IMG/VR virus record: IMGVR_UViG_3300043253_000059
Coordinates: 1 to 30,763 of that record
Direction: 5' to 3' (one strand)
Source of the DNA: a virus
Lineage: Duplodnaviria; Caudoviricetes
Length of the DNA: 30,763 bases
Part shown: one piece after another, positions 1 to 30,763 of the stretch
Layout of the letters: every line of letters starts with the position of its first letter
Numbering within the stretch: the first letter of the stretch is position 1
Program-made: the position numbers and the translations under genes
Notes under the pieces: model-generated
What the model was told of the DNA's origin: nothing
The model's database searches: none
Seen by the model: only the letters and a program-made list of their open reading frames with translations

Positions 1-137
1 TCTCATGTCCGTGCTCCTGGAAATTACCGCGGGCTGCTTTCCTTACAGGTCGATGCGCTTCCCGAACGGCGCCCATCGAGGAAAGCTGTAGAGGCCGGCC
101 CGCGCGGCCCTGGGTGATCGCGCCGTCCGGGTAAGGC

Positions 138-653
138 TCAGTAGTTCGCGGGATAGACCGGGTTGTTGTCGACGCCGGTCAGGACATTGGCGTTGACCGC
201 GCCGGCGGTGAAGGGACCGCCCGCGACGACGTAGTTGAAGCGGAAGAAGCGCGGGAAATCCTGGCCGACCTGGCGCGGCGGGATGGTGAAGTCCATGATG
301 AGCGCGTTGAGCGTCAAGAGCGCCTCGGGAAGCGCGTCGGTTTCGGCGATCGTCTTCCACGCGTTGGGAGCGTAGGGCGGCGCGCCGCCCGAACCGCTGT
401 CGACGCTCTCCTGCAACTGGATTTGGAGGGAGGTGGCGCCGATGAAGGCGGTCGTCACCGTCACCATGGCCTTGGGCGGCGACGCGCCGTCGCCGACACC
501 GATATCCTCGCCGAAGGTGGCGTTCTGGATGCCGAAATAGTCGGGCGGCGGATTGCCGATCCCGGCCCCGGAGAAATCAAGGGTAAGCGTCGACGGCGCC
601 GAGGCGGTGATCGCCTGGGCCTGCGAGAAGATCAGTTGGGAATCGACGAACAT
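138..653 (-). CDS. Capsid cement/decoration protein, Bbp16-like
   Basis: MFVDSQLIFSQAQAIT...RFFRFNYVV..GPFTAGAVNA pattern; GGAGG RBS; position downstream of the major capsid gene. Confidence 0.8.
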   Translation of the reverse strand: MFVDSQLIFSQAQAITASAPSTLTLDFSGAGIGNPPPDYFGIQNATFGEDIGVGDGASPPKAMVTVTTAFIGATSLQIQLQESVDSGSGGAPPYAPNAWKTIAETDALPEALLTLNALIMDFTIPPRQVGQDFPRFFRFNYVVAGGPFTAGAVNANVLTGVDNNPVYPANY

Positions 654-702
654 GGGATATCCTCCGGTTGAACGGAAACCTGAATTGTCGGGGTGCGCAG
701 CT

Positions 703-1485
703 ATGGGCGAAATTCGCGATATGGAAACCCGAGCCGAGGCTCGGGGGCTTGGCTTAACTCGCTACATGCCCAAGCGGCCCTGCAAGCGCGGCCATCTGAG
801 CGAGCGGCAGACATCGAACGGCGTGTGTCTCGAATGTCACCAACTCACGATAGCGCGGCACATCGAGAATGTCGGCGGCAAGGAGGCCTTTCTTAAACGC
901 GAGGCCGAGCGAACTCAGCGGTACGAGGCCCGCGTCGGTGATGAGGTGCGCAAGGCACAGAAGAGAACGGCTCGCGACACGCTTCTCGCAAAGGACCCTG
1001 AATACGAGCGCCGCAAGGCGCTCAAGTGGAACCGCGCTAACCCAGAAAAGGCTTACGCCGGTCATCGCCGCTACGTGAAGAAACTCGCGCAAGAGCGGCC
1101 CGAGGTCTGGAAGGCGCGCACGGCAGCGACCAACGCAACCGCCCGCGCCAAACAGAAGGGGCACAAAAGTCCGAGCCGTCTCGAACTCATCATCAGGAAA
1201 CTCCTGGATCAAGCCGCTGGCTGTTGCGCGCTCTGCAAGACTTTCGTTGGCAACGCCGCGCTTGAACTTGATCACAAGCGGCTCCTCGCGCGGGGCGGAA
1301 CGAACGATGAGGAGAACCTTCAATTTCTATGCGGCGATTGTAATCGCCACAAAGGCTACCTCGATCCAGATGCCTTTGTGCCGCCGATCGAGAAGTATTC
1401 GCGAAATACTTCTACAGCATCAAGTAACGCGAGCCTCGTTGCTGATAAGTTGATCGACGTTCCTCATCGGAATACCGCGAAATGA
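703..1485 (+). CDS. Free-standing HNH endonuclease (putative homing endonuclease) with N-terminal Zn-binding module
   Basis: N-terminal TRAEA..G..RY..KRPCKRGH..ER.TSNGVCLEC; C-terminal CALC..LELDHKRLLARGGTNDEENLQFLCGDCNRHKG; start ATG 703 (or 721) preferred over 553; overlaps the capsid 3' end by 66 nt. Confidence 0.85.
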   Translation: MGEIRDMETRAEARGLGLTRYMPKRPCKRGHLSERQTSNGVCLECHQLTIARHIENVGGKEAFLKREAERTQRYEARVGDEVRKAQKRTARDTLLAKDPEYERRKALKWNRANPEKAYAGHRRYVKKLAQERPEVWKARTAATNATARAKQKGHKSPSRLELIIRKLLDQAAGCCALCKTFVGNAALELDHKRLLARGGTNDEENLQFLCGDCNRHKGYLDPDAFVPPIEKYSRNTSTASSNASLVADKLIDVPHRNTAK

Positions 1486-2463
1486 AACGACCGGTTCACC
1501 CGCATAATCTCTTGGGCCGAGGAGGACGTTCCTGTCGCGAATGCTCTGAACGTCGCAGAAACCGCCCAATTCTCTGTTCAAATATATCGCCGGGCGGATG
1601 GTCATTCCCCTTTCATTGCGCGCATCGGTATCGGTGATGCCCGACATGCCCCTGGCCATCTTCGGCAGGCGCTTCACCAGCTTGGAGAGGTTGGCGAAGA
1701 TGTCGTAGGCGTTGGGGCCGGCGAGACCGGCCGAGGTCACGTCGAGGTTGCAGATGCGGGCGCCCCAGCGCCAATCCTCGACGCAGAGCCCGGCGACCTG
1801 GCGGAACCAGGAGATTTTGGCGCGATAGCCGTTGCCGAGGCTGTCATAGGCGAGTTCCTGCGTCAGGGGCATCAGCTCCACCCCGGCCTTCTGGCCGCGC
1901 GGGAAGACGCCGTAGATCGAGCGGGGAGACCAGCCGACCAGCCAGAGCGACGCATTGTTCGAGCCGACCCCGCCGCCGTCGAAGACGTTGGCGGCATTGG
2001 CCGCGTTGGCGAGGTTCACCGTGTTGTAATAGAGCGAAAGACCGGTAAAGGATGCCGGGTTCGCCAAGGCGTTGCCGTAGAACATGCCGCCGCAGATCGT
2101 CTGGCTCGCCCCCTCGAGCATGGCGTTGTCTTCCTCGTAGCGGAACTGGTCGCCGTCGAGGGCCATCTCGTAGAGCTTCAGGTCGATCGTCGACTGCATT
2201 TCCAGATCGCCGCAGTTCATGCGGCCCTGGGCGGTCGTCGACTTGACCCCCGGGACACCCTGGCCGAGATAGCGGTAGGTACCCTTGGGGATGCCGGTGC
2301 GCATCGTATAGACGTGCCCGGTATTGGTGTTGCCTTCCTTCCAGATGAGATCGTCGTAGATCTCATTGGCCTGGGAGAGCAATTCGGCGATGTCCGCCGC
2401 CTCGCCGTCCGGATCGGTCCGGCGCGCCAAATCGATGAGGCTCAGGTACTGGCCTGTGGGCAT
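1420..2463 (-). CDS. Major capsid protein (BPP-1 Bbp17-like)
   Basis: 347 aa; IAELLSQANEIYDDL..EGN..TGH, GLCVEDWR..ARICN, FRGIPMR.VDQL...EARV motifs; GGGG RBS; high GC3. Confidence 0.88.
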   Translation of the reverse strand: MPTGQYLSLIDLARRTDPDGEAADIAELLSQANEIYDDLIWKEGNTNTGHVYTMRTGIPKGTYRYLGQGVPGVKSTTAQGRMNCGDLEMQSTIDLKLYEMALDGDQFRYEEDNAMLEGASQTICGGMFYGNALANPASFTGLSLYYNTVNLANAANAANVFDGGGVGSNNASLWLVGWSPRSIYGVFPRGQKAGVELMPLTQELAYDSLGNGYRAKISWFRQVAGLCVEDWRWGARICNLDVTSAGLAGPNAYDIFANLSKLVKRLPKMARGMSGITDTDARNERGMTIRPAIYLNRELGGFCDVQSIRDRNVLLGPRDYAGEPVVSFRGIPMRNVDQLISNEARVT

Positions 2464-2484
2464 GAGAGTTCCCCCTTCGTGAAA

Positions 2485-3339
2485 TCAGATGGTTCGGTTC
2501 GGTGATTGGCTGGTCTGGGCGTAACGGCGCTGGGCGGGGGAGGAGGCGCCGTTTGCTGCACCCATGCGGGCATTGCGGTTGCCGTCGACGAGCGCCTTGG
2601 GCTCGCGCAGGAATTTGAGCGCGGCGGCCATATCGGCTTTCCCGGTGATCGCGAGGACCTCGTGGATGAAATTGCCCGCGCGCGCCCAGGCGCCGATCAC
2701 CAGGGGATGGCTGCCGAAGCCGTTATCGGTGCCCAACTGGTAGAAGGCGCCCCGCTGGTTTTCGTCGACGCAATGCGCAATCGCGGTGCGCGCGGCGCGC
2801 AGCGTCGTCTCGTAATTGTTGGCGAACTGCTTCTTCGTTTCGTCCTGCCAGCCCAGGACCATGTCGTTGAAGGTCTTCCACTGGTTGGCGGAAGCCTCTC
2901 CGGCCATGTGCTCGACGAGCTTGGCGAGGACCTGGTTGTGGTAGTCGATATAGGCCTGCGCGCGCTCTTTCGGCAGCTTGTCGGCGGCGAAGAGCTCGGT
3001 CGCGCCTTTGACCAGTTCCGGGTCGGCGGTAACTCCTTCGGGAAACGCGAAGTCGCCGTAGTCGATCGGTTCGGCGGCGGCTTCGGTCGCCGCAGCTCCC
3101 CCAAGCTCCGGTTCCGTTGCCGCCGCCGCCGCAGCCGGCTCAACCGCTGCCGGGTCTGCAGCGGCCTCGGTCGATGCTGGCGCAGCTTCAGAGAGGAGCG
3201 CCGGCGGCGCAGCAACCGCCGGCGCAACGGTTGCCGCATCCGCGACAGCCGGGGCCGTAACCGGTTCGACAACCGTCGCCGGCGCTGCGGCCGCAGGTAT
3301 GCTTTCCGCTGGCGCTGTCGCGCCCGGATCATCAGCCAA
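2485..3339 (-). CDS. Capsid assembly scaffolding protein
   Basis: Ala/Pro-rich N-terminus, YGDFAFPEG and GFGSHP motifs, immediately upstream of the capsid gene; TTG start. Confidence 0.7.
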   Translation of the reverse strand: MADDPGATAPAESIPAAAAPATVVEPVTAPAVADAATVAPAVAAPPALLSEAAPASTEAAADPAAVEPAAAAAATEPELGGAAATEAAAEPIDYGDFAFPEGVTADPELVKGATELFAADKLPKERAQAYIDYHNQVLAKLVEHMAGEASANQWKTFNDMVLGWQDETKKQFANNYETTLRAARTAIAHCVDENQRGAFYQLGTDNGFGSHPLVIGAWARAGNFIHEVLAITGKADMAAALKFLREPKALVDGNRNARMGAANGASSPAQRRYAQTSQSPNRTI

Positions 3340-3361
3340 GATGGGACCTTTGGTTTAGAAG

Positions 3362-3628
3362 TTAGATCCGCGTATAGCCGTCTTCGAAGGCTTTGGCGGG
3401 ACTGATCGACTGGTAGCCGTCATCATAGACGACGAGATAGTCGCCGGATTTTGCTGCCGCGAAGCGCTCGAAGGGCGCGACCTGAATAGGCGCGTACCCC
3501 GTTTCGACGAATTGGAACCGTTTATCGCCATTCAGAGCGGTTTCGACGCCGGCGATCTTCAACGCCCAGACTTCCTTGTGGCATCGGTAGCGCGGCATCT
3601 GCGCGCCGACCTGTTCGTGCTCGCTCAA
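3362..3628 (-). CDS. Conserved phage hypothetical protein (MPRY.CHK.VWALKI / Y.DGY.S.SP..FE.GY type)
   Basis: Recognisable phage motif; overlaps the stop of the upstream gene. Confidence 0.7.
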   Translation of the reverse strand: MSEHEQVGAQMPRYRCHKEVWALKIAGVETALNGDKRFQFVETGYAPIQVAPFERFAAAKSGDYLVVYDDGYQSISPAKAFEDGYTRI

Positions 3629-3969
3629 TCTTCAGCTCCTATTCGGCCCCGCCGCAGCGCCGAAGCAAGGACCGGGTCCGCTTCGTCGAGATCAGCCCAG
3701 ATATCCCAGCCGGCCTTTTGCTCGCCGGCGAAGAACCAGGTGCGCTCTCCGGTCACGTTGGCGAACTTGGTGTCGAAAGTGTGCAGCCGGTCGAGGACTT
3801 CCTTGAGCCAGAGGCGCCCATGCTGGTGCTGCATCGCATGGACGAGAAACGCCCGGCGCATCTCCTTGGCGCGCCGTTCGGCCAGGGCTTCTTCGGTCTC
3901 GCGCTCCCGCTCGGTCGGGTTGAGATGATCGCGGACCGAGAAATCGTCGAGGTTGCGCTCATCGCTCAC
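3625..3969 (-). CDS. Bbp19-like head-module protein
   Basis: GRLWL..VL....TF.....T.F.AG...G motif; GTG start in GTGA overlap with the upstream stop; sits between portal and scaffold. Confidence 0.65.
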   Translation of the reverse strand: MSDERNLDDFSVRDHLNPTERERETEEALAERRAKEMRRAFLVHAMQHQHGRLWLKEVLDRLHTFDTKFANVTGERTWFFAGEQKAGWDIWADLDEADPVLASALRRGRIGAED

Positions 3970-4403
3970 GGCAGGATGATGCGGCCGGGCTGCGGGGTCT
4001 TGCGCAGGAACTGCGGCAGCAAGAGCAAAGGCCGCTCGCGGCTGAAGGACGACACTTCGGTCTTGCGGTTGGCGAGAATTTCGAATTTGTGGAGGCAGAG
4101 CTCGAAGACCGCGGCGAGTTCGCCGAACTTGGTCCACCGGTGATTGTTGCGGTAGAACTGCACCGCCTTGTCCAGTTTGGTGCCGAAATAATTGCCGAGT
4201 TCGAGCCAGGTGAAGTCGTCGCCACGCTCATGGCTGATATCGCGGCAGATTTTCTCGACCCGCTTCACCATCTTGCGCAGCTCGATGTATTTGAGGGTGC
4301 GGGGCGACGGCTCGTTGGCGTTGAGCTTCAATTCGTTGCAGAGTTCGATCGAGCGCCGCATCGCCTCGCGTGCGAGGGTGAAATCTTCGGTTTCGCGGGA
4401 CAT
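3966..4403 (-). CDS. Hypothetical protein
   Basis: 145 aa, directly abuts both neighbours, phage-like codon usage. Confidence 0.65.
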   Translation of the reverse strand: MSRETEDFTLAREAMRRSIELCNELKLNANEPSPRTLKYIELRKMVKRVEKICRDISHERGDDFTWLELGNYFGTKLDKAVQFYRNNHRWTKFGELAAVFELCLHKFEILANRKTEVSSFSRERPLLLLPQFLRKTPQPGRIILP

Positions 4404-4655
4404 CTAGGCGCGCCCGTCGGCCTCGCGGAAGCCGGGCAGGTCCCGGGGATCGTCGTCGACCGCAAGGCGCAGCACGTTGATGACGCCGTGATTGGGCCGG
4501 CTGGCGAATTCGAGATGCCCGATCCGGTACTGTTTCATTCCGTACAGCGTGGGGCAATAGACAACGTCGTGCCTGGTCAGATCCCGAAGCTCGATCACAT
4601 CGCAGTTGCCCGCGAGGCGAGGCTTGCCGTCGGTGCAGTCGATATAGACCAGCAT
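4404..4655 (-). CDS. Hypothetical protein (MLVYIDCTDG...)
   Basis: ATG 4655 overlaps the portal stop (TGATG); real part of the 4404..5045 track ORF. Confidence 0.6.
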   Translation of the reverse strand: MLVYIDCTDGKPRLAGNCDVIELRDLTRHDVVYCPTLYGMKQYRIGHLEFASRPNHGVINVLRLAVDDDPRDLPGFREADGRA

Positions 4656-6499
4656 CAGGCCTGGTTCCCCAGAAGAGCCGAGAGCGCGGTGTTGCCGCCG
4701 AGCCCCGTCTTGGAAAGGGTATTCGCCCCCTGGACCGCGGCCTGGCCGACTTGGGCTTGGGCCGCGAGCTGCGCCGCGGCTTGGGCCTGTTGTTTCAAGA
4801 GCCGGACCTGCGAGGCCGAGCGGATGATCCGCGAGGATGCTCCGCGCAGCTTGGCGACTTCGCGCACCGACTCGTCGGCGTCGAGGACGTATTTCGAATC
4901 GGGGAATTCGGCGGCGATCGACTGGGCAAAGGCATAGGTGCGCTCGATCGAGGAGACGCTTCCCGCTCGTCGCGCCCGGGTGAGTTCGGATTCGAAGCTG
5001 ACCTGGAGCGGGATGCCGTAGAGGCTCGGCGGGAGCTTCGGCCACATGCCCCTGCGGTGCAGGATCGCCAATTGGCGCTTGATCCGGGGCTGCAGGCCGT
5101 AGCGGTAGACCCGGTAGATGACGCCGCCCAACTGCCGCAGCAATTCTTCGCGCACCGCATCGATCTCCGTCGCCGATACGTCGCGCTTGGTGTTGTGGGC
5201 AATCTCCTCGATCGCCCGGAAGAGGTCGGCGTGCGACCCGCGGTGGATGCGCTCGCGCACCTTTTCCATGTTCTCGCGCAGCGCGGCGAGCGCCTGTGGG
5301 TCGACGACGTAATTGGGCTTGAATTCCGGGGCGCCGGTCGCCGAATCGTAATACGTGATGTGGTCGGGTTTGGTTGAATGCGGATCGTTCTTGAGGCTGA
5401 CCGGAGCGCTGTAGGAAGGCCGCGCCAATTTCTCGGCGAGCTCGGCTTCCCGGGCGACCATGATCTGCAACTGGATCGTATCGCCGAGGATCGTTTCACC
5501 CAGACCATGCCCATAAGGGTCGTTGGAGACGCGGTGCCAGGGCGCGGCGGCAAAGGGCTTCTCGCGGAAGCCCGCGACGGACAGCGGCGCTTCGTTCGAC
5601 TTGCCGACGATCCAATAGATTTCGCGCCAGGTAAAGCCGCCGGGGAGCCTGCCGCATTCGCTACCCGGCTCCCTTCCTTCGATCGCGAAATTGGGCTCGA
5701 TCGTGTGACCGACGACATATTCGTATTCGAGCGCGCCGCCCTTTTGCCGCCATTTCTGCTTGACTTCCTCGGGGCAATTGGCGAGGCCGAACTGCTCGAC
5801 GATCTGCGAGACGGTGCGGCGTTCCTCGACTTCCAGCACCTGGTCGGCGTAATCGGCCCCGGCGGCGAGGCAGAATTCGCCGGCACACGGGTTCTTGGAG
5901 ATGAAGATGTTTTCCTTGTCTTCGTAATCGACCGTGACGCCGGTCCCGAACGCCGTGATGTCCTCGTAGAAGAGATCGAGGCTCTCATAGAAATTGGTCT
6001 GGTCCTGGACGAACCGGAGGGTCTCGGTCAGATCCTCGAAAAACATCATCCCGGCGCGGTCGAGCTCCATCCCCGGGATGCCGGGGCCCAATTGCAGCCA
6101 TTCGCTGTCGGGGTCGGTGCAGGTCACCATGAGGCCGTTGGTGCAGGCCTCCAGATCGAGGGTCGCGGTGTTGTCGAGAATGTTGCCGTCTTTGCGCAGG
6201 CCCTTGTTGTAATTGTTCTCGACGATAAAGGCGTGGTATCTGCGAGGGAGCTCGAACCGGGCGATATCGCCCCAGGTCCGCCACCACGGAAGCCGCCAGG
6301 TCTTGTCTCCCGCCAAGCGCTGCTCGAGGTGGAGATACATCTGCGGCCAGCCGAGCCAGTCCGGCGCCTTGGTTTCGGGAACCTCGTTGAGGTTTGCCGG
6401 CTCCTGGGCGAGGAGCGCGGGGCTCGCGTTGAAGTAATAGGGCTGGGCCGGGTTGAAGCCCCTCTCGCCATAGCGTTTCTGGGCGGCGGCTTCAGCCAA
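4655..6499 (-). CDS. Portal (head-to-tail connector) protein
   Basis: 614 aa; FGTG, PF...W...S.DPYGHG.G...LGD..QLQ and SATEI....EE motifs typical of the podoviral head-tail connector family. Confidence 0.9.
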   Translation of the reverse strand: MAEAAAQKRYGERGFNPAQPYYFNASPALLAQEPANLNEVPETKAPDWLGWPQMYLHLEQRLAGDKTWRLPWWRTWGDIARFELPRRYHAFIVENNYNKGLRKDGNILDNTATLDLEACTNGLMVTCTDPDSEWLQLGPGIPGMELDRAGMMFFEDLTETLRFVQDQTNFYESLDLFYEDITAFGTGVTVDYEDKENIFISKNPCAGEFCLAAGADYADQVLEVEERRTVSQIVEQFGLANCPEEVKQKWRQKGGALEYEYVVGHTIEPNFAIEGREPGSECGRLPGGFTWREIYWIVGKSNEAPLSVAGFREKPFAAAPWHRVSNDPYGHGLGETILGDTIQLQIMVAREAELAEKLARPSYSAPVSLKNDPHSTKPDHITYYDSATGAPEFKPNYVVDPQALAALRENMEKVRERIHRGSHADLFRAIEEIAHNTKRDVSATEIDAVREELLRQLGGVIYRVYRYGLQPRIKRQLAILHRRGMWPKLPPSLYGIPLQVSFESELTRARRAGSVSSIERTYAFAQSIAAEFPDSKYVLDADESVREVAKLRGASSRIIRSASQVRLLKQQAQAAAQLAAQAQVGQAAVQGANTLSKTGLGGNTALSALLGNQA

Positions 6500-6728
6500 G
6501 GAGCGCTATTCCTGCGGCCATGCCGACTATCCAACTGGCCGCGGCCAGGTATTTAGCGGCCCTCTCGTTCTCGGCGAGGATTAAATTGTAGGCGAGGAAA
6601 GCGAAGCCGGCGCTGATGAGCGCCAAGCGCCACGCTGAGCCGTTCTGGGTCACCAGCCCGGCGATAAAGCATCCAGCCAGATAGAGCGCGGAATTGAGCG
6701 CGCCCACGTAGAAAACGGGCGTATTCAT
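6492..6728 (-). CDS. Small membrane protein with 3 hydrophobic segments
   Basis: MNTPVFYVGALNSALYLAGCFIAG...; start inferred at ATG 6728. Confidence 0.5.
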   Translation of the reverse strand: MNTPVFYVGALNSALYLAGCFIAGLVTQNGSAWRLALISAGFAFLAYNLILAENERAAKYLAAASWIVGMAAGIALLG

Positions 6729-6765
6729 CGGATCAATTCCGACCGCGAAGATGACGCCATAGCCG

Positions 6766-6972
6766 TCATTGTCCCAGAAGCGCCTTGGGTGCGGTCGGGG
6801 CATTGGGTGCGCCCTGGGGCGAGGTGGCGATGGTCTGGTTGGCGCTGGCCGCCGCCTGTTGCGTCTGGGCTTGTCCCGCGCCCTGGATGCCGGGATCGGC
6901 GTAGGTCGGCGGCGGAGGCGGAGGCGGCGGCGCCGGCGGCGCCTTGGGCGGGTTGAAGATGCTCAACGCCAC
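6766..6972 (-). CDS. Small proline-rich putative virion protein
   Basis: SIFNPPKAPPAPPPPPPPP...TIATSPQG...KALLGQ, typical of the small gene upstream of portal in this phage group. Confidence 0.6.
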   Translation of the reverse strand: MALSIFNPPKAPPAPPPPPPPPTYADPGIQGAGQAQTQQAAASANQTIATSPQGAPNAPTAPKALLGQ

Positions 6973-7079
6973 GGACTCACGAACCAGGCGATCTCGCGTT
7001 GGAAGCCGCGCAGGAACCACCAGCCGATACCGATGACGGTCAGGGCGCCGAGGGCGAAGCCAAGGAGGAGACCCGTCAC
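6963..7079 (-). CDS. Single-TM peptide (38 aa)
   Basis: GTG overlaps the nuclease stop (GTGA); LLLGFALGALTVIGIGWWFL is hydrophobic. Confidence 0.45.
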   Translation of the reverse strand: MTGLLLGFALGALTVIGIGWWFLRGFQREIAWFVSPWR

Positions 7080-7858
7080 GTCCGCATCCCGTAATGGTCG
7101 GCATCGAGGGCCGCTCTTGGGGTCCATTGTTCTTCGCGCGGCTTTCGTTCCGGCCAGAGGCTTTGGCGCACCACGTCGCTGTCCAAGGGACGGAAGGCAG
7201 CGATCGGCAGCCCGGACATCACGAGGTAGCGCAGGCAATCCATCAGATGGTCGTTGGATTTGACGACCTTCCCCTTGTCGTCGCGGCGGTAGATGCGGAA
7301 TTCGCCCATCAGGTTGACGAGGGTCGAAAATATCTTGAGCCGGCCCGACGACATCCGCGACCAGACCTCGTAGATCCCGGCCTCGACCGCGTTGTCGGCC
7401 GGGGTGATCCGCAGACCGAGGCCCTGGTACATCGTGGACAGCCGCGTCCCATCGATCTGGCTCCGGCCGCGAGCCGCCGGATCGTGCACTCCGGGTATCC
7501 AGGCGCCGCGCGCGCGGATCGCCTGGGCATGAACGGCGGGCTCGACCTCGCCCCGGTAATGCTCGGAATAAAGGTAGAGGACATCGGCTTCGGGATCGAG
7601 CGCGCCCCAGAGCGCGGCTGTCCTGTTCCACCCGACGTCCAGGGCGTAGGCATGCTTCCAGTATTTCGGCAGCTCGAACGGCGCGCAGAGGAGATCCTCT
7701 TCCGGCACCGGGTAGATCGCCCCCGACCCCAGCCGCGGCAGCCCGCGCATACGGGCGTCCCGTTCATGCGGCGGATAGGCTTCGGCGAGAGACTTCTTGG
7801 CTTCGGGCGAGAGATGAGGAACATCGTCCCAGCCCGCCATGACGACGTATTTGGTCAC
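7076..7858 (-). CDS. Terminase large subunit, C-terminal lid/RNase H-like nuclease part (P22 gp2-like), encoded separately
   Basis: WDDVPHL....K......YPPHERDAR.RG.P.LGSGAIYPV, ALDVGW, DPAA and NDHLMDCLRY acidic motifs. Confidence 0.88.
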   Translation of the reverse strand: MTKYVVMAGWDDVPHLSPEAKKSLAEAYPPHERDARMRGLPRLGSGAIYPVPEEDLLCAPFELPKYWKHAYALDVGWNRTAALWGALDPEADVLYLYSEHYRGEVEPAVHAQAIRARGAWIPGVHDPAARGRSQIDGTRLSTMYQGLGLRITPADNAVEAGIYEVWSRMSSGRLKIFSTLVNLMGEFRIYRRDDKGKVVKSNDHLMDCLRYLVMSGLPIAAFRPLDSDVVRQSLWPERKPREEQWTPRAALDADHYGMRT

Positions 7859-7859
7859 T

Positions 7860-9335
7860 CTACCAGCCCCACGCCGTCTTGCGCAGTTCCTCGGTCTCGG
7901 GGTAGGCCCCGCCGGGGAGGAAGTTGAGGACGGTCGCCGATATCCCCTGGAGCGGGGTGAAAAGGCCCATGATGAGCCCCGAGGGTTCGGCGGGGTTGGT
8001 CGACATCGTGCGGGTCAGGGTCTCGGTGTAGATGTCGAAGGGCGGCTCTTCGTCGAGCAGCGCGCCGTCGATCTTCGCCGATTGGAAGCTCTTGCGCTTC
8101 TGTTCATAGGCCTTGTAGACCAGATGCGAGCTGTAGCCGCTGTCGCGGTAGCGGATTTCCGCGAAATCAAGCGCATCGGGGATGCCGCCGCGGGTCGGCG
8201 AACGGCCGATCTTGTCGAAGGGGATGAGGCCGGTGCCGGGCTTCTCGGGCGGTCCCATCAGGGTCAACTGCATCCCTTCGCGCACCGCCTTGGCGTCTTC
8301 CCCCGCCGCCCACCAGGTTGTCGGACGCTCGAACCTGCGGCCTTCCCACCAAAGGGGATACCAGCCGGTCAAATGAAGCGCCGCCTCGTAGCATCCGGCA
8401 TAGGTCTTGCCGACGCGGTTGCCGGCGATAAAGGCGCGCTCGTGGTGCTTGGCGCCGGCCTTGAAGAATTCGAGATGCTTCGGATAGAGCTCGCGCCGCA
8501 GCGGGCCTTCCTCGGGGAAGGCATCGTAGAGCGCGCGGCGTTCGGCAAGATATTCATCGAGGCTCTTGCCCTCGGCGGCCGCGGCCCTGGCGGCGTTGGC
8601 GTCGATCGTGCTGCCGCCGTATTCCGCATCGACATTGACCCGAACCCATTCGTCGCCCTTACCCCGGCTGGCCTGGCGCTGGTAGAAATTCTTCGGGAGG
8701 TAATGGCCGCCCTCGGCGAGGTGGGTGCGCCCTCCCGGTTGGCGGTAGCGCTCGATGTCCTGGCGCTTGGCGAGGAAATGGTCTTCCGCCGGCATGCGCG
8801 AGGTGAGAATGACCCCGGACCACAGCGCATCTTCATGCAGCGAATCGGGGTAGGTTCCGGCGGCATCGATCGCGTCGGCGAGGATGTCCTCGGGATAATG
8901 TTTCGCCCAATCGAGCCAGATCCCCGTGGTCGGCAGTTGCAGGAGCTTCTTGCGGTGCTCGGGGCGGTCGAGGCTCAGAAAGTGGATTTCGAGTTCGACC
9001 GCGACGATCCGGCCCTCGCGCTGGCCGATGCCGTAGCGCACCCAATGGGTCAGGGCTTTTTCGTCCCAGCTGCCGATATCCGTGGGGACGCGCGCCTTCC
9101 AGGCATCGATCGTCTTGCTCAATTTCGCCATGTCGGGAGCGCAGGCGAGCCAGCGCCAGCGCGGCTGAAAGAGACCCTGGCGGGCGAGCTGCTGGGGCTT
9201 CAGGATGATGTCGGCGACCGCGGTCCAGCGCCGGCCGCCCTTCATCGGACCCATCAGCGCCCGCGCGAACCCCTGGCTCTCGGCAAAGGCCGACGAGACG
9301 GGTCCGGGAGAGGTCCAGTTGAGGCTGATCGGCAT
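7860..9335 (-). CDS. Terminase large subunit ATPase part: degenerate N-terminal ATPase fused to an intact P22-like ATPase
   Basis: Second half has YPKHLEFF, AGNRVGKT (Walker A), LLDEEPP (Walker B) and FTPLQG; first half has GPMKGGRR, ELEIHFLSLDRP..KKLL and GIWLDW. Confidence 0.85.
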   Translation of the reverse strand: MPISLNWTSPGPVSSAFAESQGFARALMGPMKGGRRWTAVADIILKPQQLARQGLFQPRWRWLACAPDMAKLSKTIDAWKARVPTDIGSWDEKALTHWVRYGIGQREGRIVAVELEIHFLSLDRPEHRKKLLQLPTTGIWLDWAKHYPEDILADAIDAAGTYPDSLHEDALWSGVILTSRMPAEDHFLAKRQDIERYRQPGGRTHLAEGGHYLPKNFYQRQASRGKGDEWVRVNVDAEYGGSTIDANAARAAAAEGKSLDEYLAERRALYDAFPEEGPLRRELYPKHLEFFKAGAKHHERAFIAGNRVGKTYAGCYEAALHLTGWYPLWWEGRRFERPTTWWAAGEDAKAVREGMQLTLMGPPEKPGTGLIPFDKIGRSPTRGGIPDALDFAEIRYRDSGYSSHLVYKAYEQKRKSFQSAKIDGALLDEEPPFDIYTETLTRTMSTNPAEPSGLIMGLFTPLQGISATVLNFLPGGAYPETEELRKTAWGW

Positions 9336-9348
9336 TTGACAACAGGAA

Positions 9349-9378
9349 AGCCCCGCGCGGAGGACATCCGGCGGGGCT
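9349..9378 (-). promoter_or_regulatory. GC-rich hairpin (possible terminator or attenuator) just upstream of the terminase ATG
   Basis: AGCCCCGC-CGGA-tgtcc-TCCG-c-GCGGGGCT followed by TTCCTGTT on the minus strand. Confidence 0.45.
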
Positions 9379-9441
9379 GGGGTGTCGATGAGATGATCTG
9401 TCGTGGTGTCGTTACACGATGCGTCTCGCTTTCTTGAGCCA

Positions 9442-9675
9442 TCAGTGTCCGGCGGGAGGGATAGGCGAGCTTTCTGACAAAGTCAAGAGCTTCCTTTCGC
9501 GCGCGAGCCACAAGGGCATGGTCACCAGATCATTATCGCCGATCTGTATCAATTTGAGGGGGAGCCAGGTACGCCGGTCGCCCTGGATGAACTGTACCGC
9601 CGTTCCCTTCAATGACCATTCCTTGACCCGGCCGTAGACCTGAACCGGCTCGCGGTCGCTGTCGGATCGGCGCAA
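9442..9675 (-). CDS. Small conserved phage protein (W.P...I...VTMP.WLA..R type)
   Basis: GGGGGAG RBS 8 nt before TTG 9675; hidden at the 3' end of the 408-aa shadow ORF. Confidence 0.6.
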   Translation of the reverse strand: MRRSDSDREPVQVYGRVKEWSLKGTAVQFIQGDRRTWLPLKLIQIGDNDLVTMPLWLARERKLLTLSESSPIPPAGH

Positions 9676-9816
9676 GCGGTATTCTCCCCCATGATCGGAC
9701 CGGCAATTACCGGCAAGCTGGCACGCGGCACGTTTGCAGCGAGTTTCTTTCTCGCGTGTTTGGCGGTATTGGAAATGGAGGGGGTGCGGCTCGAAGACCT
9801 CTGACGGAGGAGCATC

Positions 9817-10629
9817 TTGAAACGCCCCGAAGACCCCCAGTACATACAAAAACGCCGCCAGCGTGAGCGCGAAAAGAGGGACCGCCAAAAGCACGAGGCT
9901 AATCTTGCTACGATCAACTCCATCGCTAATGAACTTGCAGCCACAAAAAAACAATCCCAATCCGACGATGATAAGCGAGCATTTCGCGAAAAGCTGACCA
10001 TAGCTTTGCTCATTGCTACCGTTGTCGCCGCTGGACTCGGCGATGTGTTTTTCTATGGCCAATTGAGAGAGGCCAAAAAATTGTATGGCCCTATAGCACA
10101 GCAAGCTTCTGCCGCCTCGCAGAGCAGTAATGCTCTGATTAACTCGGAAAGAGGAAAGGTGTTTATCAACACTATCAAGCTGAAGAAGTCTACCGATGCC
10201 GATCCCCATCCCCAGATCGATTATAGTTTCATCAACTTGGGAAGAAGTCCAATTCTGACAACAACCGTATATGCCCAATGCCAACTTATTGGGAATGCTG
10301 TTCCGCTCACGCCAATTTACGACAAAAGCAAAGGGAGGGTGGGGCAAAATGCCGTCGGCAGTAACGCGTCCTTCGGATCGACCGGCGCATCCCCCGACTT
10401 TCCCGCGTGTATTATTAACCCTGAGATGACGGCCCAGGATTGGGAAGAGGTTACTGGGAATACCAAATTTTTCTTCCTTTCTGGATATGTTTATTATCAA
10501 GATGCCTTTTATAAATATCGGTGGTATTTCGGAGACATTTATCGCGGCGAAATACAACTCTTCAGCACATACGGATTGCCATCGGCCTACAATGACGAAA
10601 CCCAAGAGGAATACGCCAAGGCCCGCTAG
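9817..10629 (+). CDS. Moron-like membrane-anchored protein
   Basis: GGAGGAG RBS before TTG; one TM (LTIALLIATVVAAGLG); N.G.SP and G.VYYQD.F motifs; AT-richer; opposite strand to its neighbours. Confidence 0.75.
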   Translation: MKRPEDPQYIQKRRQREREKRDRQKHEANLATINSIANELAATKKQSQSDDDKRAFREKLTIALLIATVVAAGLGDVFFYGQLREAKKLYGPIAQQASAASQSSNALINSERGKVFINTIKLKKSTDADPHPQIDYSFINLGRSPILTTTVYAQCQLIGNAVPLTPIYDKSKGRVGQNAVGSNASFGSTGASPDFPACIINPEMTAQDWEEVTGNTKFFFLSGYVYYQDAFYKYRWYFGDIYRGEIQLFSTYGLPSAYNDETQEEYAKAR

Positions 10630-10683
10630 AACTCCTGCCTTATGAAACGACGGTCTTATGCGGGCCATCGCCCGCTCCGCGAT

Positions 10684-10857
10684 CTACTTTACCTCCGCTC
10701 TATGTGGTAACTTTTGCAATAAGACCAATGGCTTGGCGTTGATCCTTTGCGCCATAATACCGACAAACTGCGGCGATCCAATCTTTTGCCGGTTGTAATG
10801 ACGGTCAGCCAGCACGCGAGCCAGCGGATCAGCCCTATGTGAATGGCACCAGTGCAT
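10684..10857 (-). pseudogene. Probable internally deleted remnant of a conserved phage protein (SHRADP.A..LADRHYNRQK.GSPQFV type)
   Basis: ATG overlaps the upstream TAA; only 57 aa, while I recall this N-terminus on much longer phage proteins. Confidence 0.45.
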
Positions 10858-11168
10858 TAACGTGTGTCTGCGGTTATCAGACGCGGCCCCGAAAGGAAAA
10901 ATCCCCATTCCTTAGAAGCCTCATCGCCCTCGGCGATCACGGGAATGAGTATGCCAAGCTTGTCCGGCTCAGAATCTCGGCTTGGCCCGCGACTTGATGC
11001 TCCCATTGATAGGCCGCGCCCGAGATTGAGCCGTTTTTCGCAGACCTTGCAGAACACCCACACATGGAGCGAACCGACATTGCTGTCCACCATGCTCGTC
11101 ATGTGAAAATTGATATCGAGGTCGCTATGCGGACATTGCGCTGAGTCCGTTCGGATGTTGGTTGGCAT
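10857..11168 (-). CDS. Hypothetical protein, possible Zn-binding (CPH...CKVC)
   Basis: Stop/start coupling on both sides. Confidence 0.6.
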   Translation of the reverse strand: MPTNIRTDSAQCPHSDLDINFHMTSMVDSNVGSLHVWVFCKVCEKRLNLGRGLSMGASSRGPSRDSEPDKLGILIPVIAEGDEASKEWGFFLSGPRLITADTR

Positions 11169-11782
11169 CAGTCGTGTTCCCCGAACTTGTTGGGCTGGAA
11201 GGGCGGCTCTTCCTTGGGTTCCGGTTTGGCGGGAAGGCCGATATTGCCGGTCAGCTCATCCTCGATCCGGCCGCGCAGGGAGGTCGGCGATCTGCGCGCC
11301 TTGAGTATTTCGAGTTCGCGGGTGAGCGCTTCATCGGGCGGCAGGTCCGCAATGCGGATGCCGGCCTTCCAGCCAGCAGCCACCAAACCACTTTTTTCGT
11401 ACCGAACCGGTCGCGAGGCAAACGAGACGGCCGGTTCGTCTTTGTAGGGCTCCGGCGCGCAAGGTGGCAATCCGATTACCCAGCGTAGGCGGTCGATCGC
11501 TTCGATGATGCGGGAGGCCGTGACTTCCGGCACATCGTCGAAATCGAGCCGGCCAGTCTCAAGATCATCGCCCGTCTCGTAACCCGCAGCGGCTTTGGAT
11601 GGGCACCACCAGACACAGGGGAATTCTATTTTTCCCCACTGGAGGACAAAAGCATCCGAAATATCTCCGCCCCATTTGGAGCTCGGTTCCGGCCACCATT
11701 TCGAGGTCGGCTCCGGCCATCCGCGCTCGCGCAGACCGGCGATGACCTGATCGCGCAGGATTTCGGGTTTTGGGTCGCTCAT
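11168..11782 (-). CDS. Hypothetical protein
   Basis: 204 aa, ATGA coupling; internal WPEP(T/S)SKW duplication. Confidence 0.6.
   Translation of the reverse strand: MSDPKPEILRDQVIAGLRERGWPEPTSKWWPEPSSKWGGDISDAFVLQWGKIEFPCVWWCPSKAAAGYETGDDLETGRLDFDDVPEVTASRIIEAIDRLRWVIGLPPCAPEPYKDEPAVSFASRPVRYEKSGLVAAGWKAGIRIADLPPDEALTRELEILKARRSPTSLRGRIEDELTGNIGLPAKPEPKEEPPFQPNKFGEHD
11672..11719. repeat. Imperfect 24-bp tandem duplication
   Basis: ccatttggagctcggttccggcca / ccatttcgaggtcggctccggcca. Confidence 0.8.
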
Positions 11783-12021
11783 CTCAACGGCTCTCCAGGA
11801 TAGATCGAAAATTGGCCGCGCACGGTTCGTTCACCCCAGCTGATAAGCCGGAGAGAGGCATTGGCATTCGTGGCCTCGATGACGAATTCGGGCCCTAACC
11901 CGAGCCAGGGTGCCGGAGTGTCCAACAGCGCTTTTACCGGCATAAGGCTGCCGGCCCGCACGATGGCCGGGGCGGCAAGGAGACCGGCGATAAAGCCTCT
12001 ACGGCCTAGAACGAGCGCCAT
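11779..12021 (-). CDS. Small protein with twin-arginine (Tat-like) N-terminus
   Basis: RRGFIAGLLAAPAIVRAGSLMPVK. Confidence 0.65.
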   Translation of the reverse strand: MALVLGRRGFIAGLLAAPAIVRAGSLMPVKALLDTPAPWLGLGPEFVIEATNANASLRLISWGERTVRGQFSIYPGEPLR

Positions 12022-12281
12022 CAGATCGGCCGGTATCCAGGAAAGAGTTCCTCGATCCGGTCATAGGCGATCATCGTCGCGACTTCGGGTCCGAGGGCTT
12101 CCTGCAAGGCGAGAAGGGAGGTTGCGGCGAGGTTGACCGGAGCGTGATTGATCGCTTCACGCACCGCTGGATCGAGCTGATCGAACGCCGCCATGTCCTC
12201 GGCGAGGTCGATCGCGACCATCTTCGCGTGCTGATCGGTCGGCAGGTCGCCGCCGATGTTGGTGCCCTCGCTCAGCGCCAC
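12021..12281 (-). CDS. Hypothetical protein (DUF6525-like)
   Basis: MAAFDQLDPAVREAINHA motif; GGAGG RBS. Confidence 0.55.
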   Translation of the reverse strand: MALSEGTNIGGDLPTDQHAKMVAIDLAEDMAAFDQLDPAVREAINHAPVNLAATSLLALQEALGPEVATMIAYDRIEELFPGYRPI

Positions 12282-12907
12282 GGTTCCTCCGGCGGCAGAT
12301 TGAGGTTTATATCCCAGCGGGCGAGCCTGCCGTCAAGCCGTGATTGCAGGGTCTGGAGGGCCTTCGACCAGTCCGACCAGCGCTTCTTCGAGGCTTCGGT
12401 GAGGCTGCGCTCGACGGTTTCCTTGAGCCAGCAGACCTGGGCTTTTTTGAAGCGGTTGTTGGTCCAGCCGATGATTACCTTTCCGGTCCTGGGATTGAGC
12501 GTCGGCCCCCATCTGCGGTAGGTGTCGAGGAAGTCGGGGCGGGTTTTCGAGCGGGCATGGTGGCGGATTTTCTCGGCGATCCTGGCAGGGAGGAGCGCCA
12601 CCATCCGGGCGACGGTGTCGGCATCCTCGTCACTCACCGCCTGGATGTGGAGCGGCGCCACGCTCTTCAATTTCATCCCGGCGCAGGCTTCGGCCAATAT
12701 CCAACTGCCGCGGGGGCGCCTTTTGGGCCGGGCGGTCAAGCCCTGATCCATCGAGAGCATCGGATCGACCTTCCAGGTCTGGCCACCTTCCCTCCCGGGG
12801 GAGAATGCCCAATGAAGGAGAGCCTCGATGGAGATCGATATCTTCCGCGCCGATTGGATCTCGAGCCAGGCTTCGGTCTCCGGGTCGCGGAGCATGGGTT
12901 GGGCCAT
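12272..12907 (-). CDS. Conserved alphaproteobacterial phage protein, possible late transcription regulator
   Basis: SIEALLHWAF...DAD.VA..V..L....HAR...RPD pattern; function is a guess. Confidence 0.55.
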   Translation of the reverse strand: MAQPMLRDPETEAWLEIQSARKISISIEALLHWAFSPGREGGQTWKVDPMLSMDQGLTARPKRRPRGSWILAEACAGMKLKSVAPLHIQAVSDEDADTVARMVALLPARIAEKIRHHARSKTRPDFLDTYRRWGPTLNPRTGKVIIGWTNNRFKKAQVCWLKETVERSLTEASKKRWSDWSKALQTLQSRLDGRLARWDINLNLPPEEPWR

Positions 12908-13128
12908 CAGGCTTGTACCTTTGATTGCGGGCGCAGGACAATAATCGTGCTCCGCTCGCCCGTGTCACGCCGCGTCCAGCCCTCCGGGGAGGCATAGAAC
13001 TGGCCCCGGTAGATGTTGAGCGATCGGTCGCCGTCACTCAATTTGCCGAGGATGCCTTTCTCGGTCTCGGTTTGCGGGGTCAAGACGATCTGTTCCAGGC
13101 CGTCTTCGATGTAGAGGGCGATCTTCAT
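12907..13128 (-). CDS. Hypothetical protein
   Basis: MKIALYIEDGLEQIVLTP; GGAGG RBS; coupled to neighbours. Confidence 0.65.
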   Translation of the reverse strand: MKIALYIEDGLEQIVLTPQTETEKGILGKLSDGDRSLNIYRGQFYASPEGWTRRDTGERSTIIVLRPQSKVQA

Positions 13129-13415
13129 TCTGCGGCCTCCTCGTGCGCGTGCACGTGCGAGGCTTCGGGCGGCAGCATGCCGAGGGCGCGCTCATAGACC
13201 TCGACCAGGGTCTCCTGTTCGTCGCGGCTGTCCTTGTCCATCGCCCGGTGGCGCAAGACGATGCGCATGATCTTTGGGTCGAACCCGGTCCTCTTGGCTT
13301 CCTTGAAGACCTCGGAGATGTCGGCACCGAGGGCCCTGCGCTCTTCGTGCAGGGGCTCGATCCGTTCGATAAAGGATTTGAGCCGGTCTCCGGCTATGCC
13401 GCTGATGGTTGTCAT
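13125..13415 (-). CDS. gapR: GapR-like (DUF2312) nucleoid-associated DNA-binding protein
   Basis: RLKSFIERIE.L.EE...L..DI.EVF.EAK..GFD.K.MR.V...R.MD...R.EQE.....Y..ALGM. Confidence 0.9.
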   Translation of the reverse strand: MTTISGIAGDRLKSFIERIEPLHEERRALGADISEVFKEAKRTGFDPKIMRIVLRHRAMDKDSRDEQETLVEVYERALGMLPPEASHVHAHEEAAE

Positions 13416-14452
13416 GTGGGTATCTCCGAATATTCAATCCCATCGAGGAGACGGCCGGCGGCTTTCTTGCCGACGCGGATATAGTCGCCATGGCTGTAGG
13501 CGATGATCGCGCGACCGTTGACGCTTGTCACTTCGCCATCAGGCTCGTCGACGGCCTGATATTCACCCCATTGCTTTAGGAAAAAGGCGACGCCAGCGGC
13601 TTGACATTGGTCGCGCAACGATCGAGCCCATTCCGGGTGCATCGGCCGCGCGTTGGGACCGCTCTCCCCGCCGACGATCACCCAATCGAGCTTGCCGCCA
13701 ATCTTCGTGGGCGCGCCGAAATCACCCGTCTCTCCATCCGGGAAGCGCATGCGCATGGCCTCTTCGCCGCGCAATGGATAAAGGCGCCCACGCGGACCGC
13801 GATCTAGATAATCAAGCCTCAGAGAACCGATCAGCGGTTCTGCCGAGATAAACCTCTTGGCGGCTGGGGTATCCAAGAGGAACGGGATGCGCTCGTCGGC
13901 GCGGAAATGGTCCTCGACCGATACGCCGAGCCAGACGTTTGGCAGCGGCCATTTCAGACGAGCGGGATTGTATTGCCAGTTCCCGTCGATGTGATGGTCG
14001 AAGCACGCCGGTACCTCATGAGCGAGTTTGAAAGCCGCTGCTGTCGCTCGATCGGCCCCGGCTGTGAGGTAATCCCGCATCCGCTCGGCCCGTTTGGTCA
14101 GCACCTGGAAGGTGTGCTGGGGGCTGAGCGCCATGACGGCGAAGACCTTGTCGATCCACGCGTCGGGCACGGCTTCGTGGAAGATGTCGCCGTGCGCGCA
14201 AACGAAAATCCGCCGGGGACGTTTCCATCTGAGCGGCTGGTCGAGCCAGTCGGTGTTGAAGCGTACTTCGCCCGTCCATACCGGGCCGGCCTTGGTGTCC
14301 TGGGTGAGGCTCTGGCGCGACCAGTGATGCTTCATCCGCGTGCCGGCGAGCTTCATCGCGTAGCAGTTGGCGCAGCCCGGCGAGACGACGCTGCATCCCG
14401 TGATCGGGTTCCAGGTGGCGTCAGTCCACTCGATCGGCGTGTTGTCAGCCAT
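13412..14452 (-). CDS. Phage Gp37/Gp68 (DUF5131) family protein
   Basis: IEWTDATWNP.TGC..VSPGC.NCYA, HTFQVLTKR, NVWLGVSVE, WVIVGGESG..ARPM, FFLKQWG. Confidence 0.93.
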   Translation of the reverse strand: MADNTPIEWTDATWNPITGCSVVSPGCANCYAMKLAGTRMKHHWSRQSLTQDTKAGPVWTGEVRFNTDWLDQPLRWKRPRRIFVCAHGDIFHEAVPDAWIDKVFAVMALSPQHTFQVLTKRAERMRDYLTAGADRATAAAFKLAHEVPACFDHHIDGNWQYNPARLKWPLPNVWLGVSVEDHFRADERIPFLLDTPAAKRFISAEPLIGSLRLDYLDRGPRGRLYPLRGEEAMRMRFPDGETGDFGAPTKIGGKLDWVIVGGESGPNARPMHPEWARSLRDQCQAAGVAFFLKQWGEYQAVDEPDGEVTSVNGRAIIAYSHGDYIRVGKKAAGRLLDGIEYSEIPT

Positions 14453-14717
14453 TCATCCCTCCGGCGCCGGGAATTATCCGCGGCGTCTTGCCGCTTAGCC
14501 ACAAAGCGTCCGGTACTTCACCCGGCATGGCTTTGCCCCAGATGACGGCGCTCCTCGTATGGCCTCTTTGGATGTGCCAATCCTTGCCGTCGAAGGCAAA
14601 AACTTCGGTGCGGCCTGAGCTCCCGAAGACACGGACAAAACCACCGGCGGTCAGTGGCTCGGCTTCCGCTTGCGCTCTGGTCAACAAGGCATCGCGACGA
14701 CGCTTGGCCTCACCCAT
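14445..14717 (-). CDS. Hypothetical protein (MGEAKRR N-terminus)
   Basis: GGAGG RBS; overlaps the next gene. Confidence 0.6.
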   Translation of the reverse strand: MGEAKRRRDALLTRAQAEAEPLTAGGFVRVFGSSGRTEVFAFDGKDWHIQRGHTRSAVIWGKAMPGEVPDALWLSGKTPRIIPGAGGMNG

Positions 14718-14769
14718 TTACGACCCTCCGAAACTCATTTTCCACAATGGCCGAAAATTTTGGAGCGAT

Positions 14770-14809
14770 GGGGGGATGACGAGCGAAGCGCCAATCCCCC
14801 CCCCACCCC
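14770..14809. other. G/C-tract inverted repeat centred on GCGAAGC (candidate packaging or terminus signal)
   Basis: GGGGGGAT(14770-77)...ATCCCCCC(14794-801), C9-A-C4 tract, adjacent AAAATTTT; intergenic, downstream of the putative terS. Confidence 0.35.
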
Positions 14810-14974
14810 GGCCTGCCGGCTGGCGGCCGGCGTATCCTGTTCTGCTGGCATCAAAACGTGCGCCTCATACTAGGGTAATACAGGACGGTGCAACAAAATC
14901 AATGGCTTGCGTTGACCGCTCCGCTCTTCGGGCTAACGCTGGGTTAACGCCGCTTGTGTTTGGGCGGGTCAATG

Positions 14975-15463
14975 TCATGACGGCATCCGCTCGAATGTGC
15001 CTTCGAACACCGGCAATTCGCCGTCGGTCGGCGCCAATTCCTCGGATTCGGGCGCGCCTGGCGCGAAGTGCAGGCTGCGCGGCTGTTCCTGGTGGATGTA
15101 GGGCATGACCGCGCGCCAGTTGGCGAGGTAGAGCTCGACCGCTTTCGCCGGCTCGCAACCCCAGATCCGCGCGAGCTCGGCCACCTCATCCTGATCGAGG
15201 ATGTTCTTGCCGGCGATCGCCAGCGCGCGCAGCAACGGATCCGCGAAACCAGGGTCAACCGTGTGCATCTGGCGCATGTAGAACCGCGCCATTTCGCCGG
15301 TGCGCTTGTTGCGCGAGCCTTTGGGACGCCCGGCGCCGTCGCGGTGGCCGCCGCGGCTGGCCAGATCGGGCGTGCCGAAGAGATCGGGCGCGTGCATCGC
15401 CCGGCTGGTGTCGCCGATCGATGGCTGGACCGCTCGCGCGAGTGCTTTTCGAGGGGTGCGCAT
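14975..15463 (-). CDS. Putative terminase small subunit
   Basis: RGG.R.GAGRPKGSRNKRT, DPL and PYIH motifs typical of terS-like proteins. Confidence 0.6.
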   Translation of the reverse strand: MRTPRKALARAVQPSIGDTSRAMHAPDLFGTPDLASRGGHRDGAGRPKGSRNKRTGEMARFYMRQMHTVDPGFADPLLRALAIAGKNILDQDEVAELARIWGCEPAKAVELYLANWRAVMPYIHQEQPRSLHFAPGAPESEELAPTDGELPVFEGTFERMPS

Positions 15464-15494
15464 GTTTGATATTTAGACCAATTGTTTATTCGTT

Positions 15495-16445
15495 TCAACC
15501 GACTAGCACGTCCGGCAAGTCGCCGATGGTGGGCGCGATGGTGTTTGTGCCGGGTGCGCCCAAGCCCATTGTCGGCTTTGCCTCATCGCTGGATCGGCCG
15601 CCTTCGATCGGCAGCAAAAAGGAACGCTGCGCCGGTGGCGGCTGGTGCTTGCGTTTGGCGCTCAGCACCTCGAGATGCTTTTTGACCCATTTCGGCATGG
15701 GATGCGCCTTGCGGTCACGAGCGAACGCCACGATGGCGCTATAGGGCAGCGCCTCTTCGATCGCGCTCATCTGAGGATAGCCGATCTCGATCCCGAAGAG
15801 CAGCGTCGCCTGGGCCCAGTTCACCGTCCATTGCTGGGCTGGCGTCAACGCTGGCTCAAGCTCCGCGTCGCCAAGCCTCTTTATATCGTTATAGTTATCT
15901 ACGTTTACGGGATTTTGGGAATGTGACGCCTTCCCGTGACGCGGCGCAACACCGCGGCCGGGAACGCCATCTGTTTGATATCGCGTCGGTTTATAATCCG
16001 TGAGGCGCGCTATCCCCGTCACGTCTCGCGTCACATGTGACGCTTGCGCCGTCACCGAAGCGTCACCAGCGTCACGCCCGTCACTCGCTGTGACGGTGGA
16101 TAACCCGGGGGACAACTCGGCGGCTTTCCGCCGTGCGCGCAACGCTCGCATGCGCCGCGTGCCCGGCCGCAGCATGGCTTCGGCCGGCGCTTCCGGCGCA
16201 TCGTCGACCAGGCGCCCGTCTTCGATCATGCCCAGATGCTCGAGCGCGCCCAGCGCACGGGCCGCCGCGCCTTCCCCGATGCTGATGCGCTCCGAGAGAT
16301 AGGCGGTACGTCCCGCCATCGGCAGATCGGCGAGTTCCGGGCTGTCGCGCAGCTCGGCGCGGATCGCCAGGATGACCGAGCGCGGCAACCGCGCGTGCCG
16401 CGCTGCAGCGACACAGAGCAGGTGCGCTTTGAGGCAATCACACAT
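15495..16445 (-). CDS. Putative replication initiator / replisome organiser
   Basis: N-terminal wHTH-like region, basic helix RRMRALRARRK, then a VT-rich linker produced by GTCAC/GTGAC repeats; GAGGG RBS. Confidence 0.55.
   Translation of the reverse strand: MCDCLKAHLLCVAAARHARLPRSVILAIRAELRDSPELADLPMAGRTAYLSERISIGEGAAARALGALEHLGMIEDGRLVDDAPEAPAEAMLRPGTRRMRALRARRKAAELSPGLSTVTASDGRDAGDASVTAQASHVTRDVTGIARLTDYKPTRYQTDGVPGRGVAPRHGKASHSQNPVNVDNYNDIKRLGDAELEPALTPAQQWTVNWAQATLLFGIEIGYPQMSAIEEALPYSAIVAFARDRKAHPMPKWVKKHLEVLSAKRKHQPPPAQRSFLLPIEGGRSSDEAKPTMGLGAPGTNTIAPTIGDLPDVLVG
15878..16115. repeat. Putative intragenic replication origin (iterons, DnaA-box-like sites, AT-rich tract)
   Basis: 10 GTCAC/GTGAC pentamers 15923-16094, palindrome GCGTCACATGTGACGC 16028-16043, GGTGGATAA 16095-16103, TTATCTACG 15895-15903, AT-rich 15878-15905. 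Confidence 0.6.
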
Positions 16446-16472
16446 TGGCGCATTCCCTCGCGAAAATAGCTG

Positions 16473-16500
16473 TTGACAGGTGACAGAATGTCACTATGCT
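16473..16500 (+). promoter_or_regulatory. Sigma70 promoter with operator palindrome in the spacer
   Basis: TTGACA-16 nt-TATGCT; spacer contains GTGACA-gaa-TGTCAC (16480-16494). Confidence 0.75.
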
Positions 16501-16511
16501 TTGACCCGTTC

Positions 16512-16532
16512 GCCGCGGGCTGCAACCCCGGC
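16512..16532 (+). promoter_or_regulatory. CUGCAA-loop hairpin 1
   Basis: GCCG(C)GGG-CTGCAA-CCCCGGC, followed by CCAACGGAG and ATG 16554. Confidence 0.7.
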
Positions 16533-16553
16533 ACTCACCAACGGAGTAACGCG

Positions 16554-16730
16554 ATGAGCGATCTTTCCATGTCGGTCGGGCGCGATTACCGCACCTCGAG
16601 CCAGTACGAATATGTGATCTACCGCGATGAGCGCGTTGTCGCGCGGCAGGGTTTTTACCGCAACTACAGCCAAGCCAAACGCGCCGGGCTGGCAGCCGCG
16701 GCGAAGCTCACCGTTAAGACGGAGGCTTGA
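16554..16730 (+). CDS. Small hypothetical protein (first gene of the island)
   Basis: GGAG RBS; MSDLSMSVGRDY..., 58 aa. Confidence 0.65.
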   Translation: MSDLSMSVGRDYRTSSQYEYVIYRDERVVARQGFYRNYSQAKRAGLAAAAKLTVKTEA

Positions 16731-16733
16731 GCC

Positions 16734-16964
16734 ATGACCATACATTTGAGCGTCGATCCCGATGCCTCGCTGCTGGCTCGGCTCTACGAAGTCGATATTC
16801 AGCGCTGCGGCGAGCACTGGGGAACCTTGAGCACCATCGCGTTGAGCCCGATGCGCGCCTGCGAGATTGCCGAGCGCAAGGCATTCGAGGCCAACGCCCG
16901 CGCCGGCGATCTCTCGGACTGGTTCGCCAGTGCCGTGCGCGAAGTCACCGACGAGGAGGGTTGA
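16734..16964 (+). CDS. Small hypothetical protein
   Basis: GGAGG RBS; 3 nt after the previous stop. Confidence 0.6.
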   Translation: MTIHLSVDPDASLLARLYEVDIQRCGEHWGTLSTIALSPMRACEIAERKAFEANARAGDLSDWFASAVREVTDEEG

Positions 16965-16967
16965 GCT

Positions 16968-17177
16968 ATGAACTACGCAATCGAGTGCCGGCGGGTGCAC
17001 ACTCGCGGCCATTGGCTGTTTCTCGGCAATCATCGGTGCGACTTGGCGACCGCGAAATGCGTTGCGCAAGACACCGCGACCGAATTGCAGCGCGAAACGC
17101 GGGTTGTGAATTATGGGAAAACCTTTCGCATCTTTGCCGAGTTTAGCGCGCTCGGGCAGCCCTTGCGGCCAGAATAG
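16968..17177 (+). CDS. Small hypothetical protein
   Basis: GGAGGG RBS; 3 nt after the previous stop. Confidence 0.6.
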   Translation: MNYAIECRRVHTRGHWLFLGNHRCDLATAKCVAQDTATELQRETRVVNYGKTFRIFAEFSALGQPLRPE

Positions 17178-17182
17178 CGCGA

Positions 17183-17225
17183 CCCTGCTGTCTCGCCCGT
17201 ACCTGGTGCGGGCGAGGTGGCAGGG
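17183..17225 (+). other. 20-bp stem-loop, fully paired only if G-U pairs are allowed
   Basis: CCCTGCTGTCTCGCCCGTAC-CTG-GTGCGGGCGAGGTGGCAGGG; 16 Watson-Crick plus 4 G-U pairs. Confidence 0.7.
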
Positions 17226-17245
17226 CCGTCCGGCTCTGTACCCTG

Positions 17246-17265
17246 GCGCCGCCTGCAAGCGGTGC
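17246..17265 (+). promoter_or_regulatory. CUGCAA-loop hairpin 2
   Basis: GCGCCGC-CTGCAA-GCGGTGC, followed by CCAACGGAGG and ATG 17286. Confidence 0.7.
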
Positions 17266-17285
17266 GACCCAACGGAGGATCTACG

Positions 17286-18155
17286 ATGTACGCCAACACC
17301 ATTTACGACGCCCGCGCTCGCTTCGACGGTTCCGCTCGCGCGATGACCGAGGACGAAATGCGCCGCAAGGCACCTTCGATCTTCGCGACCCAAGCGCACG
17401 AAAGCCGCTCCGAACGCTTTGCGCCCATCCCCACGATCGACGTCTTGCGCGGGCTGCAGGAAGAGGGATTTTACCCGCTCGCCTGCCGCCAGGCACTTAC
17501 CCGCGTCCCGGGCAAGGAGGATTTCACCAAGCACATGATCCGCCTGCGCCGATTGGATCAGGACGCCGCCTATAAAGTCGGCGACACGGTTTGCGAGATC
17601 GTTCTCAAAAATGCCAATGACGGCACGTCGGCCTATGATCTGATGGCCGGATTGTTCCGCATCCGGTGCTTGAACAGCCTTGTCGCGCAAACCGGGACGA
17701 TAGACACCGTCAAGGTGCGGCACTCGGGCGACGTGCAAGGCAAGGTGATCGAGGGGACCTATCACGTGCTCGAGGAGGCGCAGAAAGCTTTGGCCGCACC
17801 GCAGGACTGGAGCCAGCTCACCATGGGACGCGACGCCAAGACGGTTTTTGCGGAAGCGGCGCACGTGCTGCGCTTCGGTGACGCGGAGGGTAATGTCACG
17901 ACGCCGATCGCCGCGGACCAGCTGCTCAGCCCCCGGCGCTACGATGACCGGGCGGACGATCTGTGGACGACCTTCAATGTCGTGCAGGAGAACACCATCA
18001 GGGGCGGCTTGCATGCCTGGGGACGCGACGCCAATAACCACCGGCGCCGCACCACAACCCGCGAGGTGAAGGGCATCGACCAGGACGTGAAGCTGAATAA
18101 AGCGCTTTTTGTCCTTGCCGATCGGATGGCGCATATCCTCAAATCGGCCGCCTAA
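17286..18155 (+). CDS. DUF932 (DUF945/YubP-like) family protein
   Basis: APSIFA..AHESRSERF.PIPT..VL.GL..EGF, FTKH.IRLR, N.NDG.SAY.L.AG.FR..C.N, DLW.TFN.VQEN.IRGG, GIDQDVKLNKAL. Confidence 0.9.
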   Translation: MYANTIYDARARFDGSARAMTEDEMRRKAPSIFATQAHESRSERFAPIPTIDVLRGLQEEGFYPLACRQALTRVPGKEDFTKHMIRLRRLDQDAAYKVGDTVCEIVLKNANDGTSAYDLMAGLFRIRCLNSLVAQTGTIDTVKVRHSGDVQGKVIEGTYHVLEEAQKALAAPQDWSQLTMGRDAKTVFAEAAHVLRFGDAEGNVTTPIAADQLLSPRRYDDRADDLWTTFNVVQENTIRGGLHAWGRDANNHRRRTTTREVKGIDQDVKLNKALFVLADRMAHILKSAA

Positions 18156-18167
18156 CCACGCAACGCA

Positions 18168-18205
18168 CGGGCGTCCTGGCTGCAACCAGGCGCCCGCCTT
18201 TTTTT
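18168..18205 (+). terminator. CUGCAA-loop hairpin 3, with T-tract (intrinsic terminator-like)
   Basis: CGGGCG(T)CCTGG-CTGCAA-CCAGGCGCCCG-cc-TTTTTTT, then CGGAG RBS. Confidence 0.7.
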
Positions 18206-18218
18206 CGGAGCACAGGCA

Positions 18219-18428
18219 ATGACGCTGTACGAAGCCTATTTGGCCGGCTGGCAAAGCTGCTGCGATGGGGTTGACGGCCGATATTGGTTTACGCGACCGC
18301 AGGACGTGGAACGCGAGCCCGCGCTGAGACGCGCGTGGCAACAAGGATGGAGCGACGCATTCGAGCGCGAAGAAGAGGACGAAGAGCCGTTGCCCGAAAG
18401 CTTCCTGTCGTTGGAAGATCAGACGTAA
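18219..18428 (+). CDS. Small acidic hypothetical protein
   Basis: GGAG RBS; AY.AGW...AWQQGW motif (Rmf/CrpP-fold-like pattern). Confidence 0.6.
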   Translation: MTLYEAYLAGWQSCCDGVDGRYWFTRPQDVEREPALRRAWQQGWSDAFEREEEDEEPLPESFLSLEDQT

Positions 18429-18436
18429 GCGCGGTC

Positions 18437-18467
18437 GCGGGCGGCGCCCCTGCAAGGGCCCGCCCGC
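18437..18467 (+). promoter_or_regulatory. CUGCAA-loop hairpin 4
   Basis: GCGGGCGG(C)GCCC-CTGCAA-GGGCCCGCCCGC; third CCAACGGAG at 18491-18499. Confidence 0.7.
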
Positions 18468-18537
18468 TGCCCGCATTATCCCTCGCGACGCCAACGGAGC
18501 CGTCGGGAGGGGATACGAGAGAAAAGGGGATATCACG

Positions 18538-18756
18538 ATGTCAGCAGCGGAATTCAAGGCATGGCGCGAGCGTCTGGGGTTGAGCCAGCGCGGCGCCGCG
18601 GCGCGGCTTGGCCTCTCCAAGCGCACGATCATCCGCTACGAGAAAGGCACGCACCGGGTCAACCGTCATGTCGCGTTGTCCTGCGCGATTGCCGAAAGCA
18701 TGGTCAAGCCTCACCCGAAGGCCGCGCGCGCGGCGCTGCAGCCCGTCGAGGAATAG
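18538..18756 (+). CDS. XRE-family HTH transcriptional regulator
   Basis: EFKAWRERLGLSQRGAAARLGLSKRTIIRYEKG; AGGGG RBS. Confidence 0.88.
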   Translation: MSAAEFKAWRERLGLSQRGAAARLGLSKRTIIRYEKGTHRVNRHVALSCAIAESMVKPHPKAARAALQPVEE

Positions 18757-19121
18757 GTGAGCGGCGCATTGCCGAGCTTCAGGGGCGAACCCGGATCCAG
18801 CCGGGCTCGAGGATCATCGGTAAACCTCGGCCCTTCCCATACCGGGTGAGGAATGCGCGGCCTCACTCCGCCCATGTTGCCGGTGCGCGCGCGACCCGCT
18901 TGCGCCTTTTTGATACGGTCGGCATTGGCCTCGGCCTTTTCCTCCCGAGTGCGCTCGCGCAGTTCGATGCCTTTGTCGCGCAGGCGCTTCAATCGGCCAC
19001 CGATCGCGAATTCGTTGCGCCGCGGCATCTCTGCCGCGATCTCGAAGGCGCGCTTGCCGGCGTTCCACGCGAGGATCAGGATTTCGTCTTCAACCGAGGA
19101 CCATTTAGGGGATGTGCTCAT
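18711..19121 (-). CDS. GcrA/Myb-like N-terminal HTH protein
   Basis: WS..EDE.L...W.AG..A.EIA..M..RN..AI.GR..RL. Confidence 0.6.
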   Translation of the reverse strand: MSTSPKWSSVEDEILILAWNAGKRAFEIAAEMPRRNEFAIGGRLKRLRDKGIELRERTREEKAEANADRIKKAQAGRARTGNMGGVRPRIPHPVWEGPRFTDDPRARLDPGSPLKLGNAPLTYSSTGCSAARAAFG

Positions 19122-19519
19122 AGTAGCCTCTTGCCAAATTCGAGGGTTTCCAGGACGGCTTTAGCCTGCTCGCGGAGTTCGGCGCGCTCGCGATCGGTCC
19201 TTGCGTGATTGATCCGGCTTTTGAGGTGCGAGGGCATCATGGACCAGTGGCCGGAGCACCAGCTACGGCCCAAAGGCACGTCGCGCTCGCATCCGATCGC
19301 CTGGCATTTCGGCAAAATGGGCTCGCGTCGGTGGATTGGCGTCGTATCATCAGGCGAGAGTTTGAGGACGTCGTCACCCAGCGGCGGCAGCACTTCGAGC
19401 CCGTCGGCGCACGCATCGGGAGTGCGGCAGGCCGCGGGCAAGCGGATCTGCTGGTCGTCGATCGTCTCGGCAACCGCCAGGCATATAGGGCACTGGAAGA
19501 ATTCGTGGACGACGCTCAC
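19118..19519 (-). CDS. Cys-rich (Zn-finger) hypothetical protein
   Basis: CPIC, CQAIGC...WCSGHW..MP. Confidence 0.6.
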   Translation of the reverse strand: MSVVHEFFQCPICLAVAETIDDQQIRLPAACRTPDACADGLEVLPPLGDDVLKLSPDDTTPIHRREPILPKCQAIGCERDVPLGRSWCSGHWSMMPSHLKSRINHARTDRERAELREQAKAVLETLEFGKRLL

Positions 19520-19860
19520 GGCCCGGCGTCCTTGCGGCGATGCCGAGCGATTTCGCGCTCGATGTGCACCTGCGCCTTCAAGAGATCGAGTAGCGCGCCG
19601 TTGCCCGGCTTGCGGCCGGCGCGCACGATGTATTTGACGATGGCGCCGCAGTTGTAGTTGAGCCCGAACGCCTCGATCACATCGCGGATGTCATGACCGT
19701 CGGCGATGTAGTAATCCGCCGTCGCTGCCCACGGCCGAGGTGCGAAATCGCCGGTAATGCTACCCGGCTTCGCAGGCGCCGCGACGTTTTCGGATTGCCA
19801 ATTCGGGCAGAGCGAGTGCTCGCTGAAGCACCGGCAATCCGGGCCGATCAAGCAGCTCAT
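19516..19860 (-). CDS. DUF3310-like protein
   Basis: YY....DVIEAFGLNYN.G.IVKYI.RAG.K.....DL.KA...I.REI; ATG 19860 overlaps the upstream stop. Confidence 0.75.
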   Translation of the reverse strand: MSCLIGPDCRCFSEHSLCPNWQSENVAAPAKPGSITGDFAPRPWAATADYYIADGHDIRDVIEAFGLNYNCGAIVKYIVRAGRKPGNGALLDLLKAQVHIEREIARHRRKDAGP

Positions 19861-20108
19861 TCGACCGCTCCGGGCTGAGCACGGGGAGCGAGGCTCGGGC
19901 GAGCGAGCTTCCCATTGCGCTGCGCTACAGCCCTTGTCGCTAGTACCGGGTCGATCCGGTCCAGCGCTGCGACATCGGCAAAGAGCGCTACACACCCATC
20001 GCAGATATGCGGGGCCAAGGCTCCCAGCCCCTGGAAGAGGAGGGATACCTCGCTCTTCCCCTGGGCACAGAAAGAGCAATGGAGGTTGAGGTTGGGGCGG
20101 GTGGTCAT
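19857..20108 (-). CDS. Stand-alone ClpX C4-type zinc-finger protein
   Basis: LHCSFC.....EV..L..G......ICD.CV.L... Confidence 0.75.
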   Translation of the reverse strand: MTTRPNLNLHCSFCAQGKSEVSLLFQGLGALAPHICDGCVALFADVAALDRIDPVLATRAVAQRNGKLARPSLAPRAQPGAVE

Positions 20109-20791
20109 GCCGGATCATCCAGCCAGAAGGTGATCGGAGGGCCTTCATGCCGCCAATCCCAGAGATACCAGGCATAGGGGAAACGGGGGCTAGCCTTGTC
20201 GTCATCCGACCATTTGGGGCGGCGCGGGAGGATCAGCTTTGCCGCGTAGGGCCAGGCGAAGAGCGGGCGGTTGATGGCTGGCGCGTCGAATTCGTGGCGC
20301 TGCAGGATCGCGACCTTCCCTCTCCAAGGCTCAGTCACGATCAGCGCCTGCCGAACGAATTCACGCGCGAGATCGAATGGCGGATTGGTGACGACCGCCG
20401 GCATTCGTTGCGGCCGGCGCCGGTCGTGCACGAAGTCGATTATCTGTGTGTCCGGCCAGCCGTAATCATGGATATCCGAGGCGAAGACGCGATATCCGGC
20501 GCGCTCCAGTTCGGCTGCCATGCGGCCATCGCCAACCGCCGGCTCCCACACTTCAACTACCGTATCGGGCTGTGTGACCGCAGTACCCGGCAACTGAAGT
20601 CGAAACGACACTTCCGCCAGCAGCGCCCGCGTCACCCACGGTTCGGTAAAGTACGCATCCCTGGCATTGCGCACATACCCGGCTTCACCGTGACTCGCGC
20701 TCTTGCGTGCCGGGGCGACCGGACCGAGGAGATCGGCCTCATCCGGCCGCTCGGCGCTGCGCTTGAAGGTGGCGTTGCCGAGCGGGCTCAT
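20105..20791 (-). CDS. Phage SAM-dependent (probable DNA amino-) methyltransferase
   Basis: D.Y.T, VWEPA.GDG (motif I), SDI, DF, VVTNPPF (motif IV). Confidence 0.8.
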   Translation of the reverse strand: MSPLGNATFKRSAERPDEADLLGPVAPARKSASHGEAGYVRNARDAYFTEPWVTRALLAEVSFRLQLPGTAVTQPDTVVEVWEPAVGDGRMAAELERAGYRVFASDIHDYGWPDTQIIDFVHDRRRPQRMPAVVTNPPFDLAREFVRQALIVTEPWRGKVAILQRHEFDAPAINRPLFAWPYAAKLILPRRPKWSDDDKASPRFPYAWYLWDWRHEGPPITFWLDDPA

Positions 20792-20846
20792 CGCCGCACC
20801 CAATTACTGGCGTCGCCCGGGCTGCGCTCGAACGATTTCACGACGC

Positions 20847-21083
20847 TCATTGCCGGTAATCCCGCATATGGCCTATCACGCGGCCCTCGCGCCAGATCGC
20901 GCCATCCGGCTCGACATGCGCATAGCTCGGCGGCGGCTTCAGCGCGGTGCCGTCGCGGTCAACCTGGTCGAGGTAGCACAGCGCGCCGCTTCCGTCGTCG
21001 TGCCTGACGTAGCGCACCGGGACGCCGTCGATGGTGAATTCGCCGATCACCTCGCCGAGCTTCACGCCACAGGGCTCAGCCAT
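20847..21083 (-). CDS. Hypothetical protein
   Basis: GGAGG RBS; coupled. Confidence 0.55.
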   Translation of the reverse strand: MAEPCGVKLGEVIGEFTIDGVPVRYVRHDDGSGALCYLDQVDRDGTALKPPPSYAHVEPDGAIWREGRVIGHMRDYRQ

Positions 21084-21305
21084 TGCCGCCCTCCAGCGCT
21101 CGCCGCTCTACCTCGCGACCGAGATCAGTAAGAACGAATCGATTGGAGCGCGGATCGTATATCGTCCAACCACGCTCGATGCTCCGGCGCAACCGAGCGC
21201 GCCGAGCTTTCGAGATTGGCCGCCGCGCAGGAGCCCGATCAAACGCCCGCATCTGCTCGCCGATCGACAGCACGGGAAAAGGGGCCTGCTCAGCCATTGC
21301 CGCCC
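21074..21305. repeat. 18-bp direct repeat at two consecutive gene junctions
   Basis: gctcagccattgccgccc at 21074-21091 and 21288-21305. Confidence 0.8.
21076..21297 (-). CDS. Hypothetical protein
   Basis: ATG 21297 within the junction repeat. Confidence 0.5.
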   Translation of the reverse strand: MAEQAPFPVLSIGEQMRAFDRAPARRPISKARRARLRRSIERGWTIYDPRSNRFVLTDLGREVERRALEGGNG

Positions 21306-21421
21306 GCCCGCGCCAGGGCCATGCGCTTCCTTGTTGCGGCGGCGCGTTTCGCCAGGAGCTGGCCGGCGACACGCGCCTTGCTGCCGAACTGGCGATGAAC
21401 TGTAAGGCTGCCGGCGCTCAT
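21290..21421 (-). CDS. Small basic peptide (43 aa), not in the ORF track
   Basis: MSAGSLTVHRQFGSK...GGNG*; coupled on both sides. Confidence 0.45.
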   Translation of the reverse strand: MSAGSLTVHRQFGSKARVAGQLLAKRAAATRKRMALARAGGNG

Positions 21422-21660
21422 CGCCGCACCCTGCGGATCGGGATGATCTGAGCCTCGGGTTTGGGCTCAACCAGCTGCAGCCAGAACGGCAACCCCTTGT
21501 CGTTCAACCGGTCGATCAGCCGCTGGGCTTTTGATTCGGCGTCCTGTTGGGTCTCTCCGAGGACGATCAATTCCGGGCAGAGGTCATTATCCTTGAAGAC
21601 CTGGCAGAGACACGCCGGGGATTGACCGAAGGAGGGGCCGAGGCGGTAGGGCTTCGTCAT
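21418..21660 (-). CDS. Hypothetical protein
   Basis: ATGA coupling. Confidence 0.55.
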   Translation of the reverse strand: MTKPYRLGPSFGQSPACLCQVFKDNDLCPELIVLGETQQDAESKAQRLIDRLNDKGLPFWLQLVEPKPEAQIIPIRRVRR

Positions 21661-22841
21661 GCCGGCGCCCCCTTCGGTAGGGCGAGGGGTTTCAGCCCAT
21701 CAGCGGCCCTCAGCTGGTTCGCTAGATCGTAGAGGCGCTGCAGCGAGCTCGGCTTGCCGTCGAGCACCACTTCGACTTTCTCAAGCCAAACCGTTCGGCC
21801 ATCTTGCGCGTCGGAAGGCTGGCCCTCGCGAATGATCGCGCTTCGGCCTTTGCCGCGCAGAAACGCCGCGACCTGCTCCGGCGATTGCACCAGGCTCACG
21901 CCCTTCTCGGCGATGAATTTGGCAATCGCGTCTCCGTCGGGCCCGGCGGGCTTCGGTTTCAGCGGCGGGGCTGTTGGCCGCAACGGCACCGCGGCGCGCG
22001 GGACAACCGGTCTAGCCGGTTCCGGCGCAGCGAGCGGCTTGGCTGCGGCGGCGCGTTGCGGCGTCAGCGCTCCGCGCAGCCCCGCGACGAGGAGCGGGAT
22101 CGCGCCGGAACCACCGAGCCCGAGCGGGCTTGTCGCCGCCCATCGCTCGGGGCCGAGTTTTTCGAGCGCCCGGCGCAGCTCTTCGGCGCTTCCGTTTTCG
22201 TTCAGGAACCGCGCCGCCGCCTCAAAGAACGCGCCGTGCAATACTCCCCGTTCGCGGCCCCAGCACGCCATCAGCACCGCGATGGCAGAACCGAGATTAG
22301 CCGCGCCCTGGGTTTTCAGCGCCCTGCGCAGCGACGGGATCGCCGCGGTTTTGCCTGGCGGCACCTGTTTGATCGCCATCGCGTAACCGAGCAATTCGAG
22401 ACCGGCCGCATCGGCAAGGCGCTTGAGTTCTACCGCCTCCGGGCGCCCCGCGAGCAATTCCCCCTTGAATAGAGCTTGTGGGCTAAGCCCAAGGCGGTCG
22501 CGGTTCGCCGACGCGAAGATTTCAGCGGCCTGGTCAGTCGAGGTGACGCCGACGACGACCGCCGGCACCAGCGGCTGGCCGACCGCCCGCGCCGCGGCGA
22601 CGCGGTGCTGGCCGTCGATAATTTCCCAACGGCCGCCCTCCTTCGCCATGACGATGACGACCTGAAACTTCGCCCAGCGAAAATTCGCGGCTATTCGGGC
22701 GATATGACGCTGCGAGGCAGGACGGTCGATCGTGCGCTGATACGCCTCATCGACGTCGAGCCGGTCGACCGGGAGCCACGCGAGCTCCGGACGCGGACCC
22801 GGACCGGGCGCGTCGGCAGCGTTCAGCACCGCGTCCACCAC
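21657..22841 (-). CDS. ParB/Srx-like N-terminal domain protein (DUF6551-like)
   Basis: L.W.PV..L.VD..YQR, IA..F.W..F, IIDGQHR.AAA. Confidence 0.8.
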   Translation of the reverse strand: MVDAVLNAADAPGPGPRPELAWLPVDRLDVDEAYQRTIDRPASQRHIARIAANFRWAKFQVVIVMAKEGGRWEIIDGQHRVAAARAVGQPLVPAVVVGVTSTDQAAEIFASANRDRLGLSPQALFKGELLAGRPEAVELKRLADAAGLELLGYAMAIKQVPPGKTAAIPSLRRALKTQGAANLGSAIAVLMACWGRERGVLHGAFFEAAARFLNENGSAEELRRALEKLGPERWAATSPLGLGGSGAIPLLVAGLRGALTPQRAAAAKPLAAPEPARPVVPRAAVPLRPTAPPLKPKPAGPDGDAIAKFIAEKGVSLVQSPEQVAAFLRGKGRSAIIREGQPSDAQDGRTVWLEKVEVVLDGKPSSLQRLYDLANQLRAADGLKPLALPKGAPA

Positions 22842-23101
22842 GGACCTTCAGCGGGTTCTTCGGCGAGTTCTTTATCACCCTCGGCGCTCAGCCAGTTGCC
22901 TTCCCTGCGGGTGACCGCGCGCGTCCCGGTGACCCGGTTGACGATCTCGACCTCGCCTTCGGGCCAATGCTCGTCCGCCCATCCTTGGGCGCCGAGGAGC
23001 GACTTGAAATGCTTGGGTCCATGGATGCCGCGCCTGGCGCTCCACGGCCGCTCCAGGCGCCTATCGTGCTGTTCCTTGCGGCTCAGCATCGCCTCAGCCA
23101 C
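22823..23101 (-). CDS. Hypothetical protein
   Basis: Fits the operon; start uncertain (23101 or 23089). Confidence 0.5.
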   Translation of the reverse strand: MAEAMLSRKEQHDRRLERPWSARRGIHGPKHFKSLLGAQGWADEHWPEGEVEIVNRVTGTRAVTRREGNWLSAEGDKELAEEPAEGPWWTRC

Positions 23102-23183
23102 AGATAAAGCTTCTCAAGACAGCCCATCGCAAAGGCAAACCCGCAGCTAATACTGACGAGCGAGACCAGGAGGAAAAGATCGC

Positions 23184-23708
23184 TCACGGATGCGCCGCCT
23201 CGGCTTCGGTCTCGCGCTTGACGAGCAAAACCGAGAACCCTCCCCGGCCGAAAAGATAATTGAGCGCGCGCCGCCAGTTAAGGGAACGCAGTTCATCCGC
23301 TCCCGAGTAGGCGATGCCTTGATCCGCCAGAGCCGCGCGGATGACGTGAAGGACAACCGATTTGCCGGCACCTTCGGGCCCGCTTACCTCGACGGTTACT
23401 GGGTGCAGCTGGCGTGCGGCCGGCGGCGGGGCGCGATCTACGTCTGACCCCTCCCCGCCGGCCTTCTCCTCGCTCGGTGTATCCCAGGATGCGGCGACTA
23501 ACTCAACCACGTCCCCGTATAGTTGGGTGGCAATGCCCAGCGCGTCCTCTGCGCGCGTCGGCGCCATCGGGCACGGTATCGGCTCGGGCAGCTGTGGCGC
23601 CGCGGATTCGCCGTTGCGCCAGCGCTCCAAGGCTTCGGCGCGCCGGTTGAACTCGGGCGCAGCCATATTGGCTTTGGCACGGAAGCGAGTCTTGAAGAAG
23701 GCCGTCAT
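23184..23708 (-). CDS. Hypothetical protein with short P-loop-like segment
   Basis: VEVSGPEGAGKS; ATGA coupling. Confidence 0.5.
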   Translation of the reverse strand: MTAFFKTRFRAKANMAAPEFNRRAEALERWRNGESAAPQLPEPIPCPMAPTRAEDALGIATQLYGDVVELVAASWDTPSEEKAGGEGSDVDRAPPPAARQLHPVTVEVSGPEGAGKSVVLHVIRAALADQGIAYSGADELRSLNWRRALNYLFGRGGFSVLLVKRETEAEAAHP

Positions 23709-24115
23709 GCGACAGCCTCAAGATCGGCTGCCTCGATCCTCGGCGGGAGCGCCGGGAGGGCGAGCTCGACCCTGCCGTCATCGGCCTTCCATTGCCGGCG
23801 CATGCCGTGCGACAGCGGCCACAGGCTCTCGGCGGCGCCGGGAAACTCTTTGATATGCTCTTCGATATCTTCGAGGACATGATCGAAGACCCAGCCCCCG
23901 CAGTTGAGCACGAGCCATTCCGTCGCGACCGTGCAGTGCCGGCAGGTGAAATGCGTCAGCGGGTCACCGTCGTAGACCATGAAAATGCGGCGATACCGCT
24001 CACCCGGCTCGATCGCGCGACGACACTCGCTACAGCTGTAGGGCTTGCGCGCGATCGGGTTTACTTCGGACCTAACCGTTGGGCCGTCACCGTCATAGTC
24101 GCCGCCCATGCACAT
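23705..24115 (-). CDS. Conserved phage Zn-finger protein
   Basis: ARK.Y.CSEC...IEPGERY....TC.HC; GGAGG RBS; TGATG coupling. Confidence 0.7.
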   Translation of the reverse strand: MCMGGDYDGDGPTVRSEVNPIARKPYSCSECRRAIEPGERYRRIFMVYDGDPLTHFTCRHCTVATEWLVLNCGGWVFDHVLEDIEEHIKEFPGAAESLWPLSHGMRRQWKADDGRVELALPALPPRIEAADLEAVA

Positions 24116-24291
24116 CACGCAGCCTCCGGGCTCTGGAAGAACCCGCGCGCGTGAAGAAAGGCGCGCCCGTCATCGTCGAGCGGCTCCAACGCGAGGCACT
24201 GGGCGACCCAGCTTTCGTCGCCGGCGAGCGCGCGCAGCGCGTCGTAGAGCTGTTCGCCCGTGGGGCGCTGGCGCTGGGTGGTGCGGTCCAC
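24115..24291 (-). CDS. Small hypothetical protein (58 aa), not in the ORF track
   Basis: AAGGGG RBS, GTG start, MDRTTQRQRP... Confidence 0.5.
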   Translation of the reverse strand: MDRTTQRQRPTGEQLYDALRALAGDESWVAQCLALEPLDDDGRAFLHARGFFQSPEAA

Positions 24292-24369
24292 GGTTTCCCC
24301 CTTCTCTTCAGCCCAATAACCGGGTGCCTCTTTGCGCCATCGCCTCGGGGGAGGAGGCGATTCGCCCGA

Positions 24370-24606
24370 CTACGCCACCCAACTCCCGCGATTGCGGGGA
24401 TCGTGCCGCTCCTCAAAGATCTCGTCCGGAGCATCGATGCCGCGCTCTTTCGCGAGCGCCTTAACCTTGCGCATGAGCCGTGGCGGCAGGCATCCTGCCC
24501 GGCGCCATTGGTAGACGGCGCCGACCGTCACTCCGGTCAATTCGGCGAACGGCTTGGTGCCGCCGAACGCGTCGATCAGTTCGTTGGTTTGCGCTATCAA
24601 GCCCAT
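24370..24606 (-). CDS. Cro/YdaS-like HTH repressor
   Basis: LIDAFGG....A.L.GV...AV.QWRR.G..P; GAGGAGG RBS; first gene of the leftward operon. Confidence 0.8.
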   Translation of the reverse strand: MGLIAQTNELIDAFGGTKPFAELTGVTVGAVYQWRRAGCLPPRLMRKVKALAKERGIDAPDEIFEERHDPRNRGSWVA

Positions 24607-24715
24607 AGGCCGCTTTTCCTCCTCTCGATCGCATTTGTCAATTGCCTTTTAAGTGTGAGGTCACCTATTCTCATTTTGATGATGATCCCTCCCTCCCCAC
24701 GGAAAGGCATCCCCC
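24607..24715. promoter_or_regulatory. Divergent AT-rich promoter region
   Basis: Plus strand TTGCCT-18 nt-TATTCT (24642-24671); minus strand TTGACA at 24641-24636 without a clear -10. Confidence 0.45.
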
Positions 24716-24967
24716 ATGCCCCAGTTACTGCAAGGCGCACCGCTCCCCGGTATGCAGCTCGGTTCCCGCTTTGGCCGGCGCCAGGCCTTCGATTTGCGCC
24801 AGCGGGTGACGATCAGCGGCACTCTCGTCCATTCGACCGACAAGAGCTATCTCATAGCGGGAACCAAGGCGCGGGCCTTTGTGCCGCGCGGGTTGGTCAG
24901 CCACAGCAAGGAAAACGGCACCTTCACGATGCCGGCTTGGCTCGCCCGGCATCGGGGGTTTGTCTGA
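24716..24967 (+). CDS. Small conserved phage protein (TDK..LI...VP...TMP.WLA...G type)
   Basis: AAAGG RBS; motif shared with 9442..9675. Confidence 0.65.
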   Translation: MPQLLQGAPLPGMQLGSRFGRRQAFDLRQRVTISGTLVHSTDKSYLIAGTKARAFVPRGLVSHSKENGTFTMPAWLARHRGFV

Positions 24968-25419
24968 TGCCCGGCTGGGTGAAGCTCGGCAATATCGCCG
25001 TGGTACGCCAGCCCTACCCGCTCCCCAAACGCCGGAAGCGCGAGAAGCTCGGCGTCCAGAAGGCGCCGCAGCGGATCTGGCCGAGGCATCGCCGGTGGGT
25101 GAAGAGCCATGAATGCTGCGTCGCCGGCTGCCGGGCCCTCGAGGTTGATTTCGCGCATATCAGGACGGCAGCGACAGCCGGGATGGCGCTCAAGAGCCAC
25201 GACAGTTTCGGCGTACCCCTCTGCCGGTTGCATCATGACGAGCAGCACCGCTGCGGTCAGGGGACGTTCGAGGACCGCCACGGGATAGACCTCGACCAGA
25301 TCGCGGCCGAACTGGTCCGCACCTCACCCGACCACAAGATGCGCCTGATGCTGATGCTGGAGGCGAGCGCAGCCTCGGAGACGATTGCGAACCCGGTTGT
25401 GGGGAAAGGCTTCATCTGA
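24967..25419 (+). CDS. DUF968-like HNH-fold putative nuclease
   Basis: H..WV....CCV.GC......AH.R.....GM..K..D...VPLC..HH.EQH..G...FE; TGATG coupling. Confidence 0.78.
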   Translation: MPGWVKLGNIAVVRQPYPLPKRRKREKLGVQKAPQRIWPRHRRWVKSHECCVAGCRALEVDFAHIRTAATAGMALKSHDSFGVPLCRLHHDEQHRCGQGTFEDRHGIDLDQIAAELVRTSPDHKMRLMLMLEASAASETIANPVVGKGFI

Positions 25420-25936
25420 TGAAGACCGCCCTGAGTGCGATTTTGCTGATCGGGATGACCGCGGGCGCCTGGATCCACGCCTTCTTCCAGGCGCCGCCTC
25501 CGCCGCAGAGGTTTCCCGAGTTGGAGTTCTTCAAGGCGGGCGAGATCGTGCCGGTCTACATCGCCGCGGCCTCTGGCGCAGTCCTGCGGTTCACCACCGA
25601 CACCGTGGGGTGGCACGACAGGGATATGTGGGAGGTCAGGCCGGTCAAGGCGCGCAATGACGATATCGGCGACGGCGACTATACCATCGCCGGCCTCTTT
25701 CGCGCCGAACGCCTCAGCGACGCCGATTGGGTGATCGAGGATGGGCGCATGAATATGTTTGTCGGCTGCCCCGCCGACATGCGCCAGCGCGCCGATAAAG
25801 ACGATCACTGCGATGACCGCGCCTCAGCCTTTCACGATCTCGTTCCGCATCACCGCTGGTGGATGCACGGAGAGGGCGGCGAGTGATGGACCATTTTTGG
25901 CTCGAGCTTGAGAAAGGTTTCATCTGATGAAGACCG
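25404..25936. repeat. 25-bp direct repeat (1 mismatch) at gene junctions
   Basis: GAAAGG(C/T)TTCATCTGATGAAGACCG at 25404-25428 and 25912-25936. Confidence 0.85.
25419..25886 (+). CDS. Hypothetical exported or membrane-anchored protein
   Basis: N-terminal signal/TM segment; TGATG coupling. Confidence 0.65.
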   Translation: MKTALSAILLIGMTAGAWIHAFFQAPPPPQRFPELEFFKAGEIVPVYIAAASGAVLRFTTDTVGWHDRDMWEVRPVKARNDDIGDGDYTIAGLFRAERLSDADWVIEDGRMNMFVGCPADMRQRADKDDHCDDRASAFHDLVPHHRWWMHGEGGE

Positions 25937-26040
25937 TTCTCATCATCGGCAGCCTCGCCATCGCCAGTTGGCTTCTGGTCGGCGCGATCTTCTTTGTCGT
26001 CTTCACCCTCGCCAGTGCGATTTTTGGAGGAGCGGCATGA
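25927..26040 (+). CDS. Hydrophobic peptide (37 aa), not in the ORF track
   Basis: MKTVLIIGSLAIASWLLVGAIFFVVFTLASAIFGGAA; coupled on both sides. Confidence 0.5.
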   Translation: MKTVLIIGSLAIASWLLVGAIFFVVFTLASAIFGGAA

Positions 26041-26396
26041 CCAAGATCACCGAGAAGGAGTGGAACGTCGACGGTGATGACCGACCGGGCATGGCGTGGA
26101 ACCGGCACATCGTCCTCGCCGAAAACGCCGACATGCGCATCTGCTTCATGGCGCACGGCAGCGGCGTCAGCGATGACGAATTTGCCGAAGCGGCCCTGCT
26201 GATCGCTGGCGCACCGGCTCTCTTGCGTGCCGCACTGTTGCTCGAAGCGGCCGAGGAGGTACACGCCAATTGTCCGGAATGCGACGGTGAAGGCGTACCG
26301 GAACTTTGTCCCGCGTGTTTCCCGCTTTTTGACGATGCCCGGATTGCCCGGCGCGCGGCGCTGGAGAAAGCCGCCAATGGCGCGGTGATCGGATGA
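26037..26396 (+). CDS. Hypothetical phage protein with C-terminal CxxC pairs
   Basis: GGAGGAG RBS; A.LIA.AP.LL motif; CPEC...CPAC. Confidence 0.65.
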   Translation: MTKITEKEWNVDGDDRPGMAWNRHIVLAENADMRICFMAHGSGVSDDEFAEAALLIAGAPALLRAALLLEAAEEVHANCPECDGEGVPELCPACFPLFDDARIARRAALEKAANGAVIG

Positions 26397-26584
26397 ACGA
26401 CAACACCCCAGCCGATCCCCTCATCGAAACCCGCATCAAGGGCGGGCTCCAGCATGGCGGTTTTGGCGTCGACTACCTGGACGGCGCCAATCTGGTAGAG
26501 CTGCACGGCGCCTACAGTATCGCTGAACTGGAAGCCGTTGCCCGGTATATGCGCGAGAAGGGAGCCCGACCCGATGGCGAATAG
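26393..26584 (+). CDS. Hypothetical protein
   Basis: ATGA coupling. Confidence 0.55.
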   Translation: MNDNTPADPLIETRIKGGLQHGGFGVDYLDGANLVELHGAYSIAELEAVARYMREKGARPDGE

Positions 26585-26863
26585 CGAACTCATCTCGCCG
26601 CCTGATCGGATTTCCGCCGGGTACGAGGATCGCCCCGGGCGCTTGCCGCAGACGATCGTCGCGGAGGTGTCAAAGAACTGGCCGGGCGACCCCGAGGACT
26701 TGCTGTCGATGCGCTTCGAGGAGGTGATCGAGGTCAATCGGGAGCGCGGATACCAGCTCCAGTCATGGCACCTCAGCCGCGTCTACGTCGAAGAGGCCCT
26801 CAACGAGACGATCATCGCCGTCTTCGTGTGGGAAAAGGTAGCTGAGCCCGATGGCGAATAGCG
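26570..26863. repeat. 17-bp direct repeat at gene junctions
   Basis: CCCGATGGCGAATAGCG at 26570-26586 and 26847-26863. Confidence 0.8.
26574..26861 (+). CDS. Hypothetical protein
   Basis: GGGAG RBS; MANSELIS...IVAEVSKNW...ETIIAVF. Confidence 0.6.
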   Translation: MANSELISPPDRISAGYEDRPGRLPQTIVAEVSKNWPGDPEDLLSMRFEEVIEVNRERGYQLQSWHLSRVYVEEALNETIIAVFVWEKVAEPDGE

Positions 26864-27219
26864 CTTTCGACCCGTGCACCGAATGCGGCGCAAAATGGTA
26901 TGGACCTCACGCGCCGAGATGCTCGATCGCGGCCGAGAAGTTTCTTAAGACCTTAGCCCAAGATGGCCGGGCAGTGGCGGCCGATAATCCGCGCTGCCCA
27001 AGCTGCGGTGCCGTCGAGGAGCGTTGGACCGAGACGGTGCCGCGCCATTCGGGCGATGGCGATAGCTGGTCGATCTCGTGCGGCGATTGCGGGCGCGACT
27101 ACGAGGTCGAATTCCTTGTCAGCTACAGCTTTCGCGTGCGCGCGACCAAGCCAGAGCCCATCCCAGCGCCGGGGGTATCCGGCGCACATGACCAACCCCC
27201 AGGGGAGACAAAGCCATGA
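26851..27219 (+). CDS. Zn-ribbon hypothetical protein
   Basis: CTEC, CPSC, CGDC. Confidence 0.6.
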   Translation: MANSAFDPCTECGAKWYGPHAPRCSIAAEKFLKTLAQDGRAVAADNPRCPSCGAVEERWTETVPRHSGDGDSWSISCGDCGRDYEVEFLVSYSFRVRATKPEPIPAPGVSGAHDQPPGETKP

Positions 27220-27506
27220 CGAGAGACGAACTAGCAAAGCAACTGGCGGACGCGGGCCTTCTGCCATTGTCGCGCGCCGATACAATCATTCGCGCGATCG
27301 AGCACCGGATTTCCGAGGCATTGGCGCGGGGCGAGAGCGTCGAATTCTACGGGTTCGGCCGCTTTTCGGCGGTGACGACCTTGCCGCGCACGGGAACCAA
27401 TCCGCGCTCTGGCGAACCGATCCAAATCGGCCAGAAGAAGCGCGTCACCTTTAAGCCCGGCTCGGTCTTGAAGCGCGCGGTCGACCCAACACGCCAAGCC
27501 GCCTGA
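27216..27506 (+). CDS. HU/IHF-family DNA-binding protein
   Basis: MT..EL...LA, I.EAL..GE.V...GFG.F......R.G.NP.SGE.I.I......FKPG..LK..V. Confidence 0.9.
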   Translation: MTRDELAKQLADAGLLPLSRADTIIRAIEHRISEALARGESVEFYGFGRFSAVTTLPRTGTNPRSGEPIQIGQKKRVTFKPGSVLKRAVDPTRQAA

Positions 27507-27644
27507 ACCCCGCACGGCAGGAGGCTTGATCGTGGCCGGCCGCACTTTTGCCCTTGACGGGTAGCGGGCCGGCCGATGGCCGGCCTGAGTGCGATCCCTG
27601 AAACAGCGCGGAATTCCTAGCTTCTGCGCTAGTTAGGAGGTTAA

Positions 27645-27836
27645 ATGGTTTCCGACTTTGTTTTGGTATCGTCGGCCGTGTTGGCACTGGCACCTGAAAA
27701 CCCGATGACCGCGCTCGCAAGCGCGTGGGCATCGCGCCATTACGGGATAGACGTTCCTTCCGTTGCAAGCTGGAGCCGCGTGCTGCAATTCTGGTTTCTG
27801 GTAATTGCAACTGGCTTCATCGAAAAACTACTTTAA
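27645..27836 (+). CDS. Small hydrophobic hypothetical protein
   Basis: AGGAGG RBS just upstream of the ATG. Confidence 0.45.
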   Translation: MVSDFVLVSSAVLALAPENPMTALASAWASRHYGIDVPSVASWSRVLQFWFLVIATGFIEKLL

Positions 27837-27876
27837 CCCGGCCGGCGCCCGGCCGGCCGTTCACCGGAGGAAGGAC

Positions 27877-28371
27877 ATGACCAGGCTACCGCTCGCGCTT
27901 TTGTTCGTCTTTGCGCTTGGCGCGGGAGCGCAGGCCCAGCAATGCAAGCTCGGGCCGATACCGGATCAGAGTGCGGGATGTACGCCGGGGCTCGCGGCCT
28001 CAACCAATGAGGCGGATGTCTGCTCGCATGCCGGGGGAACCTACAGCCAGCGCCATCGACTGACGCAGAACCCCGAGACGAAGCTCGAGGTCATGACCCG
28101 CTACGGGGTGCCCTTTGCGCAAGCCGGGAAGTTCGAGGACGACCACGACCTGCCGCTTTGCCTCGGAGGGTCCGATTCGGTCGCGAACCGCTGGCCGCAA
28201 TCGCGCACGGGAGATTGGACCGCGGCGGAAAAAGACCAGCTCGAAGCCTTTGCCTGCCGCGAGGTCTGCGCCGGTCATGTGCCGCTGGCAACCGCGCAGG
28301 GCTGGTTTCTTGCCCCCGCCGATTGGCGCCAGGCATACCGTGCTATGGCAGCGGGGACGCTGGTACCCTGA
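27877..28371 (+). CDS. Secreted HNH-like endonuclease family protein
   Basis: Signal peptide (AQA); PD....TPG, E.DH..PL.LGG....N.WPQ, KD.LE....VC.G...L..AQ; AGGAAGGA RBS. Confidence 0.75.
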   Translation: MTRLPLALLFVFALGAGAQAQQCKLGPIPDQSAGCTPGLAASTNEADVCSHAGGTYSQRHRLTQNPETKLEVMTRYGVPFAQAGKFEDDHDLPLCLGGSDSVANRWPQSRTGDWTAAEKDQLEAFACREVCAGHVPLATAQGWFLAPADWRQAYRAMAAGTLVP

Positions 28372-28486
28372 TCTCGTGATTGAGCGGTCCGCGCTCGCTG
28401 CCTTCCGGCACGAACGGGCCGAGCGAAGGCGCGCAGCCGCACAGCCCCAACAGCAAGAACGCCAAGAAGAAGGCGAGCGCCCGCAT
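28343..28486 (-). CDS. Small Pro-rich lipoprotein (47 aa), possible o-spanin; not in the ORF track
   Basis: MRALAFFLAFLLLGLCGC lipobox-like; ATG just after the lipase stop. Confidence 0.45.
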   Translation of the reverse strand: MRALAFFLAFLLLGLCGCAPSLGPFVPEGSERGPLNHEIRVPASPLP

Positions 28487-28487
28487 T

Positions 28488-29156
28488 TTACCCCAGCGCT
28501 CGCGCGCCCTTCTGGTAGAGCGCGATCGAGTGCCATTCGGCGTCGGGACTGATCTTCGAGAGGATCGTCGGCGGCGCGTTCGGATCGGGCGCCTCGTTGA
28601 TCGCGGTGAAGGGCACGAGGTCGCGCCATTCGAGCCAGGGCGCGAACGGTTCGGGCACCTCCGGCACCGGGTCCGGACCGTTGCGCAGGCTCGTCACCGG
28701 GACGCCCGAGGATTTGACCAGCGTCACCAAGTGGATCATGCCGGGTTTGGGGCAGCCGCAGAGGGCCACTTGAGCGACGGGCAGATCATCGAGGATCGCC
28801 ATCGCCGCAAGCTCCGCGGCGTGCGCGCCGCCGAGGCTGTGTCCGCTATAGGCCAATTTTGCCAAGGGGCGCAGCGCCTGGCAGATGGCCTCGTGCGCGG
28901 GGACGAGGCCGATTCCGAAGCCGTAGGGGACGAGACCGAGCGAGGGATAGCCGGGAACCGCGCGCGAGCCCTCCGATATCCCGTCGATCCACCAATCCCT
29001 CAGATCGTCCGACCCGCGACAGTCGACGATATCGAAATCGCCCACCTGGCGGATCGCCCAGGCGATGCCGGCGGTTTGCTGCTGGACCGCGAAATGCCCC
29101 ACGGGCGGTGCGTAATGCGCCGCCATCGTGTCGACCAGCTCAGGGAGCGGGATCAC
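28488..29156 (-). CDS. Class 3 lipase (alpha/beta hydrolase)
   Basis: RGS...DW..D, GHSLGG nucleophile elbow, G.PK.G, N..DPVP.VP, HS...Y; GTGA-coupled start. Confidence 0.85.
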   Translation of the reverse strand: MIPLPELVDTMAAHYAPPVGHFAVQQQTAGIAWAIRQVGDFDIVDCRGSDDLRDWWIDGISEGSRAVPGYPSLGLVPYGFGIGLVPAHEAICQALRPLAKLAYSGHSLGGAHAAELAAMAILDDLPVAQVALCGCPKPGMIHLVTLVKSSGVPVTSLRNGPDPVPEVPEPFAPWLEWRDLVPFTAINEAPDPNAPPTILSKISPDAEWHSIALYQKGARALG

Positions 29157-29407
29157 TTGATTTTCGACCAGGGGTCGGAGCCATCGGCGCTCCACGTCTG
29201 TCCGTTGTGCTGAGTCGCGCCGCGTTCACAGTGCGCGCCTTGCGAGGCGTACCAGCCGTTACCCCCGAGGCTCCAGGGTTGAGCGGCTTGATCTATCTCA
29301 CGAACGCGATCCCAGCATTCGGCCAGCGAAGGAAATTGCTCGTAGTGAGAGCTTTCCCCGCAGCCGAAGCCGCAAACCCATGCGACCAAAACGAATGTTT
29401 TGATCAC
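29153..29407 (-). CDS. Small exported Cys-containing protein
   Basis: GTGA coupling; hydrophobic N-terminus; F.SLAEC motif. Confidence 0.55.
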   Translation of the reverse strand: MIKTFVLVAWVCGFGCGESSHYEQFPSLAECWDRVREIDQAAQPWSLGGNGWYASQGAHCERGATQHNGQTWSADGSDPWSKIK

Positions 29408-29559
29408 GGCGCCCTCGCGTGCTTGATGCCGCGGGCGTTGAAGCCGTGCAGCGCCTTGGCGAGCCCGACAACGGCGCCGAAGACCGCCGCGCAGAAGATC
29501 GCGCCGATGACGACGAAGGTCAGCAGCCATCGCGCCGCATCGGCGAGGAGCGGGATCAT
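29404..29559 (-). CDS. Small TM protein (51 aa)
   Basis: TGATG coupling; WLLTFVVIGAIFCAAVFGAVVGL. Confidence 0.5.
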   Translation of the reverse strand: MIPLLADAARWLLTFVVIGAIFCAAVFGAVVGLAKALHGFNARGIKHARAP

Positions 29560-30125
29560 CAGCCGCGATCGGCGCGTGCTGAGGGGCTGCTGTGGGTGTT
29601 CTCGGCTCCGACCAGGGCGAGCGGTGCCACTGCGGGTGCGATCCCCTGCAGGCCGCCGAGCGCTGTGCCGATGATCAGCGCCGGGTTCGATGCGGCCGTG
29701 ATCGACGAATTGACCGTACGCGCTTTGATGAAGCACTGCGATCCAAGGACATCGACGACGTTGTTGAACTGATCGGAGTCCGGGATCATCACCGACATGA
29801 CTTCGGCGGCGGGAATGCCCCCGAGTTGCTGGCCCTGAAGGACCGCTTGGGTCTTCTGCAGCTCTTGCACGACCGTGATGCCGCCGCCGGCGCATTGCGC
29901 GCCGCCCGTATCCGGCGGGGTGAACGAGAGCGCGACGTTCTGCGTCAAGGTGAGCTGCTGCACTCCGGTGTTGAGCAGCTGGTCGACGTAGTTCTCGATC
30001 GCGAGGCTGTCCGCCTGGCTGAGGGTCAGCGGCGGCGACGGCAGGGTTGTGGGCGTCGTGCCCGGCCCGGTCGGTGCGCACGCGGCCATGAGGAGAAGCG
30101 CCGCGACCGCAAGGATGCGTTTCAT
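29559..30125 (-). CDS. Lipoprotein with hydrophobic C-terminal segment
   Basis: MKRILAVAALLLMAAC lipobox; AAAGGA RBS. Confidence 0.75.
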   Translation of the reverse strand: MKRILAVAALLLMAACAPTGPGTTPTTLPSPPLTLSQADSLAIENYVDQLLNTGVQQLTLTQNVALSFTPPDTGGAQCAGGGITVVQELQKTQAVLQGQQLGGIPAAEVMSVMIPDSDQFNNVVDVLGSQCFIKARTVNSSITAASNPALIIGTALGGLQGIAPAVAPLALVGAENTHSSPSARADRG

Positions 30126-30143
30126 GGGTTCAGTCCTTTCGGT

Positions 30144-30395
30144 TTAGCGGCTCGAAAAAGCCGCAAGATGTTGTTGAGCTTCGGCGATCGACTTGCCGTA
30201 ATCGGCATCAGCCGCAGCGCGAGCCGCCTCGAGGCGGGTAACCTGATCGCGCCAGCGAGAGGCTTCGCAATTAGTCATCGCGGCGGGTGTCGGCTCACCG
30301 CCGCACGCGCCATTCATAACGTAGCTGTAATCTGTTCTTCCGCCGCCACAGCCCGAAAGCGCCAGCAAGAATCCCATTGCGAGAATGCGTTTCAT
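30144..30395 (-). CDS. Small lipoprotein with helical C-terminus
   Basis: MKRILAMGFLLALSGC lipobox; AAAGGA RBS. Confidence 0.7.
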   Translation of the reverse strand: MKRILAMGFLLALSGCGGGRTDYSYVMNGACGGEPTPAAMTNCEASRWRDQVTRLEAARAAADADYGKSIAEAQQHLAAFSSR

Positions 30396-30447
30396 GACCG
30401 ATCCTTTCGGGTTGAGGTGCGTCAGGCAAACGGTGGATCATCGATGT

Positions 30448-30750
30448 TCAGGGTTTGGTGACGGGCGCGCTTGTCGCGAGCGCGGCGGAAGAGGCGGCGA
30501 TCGTGTCGTCTTTCTTCGCGCTGCCCATCGAAGATCCGAAGAAAAAGCCCATGGCGCCGGCGGCGAGGTTCAGGAGGCCGGTCGCCAGCACGGGCTTCAA
30601 TGTCGCGTCTCCGGTAAGAAAGGCGACTCCGGTCACGAAATCGAGCGAGAGCACGAGGACCAGACCGAGCCCCGGCAGCACCCACCACGGCATCCCCTGT
30701 CGCAGGTTGTCGTTGGCGGGGGCCGCTGCCGGCGGCTGGGTCTGCGGCAC
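30448..30750 (-). CDS. Putative holin (2 TM)
   Basis: Two TMs followed by FFFGSS.GS.KKD motif; start close to the window edge. Confidence 0.65.
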   Translation of the reverse strand: MPQTQPPAAAPANDNLRQGMPWWVLPGLGLVLVLSLDFVTGVAFLTGDATLKPVLATGLLNLAAGAMGFFFGSSMGSAKKDDTIAASSAALATSAPVTKP

Positions 30751-30763
30751 AGCCGGGCGCGGC

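Follow-up and report, generated by a model that had tools for sequence, protein, structure and literature searches.

The packaging genes terS, terL and portal are commonly regarded as a single co-evolving block, and the names and catalytic roles of the motifs considered here belong to established knowledge of ASCE/terminase ATPases. The Walker A and B motifs and arginine fingers of these ATPases have been described (PMC7617512), and in P22 and lambda the C-terminus of TerS binds TerL, in P22 at the 58 N-terminal residues of TerL (PMC9611059). Incomplete or additional terminase domains have also been reported, viz. in Rak2-like phages, phiM12 and phiN3, where a truncated terminase precedes TerL (PMC5259590), and in T4 as vs.8, a free-standing terminase-ATPase-like protein (bioRxiv 10.64898/2026.04.30.721860).

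The gene described here lies in the window, the stretch of 30,763 nucleotides from a soil phage of the Caudoviricetes (IMG/VR record IMGVR_UViG_3300043253_000059). Its open reading frame (7860-9335, minus strand, 491 aa) joins a degenerate TerL ATPase domain, hereafter the dead domain, in frame to a live P22-like ATPase (Table 1). The TerL proteins of BcepC6B, Mx8 and RHph_TM3_14A match the front domain at 28-30% identity across nearly all of aa 1-241 and agree with it in fold and in the lid motifs QPGG and AEN, but in the window its catalytic motifs are replaced, its nuclease is missing and it is fused to another TerL. The second half is 35% identical to P22 gp2 (residues 40-243, E 2e-31) and 49% identical to the TerL of EBPR podovirus 1 (PF03237 plus PF17289 in each), and the adjoining nuclease gene 38% and 59%, respectively, with intact motifs, whereas in the window this motor is split into two genes, the first of which begins with a foreign dead ATPase in the same frame. 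The truncated terminase of the Rak2-like phages, phiM12 and phiN3 likewise stands beside a real terL; however, it is T4-type and a separate gene, while the dead domain is of another family, is fused in frame and has passed among unrelated motors. T4 vs.8 is reported to retain Walker A and B, which the dead domain does not. BPP-1 has the portal, major head, protease and Bbp16 families of the window, but its TerL (Bbp25) belongs to another family than the front domain. No report of a tandem of a dead and a live terminase was found in the literature searched, in which subscription papers were thinly covered. The fused dead-domain terminase is real, is kept by selection in its relatives and represents a novel form of terminase.

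Table 1. Coordinates and supporting evidence for features of the packaging genes in the window
Feature	Position	Strand	Basis
Degenerate TerL ATPase domain with lid, BcepC6B/Mx8 type, aa 1-241	8613..9335	-	Phage-record matches, structure model
Remodelled Walker A GPMKGGRR, aa 29-36 (Lys to Arg, Ser/Thr to Arg)	9228..9251	-	Alignment columns
Remodelled Walker B IWLDW, aa 139-143 (WxNE in live family)	8907..8921	-	Alignment columns
TSRMP instead of DTNPP, aa 178-182	8790..8804	-	Alignment columns
Linker, motor N-terminal helices and intact P22-like ATPase core (AGNRVGKT, LLDEEPP, FTP), ending AWGW-stop	7860..8612	-	Domain searches, P22 gp2 alignment, model
Separate gene for remaining TerL: putative lid region and RNase H-like nuclease (LDVGWN / HDP / DHLMD)	7076..7858	-	PF17289, P22 gp2 259-466
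TerS-like gene, 162 aa (GRPKGSRNKRT ... PYIHQ), displaced 5.6 kb upstream; putative terS from position of homologs	14975..15463	-	
Portal / head-tail connector, BPP-1-like head module	4655..6499	-	PF12236, phrog_332

Composition of the fused terminase gene

The front half matched TerL in 22 phage records by tblastn, including the three named above, and the best phage rows showed 25-30% identity across 94-98% of 242 aa (E down to 2e-19); identity to BcepC6B TerL is 29% over 260 columns. An AlphaFold2 model of this half (pLDDT mostly >90 at aa 11-240) is closest to solved TerL ATPases, viz. D6E (Z 19.1, rmsd 3.0, 206 aligned), P74-26 (Z 18.2), Sf6 (17.7) and HK97 (17.4), with non-terminases at 13.0 or below, and its fold has an ESM Atlas match of TM 0.88. 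Model comparison indicates an ASCE P-loop terminase fold with lid, and aa 1-241 are confirmed, from the matches and the predicted structure, as a complete TerL ATPase fold of the BcepC6B/Mx8 type. The C-terminal nuclease of such TerL proteins is absent, and the P22-like ATPase stands in its place. A preliminary description of this DNA had held that the front half follows a terminase family throughout, as these results bear out, but had called it BPP-1-type, a label that had to be dropped: Bbp25 gave 0.25% by HHalign and no BLAST or HMM match, and the likeness to BPP-1 is confined to the head module. Pfam and PHROG gave no match for the front half and recognised only the second half, and a PDB sequence search with the front half was empty.

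The second half is confirmed as an intact P22-like ATPase core (aa ~259-491), as had been proposed; it is recognised by PF03237 (aa 302-467) and phrog_31467, its model resembles P74-26 (Z 15.6), and AGNRVGKT, LLDEEPP and FTP occupy aa 304-311, 426-432 and 459-461. Together with the 260-aa product of the gene behind it (7076-7858), it resembles P22 gp2, with Walker A and B, FTP and the nuclease acidic motifs all intact. The preliminary description was right about tandem ATPases, but had overlooked that the nuclease lies in this separate gene. The two chains are divided by a TAG codon followed 1 nt later by a GTG start. The 120 best relatives of the second half came from a search limited to 134-427 aa, which leaves out full-length forms; each of them ends shortly behind FTP (112 within 45 aa). 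Among the 80 closest viral loci, 47 have a split gene, 32 a whole one and 1 shows no nuclease within view; the stop-1 nt-start junction of the window recurs in L177. The split between ATPase and nuclease is a trait of this motor lineage. A frameshift error between the two genes was rejected on the basis of the split relatives, the L177 junction and two sequencing runs with 0 differences. Split P22-like terL genes were seen commonly (L176-L255; 1436 short relatives), at times with genes inserted between the halves. In L092, a 337-aa intein-like insert that begins with Ala (locus 7995-10436) lies in Walker A of the second, live ATPase and not of the first, and a 71-aa ORF separates the ATPase and nuclease genes.

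The fused frame is not a misassembly, because the exact 491-aa protein was found on 5 contigs, region 6500-10500 lies within one contig in each of two public runs (the two that agree fully; either may be the source), and the same fusion recurs at 63% identity of the front half (P0002/P0007). The two halves are without significant mutual similarity, and an internal duplication of the ATPase was therefore rejected. In a first model of the whole protein the second half was unfolded, in a second it was folded (pTM 0.60), and neither fixed the orientation of the domains. No sigma-70-like promoter was found in 7000-10800. Just upstream of terL, an opposite-strand gene (9817-10629, plus strand, 270 aa) with one hydrophobic stretch, a GC content of 48-53% against ~65% and a moron-like look gave no Pfam or PHROG match. 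The early region of the window contains a DUF5131 gene and a ParB-like gene (13412-14452, 21657-22841).

Motif loss, relatives and selection

The three altered motifs and the intact motifs of the second half reported earlier are all present; in the dead domain they lie within GPMKGGRRWT (aa 29-38, nt 9251-9222), IWLDWAK (aa 139-145) and TSRMP, with Arg35 and Arg36 at the Walker A Lys and Ser/Thr positions and Trp143 at that of the Walker B Glu. A collection of 49 distinct degenerate and 131 live domains was assembled, and motif counts compare 41 non-redundant degenerate rows (49 minus 2 contig-cut rows and 6 near-copies) with the 131 live ones. The live rows were chosen by Walker A, so a comparison of the Walker A columns is circular; among the degenerate rows the Lys position holds Arg in 38 of 41, and the Ser/Thr position holds Lys or Arg in 38 and Ser/Thr in none. 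The Walker B Glu is present in 3/41 degenerate against 129/131 live rows, and Lys and Glu occur together in 0/41 degenerate rows. At the DTN site, which we take to be the coupling motif, DTN has become (T/S)SR, with Arg at the Asn position in 38/41 degenerate rows and Asn in 131/131 live rows. Arg158 (1/41 against 131/131), Arg161 (8/41 against 128/131) and Arg66 of the RNTY motif (16/41 against 131/131) are likewise mostly lost, while the structural positions G29, P30, R61, F119, W140, P163, QPGG and AEN are common to both sets. The dead domain is thus remodelled at its catalytic positions, and is predicted to be a pseudo-enzyme without ATP hydrolysis.

A search of 1.84 billion representatives gave 867 matches, the best 150 of which were examined, and pattern scans of viral and metagenome DNA contributed further loci. 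The dead domain occurs alone, in proteins of 253-274 aa, or fused to three unrelated motor families: among the 49 degenerate domains, 25 are joined to phrog_38 motors, 4 to P22-like and 2 to phrog_5902 motors, and 18 are partnerless, some of which may be frameshifted or cut (P0022, P0049), with DNA at hand for L106 alone. By members, the P22-like fusions are P0001, P0002, P0007, P0017, P0164 and L092, the phrog_38 fusions P0019 and 25 rows, and the phrog_5902 fusions P0018 and P0036. In quick unrooted trees the degenerate rows fall on one side of a branch with SH-aLRT 100 (41 against 40 sampled live rows), and with SH-aLRT 99 when the motif columns are removed (32 against 47 rows), and the type of motor partner switches several times along the degenerate branch. 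The dead domain is hence confirmed as a family with a shared branch and not a one-off, and its degeneration appears, from these alignments, to be older than, or independent of, the P22-like motor of the window. The dead form was found in no cultured phage record or plasmid record; a pattern scan of a contig collection gave 11 stretches, none encoding it, a locus search with the front half alone or with a two-sequence alignment gave no loci, and the final viral pattern scan no additional one.

Selection was estimated by a Nei-Gojobori script on 19 phrog_38 fusion loci, i.e. on relatives of the window gene. In the four closest pairs among those listed, dN/dS of the dead domain is 0.047, 0.02, 0.198 and 0.178, and that of the live ATPase in the same pairs is 0.040, 0.099, 0.191 and 0.165; among distant pairs, near saturation, dN/dS of the dead domain reaches up to 0.64, above that of the motor. 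The dead domain of these relatives, with values of 0.02-0.20 in the closest pairs, is thus under purifying selection. That the domain might be a neutral recombination scar or an assembly artefact would fit with the failure of Pfam and PHROG to match it and with one frameshifted copy; nevertheless, this explanation is refuted for the family by purifying selection, by the conservation of the substituted motifs, and by the independent contigs and homologs. The fusion sought in other genomes was accordingly found there, both with P22-like and with further motor partners, and the outcomes that would have spoken against its reality (no terminase homology, a unique or neutrally evolving fusion, a misassembly) did not appear. 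In the frameshifted copy (L152, 4942-7197), the dead domain is split over two reading frames, by error or by a real break, and is followed by an intact phrog_38 motor.

The TerS-like gene, the portal and the role of the dead domain

A homolog of the TerS-like gene is present in 15 of the 18 dead-domain contigs with at least 4.7 kb upstream (counting four copies of one phage and two of another) and in three more with a shorter flank, and in 0/80 unfused P22-like motor loci within 6-kb flanks, many of which are cut. When this gene was used as query, 18 loci came back, each of which (18/18) has a BcepC6B-type ATPase domain: 8 are dead fusions, 6 of which were sources of the query, and 10 are new loci with a live TerL, where the gene lies within ~500 nt upstream in 9/10 (~7 distinct). 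Because of this position before live TerL, it is likely the TerS of BcepC6B-type TerL. It gave no named Pfam or PHROG family and no match to the TerS of BcepC6B or BPP-1, HHalign gave only 75.8% against the genes upstream of other live TerLs, and its Atlas feature match is DUF5681 (0.92). Judged by eye, the closest unfused motors (L176, L178, L179) have a TerS-like gene of their own directly upstream, at the place of the dead domain here.

We regard it as about evenly balanced whether the dead domain acts as an adaptor between the lineage's own TerS and a foreign motor, coupling genome recognition to the motor; this is our best explanation of the sequence evidence. An ancestral terS-terL pair would have lost nuclease and catalysis once. 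The remaining domain would have kept its TerS-binding surface and its place as first gene in the packaging operon, and other motor and head modules would presumably have been taken up behind it afterwards. Genome selection would fall to the TerS-like protein, if it is a TerS, and the dead domain would link that protein to the motor; the C-terminal ATPase would translocate DNA, and the gene that follows would provide lid and nuclease. The preliminary description had likewise proposed an adaptor, retained when a foreign terminase replaced the motor; a selected, TerS-linked adaptor made of a dead ATPase ahead of a live one is still the best reading, but the idea of a local remnant is not supported, the degeneration being common to one homolog branch. 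A wider proposal, to which we give slightly less than an even chance, is that a dedicated, TerL-derived pseudo-ATPase is a third terminase component of tailed phages and a universal plug, through which one recognition system (or the dead domain itself) drives at least three unrelated motors with two portal types. That a selected pseudo-enzyme stays with a TerS-like gene while motor and portal change suggests that motors may be swapped without losing genome specificity.

Several observations count against the adaptor, among them the lack of a named family for the TerS-like gene, the faster divergence of the dead domain in distant pairs, the two frames in L152 and the DNA that follows the standalone copy L106. 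The co-occurrence of the TerS-like gene with the dead domain may be plain linkage, because this gene follows replication genes. In the clade formed by L136, L140 and L141, with 8.5 kb of upstream DNA in each, no homolog was found, even in the whole records (24-35% complete), and L140/L141 have the lowest dead-domain dN/dS despite this. A sister relationship between the dead branch and those live TerLs that have the TerS-like gene is not recovered in the tree, which does not resolve at its base. A complex prediction for the dead domain and the TerS-like protein scored 0.01, which was counted neither for nor against.

The retention of the dead domain where no TerS-like gene was found is also what would be expected if it bound DNA or a phosphate ligand itself, as all or part of the genome-recognition subunit, i.e. 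a TerL domain recycled as TerS. The domain sits at the terS position, the TerL ATPase domain of P74-26 is described as its main DNA-binding site (PMC5389665), and basic residues are newly conserved at aa 35, 36, 128, 130, 180, 191 and 203, with a net charge of +2.7 (n=41) against -2.0 in live rows (n=131), a weak indication as the rows are related and GC-rich. However, the RNTY motif, whose Arg66 is invariant in live rows, is mostly gone, and the TerS-like gene is still there in most contigs, and we consider this possibility unlikely.

The occurrence of the dead domain across motors, portals and standalone forms would fit a module independent of its packaging partners, such as a decoy or shield with which the phage would counter bacterial sensors of terminase (Avs, Upx), the fold being kept and the sensed ATP-Mg site gone; EcAvs2 is described as touching the terminase-bound ATP and Mg shell via a bridging ATP (bioRxiv 10.64898/2026.04.30.721860). 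The fixed first place before the motor, the co-retained TerS-like gene and the motor-level constraint fit a packaging role instead, which makes a decoy quite improbable. Pseudo-enzymes often regulate active paralogs, and the full fold including the lid is retained, as would suit an allosteric regulator or scaffold of the motor ring that restrains the ATPase or the separate nuclease. This is very improbable: the motor partners are of three unrelated families, with and without a covalent nuclease, so that a shared specific interface is unlikely, and the split P22-like motors do without a dead domain (0/80).

The portal, major head, protease and Bbp16 genes of the window are of BPP-1-like families, and docking of the foreign motor on the native portal had been suggested as a task for the dead domain. 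In its favour, the window and L092 retain a phrog_332 portal, which also accompanies live BcepC6B-type TerL in 6/6 scanned loci that carry the TerS-like gene. Beside phrog_38 fusions, however, 9/9 scanned portals belong to the unrelated phrog_12082, and a phrog_332-like portal is found in 9/80 unfused P22-like motor loci, including 5/7 of the closest; as unfused relatives of the motor already pair with such a portal, no portal adaptor is needed, and docking is disfavoured as a highly remote prospect. The adaptor between TerS and motor remains the preferred reading. As a soluble, separable piece, the dead domain could help to map the contact between TerS and TerL, which is poorly defined, and as a natural terminase predicted to lack catalysis it could serve to test which features Avs/Upx sensors respond to. 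Classification based on terL and annotation by Pfam and PHROG overlook it.

The surroundings of the dead domain vary among its relatives. In L010 and L061 the gene order differs: behind the fused terL come primase and a helicase-like gene, and the TerS-like gene stands after these. A conserved gene of ~180-200 aa without a PHROG match, which may resemble late-transcription regulators (putatively DUF6456), lies immediately before the dead domain in L146 (7903-8523), L142, L099, L104, L136, L138, L152 and L106. The standalone copies carry two different conserved tails, possibly for docking, in P0010-P0015, P0020 and P0021 and in P0024, P0031 and P0041; the tails consist of a long predicted helix or of a short hydrophobic segment. 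In L106, the sole standalone copy with DNA, the 80 nt downstream are unlike a TerL start. In L136, the primase is followed by an inverted-repeat-rich non-coding stretch (6800-7940) with, by eye, a tRNA-like sequence at ~7540-7620 on the minus strand.

Follow-up and report, generated by a model that had tools for sequence, protein, structure and literature searches.

The closest described counterparts of the locus reported here are anti-CRISPR (acr-aca) operons, for which the available text of PMC13551039 describes promoter repeats together with leader hairpins in the case of Aca1 and Aca2. According to this text, the Aca1 motif is an inverted repeat of ~20 nt that is located right after the start site and ends ~20 nt before the AUG, and it is composed of a lower stem, up to two unpaired bases and an upper stem of 3 bp. 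RNA motifs of this kind are also found between genes within operons. Aca1 binds its RNA motif at about 61 nM, without translational silencing, while for Aca10 and Aca12 no binding to their motifs is reported so far, the RHH protein Aca14 appears without an RNA motif, and RNA binding by HTH repressors is presented in this part of the paper as shown only for Aca1 and Aca2. Another described class of repeated intergenic elements is the PeSL of T4-type phages, each copy of which carries a promoter (PMC2839356, available text).

The locus is part of a virus record of 30,763 bases (IMGVR_UViG_3300043253_000059), which was taken in full and is referred to here as the window. Since its genes encode a terminase, a head-tail connector, a GP7 capsid protein, Bbp16, DUF5131, a methyltransferase, a ParB-like protein and an HU-like protein, the window is considered part of a tailed phage. 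The host is likely an alphaproteobacterium, as the closest named relatives of its DUF932 protein, at 69-73% identity, come from Stappia, Labrys, Bradyrhizobium and Ensifer. Positions 16473-18756 form an island that reads rightward and has leftward genes on either side. This island is identical to contigs from two soil-metagenome DNA runs, which may be the source of the window, and no RNA sequencing run carrying the stretch was present among the runs listed. The island contains the following features:

16473..16500, + strand: sigma70-type promoter-like site, TTGACA-16 nt-TATGCT, 10/12 consensus positions
16480..16494, no strand assigned: candidate operator, perfect palindrome GTGACA-N3-TGTCAC inside the promoter spacer
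16512..16532, + strand: hairpin 1, CUGCAA loop, 4 bp + bulged C + 3 bp, end 21 nt 5' of ATG
16538..16546, + strand: CCAACGGAG copy 1, A/C-rich run and Shine-Dalgarno of ORF1
16554..16730, + strand: ORF1, 58 aa, no family match
16734..16964, + strand: ORF2, 76 aa, no family match; homolog search returned only ORF2 itself
16968..17177, + strand: ORF3, 69 aa, no family match above cut-off
17183..17225, + strand: 20-bp hairpin in spacer 2 (spacer z -3.6)
17246..17265, + strand: hairpin 2, CUGCAA loop, 7 bp, end 20 nt 5' of ATG
17269..17277, + strand: CCAACGGAG copy 2, Shine-Dalgarno of DUF932, predicted pairing with 17235-17240
17286..18155, + strand: DUF932 protein, 289 aa (PF06067, phrog_12094; E 1e-36)
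18168..18205, + strand: hairpin 3, CUGCAA loop, 6 bp + bulged U + 5 bp, stem end 22 nt 5' of ATG
18219..18428, + strand: ORF5, 69 aa, weak RMF likeness (E 0.025, under cut-off)
18437..18467, + strand: hairpin 4, CUGCAA loop, 8 bp + bulged C + 4 bp
18480..18511, + strand: extra hairpin over CCAACGGAG copy 3 (18491-18499), no start codon behind
18538..18756, + strand: terminal XRE-type HTH, 72 aa, four helices, recognition-helix word RTIIRYE

By comparison, the island is supported as an early-type operon in which leader hairpins defined by a repeated loop, a promoter palindrome and a terminal HTH follow the Aca layout. A preliminary description of this DNA had recognized the acr-aca layout in the succession of promoter, small ORFs and terminal HTH and had pointed out that Aca2 acts through a DNA palindrome as well as RNA stem-loops; both statements match the available text of PMC13551039. 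That this is a new kind of regulatory system is not supported, because that text already contains the layout, intergenic motifs included.

The word CTGCAA is found at 16520, 17253, 18180 and 18450, once in each of the four spacers, and forms the hexaloop at all four sites in unconstrained minimum-energy folds (34-nt context each), with energies of -12.4, -13.6, -22.0 and -28.0 kcal/mol for hairpins 1-4. None of the remaining 16 CTGCAA words of the window folds with CTGCAA as the loop (0/16). The loop-closing pairs of hairpins 1-4 are G-C, C-G, G-C and C-G, a single 5' bulge is present in hairpins 1, 3 and 4, and the four stems have no common sequence outside the loop, indicating that the loop was retained as the stems changed. 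The spacing given in the preliminary description, about 20 nt between hairpins 1-3 and the start codon, agrees with the measured distances, as do the positions, paired but divergent stems, closing pairs and bulges that it reported; the end of hairpin 4 is separated from the ATG of the HTH gene by 70 nt. Hairpin 3 had also been viewed as terminator-like, which fits its tail of CC followed by seven T, but the hairpin is missing from the list returned by a terminator scan. That such hairpins might be as common in shuffled DNA is contradicted by the dinucleotide shuffles (four spacers, 333 nt, any word allowed), as a loop 6-mer common to at least three spacers arose in 0/1500 of them; a loop 4-mer common to all four spacers arose in 1/1500. 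An alignment of 14 CUGCAA hairpins has 55/56 cells paired and 29 double changes, counts that do not amount to proof because the rows had been picked for folding and two had been dropped. Rfam covariance models gave no match at gathering threshold on the window, with one chance match at E 7.3, and the CUGCAA hairpins from 12 further loci were likewise without a match. Overall, the hairpins very probably represent a functional RNA element.

Three of the hairpins are trailed by CCAACGGAG, as previously noted, at 16538, 17269 and 18491; these are the 3 copies in the window, for which shuffles expect 0.29 and of which 1/100 reach 3. A promoter scan of 16000-19200 identified one intergenic promoter-like site only, and GTGACA-N3-TGTCAC, which the preliminary description had correctly placed in its spacer, has no second copy anywhere in the window when up to 2 mismatches are allowed. 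Two structures had been overlooked, the hairpins at 17183-17225 and 18480-18511, and the former is possibly an RNase III site or insulator.

Searches of ORF1-3 and ORF5 against Pfam, PHROG and NCBIfam yielded no match above cut-off and no known acr or other anti-defence gene; these are general libraries rather than Acr-dedicated ones, and a novel Acr would escape them. The suggestion that the 58-76 aa ORFs are candidate anti-defence proteins is not supported, since none of them has a family match in these general libraries. Tblastn searches with ORF1, ORF3 and ORF5 against the loci fetched by then were negative, and the atlas matches of ORF5 (at most 0.83) serve as leads only. The preliminary description takes DUF932 to be typical of early or leading regions of mobile elements; the term is absent from the available main text of PMC11541004, which deals with plasmid leading regions and whose supplements may list DUF932.

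The assignment of the last gene to a small XRE HTH protein is confirmed by a match to HTH_3/HTH_31 (E about 1e-9, above cut-off) and by a structural model with the XRE four-helix fold (pLDDT 84). Likeness to individual Aca families is weak: the model superposes on Aca2 with an rmsd of 1.0 over 56 columns (TM 0.72 by query), the rmsd on Aca10 is 1.0 too, and in a fold search without a match at E 0.001 other XRE proteins rank level with Aca2. A profile comparison with Aca1 (7c0g) gave a weak E of 9e-4, the fifth of five matches, and 13/21 residues are identical to Aca1, within the HTH only. BLASTP against ZF40 Aca2 produced no alignment, PF08965 did not match and a single-sequence PDB search was empty. 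Searches for a close ortholog returned only the protein itself, followed by generic HTHs at 30-58% identity.

Compared with the Aca1 system of JBD30, the window resembles it in the promoter palindrome, the small terminal HTH and a bulged leader hairpin of ~20 nt that follows the start site and ends ~20 nt before the AUG; hairpin copies between genes are a property of the Aca1 and Aca2 loci in the available text as well as of the window. It differs in the CUGCAA loop, which the Aca1 RNA sequence in Table S3 of PMC13551039 (seen within the available part) does not match, in an operator spacing of N3 instead of N1, in the restricted HTH likeness and in the lack of an identified acr gene. With Aca2 (PF08965, ZF40), it would have in common an HTH that binds promoter DNA and leader hairpins, as proposed for the window and as given in the available description of Aca2, and the N-terminal fold of Aca2 superposes on the HTH model; additionally, the ATGGC loop of Aca2 recurs in L253, a DUF932 island of the window's build. 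Here, the differences are a protein of 72 aa versus 116 aa outside PF08965, the loop CTGCAA versus ATGGC, and single hairpins in the window versus the conserved pair of Aca2. Of the characteristics of acr-aca operons (Aca1-14), the terminal small HTH and the promoter-overlapping inverted repeat are present and a known acr gene is absent; because no acr gene is recognizable and the HTH appears to fall outside the Aca1 and Aca2 families, the operon cannot be filed as acr-aca. PeSLs also consist of a repeated intergenic stem-loop with a Shine-Dalgarno sequence before orphan genes, but, according to the available source, they hold promoters and serve as terminators and recombination sites, whereas the window has one promoter-like site, divergent stems and a fixed loop. 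The island likely follows a variant of the control scheme already described for anti-CRISPR operons, with a loop different from those of the Aca1 and Aca2 RNAs. Neither the repeated-loop layout nor the CUGCAA loop is described among the literature matches listed, which were mostly open-access papers.

For the DUF932 protein, 282 loci were fetched, 251 of them unique including the window. These relatives keep the repeated-loop architecture but not CUGCAA, and many of them repeat another loop. On the DUF932 strand, at least three leaders with a common loop 5-mer occur in 13/251 loci versus 3 on the opposite strand, and at least four such leaders in 4 loci versus 0, with 2017 and 1400 leaders compared on the two strands, respectively. 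Part of these 13 loci can be put down to identical repeats or noise; those that stand out clearly are L253 (ATGGC), L220 (CCGAAAC, in five leaders with four stems), L337 (CGCAAA), L002 (TGGCA) and L172 of Bradyrhizobium. Across the 419 loci compared for this loop (2.5 Mb, 1745 CTGCAA), 7 have one CUGCAA hairpin and none has two; poor conservation of the loop in homologous loci, which the preliminary description had named as contrary evidence, is thus partly what was found, as beside DUF932 no fetched locus has two CTGCAA hairpins. A local profile detected a downstream HTH in 25/251 DUF932 loci. A positive control is provided by L253, in which 8/16 sense-strand ATGGC words lie in stems of at least 4 pairs, each 14-21 nt before a start codon, and whose last gene encodes an Aca2-like HTH (31% identity to Aca2 in 67 aligned columns, with a pairwise E of 3e-7). 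The leader of ZF40 aca2 likewise forms a stem with an ATGGC loop; gp30 of ZF40, hypothetical in its record, is presumably Aca2. In an island of the window's build, the loop of an HTH proven to bind RNA can therefore occur alongside a relative of this protein, as in L253.

Outside the window, three other phage records, G402, G403 and G407 (L574), repeat CUGCAA hairpins. A scan for G/C-flanked CTGCAA upstream of CAACGGAG returned 120 loci with 100 distinct matches, among which at least 4 Watson-Crick pairs were present in 6/22 matches with a following ATG versus 0/78 without (p 6e-5). For the control loop CAGTCA, stems of at least 4 pairs were counted in 4/66 versus 6/100 for CTGCAA overall, and with a following ATG in 0/7 versus 6/22 (p 0.16), which weakens the contrast seen for CTGCAA. 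The matched records proved to contain further copies beyond those selected by the pattern. Around sense CTGCAA, stems of at least 4 pairs make up 8/13 in G402, five of them with one identical stem, 2/3 in G403, whose record ends downstream of them, and 3/9 in G407, where the stems differ; the background in DUF932 loci is 31/1200. One or two CUGCAA hairpins are present in G404 and G405. In addition, several searches were discarded: a stem-free search of viral contigs for CTGCAA plus CCAACGGAG gave mostly chance matches (three pairs in 2/116 distinct matches), a search in which the stem was fixed as TGG/CCA returned 61 loci, among which no locus had two hairpins and a fourth pair formed at the chance rate (12/43), and in 401 Hyphomicrobiales-centred genomes the CUGCAA pattern had 15 matches, about equal to the reversed control.

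G402 was found by its RNA pattern alone, without an HTH query. Its operon ends in a 70-aa HTH with 51% identity to that of the window across 45 residues (E 5e-11). Both proteins carry the recognition-helix word RT[IV]IRYE, and the last CUGCAA hairpin and a Shine-Dalgarno sequence precede the terminal HTH in both phages. The promoter spacer of G402 contains a GTGACA half-site with an inverted copy ~100 nt upstream and no perfect palindrome; GTGACA differs from the -35 consensus at a single position. When the window was compared by tblastx with the fetched stretches, of which that of G402 covered 12-18 kb, the best five matches listed consisted of short scattered segments only. Joint inheritance could explain the shared pair of HTH and hairpin. 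Among 29 loci fetched by HTH sequence (upstream stretches of 54 to 6000 nt scored), RT[IV]IRYE was found only in G402, and at least two upstream CTGCAA hairpins were likewise found only there, with one upstream hairpin in L735. This HTH-word scan revealed no third case of HTH plus CUGCAA, and it adds no blind case because G402 itself was in the query.

Based on these comparisons, we consider the most likely reading, with a probability of about 0.5, to be an Aca-like autoregulon, in which the terminal HTH would repress at the palindrome and also bind the CUGCAA hairpins in the mRNA. Strong early transcription would start from the promoter-like site, and the HTH, made last, would accumulate late and bind GTGACA-N3-TGTCAC as a dimer. 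The same protein would then read the loop and adjacent helix of the hairpins, which would explain free stems with a fixed loop. The outcome of binding is the least certain step: translation may be damped at the edge of the ribosome footprint, mRNA decay may be changed, termination may be favoured at hairpin 3 or the repressor may be titrated. DNA autorepression is the firmer part and quite probable, and for the reading of the CUGCAA loop by the HTH the odds are about even. The latter idea, put forward in the preliminary description, draws support from the pairing of the Aca2 loop with an Aca2-like HTH in L253 and from the matching recognition helix of G402. Against the HTH as reader weigh G407, which repeats the loop without such an HTH, L002, where hairpins in a window-like architecture go with an RHH-like last gene, the lack of a third case, and the binding of Aca1 without silencing (PMC13551039, available text). 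The small share of DUF932 loci with a downstream HTH, the mere half-site in G402, the reported lack of binding by Aca10 and Aca12, the absence of an RNA motif for Aca14, the similar overall stem rates of the control loop, the equal counts of the reversed control in the Hyphomicrobiales-centred genomes and the weak fold matches also weigh against the Aca-like reading.

These observations bear on a less probable, though serious, alternative, namely that the hairpins are HTH-independent leader elements and that the HTH binds DNA only. In this case they would form a stable cap or processing boundary next to an unstructured, A/C-rich landing site for ribosomes, and the readers would be RNases of the host, ribosomes or a different host protein. 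G407 is a primase-methyltransferase-excisionase operon whose 18.4-kb, 51% complete record lacks such a terminal HTH and RT.IRYE, and single CUGCAA hairpins occur in L242, L576 and G404, where the RT.IRYE HTH is absent from the stretches examined. Moreover, equivalent spacer positions in some DUF932 islands are occupied by type II hammerheads (Rfam RF02276 in L006; hammerhead-like cores in L001, L285 and L332), which the window lacks, having no Rfam match and no ribozyme core; the control-loop rates and the 20-bp stem in spacer 2 point in the same direction. However, a cap needs no fixed loop, and the loop word is constant within islands and varies between them, with ATGGC accompanying an Aca2-like HTH and CUGCAA accompanying the same helix word in two phages.

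A fixed loop on a free stem is also the pattern of lambdoid boxB. The hairpins could be boxB-like utilisation sites or conditional terminators at which a phage or host protein controls read-through, for example into ORF5 and the HTH gene. These final two genes are preceded by hairpin 3 with its T7 tail; a terminator-like stem is also located directly 5' of the last CUGCAA hairpin of G402. This is improbable, as three of the four window hairpins have no U tail, the spacing follows start codons rather than terminators, at 20-30 nt for G402, G403, G407 and the window, and family searches of the window recognized no N-like protein. It is more doubtful still that the repeats were left behind by duplication of an expression cassette and also serve recombination in the manner of PeSLs, the loop being simply inherited. 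Many islands do repeat near-identical leaders (G402 with its five stems; L002, L295 and L370), and the fourth copy in the window has a Shine-Dalgarno sequence without a gene, but the window stems share nothing beyond the loop, and the single intergenic promoter is at odds with one promoter per PeSL (PMC2839356, available text). Finally, action in single-stranded DNA or by pairing with an antisense loop elsewhere in the phage is highly improbable, given that the hairpins are strand-specific and spaced to the AUG and that a search allowing up to 1 mismatch found no complement of CCAACGGAG on the transcript strand of the island. A single + strand match to this complement exists at 21932, inside genes annotated on the opposite strand.

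Returning to the Aca-like autoregulon, a wider and more tentative extension is that phage early operons use a swappable protein-RNA code, in which the small HTH of an island reads its own loop word before nearly every gene; the pairs might include CUGCAA with RT[IV]IRYE, AUGGC with Aca2-like proteins, and CCGAAAC and others. If this is true, Aca1 and Aca2 would belong to a large family in which HTH proteins and hairpins form orthogonal pairs, and anti-defence genes that are co-regulated but still undescribed could be recognized by the loop word even at a distance from known acr genes. In the island, one loop occurs naturally on four different stems; a matching recognition helix is found in a second phage, and counter-cases without the HTH are available. 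Together, the island, G402 and the counter-cases allow a compact test of the idea that the loop word is set by the recognition helix. Should this be so, loop words would help to find orphan early genes under common control and would supply protein-RNA pairs that are orthogonal to each other.

Within the window, the following genes and frames stand out:

7076-7858, minus strand: terminase large subunit ORF
7860-9335, minus strand: adjoining terminase large subunit ORF
16494-18632, minus strand: antisense open frame of 712 codons
18219-18428: ORF5, with an acidic tail

One of the two terminase ORFs carries the ATPase part and the other the RNase H-like part. The antisense frame spans nearly the whole island of small genes and is probably a shadow frame. 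ORF5 shows a weak likeness to ribosome modulation factor (Pfam RMF, E 0.025, under the cut-off). At position 15617, the window has an A where both soil-metagenome runs holding this stretch have a C. A 47.8-kb contig of one of these runs, X2, spans the window stretch, and therefore a longer copy of the phage exists.

Among the comparison records, eight stems with the CUGCAA loop lie within one operon of a 67-kb complete phage (L718, G402:C1:44000-56000, minus strand), which has a long, structured 5' leader and ends in an HTH gene with the recognition-helix word RT[IV]IRYE. Single TGG-CTGCAA-CCA hairpins are located 5' of start codons in unrelated contigs (L242:3890-3915; L454, L463, L468 and L477 near 3500-3550), some preceded by an A-run; the small last gene of the L242 operon is not an XRE HTH. 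Islands with other loop words were also found. Pseudooceanicola endophyticus (L220:3350-7370) presents at least five hairpins 5' of ORFs, with the loop [AT]CCGAAAC, differing stems, a CCACA motif on their 3' side and an HTH-like terminal gene. In Bradyrhizobium sp. Leo170 (L172:3400-4000), three leader hairpins have the form CGCGC-N5-TGCGC, as at L252, L262 and L264, and a related HTH gene lies upstream of the operon, not at its end.

Known RNA families were also represented. Spacers of DUF932 islands contain type II hammerhead ribozymes, identified by an Rfam match at L006 (4847-4907 and 5150-5211) and by pattern alone at L001 (3915-3975) and, upstream of DUF932, at L285 and L332. In viral contigs (L477:2807-2946; L576:1403-1485), Rfam gives a match to ar35 that passes the gathering cut-off and one to an anti-hemB-like sRNA that falls short of it.

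Finally, the DUF932 operon of IMGVR_UViG_3300049456_000112 (L253:3500-8130) contains eight ATGGC-loop hairpins with differing stems, several with a GAAA-loop hairpin ahead of them, and its last gene encodes an Aca2-like HTH. This locus represents a good natural test case for Aca2-type control across multiple genes.
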